A DNA stretch of 63,014 nucleotides, the filler included, from Intoshia linei (Eukaryota; Animalia; Orthonectida): the NCBI GenBank assembly GCA_001642005.1. It is 11 parts of 11 records of this genome, joined end to end, with 100 filler letters (N's around TTAATTAATTAA, not from the genome) between each part and the next. Parts side by side here need not be neighbours in the genome. Positions count along the whole stretch, not along the records: positions 40,864 to 45,493 come from LWCA01001899.1; 10 more parts are not named here. One strand, given 5' to 3'. Position numbers and translations under genes: made by a program. How positions within the stretch are numbered: the first letter of the stretch is position 1; every line of letters begins with the position of its first letter. Under the pieces are notes generated by a model. That model did no database searches. It saw only the letters and a list, made by a program, of their open reading frames with translations, and was not told the origin of the DNA. Shown here piece after piece: positions 1 to 63,014 of the stretch.

Positions 1-318
1 TCAATTCCTCTTTAATTTTGTCTTCATATACTAGACTAGGTCTACCGGAACGTTGGACATTTTCTAGGTTATAATTATTTTGTCTGAACTTTAAGAACCA
101 TCTTTGAGTTTTTCGTATGTTGATAGCATCTTTGCCATAAACATTACATATATTTTCATTAGTTTCCGATATGGTATGCCCCATATGAACTCATAAAGTA
201 AAATATGTCTGATATGACCATCATAATCATTCAATTATTTTCTCTAAATACTAATTAAAAATATGTTTGTCATCAGAAATTACTCTTTTATCGGAAATTA
301 CTCTTTTATCGAATACAC
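1..318 (-). mobile_element. Mariner (Mos1-like) transposase N-terminal relic, frameshifted
   Basis: Minus-strand translation gives HIRHILLYEF, a frameshift, then ENICNVYGKDAINIRKTQRWFLKFRQNNYNLENVQRSGRP, the mariner HTH region. A short direct duplication (GAAATTACTCTTTTATCG x2) lies at about 276-311 near the presumed end. Confidence 0.85.
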
Positions 319-502
319 ATTTTTCATATTTCGTAAAAATAAAAAAATAACGCGCTTACAATAAATATTCGATTAAGATATAATGATTTATAATAAAGTT
401 ACAATAAAAACGACATTATTTAGGAAACGACCTAATATTTTTGTTAAAATATCGAGAATAACCTGTATATTCCATTATTAATTTGAATAAAAAAACGTAA
501 AA

Positions 503-2156
503 ATGTCAATTTTTCGAGAACCCAAAAAACGTTAAAAATTTCTGTATTAGAAAATATGTCATTTTAGATTGTTTCGATTTTCAAACCTTACCAATGTTAA
601 AAATCTCAAGAGATTCAGATGCATATTCACCAATTTTAAAATGTATTGATGTGTCGCAATTTGATTTTAATGAAAATCTATTTGATGAAAAACATTATGA
701 TGCCCCCAAATTTGTGCCTCATATACCTATTAACGATTCTTTCAATTACAATTTTGAAGATGGCTCAAAGTTTAGAACAGGTATATTAATTTTATTCAAC
801 ATTTTCAAAGAGTGTTGATTTTAACATTTTTAATTTTAGAACCTAGGGAAAGACGATACATAAAAGTACAAAAATTGACATTGAAATATGATTCGGATGT
901 TGATATTCCAACTGAACCGATTTTTATTAATATTAGCAAACAAGAAATTTTGGATAAAAACTATTGTTGTCCCATTATTCAAAAGGTTTTTAATGTTTAT
1001 ATTATTTGATACACGTAGTTTAGTTGTTTTCAGAGCATCCTATATTAAGATATACAAACGTGATGATGAATGACGATGTTATTAAAGGTAACTATAGCAC
1101 GGAAACTATTAGACACGCGGTTTCCATGTATGGATATTATGTCAGTGTCGGTCCATGGGCCAAAACATTTGTGAAATATGGATATGACCCTAGGAAAAAT
1201 AAAAAAAATGTCCTTTATCAAACTCTAACCAATATTAAAGTTAATAGAGAAAGTGAAGGTATTTTATTAATGTTTATTTTTTATGGATTTTTATGATATG
1301 TAGATACATTTCATCATGATTCAACCATACCTAACGTTCGAGAATATGTTACAACTCGTCTGATTGATATAAAAAACGAAAAAGTGGTTAAGATCATTAA
1401 AGAAAACACTTTAAATGTAATTTTTAGTTTGATTTTTTAAAACTAATTTGACTATAATAGGTAAATGACTATTATCTTAAGTGAGCAATTTCTAATAAAC
1501 ATGTTGACAAAAATGGATGATATTTTTACATAAATGTTATTTCACGACAGAATTAGTATGATTGACAATTTATTTATCTAAAAACTATTTATACATTGAG
1601 CGATACGTTAATCGTGAAATGTACATTTAAATTTATAGTTTTAATGATATAATTGGTCCTTAATAGGGTACAAAGTACCTACAAACCTAATTTAAGACTG
1701 AAAAACTGCAGAGCCAACGAATATTACAAAATCAACACATTTTCTGGTCTTTAAACCATAAATGTTAAAATCATAAAAGGCTTATACATGAAAAATGGGT
1801 GTTCTAATAAAAAATTAAAAGTGGACTCTCTAATAGACAGATTTGGATTCATATAATACTGGTATCCATATTGTGCTAATCAGATGTTTGTTATTTTTAT
1901 TATAAAAAAAATTTCCATTTTTTCTTAAATTTTTGGGGCAGTAGTTTGCCACCCGTTTTAAACCATACTTTAGTTTAATTATATCTATCGGTTCACAATT
2001 TTTTTCTTTTTAGGAATTCGTGTCAATTTATTTATTTGAATCATTTATTTTTAATTAAATGATTAATTTATTAATAATTTATTATTTTAGAAAATTTGCT
2101 CAACAGGTTGGCTAAAGCAAGAAGTGTTAAATAAAATTGTTGAGCTTATAAAATAA
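503..2156 (+). CDS. GTF3C5: General transcription factor IIIC subunit 5 (Tau95/TFIIIC63)-like, multi-exon; start uncertain
   Basis: Exons encode FDFQTLP, YGYYVSVGPWAKTFVKYGYDPRK (Tau95 signature GPW...GYDPR) and a terminal exon KICSTGWLKQEVL..IK* (2091-2156), separated by GT-AG introns. Confidence 0.75.
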
Positions 2157-2178
2157 ATATTTATGTATAGGTCTATAT

Positions 2179-2476
2179 CAGTAGTGTCAGACTCAATCTG
2201 ATTGGCTAGCCAAATGTCAAAAAAATTATTACGCGGGTCGCACAAAAAAATCTTTACTGTAAATATTATTAAACTAACAGTTTTAATAAATTTTAGTTAA
2301 TAAAATAAAATAAGAAACAATAATGCTGGAATATGTGTAATTAATGTTAAAATTGTGATTATGAATAAACTATGTTAAAATATTGTTATAAAAATAAAAA
2401 TTTATATTATAACGCTGGCGGGAAAATTCCATATTTGGGCAGCAAATGGCCCGCGGATCGCTTAATTGACATGCTG
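2179..2476. mobile_element. Degenerate hAT (Charlie-like) MITE
   Basis: Ends CAGTAGTGTC...GACATGCTG with GC-rich subterminal motifs (GCGGGTCGCA, GGCCCGCGG). TSD is poorly preserved. Confidence 0.45.
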
Positions 2477-3030
2477 GACCATGATTTCTAGTATGTATTA
2501 TTTAGTGGTTAATATCGTCATATCATTCGCATTTATCAAACGCATTATGTACCCTTTATTTATGATGGAATAATAGATTGAAAACTAAGTCCGCATTTTT
2601 TAAAGTTGGGTCCAATACATTTCTTAGGACGAGATTGGGTATGTTAGATTCGGTTTAGATTATAAATAAATTTATTAATTGACAAATTAATGTATTAAAC
2701 CTCCATTCCAAAATGTGCAAAGTACATTCTCTGTATTTGTACTAAATTAATACGATATTTGAATAAAATGAATTTACTTTTTTCAATGTCATCCAAATGC
2801 CAATTTCTGTTTAAACTTGGATTAAAAATTATAAAAATTTACTGATAATGATAAAAATGACTGACCGAGATAAAACTAAAAACTGCATATATAGATGATA
2901 ACGATTTAAACCAGGCATTAAGGTGATCCATGTGGACAACAGATTATAGACATTTTGCGGTCATGGAAAATTTTTTATTTTTTAACACTTAATTTTTATT
3001 ATAATTTATAATCTTTTCACCACTTTCAAG

Positions 3031-3784
3031 TAGTGATTGTACCGGGACAAAATTTCCGGGATATTTAATAATTTTCGGGAATTAAATTTCCCGAAAAAAA
3101 TTGAGACATACCTGTATTTGATTTATGTTTGTTAATACTATGAAAATATGATTATATTATAATATTTGAAATTTATATTTTAAAAATCCCACCACTAATA
3201 AAATTTAATCAAAAATACCATTTTAAGCCCTCATGGAAATATTGACTTACACCGATATTCTTTTTAAAAATCCGATTTTATGAAATTTTATGAGAAAAAT
3301 CCACTTCATCAAACCACAAATAAAAAATATAATTTTTCAGCCCTTAATGAAAAAATATCCTTTTTCCAAAACATTTTTAAAAACCTTTATTCCAACCACA
3401 AATTACTAATGCTTAAGGGAATTATCCTCTTTTTCCAATATTATTTTGAAAAATATTATGAGTTGTTACGAACTGGAACGCTATTATCAAGATTGTTAAA
3501 ATTAAATAAACCCTTATGACCGTTCAACCTACGTAAACACATAATGAAAGAAATTTCTCTACTGCTTCTAATTTCGTTACAAAACGTAGAACGCGTTTAA
3601 AAGACGTTTAATATTTGGAAATTTCAATCTAATATTCGTATTTATTCATTAATTAAATTTCTTTTTGTTTCTAAAATTAATTAAGGTCTCTGAAATTTTT
3701 AATGCTTTTATATTATATATGAATACACATTTTTAATTTCCCGGTTCTCGACTTATGTCATTTCCCGGGAAATCACAATCACTA
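3031..3784 (+). mobile_element. Non-autonomous hAT element with transposase C-terminal remnant
   Basis: TIR TAGTGATTGT...ACAATCACTA and perfect 8-bp TSD CTTTCAAG (3023-3030, 3785-3792). Internal NERNFSTASNFVTKRRTRLKD resembles the hAT dimerisation motif. Confidence 0.9.
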
Positions 3785-4872
3785 CTTTCAAGTAATTTTT
3801 AAAATAATATTAATTATAAAAATTTCATTAATAATGTAAAATATTTACATAGCTAATATAAAAACTTTGACACTGAAATTCACAATAATCATGCCAAATA
3901 AATTATGTAAATTTTTTGTATCAATAAAAATTTATCAAACTTTAGATATACATATACTGATATATCTGTATCCACTTGGAATTGTAATTATGTTTTTTGT
4001 ATATTTAAAATCAATTTATTGCATTTAATTAACAAACGGTTTAACAGCGTGTCTCAGTTTTTTAATTTAACGACCCGAAATAAGAGTGAGTTTTGAACTT
4101 CTTTTGCATTAATATTTTGCCAACTCTACAAAGAAGGTTTTTTCATACACATGTATATTGTACTTTCAATTGAAAATGTACTTTTTAGTCCAATTTAGAG
4201 AAAAATAATAATACGGTTTTGTCACAAAAAAGGCGATAACCACTTAACTATTTTAAGTATATCGCGTTTTAAGGAGTCAACATTGCGTATTTTACAAAAT
4301 ATCAAGGTCAAACTGATTTTTTTAACTGTAATATCAGGGGTTATTCTGAGTGCAAACATATTTTAATTTAAATTAATAATCTGCATCTCGATAACTACCG
4401 AGCCGAATTAATTTAATTTTAGATGCTTAGAATATTGGATGTTACGAATATAATTACGACTTCTTATTATATTATTATTAAAATGTTTGGTGGGTTCACG
4501 ATGGAATTAATTTAGGAAATCTACTTTTAAATGAAAATAGATGTATTAACTTTAATTGCTTATATTAGTATAACATCTTGCATGATGCAGATGATTTGAT
4601 GACGTGAATATTAATTTTTCTGACACGTGGATCAACCTCAATAATATTAATACCGCTATAGTGTTACAATATATAAAATAAAAATTTTATTATATTATTT
4701 TAAAACTACATTGTAATTGCTCATGTAAATTACTTTTAAGTGAAAAAAGTTTAAAAAACTAAAAATTTTAAAATTGAATCTAATTATATAAAATGCAATG
4801 CACTAAATTTAGATGAATCCTAAAAGTGTTGTACAAATTAAATTATTATATAAAGTTGTACATACTACACTA

Positions 4873-5425
4873 CTAGGTTGACTGTTATGTACTACGTAAA
4901 AACAGCGCCTAGCTCTGCCGAGGGCACATTTTTATTCTACCAAAAAAATAAATTCACGTTGAAAATCTAAATTAAAAATGCTACTATTCACTATTAACAA
5001 TACTATAAAGGAGTGGTTCCCAAACTTGTTTGAAGTGGAACCGTCATATCACATTATTTTTTACTTAACGTGAATTAGTTCATCTTAATATTGTTTTGTT
5101 AACATTTATATAAACAATAAAAATGGTAATTTGTGGTTTTGGTTCTGAAAATATATTTTTTATTAATTTAAATTTATGATTTTAAAATTCATATTAGAGT
5201 GTATATTTTTTTAAATTCTTGAACTCGTTTGATTTTCAAAAAAAAAACAATTGGGCTTATTGACCCGTAAGATGTGTTTCTGGGAGGTTGAAATTTATCT
5301 TACTAACACCCCGCAAAAAACTGTAATAGAAATGTGGATTTTATAAAATTCTAAGACAAAGACATGTTAAATAAAATAAACGATAATACACACACAGACA
5401 AACAAAGCATATTATATAAGTAAGA
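4873..5425 (-). mobile_element. Non-autonomous Helitron-like element, short copy with both ends
   Basis: The minus strand starts with the family 5' motif (TCTTACTTATATAATATGC, then a GT microsatellite) and ends with the family hairpin followed by CTAG. Confidence 0.75.
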
Positions 5426-5778
5426 ATATATTTAGGTAGTTTTTCAATAGTCGGTATCGTTGGAAAAACTGTTTGATCTTTTCTAAATTACATCAAAACC
5501 TGTTTATAAGAAATATAAATAAAATAATCGATTAATTAGATAATGTGATACTTTTGGTATTGTAATCGTAACATAATAATGTATGACTAAAGTCATGCAC
5601 TTTAATGATATTTTTCACAATAATAAAAGAATATTCGCGTCATTTATTTTCATATAAGCTAATATTTACCAAATAAGATTATATAGTTGATTTTTATTTA
5701 AACTAATGTTAAATAATTTATTTACTTTACATTTGTTAACAAATTTATTCTAAATATTTTATAAAAATAAAATTTGAA

Positions 5779-8700
5779 ATGACTGATTCCAATTCAGACA
5801 TAAAACTCAAAAAGGGTATTTTATCTTGAAATAATAATTTCATTTCTTTATATGTTTAGGCATGACTCTTTTCAATAGTGTGACTATGATTGTGGGTAGT
5901 ATAATTGGTGCAGGGATATTTGTTAGTCCCACTGGTATAATACGATACTCTGGATCCATATTCATGTCTCTGTTTGTATGGCTATTTTGTGGAATTTTTT
6001 CAATGATTGGTGCTTATTGTTACGCAGAATTGGGTACTTTTTCTAATAAATTAGAAAATTTAAAAATCAAATGTTAGAATATTTTAAAAATAGAATACAG
6101 TAAATATATTGTTAGAGTTTTTATTTATTATAAAGTTAAGAATAATGTTAATAATATTACCCATGGTACAGAGTACATGGTACATTTTCGTATAGTGGCC
6201 AAAATTAGTTTACTCCAGCAGATTAATGCAGAAAATATTAAAATATGGATAAAGGAACCATAATTTGTGTAGTAAAACCTCCGTTATTCACTCATTGCAT
6301 TTTTCATAGTAAATTTCAAAAATTGACTAAAAACAAACAAATAATTTGAAATAAAGTACAGTATAACCTCCGTTATGCGGCCGATATTTCAAATCTACAT
6401 TTTGAGCAAATAACGGAGGTTATACTGTATTTAGGGTCTACAATTTTCATCTTATTCGAACTCAATATTGGGCCTCCACGGCCTGAATCATTCTTGAAAA
6501 AGTTGTGATTTTTATAATTTTATGATTTAATTTTTAAATTATCATTAAAACACACAAATATTGAATGTTATACAAGTACGTAATTTTAAGGAGAGATTTA
6601 TCATGGTTTTGCTGATATTTCATATATAAAATAAAAAATTTTGATAAATAAGCAAATAAAATACATTATTTTGAAGAATTTGATGGCACAAACTTAGAGA
6701 AAAAATAATGTCGATTATATATTTATTTAAATTAGGAACATCGATTAAAGAATCTGGAGCTGACTATGCGTATATATTAGCCGCTTACGGAGGTACAATT
6801 TTTGAAAGCTAAAATACATGATTAATTAATTTTACAGAGATGGCCGCTTTTCTTAGAATGTGGGTGGAATGTATAATAGCAAAACCTGCATTGACTGCCA
6901 TTGTTGCTCTAACCTTTTCAGAATATATTTTATATCCATTGATGCCTTGTGGAGCTCCGATTTACCTACTTAAAATAATCGTTGTTTTAATAATTTGTAA
7001 AATTTAATAATATTATTATTATATATTAATATTAGTATGCATAATTTACACACTAGGGTGTCACATTTTTTCGAAAATTTTAGAATTCGATGGGCAAGAC
7101 ATGGAGAACAATATTATAAATTCGTTTCTACGTTTAAAAGCTCAAACGCCAATTTTCGTTAAAATAAAGTTCAGTTTTAATTTCTTAATAATATTTTTAA
7201 AGTGACATTTTAAATGGCAAACGCAACTCGAATAGATATCGTTAAACGTTTTTGATTGCGAATTAGTTTTCCTATATTAAAAATAAACACTTTTAGTGCT
7301 AATTTTCCTGGATTTTTTTATAGGTGTGACACCCTATTACACACAGTATTATCATATATATAATAAAATTATTTAGTACTCGTTGGATTTATTAATAATT
7401 ACAGTGTTAAATTGGCAAATCGAGTTCAGGACTGTATATTTTAATATATTTACTATCATCATATAAATACTGTACACTGTAATATACAATTTTTAATTAG
7501 TTACAACCATTGGAAAATCGATAGCTCTCTTAATAATAATAGTACTAGGAATCTACATGTATTTCAAAGGTTATTTCAAAATTAAATAATAAAAACTAAA
7601 ATTGATTAAGACATCCAGATTGTCGACATTTCGACTGAAAAAGACTAACATTAAGAATTATCAACAATTATAATTATGAGCTATTCTCAGTCATAAATTG
7701 AAAAAACGATAATTTTAAATTATATGTTACCATATTTCTTTTCACGTTGTTTGTTAGTTTGATTCGTATATTTTCAGGATATTACAAAATTATTATAGAA
7801 AATGTAATATTAAGGCTCTATTAAGAAATTATGACATAAAAAAATAGAATATACTATATTTGAAAGTAAATTATCAAAAGGAATGCATCATAACTACGCC
7901 AATGTTTATTAAAAAAATAATAACAGTACATGGTAATGTTCAGAAAATTAAACTCTATCGAATGTGCGTAAAATTAATGGTTAAGTATTTAAAAAAATGA
8001 GTTAATTATTAAAATATACAATTATTTGTGTTAATTCGAATTATATAATTATACTTATATTAATTTTAATTAAAGTGTTAAATTATCAGAACATAGAGGT
8101 GAAGCACCGTTTTGTGGTTATAATTTATTAATACCGTAAATGTATAACGTAAATAATAAGTTTAATTCGTAATGCCGTAACATTTCATACGTATTTCGAA
8201 CCGAATTTATAGTCTAAATTACAATAGATTTTTTGAATTTCAAAAATATCTTTTACTACGTTTTTATCTCACTATTCAATCTATTACAAAACTTCAATTA
8301 ATTAAATATTGACAAGAATCATCAAAAAACAGATTTTTAAATTTTATCACATTTTTTGTGCTTCACTCCGTAACGGTTTTTAATTATAAATTTACGTTTT
8401 AGTATTGACTTATATGTAAAATAGTTCAAATAACCATGTTGCATGCTGACATACGCACATTTTAAGTCTATGAGTATGATTCTTGGATATTATTTCCTGT
8501 AGGTCACTTAAATTGAAATATTTATATTTTATTTGTTAGAGAATGGCCCGTATATATAATTTTGACTAAACATTTTTGAGGTACAACCAAAATAATATTT
8601 TATCTTTTCAGTCTTTAAAAGCTGAAAATTTAAAAAAATTTTGGCCAAATAAAAAGTAAAAATAATTTAATTACATGACAAATTACAAATCACAAAATGG

Positions 8701-11700
8701 CACTTTCAGTGATATATAACAAATTAGATATGATTCTTTTTTGTCAGTTTTTGCTGGACAGCTTAATAATTTTGAATATAAAAAATATACCAATATTGAC
8801 TTTTTATTTTATAATTATGAGTTTTTTAAAGTGACGGAAGAGAGCCAAACCTAACATTTTCGAGGCGACCGAAAATTAAAATAAGCCACTAACAAGAAAA
8901 CGATGATTAGTGTCATATAGTCCTAACCACCTCTACAAGGGCTTTCACTTGATATTTTAAATTTAACACACAAAATGGTTATGATATTCAAGAATAGTAA
9001 TTTTTTGAAATGGTCAATTTAAAAAAATGATTCTCCGTTTAAAAAAATTCGTCAAGGTTCCTCCGAACAGAGTCTTGTACGGTACGGTGGGTTAGGGAAG
9101 GAGGTTCGAAGTTCTTTATAAATTTACCTGTAATATTATTTATTTGTTAGTCCATAATTATACACCCTTATTATAATTGACCCTGAATAAAAGTTATCAA
9201 TTAATGCTGATTTGAACTGCGTTTATATAACTATTTTTAAATTTTAACTTAGGATCTACTCAATACATTTCACGTCCATTTGATCACAGTATCTGGGATA
9301 TCAACAAACTTTCACTTGCTGTATATTATGGTCTGTTTTCGTTCAATGGATGGTAAATTTAAAACTCAATTTTTGATTTTCAATTATTTAACAGGAATTA
9401 TCTCAATTTTGTTGTTGAAGAAATGAAAAATCCCGTTCGGTTTACATTTATGGATGTTTATGCAACTATTTTTTAGTGATTTACCAAGAGCCATTACAAT
9501 ATCATGTGTGTTTGTAGTGATAATTTACCTATTAACAAATATTTCATATTTTTCTGTTCTCGACCCAGTTGAATTTGTTAATATGAACGGAATAGCAATA
9601 GTAATTATAAAATTTTTTCATTGTATTTATTTTTAACTTTTAGCAATTTTCAACAAAAATATTAGGAAAGATAGGAATAGTAATGGCTTTTTTTGTTGCA
9701 GTTTCCACATTTGGAGGTGTTAACAGTCAAATAATTACTTCATCAAGGTAAATCAATACGAAAATTTATATACTTTAATCAATTCTGAGAAAAATTATTT
9801 TTAACCAGTAAGTTACAAAATATTTATATAAATTATTCGTAAAAGTAAATAAATTTATAAGTAAATGCTGATAAAAGAATCATATAACTACAAGTGTAGA
9901 GTTAAAAAACCAAATTTCTAATAAATTTTTTCGCTGGGTATGTCTATTTTTATGCATTTATCTATTTTTCAGAATCCAAATTTGAGTTCATTAGGGTCTA
10001 AAACCCAATTTTTCATTTTGTTTAAAATTAGAATCAGCCCAAAAACCGTTGACTGTTAATAAAACATAAATTCTGGACGTGTTATAAAATCATCAACATT
10101 GTCGTAAATATCAGCTTCATAAATTAATAGAAATCCCCACATAACTCTTTGTTTTAAAACATCATGTTATTATTAAATTTATTTTTTTGGTAAAATTAAA
10201 AATGTCCCTCTCTGCAGATCCAGGTGCTATTTGTACGAAGTACATAACAGTCAAGCTAGATAATTATAAAATATAGCAGCAACATTGCTGGAATATAGTG
10301 AGGGAACAAATTTTGCAAATGTATTTAATTTATAATTGCATTCAATTAAATTTTAATATTTAACTTAATTTACTAGGGGTAGTCTGATTTATAATTTTGT
10401 GCCGTACAATGTCTGGTGGTTATAATATTAATATGTAATTATGTAAGCAAGGATTTAAAATTAAAAATACATAAATACAAATAAAAATTTGTAATAACAA
10501 AACATCAATGTAAAACATGTATTCATAATAAATTTTTTAAATCAGAATATTTATTCTACCCCTATTTATTCATTATTTGACGTGATGGACATAATGATTG
10601 TTTAATTTGTACAATTTACATTATATTTTAATAATGTTTATAAATTAGAATGTCATTTGTTGCTGCAAGGAGAGGTCATATGCCACAATTGATGCACATG
10701 ATACATATAAATAATATTACACCTTTTGTATCAGTCAGTTTAACGGTTTATTTATTAACAAACAATATTATATAATATATAAACTATATATCATGGTTGA
10801 CAAAGTGGTGACTGTAATATCATATAAATTATCATAATTATGAAAAAAAATACAATCAGATTTTTTTAAATTTTTTATAAATTATAAATATAAAAAAAGG
10901 ATAATTGCAGTTTTTGACATTGAAAAACTCAATTTCTGAAAATTAAATTGACGATAAACATAACTCTCGAAAACCTGTGTCATATATGGATATTCTTAAA
11001 ACTCTACGTCTATTACTTTATTAAATAAATGGTAATACACAAATAAATATATAAACAGACATATATTTTTACCTAAATTTTTACTTATGTAATTGTAACT
11101 ATTGTATAATATACTTTGCAGTATTTGTTTGTGTGTGTGTTACCGTTTATTTTAGTAACTATTGTTTTAGAATTTTATAAAATCCACATTTTAATTAGTT
11201 TTTTCCGAGTGTGTTAGCAAAATAAATTTCAACCTCCTAAACTCACATCTTACGGGTTAAAAAGCCCAATTGTCCTTTTTTGAAAATCAAACAAGTTCGA
11301 GAATTTAACAAAATATATGCTCTGATACAGATTTTAAAATCATAAACATTATCATAAATTTAAATTTAAAAAAATTATATATTCAGGGCCAAAACCACAA
11401 ACTACCCTTCTTTTTTTAATGAAAACAGCCCTAGAATTTCAAAAAATTTACAGGTGTCACAGTTGTATCTTGTTAACACACATAAAAAATTTCAATTTGA
11501 ATAAGTTACGACTTCACGGTCAAAAAAGCATTTTAGTATTCATATATTTTTTTCTGATATATTTTATTAAAACAAAAAATGTGAAATAATTAAAGGTGCG
11601 AAAATTAAAAAAAAAATTATTCTGATAGAGCTTATTCCAGTTAATATAAAAACAAAATTTCAACCCAGAAATCTACGCATTCCCGGTGAAAAATAATTTT

Positions 11701-13475
11701 TAATATATTATCAACCAATATTTTTCAAATATTTCGAATTAAACAAAAAATGTGAAATAATTAATAGTTCGAAAATTTAAAAAAAGGTTATTCTGATAGA
11801 GCTTATTTCAATTGATATAAATCCAAAATTTCAACCCTAGAAATCTATGCATTACTTGTGAAAAATAATTTTTAATATATTATCAACCAATATTTTTAAG
11901 TTAGATTTTCAACGTGAATGTATTTTTTTGATAGAATAAAAATGTTCCTTCGGCAGAGCTAGGTGTTGTTTGTACGTAGTACATAACAGTCAACCTAGTT
12001 ACTGTATATAAGTAAGGATATGGATAAACATTCATCTAACTTTATTCCGATGGTTCCGCTAAATGACTGTTAGATACAATTATTTCAATATTGACGTTGT
12101 TAGAAAAATTAATTGCCAGCCTGGTATATCTTAATGGATCGATTATGTAACATATTGCATATTATAATCATTAAAGTAATATTATTAGTATTAAATTAAT
12201 AGTATAATTAAATAATATTATAATATACTTATTTTAGACAATAATTTCTATACTATTTGGTGTATTTGCTGACGTTGACTGGTTAATAAAATGTTCCGGT
12301 ATTGTAAATTGGTTAGCTATTGGAGTATCCGTGACATGCATATTTGTATTTCGAAAAAAATATCCTCACATGAAAAGGCCTATTAAAGTAATGATATTAT
12401 AATACTTATATACATTTATATATCTTTTTATTAGGTTCATATAGCCTGGCCAATAATTTATTTAATTTTAACTGTATTTCTTATCATTATTCCATTCATT
12501 GAATCACCGATGGAAACGGGTATTTAGTCATTAATTATCAAAATTTTTAATACAAAGTAAAATATATATTTATGATTTTGTTAAGGTATTGGAATATTGA
12601 TGATTTTGAGTGGAATTCCAGTATACCTGTTGTTTGTGACGAATAAAAAAAGAGACAAAATTGACCAGATAATTAGTAATATACTATAACATATAAAAAT
12701 TAATTACTTTGGAACTGATTGATTGTGTGTCAATCCATAAATATTTTTGGGATTACTTTTTGTATTATTATTAACCCATATACTCCTAGTGTGACCATAT
12801 GGTCACACAACATTACATTTAAAAAAACACGTATTAAATTGAAAAAAGTTAACTAAATATGAAAAATTAAATTAATTAGTATATTATATAACATTAGAGT
12901 ATATTAGTTATGAGTTTTCACCGATTAGCCTCCTGTGTCACTGACAGTGAGCTAAAATGATTTTTCAAAGCAAAAAAAAAATTCACTGAAAAAATTTTTT
13001 GTATTTTTTTTTGTTAAAGTTGTGATAACTGAATTTAATGAATACGATATGATGAATTCATGTATTGGCTACAATTTGATGAAGTAATTTGGTATATTGA
13101 CGATGCGGTTTTATATATACACGATTTTATTTGCCTTATTTCCCCAATGTGAACATATGGAATGTGAAATAACTCCATAACTACAATTGGTAATTACCTA
13201 AAATTATATATGGTGAGAAATAGGCAAGTATGTATTAATTTCCCAAATTTTTGGAAAAATCGAAGCCAAAAAATTGGAAAAATTTGTCTGGGAGTATATG
13301 GGTTAATTATTATTGTAAATACATAAATATAAATATAATAATCAAAATGCTAAATTTAGACCATATAACAAAATCAGTGCAAAAAGTGTTTTTATTATCA
13401 CTAGAAAAAAAGAGCGATGAAGAACAGATAGAACTTGAATCGCTCGAATCTAAACCTTTTTTAATAAAAACATAA
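5779..13475 (+). CDS. SLC7 L-type/y+L amino-acid transporter light chain (about 14 exons)
   Basis: Spliced translation includes [83 protein letters not shown] and [13 protein letters not shown], ending PFLIKT*. Confidence 0.93.
6359..6427. mobile_element. 69-bp Tc1/mariner-pogo-type MITE
   Basis: 18-bp TIR CAGTATAACCTCCGTTAT / ATAACGGAGGTTATACTG flanked by TA on both sides. Confidence 0.8.
7054..7336. mobile_element. hAT MITE in SLC7 intron
   Basis: TIR TAGGGTGTCACA...TGTGACACCCTA with perfect 8-bp TSD TTACACAC. Confidence 0.9.
11081..11998 (+). mobile_element. Helitron-like element in SLC7 intron
   Basis: Has the family 5' region with GT microsatellite, an internal duplication of about 180 bp, and a 3' hairpin plus CTAG|T. 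Confidence 0.75.
12775..13302. mobile_element. piggyBac-type MITE in last SLC7 intron
   Basis: TTAA|CCCATATACTCC...GGAGTATATGGG|TTAA, with internal palindrome GTGTGACCATATGGTCACAC. Confidence 0.88.
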
Positions 13476-14122
13476 ATTTTTGTGATAAGTTAAATAAAAA
13501 TACAAAATTGATAATTATCAATATTGAAATTTTTTTTATAACCACTAAATTTTATATAACAGTAAATAAGTTATTCATTTTAGTTGTGATTTTGTATTTG
13601 AATAGTGATGAGTGTCCACTAATTGCGACCTTAAATAAGAAATGATCCTGTATACGCTATATGTGTATTTAATAATAATCTATGCAAATAACAATTGATG
13701 CACGCCTCACCTAAAAGTTAAATAAAATGTATGTGTACATTTTATCATTCGGAATTTATTGAATTTTAGAAATGTTGCTATAATATCATCTTACAATTAT
13801 TATATTTTTTGCATTTGTTGGGATTGAATATACTAAAAGAAATGTTTACTAAATACGAAAAATAACAGGTTCAACAAATTATATTTTTATGATTAAGTTT
13901 AAATAAATATTTCAATACGTATTGAGTTAATAATTTTTTATATATCTAATATTTTAATGTGTTTATGAAAATTTATGTATTTTCGATAGATTAGTCATCA
14001 ACCCTTTCAAGTAGTTTCCATTCAAAATGTAATGTTATGAAAAAATTTTTAGCAATTTATTTTACAATTTACTAGGCTTTAATGAAGACACTAAACCAGA
14101 ATGGCAGATTGGATTTCATGGT

Positions 14123-14185
14123 TAGTGATTGTGACCGGGAAAAATACTGGGACAAAATTACCGAGATTTCCTGAAAAAAATTGTT
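14123..14185 (+). mobile_element. Truncated left end of the 3031-3784 hAT family
   Basis: TAGTGATTGTGACCGGGAAAAATACTGGGACAAAATT matches the family terminus. Confidence 0.65.
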
Positions 14186-14535
14186 GAACACAATAAAAAA
14201 ATAAATAATATCCAACATTTGGATAAAGTATGAAGATAGAGGTGATAAAGTGTGTAAGTGTTGAAAAAGATGACAGAAATAATATCAAAATAAAAAAAAG
14301 TCACAATACAAAATATGACCAAGATAAAAATATCAAACATTAATTATCAATTAAAATATTAATTAATCAAGCAATTACATGTATAGCTGAGCTCATGTGT
14401 AATGGCGGATTGTCAATGAGGGCTATATCAATTGAATAGGGACACGTTAATAATAACCATAATACGTTTTCAACTGCATACAGAGTTGTGCACTTATATA
14501 AACTATATTGTGTTTAAATGGTGTAGCATGATTAG

Positions 14536-15039
14536 TAGAGCCGTCTTAAGCCACTTCGTTGCCCTGGGCTAAGCAAATGGCCGGAGGCCCTTTAAAGTTT
14601 TGAGCGAAGAAAAAAAGTATTTCAAGCGAAGCGATAAAAAAATTTTAGGGCCCTTTTTTTGAAAATTAATAAGAGAAAATCAAACTTTCCTATTTTATTT
14701 TTTGAATATTTACTTAATAGAAAGGTTAACATTATAATTTAATATTATCATTTAAAACAGTTTTTATGTCAATATTATATGGTGAACACTGTAAAATATA
14801 TTTTAAATTGAATATTTACCAGAACTTTGATTCCTTAAACTATTTTCTTTTTAGCTATTTGAATTCCCACACTTCAAAACTTATAAACTGTTTTTTAAGA
14901 TATAAATTTAAAGCATTTTTTAATAAATTGTGGCCTCTTTTTAAGATATAAGTGTGAATTACTTTTATTAATTTGGGGCCTTTTTTAATAAGTGGCCCTG
15001 GGCTACAGCCCATATTGTCCATGCTTTAAAACGGCTCTG
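14536..15039. mobile_element. hAT MITE
   Basis: TIR (T/C)AGAGCCGT...ACGGCTCTG with perfect 8-bp TSD ATGATTAG and subterminal GCCCTGGGC motifs. Confidence 0.88.
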
Positions 15040-15849
15040 ATGATTAGTGTTGTCGAAATATTAACAAAACAAAATTAAGATGGAATAATTCACTTTAAAG
15101 TAAAAAGTAATGTGATATAGGTTTCACATGTAACAAGTTTGGAACCACTCCTTTAAACTGATTGATAATAATAAATACAACTACTCAAAAATAAAAATAA
15201 ATAATTTTTAAAATTTGACAAAAAAGTTCCATTATCTTAAGTTCATTTTACTGGCTTAAATTGAACAAGACAAGACCCAATATTATAACTATTTTCAACT
15301 AAAAAGTAGCAATTGAAATGTATTAATTACTAAGCACGACGTGGAGAGTCGCCACTGTTAATTACACCCAAATTTTGAAGATTTTGAAAATTTAATAATA
15401 GTAAAATAATCCCTTAAAAACCCTACCAAATTTTGGGATCAAAATTATCATCAAAATCTTTAAACATTGTATAAAAAAACTCCCCTTAAAAATATCTGTG
15501 CTCATTGGACACATGAAATACATATTTTCATTGTAGTGGTTCAATGATAGATAAAGGAATTAAAGCTGAAGTTCAATCGAAGCATGTAGGTTTAAGTCCC
15601 AAATCTAACAAATAATGTTTAATAAGTATGAATTACAACTGCTATAACAGGTTTGATATAAAAGTGAAGTTACAGTTCAGGTTGAAGTGAAATGCAACTT
15701 CACTGTTACAACACCCATGTTTAGGTATAGATTATAAAAATAAAGATGAGAAATAAATGAAAAATACAATTATAATTGAAATCACTATTCTATTTCCTTA
15801 AGTTGCATAAATCGTTAAGGTAACAAACTGGTAAAATGAGAATAATTTT

Positions 15850-18800
15850 ATGCTAAATTTGATTCAACATAGATTATTTAAACGTGGAATTTACATTGTT
15901 AAATATTTATCAAAACTTTCAAAAAAATATTCAAAAACATTAAAAATGACAACAAGTCCAACTTTGGTAGACCAAATAAAAAACCAAGGAAACATAATTA
16001 GAAAATTAAAAGAAAGTAAAAGTGCCAAAGAAGAAATTGAATCGGCTGTAAAAGAATTGAAAGCATTGAAGTTAAAATTTGATGAAACAAAACCTCTGTC
16101 AAGTGTATACAAATTTGAAAAAGAAAAAGTTGATTATTTACTTAAGCAAAGATTTTTCATGGACCAATCATTTTCTATTTATGGTGGAGTTTCTGGCTTC
16201 ATTGATTTTGGTCCAATGGGATGTGCCGTAAAGAATAATATAATTAATTTATGGAGAAATTTCTTTATCAATTCTGCTAACAGTGTCTATGAAATAGATT
16301 GTCCCGTCATTACATATGATAAAGTGTTTGAGGCTAGTGGTCATGTTGCTAAATTTATCGATTACAAAGTCAAGGATGTCAAAACTGGTGATTGTTTTAG
16401 ATTGGATCATTTGATTTCAGCAAATTTAAAAATGATATTAAAGAAAAAACATTCTGATGTGGAAAATGAAAAAATTAATAAAATTTTGGCTCAAATTGAC
16501 GGATATGATGTTAATCAAATGCAACAATTGATTAATGAATATAAAATAAAATCCCCCGTTACTGGTAATGATTTGAGTGAACCTACAAAGTTTAATCTCA
16601 TGTTTTCTACTAAAATTGGCGCTGCTGGTCATCTTCAAGGGTAATACGGTTTTCTGTCGATTTTTAAAATTATATTCTTTAGATATTTAAGGCCCGAAAC
16701 AGCACAAGGAATGTTTCTCAATTTTGCCAATTTATTAAAATTTAACGACAACAAGTTACCTTTTGCTGCTGCGCAAATCGGAAAAGCTTATAGAAATGAA
16801 ATTTCACCTAGATCTGGTTTGATCAGATGTCGTGAATTTTTGTTGGCAGAAATTGAATATTTCTATGATTCTAGTGATGGTGGTAAACATTCTGAATTTA
16901 CGGACTCGATCCAAAAAACCATTATTACTCTTTATAGCAGTGATAAGCAATTGGAAAATAGTCCTGCGTTTAAAATTTCGATTGGTGAAGCACTCGATCA
17001 GGTATGTTTTAGATTTGTCATTGTAAGTTGTATATTTAGAAAATTATTCAAAAAGAAAATGTAGCTTATTATATTGCAAAAATTTTTCACTTTTTAAAAA
17101 AAATTGGCATAAATACTGAATTGATACGTTTTAGACAACATTTACCCAATGAAATGGCTCACTATGCATGTGATTGTTGGGACGCAGAAATACTGATGAG
17201 TAGCGGTTGGGTAGAATGCGTAGGCTGCTCTGATCGATCTTGTTATGATCTTGATCAACATTCAAAACACTCTGGAATAAGTTTAATTGCAAACAAAGTG
17301 CTCGAAAAACCTTTAGAAAAAATGCAAGAAATTGTTAAAATTTCTAAACGAAATATTTCACGAAAGTATACCTCTCAAACGAGTAATATAGTTTCAAAGA
17401 TTAATGCCATGTCTTTTGATGACAAAAAACAAATGTGTAATGAAATTGAAAAAATTAAATTTTTTAATTTAAAAATAAACAAAGACGTTTACCAAATAAA
17501 TTCAGATATGGTGTCGATAAAAACAGAAAAATTTACCATTCATATTGAAGACATTCATCCGCATGTTATTGAACCATCTTTTGGAATTGGCAGAATTATG
17601 CAAGCCCTTTTTGAACACAGTATTAGAACTCGTAAAGACGATGAAAATAGAACGTTTTTATCTTTACCTGTTATTTCTGCTCCATATAAGTGTTCTGTGA
17701 TTCCTCTTTCTAAGCATGATGATTTAATTCCGGTGGCAAACCTAATTTCAACAAATTTAAGAAAAATACACATTGCTCATAGAATTGAAACTAGCAGCAG
17801 CTCTATTGGTAAAATGTATGCTAGGACTGATCAGCTTGGAATTCCCTATGCTGTTACAATTGATTTTGATAGTGTACGGGTTTCTCCGTCTACTGTCACC
17901 ATCAGGGAACGAGATTCTATGGAGCAAATTAGAATACCGGTATTTTTTTGTTTACTTACAAATTATCGGAATATATCGATATAAAAATTACGAGGGCCAA
18001 ATAAAAACATCAAATTTTTAATATTTATTAACATTATTATGTTTACTTTTAATTTTTTAAATCAAAATTATTATTCGAATGAAATCATAATTTTATAATT
18101 GTTGAAATATGATTTTATTATTGTTGAAATATCATAAATCATAAGGTATGAATTACATATTATATGTTATTAATTATCACTAGGGCAATTTTTTATTGAC
18201 CTATAGAATAACGAAAAAACTGACCTAAAAATTAAATTTACTGACTTTATCTGACCTTAAAATGTTTGTGTGTTTCTATAATTAACCCAAATGAATCTAC
18301 GGTACCCCAAACCTTCCTTTTGTATGCTTTAAATTAAATCAATACAATATTTAATACACCTTAATTTTAATATTCGCATAGGCCCCGATCATGATGGTGT
18401 CGGTCACTTTACATAATAAATTAATATGAATAAAACTTAAAATAAGGAATATTTATGCGTGTAATAATAAATATGAATAACAAGGAACTGCAAATAAAAC
18501 AAACGATGTAAATCTCATTGAGTAATGTTGAAAATTATTAATATTTATTGTAGTACATAATATAATGTATAACATAATATACTTCTTAACATTATCTGGT
18601 AAAAATTGCCTCTGTTTAGTTAGCAATTTTTTTTAACAAACTGAAACTCCGTTCAACACTATTTATGGTACATGGTTTTTCTTAATAAATTGTATAGATA
18701 AGGTGGTATTTGTTCAATTATATTGTTCATTATATTATAAATATCATTTTTTTAAGTTGAATATCCTTTAAAAAAAATATTGACTTTATGGCATTTATTG

Positions 18801-19184
18801 ACTTTATAAATTTGTAATTAGCTAATTAATAAACATGATATTGATATCACGATGCTTGTAATTTTGTGCTGATTATCATATAAAAAATGGTATTTTGCCA
18901 TAAAAAACTGCCCTAATTATCACTGATAATTTATCAGTAATATATAATTATCAATGTATTCTACGTTTAATTTACTTTTTAAATATTATTGGTGAGGTAA
19001 AATTAAATTGCAGTTCATAGTTGCGTACTCACTGGTTTGTATAATAATACTTAAATATATTATTATATTTTAGGTAACCGACGTGTGCTATACGCTTAAT
19101 TTAATTATTGACCAACCTGATAGTGGTTGGAATACTACTAGAGAAAAATATGGATTATTTAAAAATCAAATTAATAAAATTTAA
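15850..19184 (+). CDS. GARS1: Glycyl-tRNA synthetase (alpha2 type, WHEP domain), 4 exons
   Basis: WHEP-like [18 protein letters not shown], then [60 protein letters not shown] and [10 protein letters not shown]. Introns at about 16641-16682, 17002-17039 and 17940-19073; last exon 19074-19184. Confidence 0.97.
18181..18915. mobile_element. hAT MITE in last GARS intron
   Basis: TIR TAGGGCAATTTTTTAT...ATAAAAAACTGCCCTA with perfect 8-bp TSD ATTATCAC. Confidence 0.9.
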
Positions 19185-19527
19185 TTTATACCTAAATTTA
19201 CTTGTATTGACGTCCATTCTCTGGAGCGATACATCTTAGAGCGACATAATCATCGATTCTACTAATTTATATTATATTTTTTTCACTAAATTTTAGTGGG
19301 TTTCTTTATTCATATATATTTATTATTTTTATTATCTTATTTTCATAATTTTGGAGCAAAATTTTGCAGGGCTTTTAAGGGAGTATTTTTTCTACCATTT
19401 TTAAAGAGTTTGAAGATCATTTTAATACCAACATCTTGTAGGTTTTTTAGGAGAATATTTTGTATTTATTATATATTAATTATATATATATTATTCTATT
19501 ACATGATATTCCAGTTGATATACTAAC

Positions 19528-19773
19528 ATATAGGTACAACCGTTAAATATTTCAAATTTCTTGTTTTAATAAAATAGTTTCGAATTAAAAAAATTAACAC
19601 TAGTGATTTTTTGACCATGAAGGCGTGACTTAATCAGATTGAAAAGTTTTATATAGGTACAACCGTTAAATATTTCAAATTTTTTGTTTTAATAAAATAG
19701 TTTCGAATTAAAAAAATTAACACTAGTGATTTTTTGACCATGAAGGCGTGACTTAATCAGATTGAAAAGTTTT
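19528..19773. repeat. 123-bp near-perfect tandem duplication within Helitron-derived sequence
   Basis: ATATAGGTACAACCGTT...GAAAAGTTTT occurs at 19528-19650 and 19651-19773. Confidence 0.9.
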
Positions 19774-20894
19774 TGTGTGTGCTAACTGGATATAACCGTA
19801 TCCGTATTTTTTTTATAATTCTAGGGCTGTTTTCATTTAAAAAAAAAGAGAAAATCTGGGTTTTTTGAAAATTACCTTTTTGAGGTTAGCATTAGTCATA
19901 ATGCTTATGAATTTAAAAACCATTCTAGAATTAATGTTGTATACAATTGTAGGACTTTCTTTATTTTGACAAATAAAGGTAATTTGTGGTTTTGGCCGTG
20001 AAGATATAATATTTTGAAATTGAAAATTATTATAATATTGATGATTTTAAAACTTTATCAGCTTGTGTATTTTTTATAATTCTAAATCGGCTTTGAATTT
20101 AATAATTAAGGAAAATTGGGTTTTTAACCTTGAAGGACTCAATTTCTGAAATTGAAATATGCGCTAAAACATCACTCTCGAAAAACAGCTATAGAAATAT
20201 GGAATTCACAAAACTCGATTCCCTTACTTTCTTAAATAAACTGAAACAAATAAATAGACATACATTTTTAACCATTTTACATTGTATTGCCTTTACTTAT
20301 ATAATATGCTACGCTATTTTTGTTTGTGTGTGTATTCCACTTTATTTTATAATCGGAAAGTCAGTTTTATTTGTTTAGTTCTTTGAAAAAACGACTTTAT
20401 GATTTGAAAATATGACGCTAGTTCTGAAAAAATAATTATGTACTGAAAATGTCTATAATATGTAATACATGTATATAATTTTCATTGACCCCCAAAAAAG
20501 TGCTGTGGAGCCCAAAGGGGTCCGCATGGACCCCGTTGAGAATGGCTGCATTAGATTAAATATTCCTACCTCAACCTTTATTGAATACAAAAATTGATTA
20601 TTGTTAATTGAATTAAACTAAGGAAAATAATATCAAAATTAATTTTTTTGTAAATTATATCAAAAATTAAATTATTATATCTTTTTCACATTATTTCAGT
20701 TTTTGTGCGTTAGATAAAATGTTCATACTTCAACTATTATTCAATACAAAAATTGATTAATTTTAATTGAATTAAACTAAGGAAAATGATATGAATATTA
20801 ATTTTTTTGGTTGATTATATAAAAAATTACATAATTTCAGTTTTTGTATATTAGATATACGTACTTATTTTACATTTTTCTATAAACAATACTA

Positions 20895-22395
20895 TCCTAA
20901 CTTATATAATATGCAACGCGATTTTTGTTTGTGTGTCTTACTTTATTGAAATAACTAGCACTCTTAGAATTTTTTAAATACCACATTTCAATTACAGTTT
21001 TTTTCGGGACGTATAATAAGATAAATTTCAACCTACCATATTCACATCTTAAGGGTCAAAAACCCCTGTTGTCTCTCTTTTTGAAAATTAAACGAGTTGG
21101 AGAATTTAAAAAAATATATACACTGATGCGGATTTTAAAATCATAAAAATTAACATAAATTTAAATTTAAAAAAATTATACCTCCATGGCCAAAACCCCA
21201 AATTCTCTTCCTTTTTTTTGAAAACAGCCCTAGAATTTTAAAAAATTTACAAGTGGTAGAGTCGTATCATGTTAACACACATAAAAAATTTCAATCCGAA
21301 TAAGTGACGACTTCATGGTCAAAAAAGCATTTTAGTATTTATATATTTTTTTCCGAAACTTTTTATTAAAACCAAAAATGTGAAATAATTAACGGTCCAA
21401 AAATTAAAAAAAGGATTATTCTGATAGAGCTTATTCCAGTTGATATAAATACAAAAAGTTTAACCTGAGAAATCTACGCATTCCCGATGAAAAATAATTT
21501 TTAATATATTATGAACCAATTTTAACCCCAAGAAATCAACCATTCATGGTCAGAAATAATTTTTAATATATTATTAACCAATATGTTTCAAATATTTCGA
21601 TTAAAATTGAAAATGTAAATATTGATCCTACAATTTCAATAAAAATGTGGATTTTACGTCTACACATTTCCAGTCAAAACATATGGGTGAAAATCTATAT
21701 AACTCATTTCTTCGGAATTTTTTTCATTGCTACGCAATTTTTAAATTTCAAATTTTTATTTTCCAAACATTTTGAACAACATCTACGGCAACAAATTTAT
21801 AAAAGTTTTGATACTAACTTAATTTAACTTAATTTGAAAATGCTAAAAAGAAAAGTAACATTCACAAGAAAAAAGGCCAAAAGTATGGACACATTTTTAA
21901 AATCAATCATTTATATATTACAATTATTTGTACTAATTATAAAATTTGACGAAAATATTTATAAATTGAAGATTCAGATAATTAATGATACACAATGAGT
22001 ATTTTTAAGTATTTATTAAATTGGTACTGAATATATGTCATCAAATTGAAAATGACAAAATATGTTTTTATAATTTTATTTTTTCTGGAATTTATGCTAT
22101 TTTGACAAAATTATAGGATTGGACTGTTTTTACTTTATTTTTAATATTATACACACATTCTGTCTAATAAAATTGGACTGTTTTTACTTTATTTTTAATA
22201 TTATACACACATTCTGTCTAATAAAATTAAAAAGTTTTAACTTTATTTTTAATATTATACACACATTCTGTCTAATAAATTAAAAAAATGGGATAATAAT
22301 TGTTTATAAAATTCTTTACGCAAATTTTAACAAAACAAAATATTGGATTGATAATAGTGAATAGTAGGTTTTTTAAGTTAGATTTTCAACTTAAA
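20895..22395 (+). mobile_element. Long Helitron-like copy, 3' end missing
   Basis: Starts TCCTAACTTATATAATATGC and shares the family core (CTGATAGAGCTTATTCCAG, ATCTACGCATTCCCG). Contains a roughly 55-bp triplication at about 22117-22280. Confidence 0.7.
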
Positions 22396-22881
22396 TTTGA
22401 TAATCTTAGATACATTAGAATGGAAGACATAAAAAAATCAAATATTAATCATTACATAAAAAAAGATATCAGTGACTGCCTTAATTTTGTGTAACCTTCG
22501 CTAACTTTTTAAAATCATTATTTAAATAACATGTGAGAAACTGGGGCAAAGACAAGAATGTAACTTTTTGCAGAAAATTTACAAAGCTATGTATTTATTC
22601 AAAACTGTTCTTATAGAAAGAGTTTACTGTACGCTTTATATTGAAGAGACAGTGACTAAAGGTTACTATTCTCAATAATTTTAAGGAATCTTTATTTTTT
22701 TTTCATCCATACTATAAAACAGAGTTTAAGTTGCTCATTTTTACCTAACAATGTTTTAAGGTAAAATTTTTACCACAAATGAAAATGATGGTTTGTTTGT
22801 TTCTTTTCTTACCCTTAATCCATAAAAATATTGAAAAAGAGACCATCTATATTGAAATATTTATAATGAAATTTTATTTAG

Positions 22882-23043
22882 TTTAAATTAAAAAAATTGA
22901 AAGAAATGTGTGAGACCTATTTAATCAAACAGATATCTCTTTCTAATGCAATGAATTGCTTAATGCTATCAAATAAATACAATTCTGATCGTTTAAAGAA
23001 AGTTTCAATTGATTACATAAGCAAATTTCTAATGAAAAATTAA
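22882..23043 (+). CDS. Terminal exon of a BTB/POZ-BACK (SPOP-like C-terminus) protein; upstream exons unresolved
   Basis: AG|FKLKKLKEMCETYLIKQISLSNAMNCLMLSNKYNSDRLKKVSIDYI* matches the helical pattern that follows BTB domains. Confidence 0.65.
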   Translation, partial: FKLKKLKEMCETYLIKQISLSNAMNCLMLSNKYNSDRLKKVSIDYISKFLMKN

Positions 23044-23065
23044 ATGTATTTATATATTAAGTTTA

Positions 23066-23681
23066 TTATATAAAAAAACCAACAATAATAGAAATATTGT
23101 CTTTTGAACCATTGTCTACTGCAAGTTTTATCAATTTTCGTGGTAACAATTTTGCAAAATTTTGAAAATTATTTGGCTGATTGTAAAATTTATTAAACAT
23201 TTTGTGAGGATTTTTAGCTTCATCAATTTTGTTACCTGTAACGTTAATTTTGCAATATTCACAATCATATTCAGATTTTTTAAAATTTAAATATGAATGG
23301 TTGATGTATAATTCATCATCATAAATCACATTATTATATTCAAAATACATTCGATATACGGAAGCTACAATTACTTGTTTTTCTACATACTCCCAAAATC
23401 CATCCGATGCATTTATCATGAAAAATTCTGAACCTGTTAGTGTGTATTTTTTGTGGTCAGGTATGTTTGATACTATAGGCTTTAATCCGTAGTCTCCTAA
23501 AGTATAATTTTTTTAATTTATAATAATTCTTTAGCAAATTTAAGAGCAAATCTGAATTTTTTTAATTATAAATTTTCATTTACCTATTGAACGTGTTACT
23601 GCTAATACTTCGTTAACTCGGTATACTCCGTTTGATTCTTCAATTCTACCCCCGTCACACATCACTCGTGCTCTTTCAGTC
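23066..23681 (-). CDS. Protein phosphatase 2C (PPM family), 3' part; 5' exons lie beyond the spacer
   Basis: ERARVMCDGGRI..YRVNEVLAVTRSIG|DYGLKP..INASDGFWE..GSKDNISII. Confidence 0.9.
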
Positions 23682-23876
23682 TACTCAATATTATAAATAG
23701 TAATACCATATGTACATTAGGGTGTCCAACTTTTTTTTATTGAAAAAGTATACCTCTCCAATGTTTCCCATTTACCTCAAGAATGGTATATAAAAATTTA
23801 TAGACCATGATATTAACATTTTCTCAGGCGGGGACCCGTGCATATTTAAATATAAATTAATATGAAGTTAAAGTTA

Positions 23877-23976
23877 NNNNNNNNNNNNNNNNNNNNNNNN
23901 NNNNNNNNNNNNNNNNNNNNTTAATTAATTAANNNNNNNNNNNNNNNNNNNNNNNNNNNNNNNNNNNNNNNNNNNN
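23877..23976. other. Artificial contig spacer N44-TTAATTAATTAA-N44. Repeated at 32202, 36546, 38587, 40764, 45494, 48867, 57413, 58527 and 60213 (100 nt each).
   Basis: Identical palindromic 12-mer with stops in all six frames, embedded in N runs. Confidence 0.98.
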
Positions 23977-25528
23977 AATTTAAATTTAAAAAAATTATAT
24001 CTTCAGGGCCAAAACCACAAATTACCCTTCCTTTTTTTTGAAAACAACCCTAGAATTTCAAAAAATTTACAGGTGGTAGAGTTGTATCATGTTAACACAC
24101 AAGTACAGTTGTATCCTGTTAACACACATAAAAAATTTCAATCCGAATAAGTGACGACCTTCACGGTAAAAAAAGCATATTAGTATTCATATATTTCTTT
24201 TTTGAAACATTTTATTAAAACAATAAATTTGAAATAATTAACGGTCGTACAATTAAAAAAAAGATTAATCTGATACAGCTTATTCTAGTTGATATAAATA
24301 AAAAATTTCAACTCCAGAAATCTACGCATTCCCGGTGAAAAATAATTTTTAATATATTATCAACCAATATTTTTTAAATGTTTCGATTATAATCAAAAAT
24401 TGAAAATGTAAATATTGATCTTACAATTTCAAAAAAAATGTGGATTGTACGTTTACACATTTCCAGTAAAGACATATGGGTAAAAATCTACATAATTCAT
24501 TCCTTCGGAATGATTTTTCATTGCTACGCAATTTTTAAATTTCAAATTTTCATTTTCAAAAAATTTTGTAAACTTTAATTAATTTATGACACTAGCAACG
24601 TAATATAAAATATAAAATTAAATTTATTAACTGAAACGTGTTATTTTTTTTATTGATAATTGTTACAAATTTAACATATAATGGTAAAAAGAAAAACTAC
24701 ATTCAGTAGCTAACAGTCCAAAATAATGAAGATGAGACGGCTGAATGAGTCTCAAAAAGAACATAATATCCGAAATAGGTAAGATAACAATTGTTTTTTT
24801 AATTTTTTTTGATTAATCATCATACTATATTCATTCTGATTTACATTTAGAAAAATTTTCAGTAGACAATCCAATTTTTATATAAAACAAGAAAAAAGGC
24901 CAAAAGTATGGACACAAATTTAACATCAATCATTTTTATATTACAATCAATTGGAATAATGGTAAAACGATCAGCTGAAATGTTTATAAAGTGAAGATTC
25001 AGTTAATTATTGATACACAATTGGTATTTTAAAGTTTACTGTTTTTACTTTATTTTTAATATTATACACACATTCTGTCTAATAAATTAAAAAAATGGGA
25101 TAACAATTGTTTTTAAAATTCTCTACGCAAATGTTAACAACACAAAATTAAGATGGAATAATTCACTTTAAAGTAAAAACTAATGTGATATGACGGTTCC
25201 ACCTGAAACAAATTTGGGAACCACTCCTTTAAAGAGATTGATAATAGTGAATAGTAGGATTTTTAAGTTAGATTTTCAACGTGAATTTATTTTTTAAGTA
25301 TAATAAAAATGTGCTCTCGGCAGAGCTAGGTCCTGTTTGTACGTAGTATGTAAATTTATTTTTTGGTAGTATAAAAATGTTCCCTCGGTAGAACTAGGCT
25401 ACGGGGATTGATAATAGTGAATAGTAGAATTTTTAAGTTAGATTTTCAACGTGAATTTTTTGATATAATAAAAATTGCCTTGGCAGAGCTAGGTGCTGTT
25501 AGTACGTAGTATAAAACTGTCAAGCTAG
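23977..25528 (+). mobile_element. Helitron-like copy with reiterated 3' ends
   Basis: Family core followed by three GGCAGAGCTAGG-type terminal modules, the last ending hairpin plus CTAG|T. Confidence 0.72.
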
Positions 25529-25907
25529 TAATTTTATAAAAATTATCATTTTTCATTGATAAAAATTTTCACTAAAAACAAAAATAAATGAGGTAGAATT
25601 GAATTTAAAGATGCAAAGGGAATAACCAAACATGACGAACAACACAAGACCACTCAAAACATAAATACAAGATCTCATCGTAACATTCCAGTAAATAAAG
25701 TTATATTTTAGTTTTTGTATGAAATTTTTAAAATGGCAAGCTCTTACACTAAAAATTTTCAAAAATTTTTCTTCTTTCTTAATTTCAAAAATCAAATTAA
25801 GTGTGTAAAACATTACACATTTTCTGGCAACTTTGCACTGTAGCTGAAAGTAAAATATTTATCTTACTTTTTTCTTTACTTATGTTAGTGAAACAAAAAT
25901 TTTGAAA

Positions 25908-30336
<4,429 letters not shown>

Positions 30337-30757
30337 ATTATTAATTTGTCAGTATTTATTGATAACTAAAATGACTAAAAATTTAATCCTTACTTAAATT
30401 AAATGTACGGAAAGTAATTTAGTTAAAAATGTATGTTTGTTACTATTTATTTAAGAAAGTAATAAGCGTAAAGTTTTAAGAATACCCATTTTTAATAAAG
30501 ATTTTTTAAGTGTAATGTTTTATCGCAAAGTTAATTTTCTGAAATTGAGTCTTTCAATGGTAAAAACTACAATTTTCCTTGATTATTAAATTTCGACAGA
30601 ACTAGGGCTGTTTGTACAAAGTATATAACAGTCAACATATACATTATTTATTAGTTAATTAGTAGTGTTGATAAAAAATCTATCATTAATTTTAATTTAT
30701 AAATATATTTTACAAATAAAGTTTGCTTCTTTTTTATGTAAAAATGAAAATTTTTTA

Positions 30758-31709
30758 ATGGATTCAAATATCTTTACAGAAATAATAATGGACTTGGGTA
30801 AAATAAAACGAATGAAAATGGCATAATTAATAAATATAGCACGAGTTTTTGGTTTTAATAATGATGTATATGTAAACGCAAACATATTATTCAACGAATG
30901 TCTATCTGAAAAAGAGTTTTCATCTCTAAATTTGAAAGAATGGTTGGTAATATAGTTTTGAAATTAAAATATTTCATGTGTAAAATTCTTTTAGGCAATT
31001 TGTTTGAGTTGTGTCAAAGTCTCAATGAAAATTTATAACATTGCATTTGATGAAATCGAATTTGTATATCGTTTTATTTTCTATAGTCATTTATCAAGTG
31101 TTAACTTTGATAATGAAAAAATTATTGAAACTTGTAAAAATTTAAACCTTGAAGAATTTGTAGAAAGCTATGAAGAAACCAAGATAAATTTATCTAATGC
31201 AGAACTAATTTTACTTCGTAAAATTAATTTTTTTGTAAAAAGATGTCAGCCACATCATTACTTAATTGCATATCTGCATCTATTTTTCCGTCAATTTTAT
31301 AAAAATGAACGTAAAGAGTTTAACAAAAGTCATGTTTCTTCTACAACTCTATTATCAATGTCCATTTTAAACACTTGTTACAATTCAACTAATATTTCTA
31401 CAAAATTACCAGAATTATTGGCACTTGTCGCCATTTTTTTATCCATACAACTTCAAAAATTTGATAATTCCAAAGTTTATGATTATCAGTTGGAGGTATT
31501 TTGTTATTCATAATGTTTAAAAGTTTTCAGTCAGGATTTAATATTGTTTAAATGAGCTTTTAATATTTTTTTGCCTAAAATTTCAACTTATATACAAGTT
31601 AAATTTGTAGACATCGTTTCAGATGTTTTCGTATGAAAGCTTGGTCGAAGATTTACCATTTGTGAATGAATCGATTTTCAAAAATAAAAGTAGAGTTAGT
31701 CCGGTTTAA
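30758..31709 (+). CDS. CCNQ: Cyclin Q (FAM58A/cyclin M)-like, divergent; about 4 exons
   Basis: Cyclin-box helices. YEETKINLSNAELILLRKINFFVKRCQPHHYLIAYL parallels the cyclin Q ELLMLRVL.F.V...HPHKYL..YL pattern. Confidence 0.62.
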
Positions 31710-32429
31710 TTATTTTTATCTAATTTAAATTTGTTAAATTGTAAAATTCGATAAAATGTAAAAATTTACATAAAAATATTACATTTTAACGAATTTCACT
31801 TGTAGTGTATTAATTTTGTTTTGCCCATGAAGTTTGAAGTTTTTGAGGTTGACATTTACGACAATGGTAATGAATTTATAATGCGTCTCAAAAGGTATTT
31901 TTTTTTCATTTTTAGGTTAAATTTATTTTTAAAAAATAGAACTTGGTTTTATCTCTGAAGGACTCAATTTCGGAAAATGAAATTTGCGATACTGTATCAG
32001 TATTGAAAAACTGTATTAGGAATTGGGTTTTTTTGAATTTTACCAACATTGTAAATGATAATAACAAAGTTGTACTTTGTACTTCGTTGTTGTAGTTTTA
32101 GAATTAAATTTTTTAAAAATATATTTGAGAATGAAAAATTCCGTAGTAATGAAAAAAATTCCGAAAGAATGAATTATATAGATTTTCACCCATATTTCTT
32201 TNNNNNNNNNNNNNNNNNNNNNNNNNNNNNNNNNNNNNNNNNNNNTTAATTAATTAANNNNNNNNNNNNNNNNNNNNNNNNNNNNNNNNNNNNNNNNNNN
32301 NTTGTTAATAAAGTAATTTTCAATATTTTTTTATTAAAAATTTCTTTTTCTTTGCACAACTCAACCAGAAATTTTTGTGTGAAAATTGTACTTACATAGT
32401 AGTTTAAGTATGAATACTAGCTTAATTTT

Positions 32430-33259
32430 TCCTACGTCAACAAGAAACGCACAAAATTTCTACTTTTTGAAACACCCTAATGCATATATGTTTTTTTCAA
32501 AATATTTTATTAAAACAAAAAATGTGAAATAATTAATGGTCCGAAAATTAAAAAAATAAAAGTTAATCTGTTAGAGCAGTAGTTTTCAACCTCTTTGTGT
32601 TCGCGACCTCCCTTATAAACATAAAAAATTTTCGCGACCCAAAAATTTTATATATACTCCAAACATCTTATCAAATTCACATAAACGAAAATATTAAAAA
32701 ACCATATTCAGTTAAATTTATATTTTATACTGTGTTTAAATTCTCACGACCCCCCTGATAAATTTCGCTCCCCCCCCCCGGTTAAAAACCACTGTGTTAA
32801 AGCTTATTCCAGTTGATATAAATACAAAATTTCAACCCAGAAATCTACGCATTCCCGGTGAAAATAATTTTTAATATATTTTCAACCAATATTTTTCAAA
32901 TACATGTACTTCGATAAAATAAAAATTAAAAATTTTACTTTATTTTTAATATTATACACACATTCTGTCTAATAAATTAAAAAAATGGGATAATAATTTT
33001 TTTAAAATTCTTTACGCAAATATTAAAAAACAAAATTAAGATGGAATAATTCACATTCAAGTAAAAAATAATGTGAAATGACGATTTCACCTAAAACAAG
33101 TTTGTGAACCACTTCTTTATAAAATTTATAAAATTGAATAGTAGGATTTTTAAGTTAGATTTTCAACGTGAGAATTATGAATATTTTTTTGGTTAAATAA
33201 AAATGTGCCTTTGGCAAAGCTAGGTGCTGTTTGTACGTAGTACATAACGGTCAACCTAG
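32430..33259 (+). mobile_element. Helitron-like 3' part with a nested MITE
   Basis: Family core and terminal hairpin plus CTAG|T at 33256-33259. Confidence 0.72.
32577..32794. mobile_element. hAT (Charlie-like) MITE nested in Helitron
   Basis: TIR CAGTAGTTTTCAACC...GGTTAAAAACCACTG; TSD TGTTAGAG/TGTTAAAG (7 of 8 match). Confidence 0.85.
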
Positions 33260-33282
33260 TTAAGATATAAAATAAGATATAC

Positions 33283-35016
33283 CATAGTGAAATGTCGGTC
33301 ATCCAAATTATTTCTAATTGATTTAAGAGATTTCAAACTTGAATGCAAAAGTGTATCTTTCTTTTTCTTTTAAAAAAATGATTAAATAAAGAAATTAAAA
33401 ATTTTTGTACAAATTCAGATCGGATTTTTTCAAATAATACTAAAACAGTATAGTATTCTGCATCTTTAAATAAATACAAAATAATTTTTTTAATAAACTT
33501 TTCTATCCTGCTGAAGTGACGCTGAAAAAATTTTTCCAATCATTGACCTATATCGTGTATAATCAAAGTGGTACAAATTGACAAGTGACAAGTCTACGTA
33601 TACTGTATGAAACATATTAGATTGATATAGAAAAATTTTGAGATTAGTGAAAGATCACGGGACCATGGAAAATATTACTTAGATTATTTAGAAAAGTGGT
33701 TGGCAAGGTTGGCATGTGGTTCCTTTAGAGACACCATCAAAAATTTGGGAGTCACAGCAAAATATTATAAGTCGGGGTATGTCACAAAAAATTGAAAATT
33801 CTTTTACCACTAAAAACTATATAATATTTAAATATTTAAAGAGGACATCATCAAAATCATTATTTTAACGGTCAAAAAAGCATTTTAGTATGTATATTTT
33901 TTTTTCCGAAATATTTTATTAAATTAAAAAATGTGAAATAATAAACGGTCCGAAAATTAAAAAAAAATATTCTGATAGAGCTTATTCCAGTTGATATAAA
34001 TATAAAATTTCAACCCCAAAAATTTACGCATTCCCGGTGAAATAATAATTTTTAATATATTATCAACCAATATTTTTTTGGTATAATAAAAATGTGCCCA
34101 TGGCATGGCTAGGTGCTGTTTATACGTAGTACATAACAGTCAATCTAGTAATTTATGTTAAATTTATAAATGATACAATTTCTCTGTGGAATATAAACAG
34201 ATCTAAATTAACCATATTTTACGATATACAGTTTCATAACATGGGTTAATATTGGTTAACAATGGGGTTAATAAATTTTAATAGAAATTATACAACATTC
34301 AATTATTTTTATGAAAATGTCTAATTAGGTGGGAAATTAATTTCAACATTAATTAATCAGTACATTAGTAAGTCTATAAATATGTGCACGACAACAAAAA
34401 AATTATAATTAAGTTAAAATATCTGAATTATTGTGTAACTAATAAATAATAATAATATATTTACTTTTTTATTTTTTATATGAATTGATTCAAGAAATTC
34501 GAATAAATAATCCCGTTTTTCAAGTTTACGCTCATTCTATTAATTATAAATGTATAAAAATACATGTAATATGATTACTCTAATTTTTATAACATTTTCA
34601 ATATTTGAGATTTCTATTAATTTATCTTTAATTTCTTTCTGACGTTTTAAATCAAATGATACTGTTTCGTTAACTATAAGTTGTGCTAAAGAATCTTGAA
34701 CAAATTTATGCTTTTGTTTTTTAGAATTGACTTTTTTGCAATTTTCTTCCGATATTATAAAGCCACTTTTATTTATCTAAATTTATATAATTTTTTTAAT
34801 TATTATTTTTAATATTTAAGTATATAAATTTTAAGAATACCAAGCCAGCCTTAACTAAATGATGCCGCATACGAGGTTTAGTAAAATAGTTTTTTAAATA
34901 AGGATCCAAAAGACTATTATATTCCAACAACGGCCTGCAAAATATATTATAATTTTAAAATTTGTATAATATGATATCAATATGTACCCAATTTCAAAAC
35001 AATTGTTATCTGTCAT
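33283..35016 (-). CDS. ERICH3: ERICH3 (glutamate-rich protein 3)-like, 5' exons only; exons below about 34465 tentative
   Basis: Spliced MTDNNCFEIG|PLLEYNSLLDPYLKNYFTKPRMRHHLVKAGL|INKSGFIISEE..FVQDSLAQLI..QKEIKDKL matches the ERICH3 N-terminal YNSL.D..L..YF...R.R.HL...GLI pattern. Not in the ORF track. Confidence 0.75.
33865..34148 (+). mobile_element. Internally deleted Helitron-like 3' fragment
   Basis: Family core joined directly to the terminal hairpin plus CTAG|T. Confidence 0.7.
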
Positions 35017-35631
35017 TTTTCAACTTTATCGGAATGAATATTAAATTTAATTTTAAAACATTCTTGTTTTTGAGTTGCTTGTCATTGATATATAGTACAC
35101 CTTATATTTTTTAATTTCATAGTTTATAGTTATTTTTATTTATGTTGGATACTTGATCTAAATAATTTCATTTCTATTGTAGACATTTACAGTTTTACGA
35201 GTAGATTTTACAATTACAAGTACCGTCTAAAAATAGTCTATACATGTTGGAATAAAATTTAATAATGATCATTTAACATTGGTCGTTCTTTATTTGATTT
35301 TAATCATTGTATAAATAAAAAATTTTTATATTTTATCATATCGGTTCCACTGTAGTTGTCTCATCTTGGGACTTTCTTGAGCAATTTTTGGCATAGTATA
35401 GTTAATCATATATAATACGATTACAATTTACAATTTTGTTAATGCATATTAATTAATAGAATTATTAAGTTACAGAGCTAGTCATTTCTGGAAAAAATAA
35501 TGTATATTATTTATAATTTTAATTCATTTAAAAACTTTATATAAATGCATTTTTTTACAGTGGGACAAAGGGCCAAAAAAATGAATCACAAAAATGTTAC
35601 AAAAAAATTTTTTCGTTTTTATAGTCACCAT

Positions 35632-35720
35632 CAGGGATTGGAAATAATTAATTGCAATTATTTCAGATAAATCAATTAATTGCACTTAAATTGGTTGAAA
35701 TCAATTAATTCCAATCTCTG
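35632..35720. mobile_element. 89-bp hAT MITE
   Basis: CAGGGATTGGAA...TTCCAATCTCTG with perfect 8-bp TSD GTCACCAT. Confidence 0.88.
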
Positions 35721-35792
35721 GTCACCATCATGCAATTACAATCATGATAAAATAAATATCATATATGTCAATTAAAATCTATATTTAAAATC

Positions 35793-36066
35793 AAAAAAAA
35801 TCTTAAAATCTCCCCTGAAATTTTGATTAAAAAAAATCTTAAAAACCCCCCTGAAAGTATGGATAATTTAAGAAATATTAAAAATCCCTCTGAAAATTAA
35901 ATTAATAAAAAAAATCTTAAATCTACCCTGAAAATTTGGTTACAAAAATCTTAAAATCTCACCTGAAAGTTTTATTTAACAAAAAAAATATTAAAAAGCT
36001 CCCTGAAAATTTGGCTAATAAAAAAAATCTTAAAATCTCCCCTGAAAGTTTGAAATTAAAAACCCC
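35793..36066. repeat. Minisatellite, about 8 degenerate units of about 35 bp
   Basis: Unit resembles AAAAAAATCTTAAAATCTCCCCTGAAAATTTGG. Confidence 0.85.
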
Positions 36067-36545
36067 TAGTGATTGTGACGGAAAAAAACCGGAACAAAAT
36101 TCCCGGAAATTAAATTTCCCGATAAAAATTAAGATATCTGTATTTGATTTATGTTTATTATGATGAAAATATAATTATATTATAATATTTAAAATTTACC
36201 ATTTCAAAAATTCCATCACTAATAAAATTTAATCCAAAATATCATTTCAAGCCCTCATGGAAAAATATTTTTTTTCCAATACTTTTTTTACAAACCTCTT
36301 ATTCCAATGACAAATTACTGACGCTTAAGGGAATTATCTTCTTTTTCCAATATTATTTTGAAAAATATTATGAGTTGTTACAAACGGGAACGCTATCATC
36401 AAGATTGTTAAAATTAAAGGAACCTCTTATGACCATTCAACCTACATTAACACAAAATGAAAGATATTACTCTACTGCTTCTAATTTCGTGACAAAACGT
36501 AGAACGCGTTTAAAAGACGAATTTATCAATATTATGTGTGTTTTG
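36067..36545 (+). mobile_element. Second copy of the 3031-3784 hAT element, cut by the spacer
   Basis: Same TIR; encodes IQPTLTQNERYYSTASNFVTKRRTRLKDEFIN. Confidence 0.88.
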
Positions 36546-36759
36546 NNNNNNNNNNNNNNNNNNNNNNNNNNNNNNNNNNNNNNNNNNNNTTAATTAATTA
36601 ANNNNNNNNNNNNNNNNNNNNNNNNNNNNNNNNNNNNNNNNNNNNCATTTAATTTTTTTATTTCGCTTGTTAAATTTAACTTAATCTTGTTATTAATTTA
36701 CCAAAACTTAATTTTATATTTTATTTTTAATTATATTCATCTCAGTTATGAGTCATAAC

Positions 36760-37791
36760 TAGGGCAAGTATAAGTCCAAAAAGTCAAAATTTCACAGATT
36801 AATTAGAAAATTATTACGAATATCATGATATTAATATTATGCCAATTAAAACTATAATTAATATTTTATAATGTCATAAAAGTCCAAAAAGTTAAAATTT
36901 TTATCGTTATGTTTAAAAAGTCAGAATTTTAAAAATAAAGTACAAAATGTTAAATATTACAAATATTATATATAAATATTAAACGTAAATACCCTGATGA
37001 GTTCAAAAACGTTGACAGTAATTTACATTGCATTATCTGTGATACTAATGTTAATCATACAAAAATGTATTATGTGGATAGGCATTGAAAATGTCGAAAA
37101 TATAATGATAACATTAATCCAAATTTACCAATTATCAGTAATTTTGGTATATCAAATGATTTTGTAAAGAATCTAACTATGCCATTTTTTTCTGCCGACA
37201 TATCTTTATATAAATTAAACAATATCTATATAAAAAAACTATTCAATAGCATTGGTCAACCGCTGCCCTCCGAAACGCATTGTAGAAAAATTGTTACAGA
37301 AATATATGATAATAATATAATGATGAAATTATAAATCTAAAGAAAACTATGAAAGATATACATTTTGAAGAAGATCCATGTAATATCAAATTATACATTA
37401 TGAAACGCCTGGAAAACAATGACAGAGTTATTTGTAAATTGAAGAATGATAATATTTCTCCGTATATATATGAACTATTGGAATTTCGTCAATCAACTTC
37501 AGCTGCCGTAGAACGAAGCTTTATGCTTAAAAAATTGATTGCAAAATATGGAAATTTTAAAACCGATAATATTAAAAAATATAGTTTGTCATTATAATTT
37601 AGCAACAAATTAAACTAATTAATATTATTTTTTTCAGTAAATTTTAATTAATTTGTAATAAATAGGATAGTTAGTATAATTATTTTCAATTGTTGCTCTT
37701 GGAATAAAAAATTTTTAAGTACAAAAAGTTAAAATATTTTTCTATTAGGTACAAAAAGTCAGATTTATAGGTCCAAAAAAAACTTACCCTA
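36760..37791 (+). mobile_element. Internally deleted hAT element (CGGBP1-related transposase type)
   Basis: TIR TAGGGCAAGT...ACTTACCCTA and perfect TSD GTCATAAC. Relic peptides FFSADISLYKLNN..LPSETHCR and STSAAVERSF. Confidence 0.85.
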
Positions 37792-38300
37792 GTCATAACT
37801 AATTCTTATGACTTCAATATTAAAATTTATTTAATTTTTCAAGTCTTAACCTATTTTTTGAAAATTAAAAATTAATTGTTATGACGATTATTCATAACTG
37901 AAATTTACTATATGAAATATCATAATGTTCAATTATTTAAATTTTGCACGACGATTTTTTAAATCCTTTTTCAATTATTTTTTTCATATTGTGAAGTATT
38001 TAACCGTCTTTTTATCGTATTTGGGTGTACTTTTGTATTTTCCAAAAAAAGTGCAAAATTGCACACCCCTAGTGTCCATAAGTACTTATTTATGACATTT
38101 AAAAATAAGTAATTTTGTCAAAACCCCTCTCCAGTTCGGCCACTAAGTAACTAAATAACCCATTGCGGGTGTGACAATATATACTATTATAATATAGATA
38201 CATGTGTATTACACAATCAATATATTAGTATATACATCTATATACAGTATATAATGTATAATGATAATTAATTCATACATTATAATGTATATACTTTTAG

Positions 38301-38507
38301 ATCAAATCTATCATGAGTGGATTTATAATCAATGGTTATTTCGATGCGTCTACACTTATTGTTAAATCTATAACCATTATACTATGTGTATCGGCAGGAT
38401 TATCCTTAGGAAAAGAGGGTCCTCTTGTTCACATTTCTTGTTGTATAGGTTATATGGTCACCAAATTATTTCCTAAATACAGTAAAAATGAAGCCAAACG
38501 AAGAGAA
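38301..38507 (+). CDS. Single internal exon of a CLC-3/4/5 H+/Cl- exchanger
   Basis: AG|[43 protein letters not shown]|GT; contains the GKEGP gating glutamate. Confidence 0.92.
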
Positions 38508-39748
38508 GTATATATTAATGAGTATTATACATTGTATATTAGGGTGTCCACTTTTTAAACTTTCCGTTGAATTAACAAAAGTATATNNNNNNNNNNNNNN
38601 NNNNNNNNNNNNNNNNNNNNNNNNNNNNNNTTAATTAATTAANNNNNNNNNNNNNNNNNNNNNNNNNNNNNNNNNNNNNNNNNNNNGAAAACTGAAAGTC
38701 GCAGAAATTTATAAATCACAAATCCTAAGTCAGTTTTTTCAGCTACGTCAAGTAAGATAAATTACAATATCGTACATTTGTATCTTTATCGTGAAAATCC
38801 AAATTAAATTTTTTTTAAAAAATTAAAAATGTACAATAAAAAATATTCAATTATTAACGATTCTCAGTTAAATTAACTTTTATGCTTCTTTTACACATTC
38901 AAAAATGTTTTGATTCCTCCATCAATTATTTAATCCAGTATCAGTGAACTATTTAAAGTGAAATAGAACTAGAACTAGTGAGCATAGTTAAAATTAAATT
39001 TATATTCAAAATTTAAAAATCCAAAAATTCATTATTTTTGTCCAGGGGTGTTCATCCTCGTGTTCGCTATGAAATTTAAGTATTTAAGTAATAAATTTAT
39101 TATCAAATTTATTGTAATATACATACCATATATCTTATTGTAGATTAAAAATTATTTAAGAACTGTCCCACAATTTACGTTTTCGAACCTGAATGGCTCA
39201 ATTTATGACTATGAAATTTGCAATAAAACATCATTCTAGAAAATCTCTATTAGAAATTTGGTTTTTTATATTTTTGGACATTTAATTTTTTAATTAAACA
39301 GTAACACACATGAACAATCTTATGTAAATAAAGGATAATTTGGTACACATGAAACTATTCAAATAATAAAATGTGCCAATCTGAAGTCAAAAAGGTGAAA
39401 ACTCCTGCTTTGGTTCATAAAATTAAAAAATTTAATGATTTGTAAAAATTATATCTGGTAACATCCGCCCTGAATTGGACTAGCTACTGTTTGTATTAAG
39501 TACATGACATTCAAATATTTTCAATATTATGAAATAATATGAAACTATGATAAAAATAGTATACATGGTAGAATATTCAAATTTCTGATGGTCTCAATAC
39601 AGGTTTTAGATAATTTCGTGCTTTACCAAAACAAAATTTTCAAAATTTTTGGGTTATTGAGTTAATAATAATGATAACTTATTAAGTTTCTATTTAACAA
39701 AAAATTTGAGGTAGCGATGACACATCACTGATGACCATTAAATTTACC

Positions 39749-40658
39749 ATTGCGAATAAATCAGATCGGGACTGGTTTCCAATTTTTATAATATCTTTAA
39801 AGCCCTTTGTTGTGACTAAACAACAAGGTTCTCCATTGCTTTCGAGTAATGCATTAGTAGCGACAGTTGTTCCCATTCTAATAGATTTTATTTTTGTTCC
39901 ATCAATCAGTTCATCTAAAAAAGATAAATTAAGAATAATAGCTATAAGAATATAAATTTTATATTTTAACCTAATAAATAGAATCAAAAGTAACCACTTT
40001 TATAACTGTTGGACTTAATTATTTATAATATATATCATTATCATATAATTATTGTTGTTTTGAATTTTCTTACTATGAAAACTTTTCACATTGCTCTANC
40101 TTAATTATTTATAATATATATCATTATCATATAATTATTGTTGTTTTGAATTTTCTTACTATGAAAACTTTTCACATCGCTCCAATTTTTTTTGTATCTT
40201 TACGATACTTTTTTTTAATATTAACAATGTAAATGTAAATAAAGTAACAATTTTATGTAAATAATAAAAAACTATATTTTTACTTACTTTTCTTACTTAT
40301 TGTTAATATGATGAAACTGTACAAAGTAGTACAAATGCTGTGTTCATTGCATAAGTTTGTAAGAAAAAACAAAGTAATGATAAATTTGGAATAAATAAAT
40401 TATAATTTATTTAATTATTTAGATAATTATCGAATTACCAGCAAAATCAGTAGTATCATGCAATTGACCATACTAAAATATAAATTAAAATAAAAACAAA
40501 ACCACTACCTTATGCATAATCTGACGTATACCTTCCGCTGGAGCATCATTATAGTGAATGTTATCAGATAAAAGTTTTTCAGTAACAATGTTTCCATTAG
40601 GTAAAGTGCAATAAATATCTGTAAAAGTACCTCCTCTATCAATAGCAAACTTAAACAT
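39749..40658 (-). CDS. OPLAH: 5-oxoprolinase (ATP-hydrolysing), 5' exons
   Basis: [32 protein letters not shown] and [32 protein letters not shown]. Confidence 0.93.
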
Positions 40659-40863
40659 GAAAATTTTTATTAAATGATATAAAATGATTGATAGTGCTAA
40701 TGTAAATGAAAAATAAAGTTTAATTTAACAGATAGTATATATATTCATATGTTAATCGTTCTTNNNNNNNNNNNNNNNNNNNNNNNNNNNNNNNNNNNNN
40801 NNNNNNNTTAATTAATTAANNNNNNNNNNNNNNNNNNNNNNNNNNNNNNNNNNNNNNNNNNNN

Positions 40864-41400
40864 ATTACATGAAGATAAATTTTTCAAATGTAATTTTTAC
40901 CGATGAAACCAGAATATTTTTAGATATGCCAGGTTAGTGGAGTAAGGATTGGTTAGTAAATAACAGATCACCACCAAACCGTTTAAGGTGGGATCAAGGC
41001 GGTGGGAGTATAATGATTTGGGCAGCCATTGTGAAAGACACTATTATTGGATATTTAAAATTAAATGATTGAGTCACAATTAATTAAGACACATACTGCG
41101 CGTTTTTAAAACATAACGTTTTTTCGTGGATAAAAAAAAGAAGAAAAAGCTTTCTTAAAAATTTCATTTTTATGCATAATAATGCCCCAAGTCACGCATC
41201 CCGTTATACAAAAAAATATCTTTCATTAAATGGTTATAAATCAGAAAAAATAATGTGTTGGCTGCCAAATTCTCCCGATCTTAATTGTATTCAAAATCTA
41301 TGGTCCATAATTAAATGAAAGATAGACAGTGGGAATAAACAATATCAATCAAAAAACGATATATGACATGCAACTTTGAAAGAAATCAAAACAATAAAAA
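40864..41400 (+). mobile_element. Tc1-like DDE transposase relic with stops
   Basis: VIFTDETR, GGGSIMIWAAI, FMHNNAPSHASRYT, WLPNSPDLNCIQNLWSIIK. Confidence 0.9.
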
Positions 41401-41574
41401 TTTAAAATACAATGAATTTTAATATTTAAATATTTACAAAAAATTATTTATCCGTATTAACAAGAAATTATTGTTTAATATTCATTTGCATAATAATTTG
41501 GCACACCAAAAATAACAAAATTTTCTTAAATCTTCGTGTATTCATTTTTTTTGAATACATCACATTTTTGTTGG

Positions 41575-42370
41575 GACGTTAAAGTATTATTAGTTGAATA
41601 TATAAATATAATAAAAAAATTAACCCAATTTAAAAACTTGGAAAGCAGTGCAGGTGATGAAAAACAGATATGAGACATACAGAGAGATGCTATGAAAGAC
41701 ATGCCCAATGAAAATATTCCTTTTATCACAATGTTAATCAACTTGACACACACGTATAGATGTCCACAAGATATAACGTATATCATAATAAACCGTGACC
41801 TACAAGATTGCACAACTAGTAACGAAACTAAAAAACTCGATAACAAGAAAAATCACTAATGATATCAACAACATATTGTTACACAACTATAAAGGGAAAA
41901 ACCTTATACTTACTTTTACACAAGATAGAAAACATAACATAAGACATACGATCACAAAAACGTAAAAACGATACATGAATCACAAGGCATGTCAGTAGGA
42001 AACGTAATGTTGATAAGATCGTACTTAAAATCATATCCTATCTTTGAAAATGACATTGACGGAAAAATGAATGCATGGATGTTGATAAGTGTAACGACAC
42101 ACTAAATCATTTGTATATTTTACTAACGTAGAAGATAACCTTTACGCCAATTTAGGATTAACTGACGTTAAAAACAATACCTACAATGTACACATGGACA
42201 ACACAGCTATACTAGATACAATGGTAATATAAATCGACAAGAAACATAAATTACAAACTGTCAAAAAGAAGGTTGCACCAATTCCACCAGATAAACTAAT
42301 ATTCGACATAGATATAAATTCATACAAGTTACCTAATACATTAAACCGAAGAAAAATAATAAAAACTTAA
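41575..42370 (+). pseudogene. Decayed alpha-like (tobamo/virga-like) RNA-virus superfamily-1 helicase; candidate endogenous viral element
   Basis: Motifs occur in colinear order: AGDEKQI (III), LTHTYRCPQDI (IV), LILTFTQD, VKTIHESQG..VMLIR (V), LISVT-RHTKSFVYFT (VI). About 3 frameshifts and 2 stops. Confidence 0.85.
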
Positions 42371-43129
42371 AAAATCAATAATAACAGAATTCATTTGGCA
42401 ATCTTTTTTTACAAAACAAAAAGATATTAATTGATAAAATACTAAAAATTGTGAAAAAAATAACCAAAATAAAATGCCATGCCTTATTGAAAAAATACAC
42501 CCACATGTAAGCATTATAATGAATCTAACACGCTGTAGTAGTTGTTTTCAAATGGTACAGCCATTAAATGATATTTCTAATCAAAAATTATAGTTCTGGT
42601 TGTATAAACTATCTATTTAATCCAAATAAAAAAGATGAAATTTTGTAATCATTAGTGTATTTAATACTGTTGCTCAAAAATTACAACATAGTGAATTCAC
42701 CTTTTGTATGGTTCGAGATAATTTTGATTATGAAATTGAGATTTTATCTTAAAGGAATTGTATTGTTGCAATAATTTATTTTTGAAAATTTTTTATTTGA
42801 ATAATTTTGCAATACAATAATGATGACGTCTGATAAGATTGAAATATGCTCAAAGTTTAAAAGTCCAAAGTACAGTAATATCTGCACCTGGAATACGTTC
42901 AAAAAATGTAAGTATATGCTGTGCAATAAACAAAAAAGATGAAATACATCATAAATAAAAAGCATTTGCATTAAATTCAATAAGTTTTTGTGAATTTAAT
43001 AAAATTTTATGGATTGGATCCATGAAAAGGAATTGCAAAAATACACTATAGTTATTTATTTTTATTAAATATCATTAATGGTCGAATCAAAGTGGGACTT
43101 TTATAAATAATAATGTAAAATCCCAACAT

Positions 43130-45190
43130 CTAGTAAATATGTGAAGGTGAATCAGAAGACATTTCCATTATTAGTGGCTCTGAAAATAAATATATTTATC
43201 TACTCCTCCACCAATCAAAATTTAAAGGATTTTTTCATTTGTATTAAAAATTGATATCAATAAAATTAAATATTTAAATTGCACAATGAAAACTTTAAAT
43301 TCAACCTTAAAATAACATTTTATAATTACATGGCAAGTTATTTCAATAATTTCAGAACCGTTTTGAGGAGCATTAATTTCCAAAATTTTATGGTGATATT
43401 CTTCAAAACCAGAATAACCATTATTCATGTATTTATAAAAGCTTTTCATCATTATCAGTCGATTTGAATCGTTAACAATATCTTGCAACTAAAAAAGATT
43501 GATAAGTACAATTAAAAATAGTACATTATAAGATAAATGTTCGAAAAGTTTTGGTAAAGTTAATATTAATTCCGCATCCTTCCTGAATTTGTTCTTAAAA
43601 TACACTTCAGCAGAATCATCAGTTCTGGTAATTAATCTTTCCAACTCATAATAGAAACGATCCAAATCAGTTCTGTTGGGATGACTTTTACACATTTTTA
43701 AAATTTTTGAAATAGTTTCATTACAATTCAACTTATATCTAGGTACATGTTCCTCATTTACATCTTTATGGAGTTTTATCATTGCTATAATATTATTTAA
43801 AACAATCGCAATATAAACCATAGACACAGCAAACGTTTCATCTCCAAAAAATATAGCTAAATTTTTATATTTATCATTGTAATCCAAAGGTACAGAATCA
43901 TTCCATTTTACAAAACTAGAATTTTTTTCTAAATCTAAAAATTTTAATAATTTTTATCAACTTGTTAAAATTACTAGTTTGATGTAATGCTTGGTTGGAA
44001 TCGTCATTAACATCACTGTCAAAATCAGTAGTAGGATAAAAGGAGCAGTTACCCAATCCAAACAAATCAGGATAGAATTTGCAAATTGTAATAACCATTC
44101 TATCAATAGTATTTTGGGTAAATATGGATTTTTTTTCGAGATATGAAACGAAAAGTTTAACAAATTTTGAGTAAACATCTCCATAACCTTTCGTAAATAC
44201 ACTGAGACTAATTTGACGAATTTTGTTTGGCTGTTCAGAGATATATTCTGTAAAGTTGTTCAAAACTTGAGGCGGAGCAATACGTTTTTCCATAAGTGAT
44301 TTATTTGCGTTAATTTCACTGTTAATCATGTAATTTAAATTTGCAAAAGTTTCACGACGCCATATATAATTATATTTGGATTTTATATGGTTCCATTCTT
44401 CATACTTTTGTTCTAATCTTCTGAGAACAACAGGAATAGCCACGGTTGGATTTATCAAACAAGATTTATAAATTGCATCAAACGCACCACCGTAAATTCG
44501 TTTTATAGCAATTGTGGGTAAAATTTCAGAGTCACCACCAAATTTTGCATCAACGGTAAATTTTTTGGCATCATTGACTGATAATGAAGACATGTGATTG
44601 CATAATACTTTAAATAAATTAATTATATCATAAGTCAACCCCAATATATTATCCGTTTCAAATCTTTCTTCTTCGATATTCGTTAAATTTTCAATGGGTA
44701 TAATTTCAATATTTCTCTTTTTTTCAGTCAAATCTAGGGCGGCCGGTTTGATGACACACGTTTCATTCAAAACAGAGTTACACAAATCGTTACGATAACT
44801 AGATTTTGGTAATCTCACATCATCCTCTAAAAAATAATAATATCCATCTGTGTGCTTCACGCAAGAGGTAAAGTTTGGTGCGATAGAGTTTACTAAAACA
44901 CGTTTTTCTTCAAAATTTTTTCCACAAATAATTTTTAGTAAAAGTTCATACAGTTCGGTATTAGTTTGGAAATAATCAAAAACCATATCCATAAAACAGT
45001 GTCCATCAATAATATTCATTTGAAATAAATTAAAGCATTTCAGAAAATGTACATAAACTTTTGATGAAATTTGAAATAGGAATGTTTTAAAGTTAAATAA
45101 AACGTCATATTCATTTTCTAAATATTCTGGATATTTCGCCTTTACGACTTGTAACTCTGTTATATATGTAGGAGCCTTTTCAATGGGAAT
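43130..45190 (-). CDS. Sin3 corepressor-like (PAH3, HID and C-terminal region), divergent; 5' end missing, 3' end approximate
   Basis: VYVHFLKCFNLFQMNII (PAH3), CNSVLNETCV, EEERFETD, IKRIYG, NPTVAIPVVLRRLEQKYEEW. Confidence 0.85.
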
Positions 45191-45669
45191 CTAAGTTTTG
45201 ATAAGTTTGTCTATAATATTACTAAAAAGATAAAAAGAAATTAGATCAGTGGTTGCAAAATGGTTCCACAGTAGTTTTAAAGTAAGTAGGGTTTTAAAGA
45301 TCACTTAGATCTAGTTTTTGAAGGACAGAATGATTAAAAATAACCAGTAATAACGGTGTTGTCATTTAAAATCTATGTAAATAAATTAAACTTCTTTTAG
45401 ATTAATATGAGTTTTTCGTGTTTGTCAGTTTTCATGTTATAACGATTTTTGTTTTATTTGTGGTGTATATTTATTCAAAACCAAACGGAGCTANNNNNNN
45501 NNNNNNNNNNNNNNNNNNNNNNNNNNNNNNNNNNNNNTTAATTAATTAANNNNNNNNNNNNNNNNNNNNNNNNNNNNNNNNNNNNNNNNNNNNCAAAATA
45601 AAATTATAAAACCTATTTTGTCATTTTCAATGTGATGATATATATTCCGAACCAATTTAATAAATATTT

Positions 45670-46692
45670 AAATATACCAATTGTGTATCAATAATTAATT
45701 TTATCATTATTGCAAAGGATTGTAATATATAAATGATTGATGTTAAAAATGTGTCCATACTTTTGGCCTTTTTTCTTGTGAATGTTACTTTTCTTTTTAG
45801 CATTTTCAAATTAAGTTAAAAGTTAGTATTAAACTTTTATAAATTCGTTGCCGTAGATGTTGTTCAAAATGTTTGGAAAATGAAAATTTGAAATTTAAAA
45901 ATTGCGAAGGAATGAATTATATAGATTTTCACCCATATATCTAGACTGGAAATGTGTAGACGTATAATCCACATTTTTTTTGAAATTGTAGGATCAATAT
46001 TTACATTTTCAATTTTTGATTTTAATTGATTTATTTGAAAAATATTGGTTGAATATATTAAAAGTATTTTTCACCCGGGAATGCGTAGATTTTTAGGGTT
46101 GAAATTTTGTATTTATATCAACTGGAATAAGCTCTATCAGAATAATTTTTTTTTTAAATTTTCGGACCGTTAATTATTTCATATTTTTTGTTTTAATAAA
46201 ATATTTCGGAAAAAAANAATAAAATATTTCGGAAAAAAAATATATGAATACTAAAATGCTTTTTTGACCGTGAAGTCGTCACTTATTCGGATTGAAATTT
46301 TTTATGTGTGTTAACATGATACAACTCTACCACTTGTAAATTTTTTGAAATTCTAGGGCGGTTTTCATTAAAAAAAGAAGGATAATTTGGGTTTTGGCTC
46401 TGAAGATATAATTTTAAATTTAAATTTATGATAATGTTTATGATTTTAAAATCCGTATCAGCGTATTTTTAAATTCTCCAACTCGTTTAATTTTCAAAAA
46501 GAGGGACAACAGGGGTTTTTGACCCTTAAGATGTGAAATTGGGAGTTTGAAATTTATCTTATTATACGCCCCGGAAAAAACTGTAATTGAAATGTGGTCT
46601 TTAAAAAAATTCTAAGAGTGCTAGTAATTTCAAGAAAGTAACACATACAGACAGACAAACAAAAATTGCATCGCATTTTATATAAGTTAGGA
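45670..46692 (-). mobile_element. Helitron-like long copy
   Basis: Reverse complement of the 20895 copy, including the TCCTAACTTATATAA 5' end. Confidence 0.75.
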
Positions 46693-46945
46693 TTAGTTTA
46701 ATTAATATATTTACTATAGTAATATTTTAATTGTAAATTTAGTACAAAAAGTGACCAGTTGCCGAAAAACGTGATCAATTTTCGAGAAGTTTACTGTATT
46801 AGAAAATATACAGCACATTTTAAAATATCAGTATTGCTTTATCAGTGTCAATTCATGTCTGTTTGTCTTTCTGATTAACATTATAGCATTTAATATTATA
46901 TAAATTAAAATTTTTATAGACATCACTTTTGGCTCATAAATTAAA

Positions 46946-47112
46946 CAATTCTGCTGGCTGTAATTTAACCACAAATATATTTTGGCTTATATTATTGAAA
47001 GCTTAGGTTAATTCTGCTGGCTTAAATTTAAATATAAATCCATTTTAACTTATATTGCATGATTAGGTTAATTCTGCTCACTGTAATTTAACAAGAAGTC
47101 AATTTTTACTAA
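46946..47112. repeat. About 60-bp tandem repeat, 3 degenerate units
   Basis: AATTCTGCT(GG/CA)CT..ATTTAA recurs at about 46948, 47010 and 47070. Confidence 0.75.
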
Positions 47113-47177
47113 AATAAAAATTTAAAGCAAATCATGTGACTTACAACAAAATAATTATAAAAATCATCAATTTACAA

Positions 47178-47618
47178 TCCTTACTTATATAATATGCTAC
47201 GCGATTTTTATTTGTGTGTGTGTTCCACTTTATTGAAATAACTACCATTCTTAGAATTTTATAAAGTCCACATTTCAATTACAGTTTTTTCCGGGACATA
47301 TAATAAAATATATTTCAACCTCCCAAACTCACATCTTACGGGTCAAAAACCTCAATTGTCCTTCTTTTTGAAAATCAAACTAGTTGGAGAATTTAAAAAA
47401 ATATATACGCTGATACGGATTTTTAAATCATAAGCATTATCATAAATTTAAATTTAAAATTATATCTTCATCGCCAAAACCCAAATTATCCTTCTTTTTT
47501 TAATGAAAACCGCCCTAAAATTTAAAAAAATTTACAGGTGGTACAGTTGTATTCTGTAAACACACACAAAAAATTTCGATCTGAACAAGTGACAACTTCA
47601 CGGTTAAAAAAGCATTTT
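47178..47618 (+). mobile_element. Helitron-like 5' half
   Basis: A|TCCTTACTTATATAATATGCTACGCG followed by the GT microsatellite. Confidence 0.78.
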
Positions 47619-47726
47619 GTTCTGTTTATTTTAGTTGTTTTAAAAGTAGCTACCGTTTATACGCAGTACAAAACAGAAAAACTACATATATATGTAAACT
47701 ATACATTTTTCAAATATAAATAATTA

Positions 47727-48651
47727 CAGAAGGAGATAATTGATGTAAAAAAGTCTTATACGCGTACAATTCTTTTAAAATATCTTCCTGTTTATTAATC
47801 TCACTATTTATGGCAACAATTTGAGCATAGAGTTTTTTAATTTCAGCATGTTTTTCTAGTTTGCTTTTAGTTTGTTTGTCAGCACTAAATAAAAATGTAT
47901 CAATAAAAAATGATGGAAACATTCTTATAGCTTCAACTGAATGTTTATCACTATGTTTTAAAAAATTATCGAAAGATATTGCGTCTTGTTCTAGTGACTG
48001 TTCAGCTTGTTTTAATCTTGCTTCTTCGGATATGGCTATTCTTTCTAACTTATAAATTTCATCACGTTTCACACCCAATAAATACTATAATATATTTTTA
48101 ATCTTGATTTATACGGTTTATAACAAGTTTACCTGTACTAGAAACATGTCTCGTTTTTGCTTTATATACTCTCCGAGTGACTCTTTTTCACTTGTACGAT
48201 CTAATTTTTAAAAGTTAAATATTACTTTATAGTATTGTGTTGATAGTCTGGTTGATTAAAAACTTTTTAATTTTGAAATTTTTTTATTTTTATACCTTTT
48301 GTAACTTTTAAAGTAAAATTTGCATCGTTTTTAACGGTTTTTGTTCCATTTTCTTTGTTTTCTTTATTAATAATCTCCTTCTCAAAATCAATATCAATTT
48401 GCTCATTTAATTTTTTCAATTCATTTCTAAATTTTAATCTATTGCTGATTTGTTTAGTTTTATTGCTATTTTTTTTACTGCGTAACAGTAAAGTTTTCTA
48501 AATTCATTAAGTTATTTTATTTTATTGAAAGTACATTTTTCTTTCTGATTTTTTCATTTTCATTGTATGTGTAAATATCTTTATCTTTTTGAATTGTAAA
48601 TGGGTTTATTGGTTTATTTTCACTTTTATTTAAAATCATCAACTGTTTTTC
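47727..48651 (-). CDS. CFAP100: CFAP100/CCDC37-38 family (DUF4200) ciliary protein, partial
   Basis: NPFTIQKDKDI; KESLGEYIKQKRDMFLVQ|YLLGVKRDEI..EEARLKQAEQSLEQDAISFDNFLK. Confidence 0.85.
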
Positions 48652-48679
48652 TAAAAAAAGTGTTATTTATATTAACCAA

Positions 48680-48866
48680 CTTCTGCAGAAAGAATAGCTT
48701 CAATTTACAATTGGAGGGTGTCGTGGAAACTTCCCCTGAATAAACAGAAATGTTGTTATATGTATGTATCTCATAATACGAACACATTTCAACTCCATCT
48801 TTCTACTAATGCAACCATTCTACAAAACAAGGAAAGTGTCAGGGATCTAGGGGTCATATTCACCAA
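48680..48866 (+). mobile_element. Non-LTR retrotransposon (LINE) RT C-terminal fragment
   Basis: WKLPLNKQKCCYM..ESVRDLGVIF is typical of CR1/L2/Jockey-group RT ends. Confidence 0.75.
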
Positions 48867-50443
48867 NNNNNNNNNNNNNNNNNNNNNNNNNNNNNNNNNN
48901 NNNNNNNNNNTTAATTAATTAANNNNNNNNNNNNNNNNNNNNNNNNNNNNNNNNNNNNNNNNNNNNAATCTTAATTAAAACATATAATGTATACATAATC
49001 GTGATCAGCGCATAAAAATATATCTAGGCAAATATACTTTTTGATCTTTAAAAAAGTGGACACCCTATTGTACATTATTAATATAGTTGATTAATTGCTC
49101 TATTAATAAAAACTTGAATATAAAATGAAAATAAATTTAAATTTAAAGTAAAATTAAAAATCTATGAATCTTATGAAAATTTTAAATTAGTGTAATTAAC
49201 TAGTTACTAATCTCACCAAAATAAAGTAGCACTTTATTTAAATGTTTATGTATAATAAAGTTTAGTTCTTTTTCAATGTAATTGAAAATTTTGCAAAATA
49301 TTATATGCTATACAGGTTATGTAGTTAATAACATGTTAAAATGTTCATTTTTTTTTAATGGATATGATTTTTTCTATACTTTTCATGTTGAGAGTCAAGC
49401 ATACCATATCCCGATACCTTCTTTTTGAGTTTTATACTATGAAAGGCGTCATAATTAACTTATATCAAACGATTTAAATTTATTGATGTACTTTTTATAC
49501 CTATTTCTTAGAACTTTTGTTGTTAGTACTGAGTAATTGAACCAAAAATTGAATCTAAGTGATTCAAAATTTAATGTCTGTTAGGTATTGGTTGCAGATA
49601 TTAGTTTTCGTTTAAACGTATTGCCGTTATTGTTAATACCCAGTTTGACTTATATGAAGGTTAACAACTCCTGATTAATGATATGCAGAGAAATGTGTTA
49701 TTTTATAATAAGATAGTAATGTTAATATAACTAACTAATAATATAATATATAATAATATAATAATGTAACTAATAAAATCTGATATTTAAGCTCTTCGGT
49801 TACCTTTTATTTACAAAAATCAAGATTATTCAAAAAACTACAACTTTTTTATTTATATCATGTTATCTTCTTAATGGATAGTACTTTTCAAATAATATAC
49901 TAATAGTAATGAATATCAGTAGTAATAACATATGTATGTATATAGGTGTGGGAGTGTATTAAGTTAAGTCATTACGATTATCTTTTCAAATAATGTTCAT
50001 ATTTCCATATTACAGTAATAATATTTTGGTGAAATACAGAATTGGCGAGTTATAGAGAGAATACTGTATTATGATAAAACGTTTTCGCAACTAGAAACAT
50101 TTTGATAAGATTAAATAATTTAGAATAATAGGTCATACCTCCTTAGTTAGGTCATAAACTGCTAATTTAAAAATTAATTCAAATCAAAATTAAGTTATAA
50201 AGTTCAAATGAAAAGTTAAACAAATATTTATTCGATACATTCTAAGAGAAATTTTAAAATTTGCAATATTTTAGAGTGAAAGAATAAACAAATTATTGGA
50301 GAAAAAAATTAATATTGAAAGAAATTATTAAAATAAAATTAATTTTGACAAAAAATTTGTACAATTGTAATTTGTAAGTAATATTAAACAAATTTCAAGT
50401 AGTGACACATCATTTAAAGTATATATTAAATTGAATTATCAAA

Positions 50444-51213
50444 ATGGCAATATCACATGTCATTACTACAATATACGGGTTTTTGTTGTCAATATTATTG
50501 TTGAAACAGAACACAGAGAATCGCACAAATTAATTACATTTGGAATATATTCTATTTCTAGACATCCGTCTTATGTCGGTTGGTTTTTATGGTCATTGGG
50601 AATGCAAGTAATTTTGTGTTATAACTCTTGCGAGACTATGCTGATTTTCAAAATTGAAAATAAAAAATTTCACTTTTGAAATGTTAAAAAACACTAAAAT
50701 GTCATTGATTTGTAAAGTGAACAACTTAAATTTGGTTTAGAATTAGCAATAAAATATATTTAATTTATGACACGTAAATTACGTGACGTAATTACAACCA
50801 CATCGAGTGATTGTATTTTATTAGAATATAATTTGTTTTATTTTTGGCACAAAGTAAACATTGATAATACATTTATTTTTTTGTTCATAATTTATATTAG
50901 TACCGCGATATTTTGGTTTGTATACAAACCAACGTAAATTTATGAGTGTAGTTTTTGTCATCTATACATGCCATTGTCTCGTAAGGGTTAAAGTTTATTT
51001 TAAATTTTTTGTTTAGGTCATACTTGTTAATCCGATTACACTATATATTACGCTTTTGGCGTCTCGTAAATTCTTTTCGGATATAATTATTTATGAAGAG
51101 GGACTTCTTTTGGATATATTTATAAAAATTATCGCAAAAAAACACCCATTTTACTTCCTTTTTCTATCAATGTTCCTCCCTTTATAAATATAATGAAAAA
51201 TAAATTAAATTAA
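50444..51213 (+). pseudogene. ICMT: Isoprenylcysteine carboxyl methyltransferase, internally deleted and frameshifted
   Basis: HKLITFGIYSISRHPSYVGWFLWSLGMQ|VILVNP..YEEGLL, then an out-of-frame YKNYRKKTPILLPF. The middle of the protein is absent. Confidence 0.75.
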
Positions 51214-51256
51214 AATAAGGATATTGTAAATTGAAATGTTTATATTAACATCATCA

Positions 51257-54200
51257 TTAAATAGCTTCGCTAATCAAATTTTCCGAATCTAAAGGGTTGT
51301 TTTCATCTTTATTAACATTATGGTCGGTAGGAATACCAGTAGTACTATCTTCAGTTGTATCGTTACATTCCAATTTTTCTGTCATGTCGCTACTATAAAT
51401 AAATGAATATATTCAGTTGAACCATGTTTTGTAATGGAATATATATTTTTTCAATTGTGTTAAAAAATATACCAGTGAATCACTGGCAGTGATGGAAAAA
51501 GGTGTAATAGAACATGAATATTTAAATCAAATTTTATAAGTTCATAAGAAATAGGGTTGAACTAGTGCTATAGGAAGTACTACATTATTTAAAATTAATT
51601 TAATTGAATACAATAAGGTTTCATTATGATCATACCTGGAGTGTAAATTGAGTATTTCACTGTATCTTTCCAGTTTCTTCATTTGATAATAATCATTTAA
51701 AGATCCAATCATTACAAATTTGCAATTTAGCATATACGACTAAATTTTTCATATTATATAAATGTATATCACACTCATAGATATGTAACTATTAAAATGA
51801 CTATTAAAATCAGCAAATTATTTAGTGTTACCATAAATACGTATTCGGCATTTTGCCAATACGTATTTATTTGCTTAGACTAGGGATTCTCAATCTGGAC
51901 AATTTAATTTAAAATTGATAATGTAATTTCCTTATAAACTACATTAAACCAGTCTCTCAAAAAGAATAATATTTAAAATATTAAGATTTAATTTGCAAAA
52001 ATGTATTAATACAGATAATATTTATCGTGTACTTTTTTTTTGTACATAAAATTTAATATATCTGTGTGTGTTACCGTTTATTTAAAAAATTAACAAAAAC
52101 CCAATTTTTAATACTAATTTTCGCGGGTGATGTGAATATCTAAGTTTCATTTTCTGAAATTGAGTCCTTCAGGGTCAAAACTCCAATTCCTTTTTTTTTT
52201 TAAAAATAAAATCCACCCAAAAATTTAAAAAACATATTCTGGGACGCGTTTTAAAATCATTAACCCTGTCTTAAATCTTAAATTCAGAAACGTTAGATTT
52301 TATACAAATCATACTAATTTTTATTTCCAAAAATTGAGTCATTCAAGATTAAAAACCCTTTATCCATTTGTAAAAATCAAACAAGTCCTAACATTTTATA
52401 AAATATACACCTGATACAAATTTTAAAATTATCCAAATTATGATAAATTTCATTTTGAAAAACTGGTATCTTCATAGCCAAAACCTTAAAATTACCCTTA
52501 GTTTTAAAAATGAAAAATGTCCTTAAATTATATAAGACACTAGGTTGATTGTTATATACTACGTACAGACAGGATCTAGCTCTGCCAAGGGCACATTTTT
52601 ATAATACCTAAAAAATACATTTATGTTTTCATTAAAAAAAGAAGGGTAATTTGTGGTTTGGGCCCTGAAGATATTATTTTTTTTAAATTTATATTATGAT
52701 AATGTTTATGATTTTAAAATCCGTATTAGCATATATATTTTTTTAAATTCTCCAACTCGTTTGATTTTTAAAAACGGGTTTTTGACCCGAAGATGTGAAA
52801 TTTGTAAGTTGAAATTATGTTTGCGAAAACCCCCGGAAAAAAGCTGTAATTGAAATGTTGACTTTATAAATCCGAGTCTTAACTAAGTCCGGAAAATTAT
52901 TTAAATAAAGCGGAACACATACACACACACAAACAAAAATCGCGTAGCATATTATATAAGTTATGATAAATTCTGGGATAATTTTTAAAACCATCAGCAT
53001 TATGACAAATTAAATCCTCAAAAAATTGTATTTTCACAATCATAACCCAGATCTTTTCAAAACATTATTGCCCATACTGTCATATCAAGGTAACACACAC
53101 AAAAAAATTTAATCTCACAAAGGTGACGCCTTCACAATCTAACAATCAATTTGGTTGTCATTTTTTGTTTTTATTTGTACTATTTTATTAAAAAACGAAA
53201 ATATTAAATAACCTATTGTCCCAGAATTAAAAAATAAGATTATTCTGATACAAATTATTGTAGTTAACCATCCAATAATCCTTACTTATCTTTACTTATA
53301 TAATATGCTATGCAATATTTGTTTGTGTGTTTGTGTTACCGTTTATTTCAATAACTACCAATCTTAGAATTTTATAAAGTCCACCTTTCAATTACAGTTT
53401 TTTCCATGCGTGTTAGAAATTTAAATTTCAACTTCCCAAACTTACATCTATCGGGTCAAAAATCCCAATTGTCATTTTTTTGACAATCCAACGAGTTGGC
53501 AAATTAAAAAAAATATGTTACCAGGGCCATAACCCAAAATTACTCTTTTTATATAAAAATATCCCTAGAATTTAAAAAAATTTAGGCCTAAAATAAATGA
53601 CGCCTTTACAGTCAAAAAAGCACTTAAGTATTTATATATTTTTTTCCGAAATATTTTATTAAAACAAAAAATGTGTATGAATAATTAATTAGTTGAATTG
53701 ATCTTAAAGTAATTTTAAATAATAAAATAAAAAAAATAGAAACTTACGACATCTATATCATATTCTGGATAATAATCGTTTTCTCTCAACATGATACTTA
53801 AACTGGTTTTTTCTAAAATTTAAAAAAAATAAATATCTTATATTTACCATTTAATTTGTTCTTTAATGCATGCAAATCACGAAAATTCAAAGGTGGGCTA
53901 ATGTCAATTATAAATCCATCCATCGAGCAATTTTCAGTGATTTTGGAATAATTATTTAATATCCACTTTTTACCATACTTAATATTATTTGATTCAAAAA
54001 TATTTATACTATTTGACAATTCCTTTGATTTTTCGTATAAATTATTCCATGATGTATTATCCTGAAAAATCAAATTTTAAATGTTATTTTATTAATTTTG
54101 TAAAATTAATAAAAATTTTTTCTTAAATTACTTCCGTTTTTATCGGGTCTACAAGTGTTTGAACAAAAGGATATTTTTCCAAAATATCCATCCAGTAAAG

Positions 54201-56446
54201 TACCATTTCTTCGCTATTTTTGTAATTTGACGTTAAAACTTCATATTTCATTTTTTCCTATATATAATAGAAAATATATTGGGGTGTTTTACATATGAAC
54301 CAAACCTACCAAGCTCGAAACCCCGAAAATGAATTATAGTACTTTAAAGCTTAAAAGCATTTTATCAAACGATGCGTAGTATTATATAACCCCTCCCACC
54401 TCTCAAGAATCTTGAGTGGACAATTGAAATTAAACGCATAAAATATTTATGATATTCATGAATTAATTTTTTAATGCTCACTTCAATTTTTAAAATTTTC
54501 GACGAAACACGCCTTCAGAAAAAGATATCGGTGCAGTTTGTTCTTCTGTATTTCACATTTTGGATAAATTTAGGTTTTAAATAACCCATTTTAATCAATT
54601 AATCATCCTTACTTATATAAAATTATGCAGCTTAAAATGAAATAATGAATAAATTCTACGAACATAGATAGTTTCTACCTTAAAATACTAAATTTTTTTT
54701 TTAAAAGAATATACTTAATGTATAACATTTCTCATATTTTAAAAGCATTAAATTTACACTATCATAAAAATTATAAGCTCCACAATTGATGGCGACTTTA
54801 ATTTTATTCTCCATTTCCAAAGATTTTAAATTATCGGATATAATATCCAAAATTATTTCAATTTTGTCAAATTGAATAGGCAAGGTAGTTAAAATTGCAT
54901 TTGCATTCTAAAAATATTTTCCATGTAAAATTTAAAAATATTGATCATTATTATACCAAATTTTTTCCAATATAAAATTCTTGAATATTTTTGAAAATTT
55001 TTTGATAACAAGAAATCATCTAAATTTTAAATTACATCATTGAACATATTAACTATATATGGTAACTTAGAATTTACTGTTCATTACCTGATTTTTGTCA
55101 AAGTAATCCATATAAAGAAACATTGATTTGATACATTTGATTTTTCCAACTATTTTATTTTGAGACTGACATACAAGAATACACAATTTAGTTTCATAAA
55201 AATTATCATTTCTAGGGTAAATTTCAATTAGATGATGATAAAATTTTTTTTTCAACATTTTACAAGACAAATACAACATTTCAATAGACACGGATAATAT
55301 TTCTGTTCCAGGTATTTTTTCAAATGATTCTGGGTATATTTCAAGTCTTTGTATTTCATCTTCAATCTGTTTTGTTTTTTTACGTGTTTTATGTGAAGCA
55401 CTAAAAATTTTTGAATATAGTATAGTTAAACGTGTCCAAATATAAAAAAAAATTTAATTATATTGAAAATGTAAAAATGTGAAAAAAAACCTTGAATTCC
55501 CTTTATCTGGTTTATCAGTAGTTTCATCTTTATCAGTTTCAGAAATACTTTCCAACATTTTAAAATGATTTTCAACAACTGTTTTATATAAAATTCTACA
55601 TAAAATGAAAATGAAAATAAAATGCAAATTTTTATAACATTCAGGCATAGCTCACTTAATCAACTGTCAAATAAATGAACGAATTATACAACCAGTAAAA
55701 TAGTTTTGCTAGTCTTCTATACATGTGGCGAAATTATAGCAACATTTATTACGTTGCGTCAACGTAAAAAACTTTTTAACAAACTCTCTCGTTCATGGAA
55801 CTTGGACACGGCACAAATTAGTTCGTCAAGTGAGGTATGCCATATAAATCTTACTCAATGTGATTCTGTATGTCGTTGTAACTGTACAAACTTTTTCCAA
55901 TAATTTTCACAAAGTAATTTGTTATATTAAAATATTCTATACATTTTTCAATAGAATTATTATTTTTTTCAATTGATTGACTTTCTCCAAAGTTTTCACA
56001 AATTATGTATCGGGGACCCATTGACTATAATTAAGATTTATATGTGTTATTTAAAATATACAAAAATTTTATTTTTATAATTTAAGATTATATCAATTTG
56101 CAATGCTTTTTTTTCTATTGTAATGAATCCTTGTTTTGTTTCAATCTAAACAACAATTTATTTATACAAAATTTTATTTAATTACATTATGAATTGTCGG
56201 TTCAGTTGAATAAGATGAAAAATAGTTTCCCTAATTAATAAACATCTTTTAGAATTTTATTATTTTTAAAATTACCATAAAACCGTACATGTCTATTGGT
56301 CTTGATTTTACTAGAGCATTTAAACAATAATTAATATTTTCAAGTAAATTTTTTGAATTTTTAAAATAATTTATGGCTTGGATTCGTTTTTTTACTATAT
56401 CGTTGTTATTTTCATCTAGGGTACAATTGTTTTCGTAATTATTCAT
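51257..56446 (-). CDS. ENO4: Enolase 4 (divergent enolase), multi-exon
   Basis: QAINYF..LNALVKSRPIDMYGFM (ENO4 N-terminus), KVAINCGAYNFYD, YWMDILEKYPFVQTLVDPI, CKFVMIGSL..KLERY, then an acidic tail ending ISEAI*. Confidence 0.78.
52030..53680. mobile_element. Cluster of Helitron-like fragments in both orientations inside an ENO4 intron
   Basis: A minus copy at 52540-52965 (CTAG end to TATATAAG) interrupts an older diverged copy; a plus copy starts at 53279 (TCCTTACTTAT). Confidence 0.7.
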
Positions 56447-56565
56447 ATTATTTTATTATTATTGTTTTAATAGAGTAAAATTTCTAATTTTTTCCTTGTA
56501 TATGTAATTCAAAATTATAATTTTTAGCATAGATACAAAAACAAATAATAAAATTTTATACATTA

Positions 56566-57008
56566 CTAGTTGACTGTTATGCACTACGTACAAACAGCAT
56601 GTAGCTCTGCCAAGGGTACATTTTTATTCCATCAAAAAAATAAGTTTAATAACAAAATCTACTTAAAAATTTTTAATTATTTCAAATTTTTTGTTTTACA
56701 ATTTTGTTAATAAGTGTTAATAAGTGTCATAATAAAAAAATAAATATTAAAGTGTTTTTTTGACCGTGAAGGTATTACTGTGTCAGATTTAAATTCTAGG
56801 ACTATTTTCATTTTATAAAAAAAGGAAAACCTTGAGTTTTGTTCATGAAAATGCAAAAAATTCTTTTTTAAAGTTGTAATTTATTATAATGCTTATGATT
56901 TTAAAAACTATCACAGAATTTTACCTTACTTATATAATATGCTACGTTATTTTTGTTTTTGTGTGTGTGCTAGGTGCTGTTTGTATGTTGTACATAACAG
57001 TCAACCTA
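56566..57008. mobile_element. Rearranged Helitron-like fragments with outward-facing 3' ends
   Basis: CTAGTTGACTGTTATG at the left and CATAACAGTCAACCTA at the right. Confidence 0.65.
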
Positions 57009-57235
57009 ATCATTTTATTATTTCATTAATATTTAATCTGTTTTTAAGTCGATATACTTTTTACAACGTAAAAAATGTTTTATATTCCTTACTATTATTT
57101 TTTGTGATTTAAAACAACATACCATTTCAAACTATAAATTTTTATTGTATATTATAGGTAACGGTGTTTGATTTGAATATAAATAAAATAATACAAAATA
57201 TATTTATTGATTAATATTGTGACAATATTATACAT

Positions 57236-57412
57236 TTATAAATAACACGAATTCGATTTTGAGAGAATTTTTTGATATGGTCTTTTAATATCATCACATG
57301 TAATGTTAGACAAAACATTAAAATAATTTGGCCAGCAATACTTTTCGTAATAACTGAAAGAAAATATTGGTTTATAGCCAGCCAAATCAATGTTTTGCAT
57401 TTTTCCATTAAA
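57236..57412 (-). CDS. Possible 3' terminal exon of an unidentified gene
   Basis: Open frame from the block edge, FNGKMQNIDLAGYKPIFSFSYYEKYCWPNYF..SCYL*. No family recognised. Confidence 0.3.
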   Translation of the reverse strand, partial: FNGKMQNIDLAGYKPIFSFSYYEKYCWPNYFNVLSNITCDDIKRPYQKILSKSNSCYL

Positions 57413-57512
57413 NNNNNNNNNNNNNNNNNNNNNNNNNNNNNNNNNNNNNNNNNNNNTTAATTAATTAANNNNNNNNNNNNNNNNNNNNNNNNNNNNNNNN
57501 NNNNNNNNNNNN

Positions 57513-57836
57513 TTTTATGACATTGGTTATCCACCCAGACCAGTGATTACAAGGTGGGGTACTTGGATTGAAGCCAGTGTTTACTATATCAACAAATTTG
57601 AATTGGTATAAAAAATTGTAGATGGTATACCCGGAAATGGTGTAACAAAACAAAGGAATTTTTTATCTAGTAACGTTAAAAAATATTTAATATTGTACCA
57701 TAATAAATCCTTAATATTTAATTTTTTAAATTATTTTTAACAAAGAGGATCAAATTAAATGTTTAATATATTTTTTATAGGTTAAAAAAGTTAAAATTTT
57801 ATTTTGACAATTTTATGTTAGAAAAACTTTGCCCTA
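57513..57836 (+). mobile_element. hAT (CGGBP1-related) transposase relic with right TIR
   Basis: YPPRPVITRWGTWIEASVYY; ends ACTTTGCCCTA, like the 36760 element. Confidence 0.8.
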
Positions 57837-57975
57837 ATTATAATACATATATTTCCATAATTATTGAAATAAATAGTTGTCATAATTCTGTATATTTTGA
57901 GCTAGGTATATATAAATGTAAGGAGTTATCGAAAATTAATCCAAACCATAACAACCAGAAATTGACTATATTTTC

Positions 57976-58120
57976 AGTCTGTTTTTAGCACATTCTTAGT
58001 CTATTGCATTTTACACTGCAAATCATACATATTAAGAATAATTTTGCACTAAGAATTGTTATCTAATTTTAACATCCACAATAAAAATGCAATAGACCAA
58101 GAATGTGCTAAAAACAGACT
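57976..58120. repeat. About 37-bp inverted repeat (foldback/MITE-like)
   Basis: AGTCTGTTTTTAGCACATTCTTAGTCTATTGCATTTT pairs with AAAATGCAATAGACCAAGAATGTGCTAAAAACAGACT (1 mismatch). Confidence 0.85.
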
Positions 58121-58626
58121 AAATTATCAAAATATAGGCTATAAATTTAAATACAAATTGACATTGGTCTCTAATCCAAACAGTACCAAGGTTTAGGAAC
58201 TGTTGCACAAAAATTGACTACCCGCTGCGAATGTATATTAACATTATTGTATGTGTATCAATGTATTTCACACACGAATGTTAAGAACATTGAACTAGGC
58301 AGTAAGTTTACCACTCTAAGATTTAGTGTCTAAAATAATTGCTTTCTACATATTCGTATTAAAATTTAGAATTATGTAAATAAGACACATTTCTAGTTCA
58401 AATTAAAAAATATACCTAAAAAACTGTACTTCGTGTACTTTTCGTTTATTCAACATTTTAATATAAGGAATAACTACAATTTTGGTCGCATAAGTTTGAT
58501 ATTGAAAAATTCGCGGGTTATATCAANNNNNNNNNNNNNNNNNNNNNNNNNNNNNNNNNNNNNNNNNNNNTTAATTAATTAANNNNNNNNNNNNNNNNNN
58601 NNNNNNNNNNNNNNNNNNNNNNNNNN

Positions 58627-60212
58627 GGTCAAAAATTGGTAAGGTGAGTGAAAAATTAGCTAGTGTGTCTAATAAATTTTTTAAAGTGGTAAATAATTTT
58701 GGTGATGTATTTTGTGAAAAACCTGGCAGAACTAAGTTGTTAAAGCATGAGATAAATTTGCGTGATGGTGTTAATCCGGTGCGTGGGCCCGTGTATGGTG
58801 CTCCAGGGAATGTGAGACATAAATTGAGGGAACAATTGGAGGAAATGTTGAGGTTGGGTGTTATTGAGGTTTCTAAATCTAGTTGGAGGTCCCCATGCTT
58901 TTTGGTTCCAAAAAAAGATGGTAAGGACAGATTGGTGGTAGATTTTCGTGGTCTGAATGAGTTGACGAAAAAGGATGCGTACCCTACGTCAAATCCAGAT
59001 GAGATGTTTGATTTGTTGAAGGAGGGTAAGGTGTTTGCAACATTGGATTTGAGTAAAGGGTTTTGGGAGGTTGAGTTGAGGGAGGAGGATAGGTATTTAA
59101 CGGCGTTTGCGACAAATGCCACGGGGTTGGGAAATAAATTATTTTAATTTAAGGTGATGCCCTTTGGTTTGAGTAACAGGCCAGCGACGTGTCAAAGGTT
59201 AAGTGACAAGGTGTTGGGTGGTATAGGATTTGCAGTTGCTTATTTGGATGATTTTATTATATTTTCAAATAATTTGGAGGATAATAAGAAGCATTTAGTT
59301 GAGGTGTTGAAAAGATTGCGTAAATATGGGTTGAAGGTGAATCCTTCAAAATGTTGTGTGGGGATGAAGGAAATTAAGTATATTGGTCATTTGATAAACG
59401 AGAATGGATAAGGATAAGTTGAAGGTTGTTAGTGATTGGCCGGTGCCTGATAGTGTAAAAAGGGTGAGAGGGTTTTTGGGTTTTTGTTTTTATTATAGAA
59501 AGTTCATTAAGAAATTTGCTACTAAAACAACAATGTTGACAAGGAAAGGTGTTACATGGTATTGGAGTGATGTTTGTAACAATGCTTTTAATAAATTGAA
59601 GGTTGAGTTGTGTGAGGCGCCTATTATTTCACATGTAAATTGGGACTTACCATTCGTATTGGAGACGGATGCTTCAAATTCAGGGTTGAGTGCTACTTTA
59701 TTTCAGAAGGGTAAAGTGGTGATGTATGCAAGTAAAATGCTTAATAAGCATCAGGTGAATTATGGTGTGGTGGATAAGAAATTTTTGGCCATTGTATGGT
59801 CGGTGAAAATATTTCATAAATATTTGTATGGTAGGAAATTTACAATTATCACAGATCACAATCCATTGGTGATGTTGGTAAATCTAAGAAATTATCAGGT
59901 ATGAAAGGGAGGTGGATGCAATCATTGGAGATGTATGATTATGAGATACAATACAGATCAGGAAAATTAAAGGGGTCTGCTGATGCATTGTCTAGGATGT
60001 TTGTGATAACGGGAAGTGAAGATGTTTTAGAAATTGTGAAAAGTCAAAAGAAGGATTTGGCTTGTAGGAAAATTATTAATTACATTAATAGGGGTCGTCC
60101 TACAATTGTTAATGAGGTGGAAAAGGGTGGAATGTGCGAAAAATATTGGTGTTAAAAAATAACATTTTAATGTATCGAAGGGAGGTTGAGTTGTTAGTAG
60201 TGGTGCCTTTAA
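58627..60212 (+). mobile_element. Ty3/Gypsy LTR retrotransposon pol fragment (RT, RNase H, start of integrase), disrupted
   Basis: SPCFLVPKKDG..RLVVDFRGLN, LDLSKGFW, MPFGL, YLDD, LETDAS, TDHNPL, ADALSR. In-frame stop at 59145-59147; frameshifts near 59405 and 59900. Confidence 0.95.
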
Positions 60213-60359
60213 NNNNNNNNNNNNNNNNNNNNNNNNNNNNNNNNNNNNNNNNNNNNTTAATTAATTAANNNNNNNNNNNNNNNNNNNNNNNNNNNNNNNN
60301 NNNNNNNNNNNNGATACTGAATGTACATTATTTTTAATTCAGTTTAATTTTTTTTAAAA

Positions 60360-60615
60360 TTAGTTACACAAATGTTAACAAAATAAAATGAGACTGCAAT
60401 AATTTACATTAAATTAAAAGGTTATGTGATATGACGGGTCAACGTAAATCAAGTTTGGGAACCACTCCTTTAAAGGATTAATAATAGTGAATAGTTATTT
60501 TTATACTTAAGTATTTTGAAGTTAGAATTTTTTATTGAATTTGTTTCGTAGAATAAAATGTCCGCCCTCGGCAAAGCTAGGTGCTGTTTGTAGGTAGTAC
60601 AAAACAGCAATCTAG
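60360..60615 (+). mobile_element. Helitron-like 3' end
   Basis: GGGAACCACTCC..CTCGGCAAAGCTAGG..hairpin..CTAG|T. Confidence 0.7.
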
Positions 60616-61065
60616 TTACTATATATAATTAAGGGTTATTGTAACAAAGTTGATGTTAATTTTAAAGTGCATGCTTAGAGACCTGGAACGGTCGTTACAC
60701 ACCTTTTGCGAATATGTTTGGTGTCCATTTTTGATTCAGGGTGGGTCCCGAGCATGATAGGTTCGTTTCTGATTCATAGTACACCTTTTTACTGACAATT
60801 AAAGAATCTTTATATGTAGTTATTTCAAAATTGACCGTTAGTTTTTAATATTATGAAACATTTAGTACTTTAAGTGATTTAGAAATTTTGACTAACAGTA
60901 CAGGTAATAATTATTACGTGTATTATTATAATACATGCAAAAATATAATTATAAATATTCATCTTATATTTGATTGAGCCAGGGTTTAATATATAAAAAT
61001 GAATTGTAATTATAATTTTAGTTTGTAAATTTATTTTGTTGTATACATTAGTGGTAAATAATAAC

Positions 61066-61274
61066 TAGAGCCATTCATAGAGCATAATGACTAGATTACG
61101 CAAGATTTTAAGGATGTTCTTAAAAAAGTTTTCATAGTTGATAATTACATCATTGTGTTTATTTTTATACATTTTATCGTTTTATTTAAAATTATATGAA
61201 ATGTAAACAATTGTTATATATTGTTGCTTAACAACTTTAGAGCATCTTCAGAGCATCCGATTTGAATGGCTCTA
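61066..61274. mobile_element. hAT MITE
   Basis: TIR TAGAGCCATTCA...TGAATGGCTCTA with perfect TSD ATAATAAC. Confidence 0.88.
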
Positions 61275-62599
61275 ATAATAACATATTATAGCATTCAATT
61301 ACTGTTACTGTTTAATTAGTATGACAAGAAAAAAAGTAGTACTATCAGGTTTAACTTATTTAGAAAAAATTTTAAACCAACTATCTACAGATCTACAGAA
61401 ATAGCAAGCTACTATTTGAATATTATTGTATTAAAAATAAAACTCTATATTGCTTTTAAAAATCTTTAATCTGTAAGGCGATATTAAAATTCTATAATAA
61501 TATGAATTCATCAAATATAATAACTCTATTAATAATTAAAAATACAATGATATATTAATTAATGATAAATTAAATTATGTAAATATTATGTAATATGTTA
61601 TTATTATTATAGCTTGTAAATTGATATATAGTAAATTAGCAAAAATCCCAGTTAAATTTAGATTTTTGTATCCACTGAAATCTACTGTTGTCTTTTCATG
61701 TCCCTGATTGTGTAATGTACAAAATTTAATTTAATTTAAATTTAATCGTTCTGAAACTAATTTTGAGCTATAAATATTTTATGAATAAATACACTGACGT
61801 TATGAAAGTTATGAATTTGTGGAATACTAGTAAAATTCCGATTAAACATAAAAAAAATACAAATAGACGATACAGTTTTGAAATACTCGGTGAAAAAAAT
61901 TTCATTAATATTATTGAGATAAAGTTTTATGTTTGCTAATAAAAACGAAAAATTTTGACTCAAGGCATATCAGAAACTGTTAAAATATTGAAATTATGTC
62001 CACCCTAGTCTACATAATTCCAATAAATAAATATCGGTGGAAATCTATATAATTGATTTGTTGAGTTTTTTCATCGGGTTTATCACCATTTAACACATAA
62101 TAATTTTGATTTATAGACGGTATATAGCAATTTATTATAACTATAGTTACATGTTTGATTGTTAAATAAATTAAAGTCGGTATTTAAATTAAATGTAATC
62201 TACAAATAATATAACAGTTCTCAAACCTATTTGTTAATCATTATTATTAGTAATAATAACTTATTACTTATATTAGCATTTCTCCACTAGTTTATAAACT
62301 ACATATATAATTATTATTATATGTATAATACACATGTACAAATATAGATAATATGTATACATAAATATACATTGCATTTACATGTAGATCAGGGGCATCA
62401 GACTTAGTTTGCTTGGCGGGCCAAATGTGACTTATTATTAAAAAAACCGAAGAAATCAATTTATGAGACTACTACCCATATTTTTAAACTGCAAATGTGC
62501 AGACATTCAGAGTTTTTTTTTGAAATTTTAGGATGAATATTTACTTTTTAATTTTAATTTACATATTGGTTGATGATACATTAAAAATTATTTTTGACT

Positions 62600-63014
62600 G
62601 GGAATGTGTTGATTTCTGGGTTAAACTTTTAGATTTATATCAACTAGAATAAACTGTATCAGAAATTTTTTTTTGATTGTTCGACCGTTAATTATATCAA
62701 ATGTTTTAATTTACAATCAATGTTAATAAAAAAAATGAATACTAAGATTATTTTATGACCGTGAAGGCGTCACTTTGTTAGATTGTAATTTTTTGTGTGT
62801 GTTTACTGGATATCCCTGTATTATGTGTAATTTTTATTAAAATACCGGGACTATTTTGATGTTTTAAAAAAAAAGCAATCTGGGGTTTTGGTTATGAAAA
62901 TGACTTTTTTAAGATTGCCATTTATTTTAATGCTTATGATTTAAAAAAATATACCAGAATTTATTTAATATGAAATTTTTAAAACCAAAAGTAATTTGTG
63001 GTTTTTACCATGAA
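62600..63014 (-). mobile_element. Diverged Helitron-like internal fragment
   Basis: Matches the family core in reverse (ATATCAACTAGAATAA, GACCGTGAAGGCGTCACT). Confidence 0.65.

Follow-up and report, generated by a model that had tools for sequence, protein, structure and literature searches.

The window, a stretch of 63,014 nt assigned to Intoshia linei, is interrupted ten times by the same 100-nt linker (44 N, a 12-nt palindrome with stops in all frames, 44 N); the copies start at 23877, 32202, 36546, 38587, 40764, 45494, 48867, 57413, 58527 and 60213. These most likely join separate contigs, since the record with the GlyRS gene has a length of 23,876 and the first linker begins at the next position. 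Neighbours across a linker are therefore meaningless. The features considered here lie on the single contig between the linkers at 40764 and 45494:

40866..41420, + strand: decayed Tc1/mariner transposase, C-terminal half, of a multicopy family (Pfam DDE_3, E 1.4e-5; many divergent contigs of high depth)
41421..41638, + strand: repeated non-coding stretch, likely a transposon 3′ end, which includes 'KVLLV…KKLTQ' (contigs of other copies)
41631..41639, + strand: left member of a pair of 9-nt direct repeats, a candidate target-site duplication with TT/AAAA context (repeat search)
41639..42124, + strand: virus-derived helicase fragment with SF1 motifs III–VI (clade HMM, tblastn, PF01443 with X at the breaks, contigs of this locus only)
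42125..42375, + strand: probable viral post-helicase linker, unique, A-rich, in a nearly open frame with a stop at 42230 (composition and frame)
42360..42368, + strand: right member of the 9-nt pair, with an A-rich run before it (repeat search)
42384..42530, + strand: second repeat fragment (depth; matches to other contigs of the window)
40864..43329, − strand: most likely a Sin3 intron, which holds the Tc1 relic, the viral piece and the second repeat, its far end beyond the contig (open frame and donor)
43330..45190, − strand: Sin3 exons 43330–43488, 43525–43934 and 43975–~45190, with introns of 36 and 40 nt (Sin3_corepress, E 3.7e-10)

An earlier note on this DNA had quoted a series of helicase-like peptides, and frame translation located all of them on the + strand between 41653 and 42124 (GD at 41653, TYRCP at 41746, NSIT at 41834, TFTQ at 41912, VKTIHE at 41962, NAWML at 42070 and RHT at 42095). 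SF1 motifs III–VI, as we number these peptides, were present in the expected order. The reading frame of this stretch alternates +1/+2/+1/+2, with frameshifts near 41830, 41955 and 42092 and a stop at 41671. The 800-nt window from 41601 had an A/T skew of 0.30, the strongest of all 800-nt windows tested.

In a single unjoined frame the element reached 67.4 bits with a clade HMM, a profile of natural virus helicases, compared with a maximum of 4.9 bits for shuffles (n = 300) and −3.6 for the best match elsewhere in the window. In tblastn, likewise on unjoined frames, the element was matched by 151 of the 164 motif-bearing ORF stretches cut out of viral loci, and by 122 of 152 natural proteins (51 of these at E < 1e-3), which bears out the proposed Viral_helicase1-type motifs III–VI. 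The Pfam check suggested in the note gave a divided answer: single-frame pieces of the element did not match PF01443 (none of four), and a part-length read-through with X at each break reached E 7.6e-4 and 19.8 bits, under the cut-off of 21, with PF01443 as the sole family at E ≤ 10. In a PDB search the read-through matched the tobamovirus-type replicase helicase 3vkw (E 2.7e-5), and the significant matches were virus replicase chains only (two of the three matches listed). It is thus extremely unlikely that the motifs arose by chance or that the element is a pseudogene of a cellular SF1 helicase (of the Upf1, UvrD, Pif1 or Helitron type): one piece matched UvrD_C_2 weakly (E 0.053), but the read-through found no other Pfam family and only viral chains in the PDB, and shuffled sequence came nowhere near the HMM score of the element.

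Walker A and B were absent from the element, where homology begins at 41653 with repeat DNA upstream. Walker B had been described as deleted; since the corresponding letters, 'KVLLV…KKLTQ', belong to a repeat that is likely a transposon end, the motif is absent rather than deleted. Judged by its sequence, the element is a piece of the viral SF1 RNA helicase family and incapable of encoding a working helicase, because both Walker motifs are absent and three frameshifts interrupt the remainder.

Extent of the element and its flanking repeats

Seven runs from two studies, eight years apart, contained the contig, and four of them (X1–X4) were compared. X1 was taken as DNA by an automated guess; by record annotation no run was RNA, though X2–X4 splice Sin3. 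On the left flank, contigs of other repeat copies matched to 41623 (X2, X4) or 41638 (X1, a 959-nt record) and then diverged. On the right flank, contigs of other copies covered the second repeat from about 42400 to 42504, its start of homology at ~42384 being judged by eye from loose contig ends. The sequence between (41639–42375) was covered in the four runs solely by near-identical contigs of its own locus. When the 90 nt upstream of GD were compared with the Walker B regions of 12 natural helicases, none resembled them (all z ≤ 2.2). Because the flanks match other repeat copies and no Walker B similarity precedes GD, the unique element spans about 41639–42375 (~0.7 kb); the note had begun it at 41575, and that 41575–41638 portion was reassigned to the repeat.

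In the tail (42125–42375) A made up 48% of the letters and the AT skew was 0.35; it contained one stop, and as few occurred in 140 of 5000 shuffles. The tail did not significantly resemble natural linkers (z ≤ 1.2 for six clade members; best 2.6, P0165), and it is for that reason only presumed to be viral.

The 9-nt repeat flanking the element arose by chance in 57–722 of 4000 shuffles, depending on the null (1.4–18%), and in 41 of 1604 empirical window pairs. LINE endonucleases prefer a TT/AAAA context. The repeat hints weakly at retroposition and is suggestive only.

At 42412–42497 the second repeat had an X1 depth of about 100 versus 18, and it shared 31–34-nt matches with repeats in other contigs of the window. 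Neither it nor the rest of the intron matched a Pfam family; its motifs suggest that 42384–42530 is hAT-transposase-like. Elsewhere in the window, frames at 37089–37597 ended in a 'S-A-A-V-E-R-S-F' stretch with no Pfam match, presumably similar to the hAT dimerisation motif. An abundant unclassified repeat family, with copies 70–87% identical, occurred at 11090–11785, 20894–22082, 23977–24568, 26790–27250, 45595–46695, 47173–47618, 52624–52990 and 62438–62966, and a gypsy-type RT/RNase H relic of high GC skew at 58627–60155. Two near-perfect local duplications, of about 123 nt (19528–19773) and about 60–70 nt (39978–40180, around a single N at 40099), are possibly assembly artefacts.

Genomic presence, Sin3 setting and host

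Contigs covered the element at 41594–43348 in X1, 41797–43357 in X2, 41465–41919 and 42060–42384 in X3, and 41594–41701 in X4. Contigs of X1, X3 and X4 span the left junction, and contigs of X1 and X2 run across the right one into unique host-like DNA; both junctions, which the note had asked to be confirmed, were thus crossed by assembled contigs of independent runs. No indel difference was listed inside 41639–42375 in the runs covering each break, so each frameshift is common to two or three runs across both studies. Since contigs from the two studies carry all three, the frameshifts are genomic decay and not assembly error. Three single-base differences lay inside the element; one falls in the codon at 41671, and that stop may therefore be private to the window's sequence.

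The element's contig had a depth of 18.4 in X1 and the Sin3 contig one of 9.1, and the two overlap by 14 letters (43335–43348); depth here is not a measure of copy number. These depths and the short overlap, together with the fragmented assembly, are what could be said for an assembly or amplification chimera, or for contaminating viral RNA or cDNA joined to host DNA. Such an artefact is scarcely credible: two studies separated by eight years show the same frameshifts, contigs bridge both junctions, and a replicating virus could not bear three frameshifts in its helicase. The view that the element is decayed and genome-integrated was supported by the independent contigs, the shared frameshifts and the host flanks, and its block does hold both the Tc1 relic and Sin3, as proposed, the DDE_3 and Sin3_corepress matches lying on the same contig.

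That two studies contain the locus fits inheritance. At 80% likeness, four of the seven runs yielded neither a diverged sibling nor a live-virus contig, a search of contigs that does not show absence; no empty allele of the locus was seen, and no second copy of the element was found in the window. Searched with full-length natural replicases, the window gave no further viral piece, apart from a match of the RNase H of P0135 to the gypsy element. P0135 itself (ENA protein, 2429 aa, on a contig of 27.8 kb) combines in one ORF a viral helicase, RdRP_2 and an RNase H of retroelement type, and is possibly an RNA-virus/LTR-retrotransposon recombinant. A second ENA protein, P0132 (1483 aa, on a contig of 22.8 kb), joins a weak trypsin-like domain to a viral helicase, and is a possible EVE or domain capture.

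The Sin3 joints had CT..AC ends in three of the four runs (X2–X4). The spliced frame was open to the exon end at 43330, where a GTAATT donor follows, and mRNA-like contigs of X2, X3 and X4 left the window at 43328 into 51–153 other letters, which had no match in the window; nor were the flanking Sin3 exons present there. Because the frame is open to 43330, the donor follows and the mRNA-like contigs depart at this point, 40864–43329 was assigned as a Sin3 intron. Across the intron–exon link X2 extends by 28–30 letters and X1 by 19, short of the required 31, so that the link leans on the window's own contig. Thus, the element most likely sits inside a Sin3 intron, antisense to the gene, between two transposon relics, of which the Tc1 relic is also antisense to Sin3.

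Depth on the element in X2–X4 was 8.6, 4.5 and 4.4, against 355, 988 and 692 on Sin3 (0.5–2.4%). This low cover in RNA-like runs fits pre-mRNA, and equally DNA carry-over, strand not being distinguished. The element is probably transcribed only passively, within Sin3 pre-mRNA.

Orthonectids are parasites that live inside another animal, in the case of I. linei a nemertean. The contig could on this account come from the invertebrate host, the element then being a true EVE of another genome. The gene that names the species, a GlyRS 100% identical to I. linei protein P0290 (next matches ≤57%), lies on a different contig from the element, and run X2 bears a different organism code. Contamination of this kind is nonetheless very unlikely: the Sin3 introns (36 and 40 nt) are close in size to the 38-nt gap of GlyRS, GC3 is alike (0.24 in Sin3, 0.23 in GlyRS), short repeat matches link the element's contig to the GlyRS contig, and six of the seven runs share one organism code. 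The element likely belongs to the genome of I. linei, an orthonectid (PMC7943196).

Virus lineage and the retrotransposon alternative

A comparison set was gathered by generic motif scans of viral contigs and then by protein searches with natural L243 (a further 151 proteins). L210/L243 was the best match among the 164 viral ORF stretches (E 2.4e-11). L243 (IMGVR_UViG_3300021901_000003) is a 4.4-kb partial genome of an unclassified Martellivirales-like virus, with helicase and RdRp in one ORF and no close relative in viral_contigs. Local phmmer scores against the element were 80.5 bits for L243, 71.1 for DerpV4, 70.6 for Shenzhen toga-like virus and 65.6 for Stellipti virus 1; P0153 and P0126 both scored 59.3 bits (ranking from 5th), and P0144, which is fused to RT, ranked 68th.

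Two trees were built, from the viral and LINE-type helicases of this set. FastTree, with 165 rows (164 of the 178 natural proteins passed the motif cut), grouped the element with the Stellipti/Shenzhen toga-like/DerpV4 clade (SH-like 92). IQ-TREE under LG+G4, without a mixture model, used 46 hand-picked rows (P0141, P0258, P0135 and P0132 failed the motif cut) and placed the element in an 11-row clade with support of 86/92, not starred, on a branch of length 1.15. The tobamo/virga-like identity given in the note was abandoned: grouping with the tobamo-type rows (L025, L029, L036 and L062, taken as tobamoviruses by length and clustering) was marginally rejected by the AU test (p = 0.033), and the closer relatives are likely the unassigned Martellivirales clade.

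Two further characters, a criterion defined in this analysis and not in print, agreed with the trees. The spacing between motifs V and VI was 40 codons in the element and 39–40 in six clade members, compared with 34–35 in 124 of 158 measurable proteins. The pattern N-x-W-[MQL]-L-[VI]-[AS]-[VL]-[ST] occurred in the element and in four of 178 natural proteins, all of the clade; a pattern scan of viral_contigs returned only L243, and one of metagenome_contigs gave no match. RdRP_2 lay in the same ORF as the helicase in five clade members, L243 among them.

Stellipti virus 1 is listed in the supplement of PMC9241645 as a family-unassigned member of Martellivirales from the free-living marine flatworm Stylochus ellipticus, and according to PMC11577009 toga-like viruses from dust mites and flatworms have the same genome structure as a copepod virus. 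A full-text literature search gave no match for 'Stellipti virus' or for 'Shenzhen toga-like virus'/'DerpV4'. The nearest relatives are likely this unassigned clade (Stellipti, Shenzhen toga-like/DerpV4 and L243), as the alignments and trees suggest. Family-level placement appears moderate, not firm, because the set, gathered with L243 as query, is biased to kin of L243 and the composition of the element is odd; a relative closer than L243 may exist.

Retrotransposons bearing a captured viral SF1 helicase (TRAS ORF2, Jockey ORF1 type) exist in insects (PMC5563155), and the element, which sits among transposon debris, could be the relic of one, its last donor a mobile element and not a virus. 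P0153, a probable LINE-ORF1 helicase, ranks 5th, and P0145 of the same group clusters with a Nilaparvata lugens protein; in AU tests, sisterhood with the RT-fused P0144 was not rejected (p = 0.062) and grouping with the probable Jockey-ORF1 group was barely rejected (p = 0.049). Against this, the frames scanned at 40864–41420 and 42378–43321 had no RT or endonuclease match, which decay could have erased, and 41639–42375 had no repeat-like cover in four runs at 80% likeness. LINE-type helicases have a V–VI spacing of 34 and no N-x-W signature, two ORF1-type proteins end 42–57 aa after motif VI+10 whereas the frame of the element continues for about 80 codons, the free tree does not group the element with LINE helicases, and P0144 ranks low. 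We regard a retrotransposon donor as quite unlikely.

Origin and comparison with known systems

What was observed is the homology, its breaks, the occurrence in two studies and the repeats that flank the element left and right. On this basis it is highly probable that the locus holds the dead, genome-borne remnant of a replicase helicase from an RNA virus, likely an unclassified member of Martellivirales related to the Stellipti and Shenzhen toga-like/DerpV4 viruses, and that this remnant likely lies antisense in an orthonectid Sin3 intron. A host retroelement would have reverse-transcribed viral (+)RNA in a germline cell, and the copy would have landed among transposon debris. The most likely route of insertion, at about even odds, is LINE-type priming at the target from the A-rich tract, as the 9-nt repeat would suggest; otherwise the cDNA would have been captured by repair. 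As a source of RT the window contained gypsy-type RVT_1 and RNase H (59148–59901); no LINE was seen in it. The insert would have been tolerated, since an antisense intronic insert is spliced out, and would then have decayed neutrally.

Antisense nrEVEs lie in piRNA clusters of mosquitoes (10.1101/2022.08.22.504762), and by analogy the antisense insert may have a small-RNA role. The accessible text of PMC7943196 and part of its supplement contained no statement on Piwi or Dicer in I. linei. A bolder scenario would make the element the first virus record of Orthonectida, left by an undescribed A-rich Martellivirales lineage of marine spiralians that moved between invertebrate host and parasite, with the antisense Sin3-intron fragment, in a well-expressed gene, and the antisense transposon pieces beside it feeding a small-RNA memory against that virus in an animal genome that is among the most reduced; this we consider unlikely. 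No report of a virus or EVE of Orthonectida was found in titles and abstract openings, the search lying mostly outside subscription literature, and neither Intoshia nor Orthonectida appeared in a row of the PMC12548735 supplement; the sampling of 31 phyla in PMC11097642 may bear on a first-in-phylum claim.

The element is most probably a non-retroviral EVE of an ordinary kind; what is new is the host phylum, and the virus clade has been sampled only thinly. With it, Martellivirales gain a host phylum that had no virus report in the literature searched, and a clade otherwise drawn from a few transcriptomes gains a genomic record. The V–VI signature and the clade of about ten proteins provide a marker for orthonectid and host-worm RNA. 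Its value is palaeovirological rather than mechanistic, because retroposed, decayed replicase pieces are well known.

Motifs III–VI and a V–VI spacer of 39–40 are shared by Stellipti viruses 1 and 3 (DAZ87985.1, DAZ87983.1), Shenzhen toga-like virus (QPN36947.1), the mite virus DerpV4 (Dermatophagoides pteronyssinus virus 4, QWY79458.1), L243 and the Logan protein P0126. Clade members and element have an N-x-W/H-x-L signature ahead of motif VI, were grouped in both trees, and are only about 27–47% identical in local tblastn segments. Unlike these viruses, the element is fragmentary and dead, without methyltransferase or RdRp, and its coding strand has 44–48% A versus 32% in L243.

Martellivirales EVEs are common in insects, with 121 in Bombus (PMC12922265). 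Like these NIRVS, the element is a short (about 0.7 kb versus a mean of 504 bp), apparently single-copy (+)RNA replicase piece in host DNA, but its host is an orthonectid instead of an arthropod. By RdRp the Bombus NIRVS group with Xiangshan martelli-like viruses (PMC12922265); the element was compared by helicase. SF1H-carrying LINEs (TRAS ORF2, Jockey ORF1; PMC5563155) also place a Viral_helicase1 domain in animal DNA; they are intact, multicopy and RT-linked, unlike the element, and their candidates form separate branches with the short V–VI spacer. The tobamovirus-type helicase 3vkw resembles the element in motif order and IV-to-V spacing, whereas the element falls in a separate clade.
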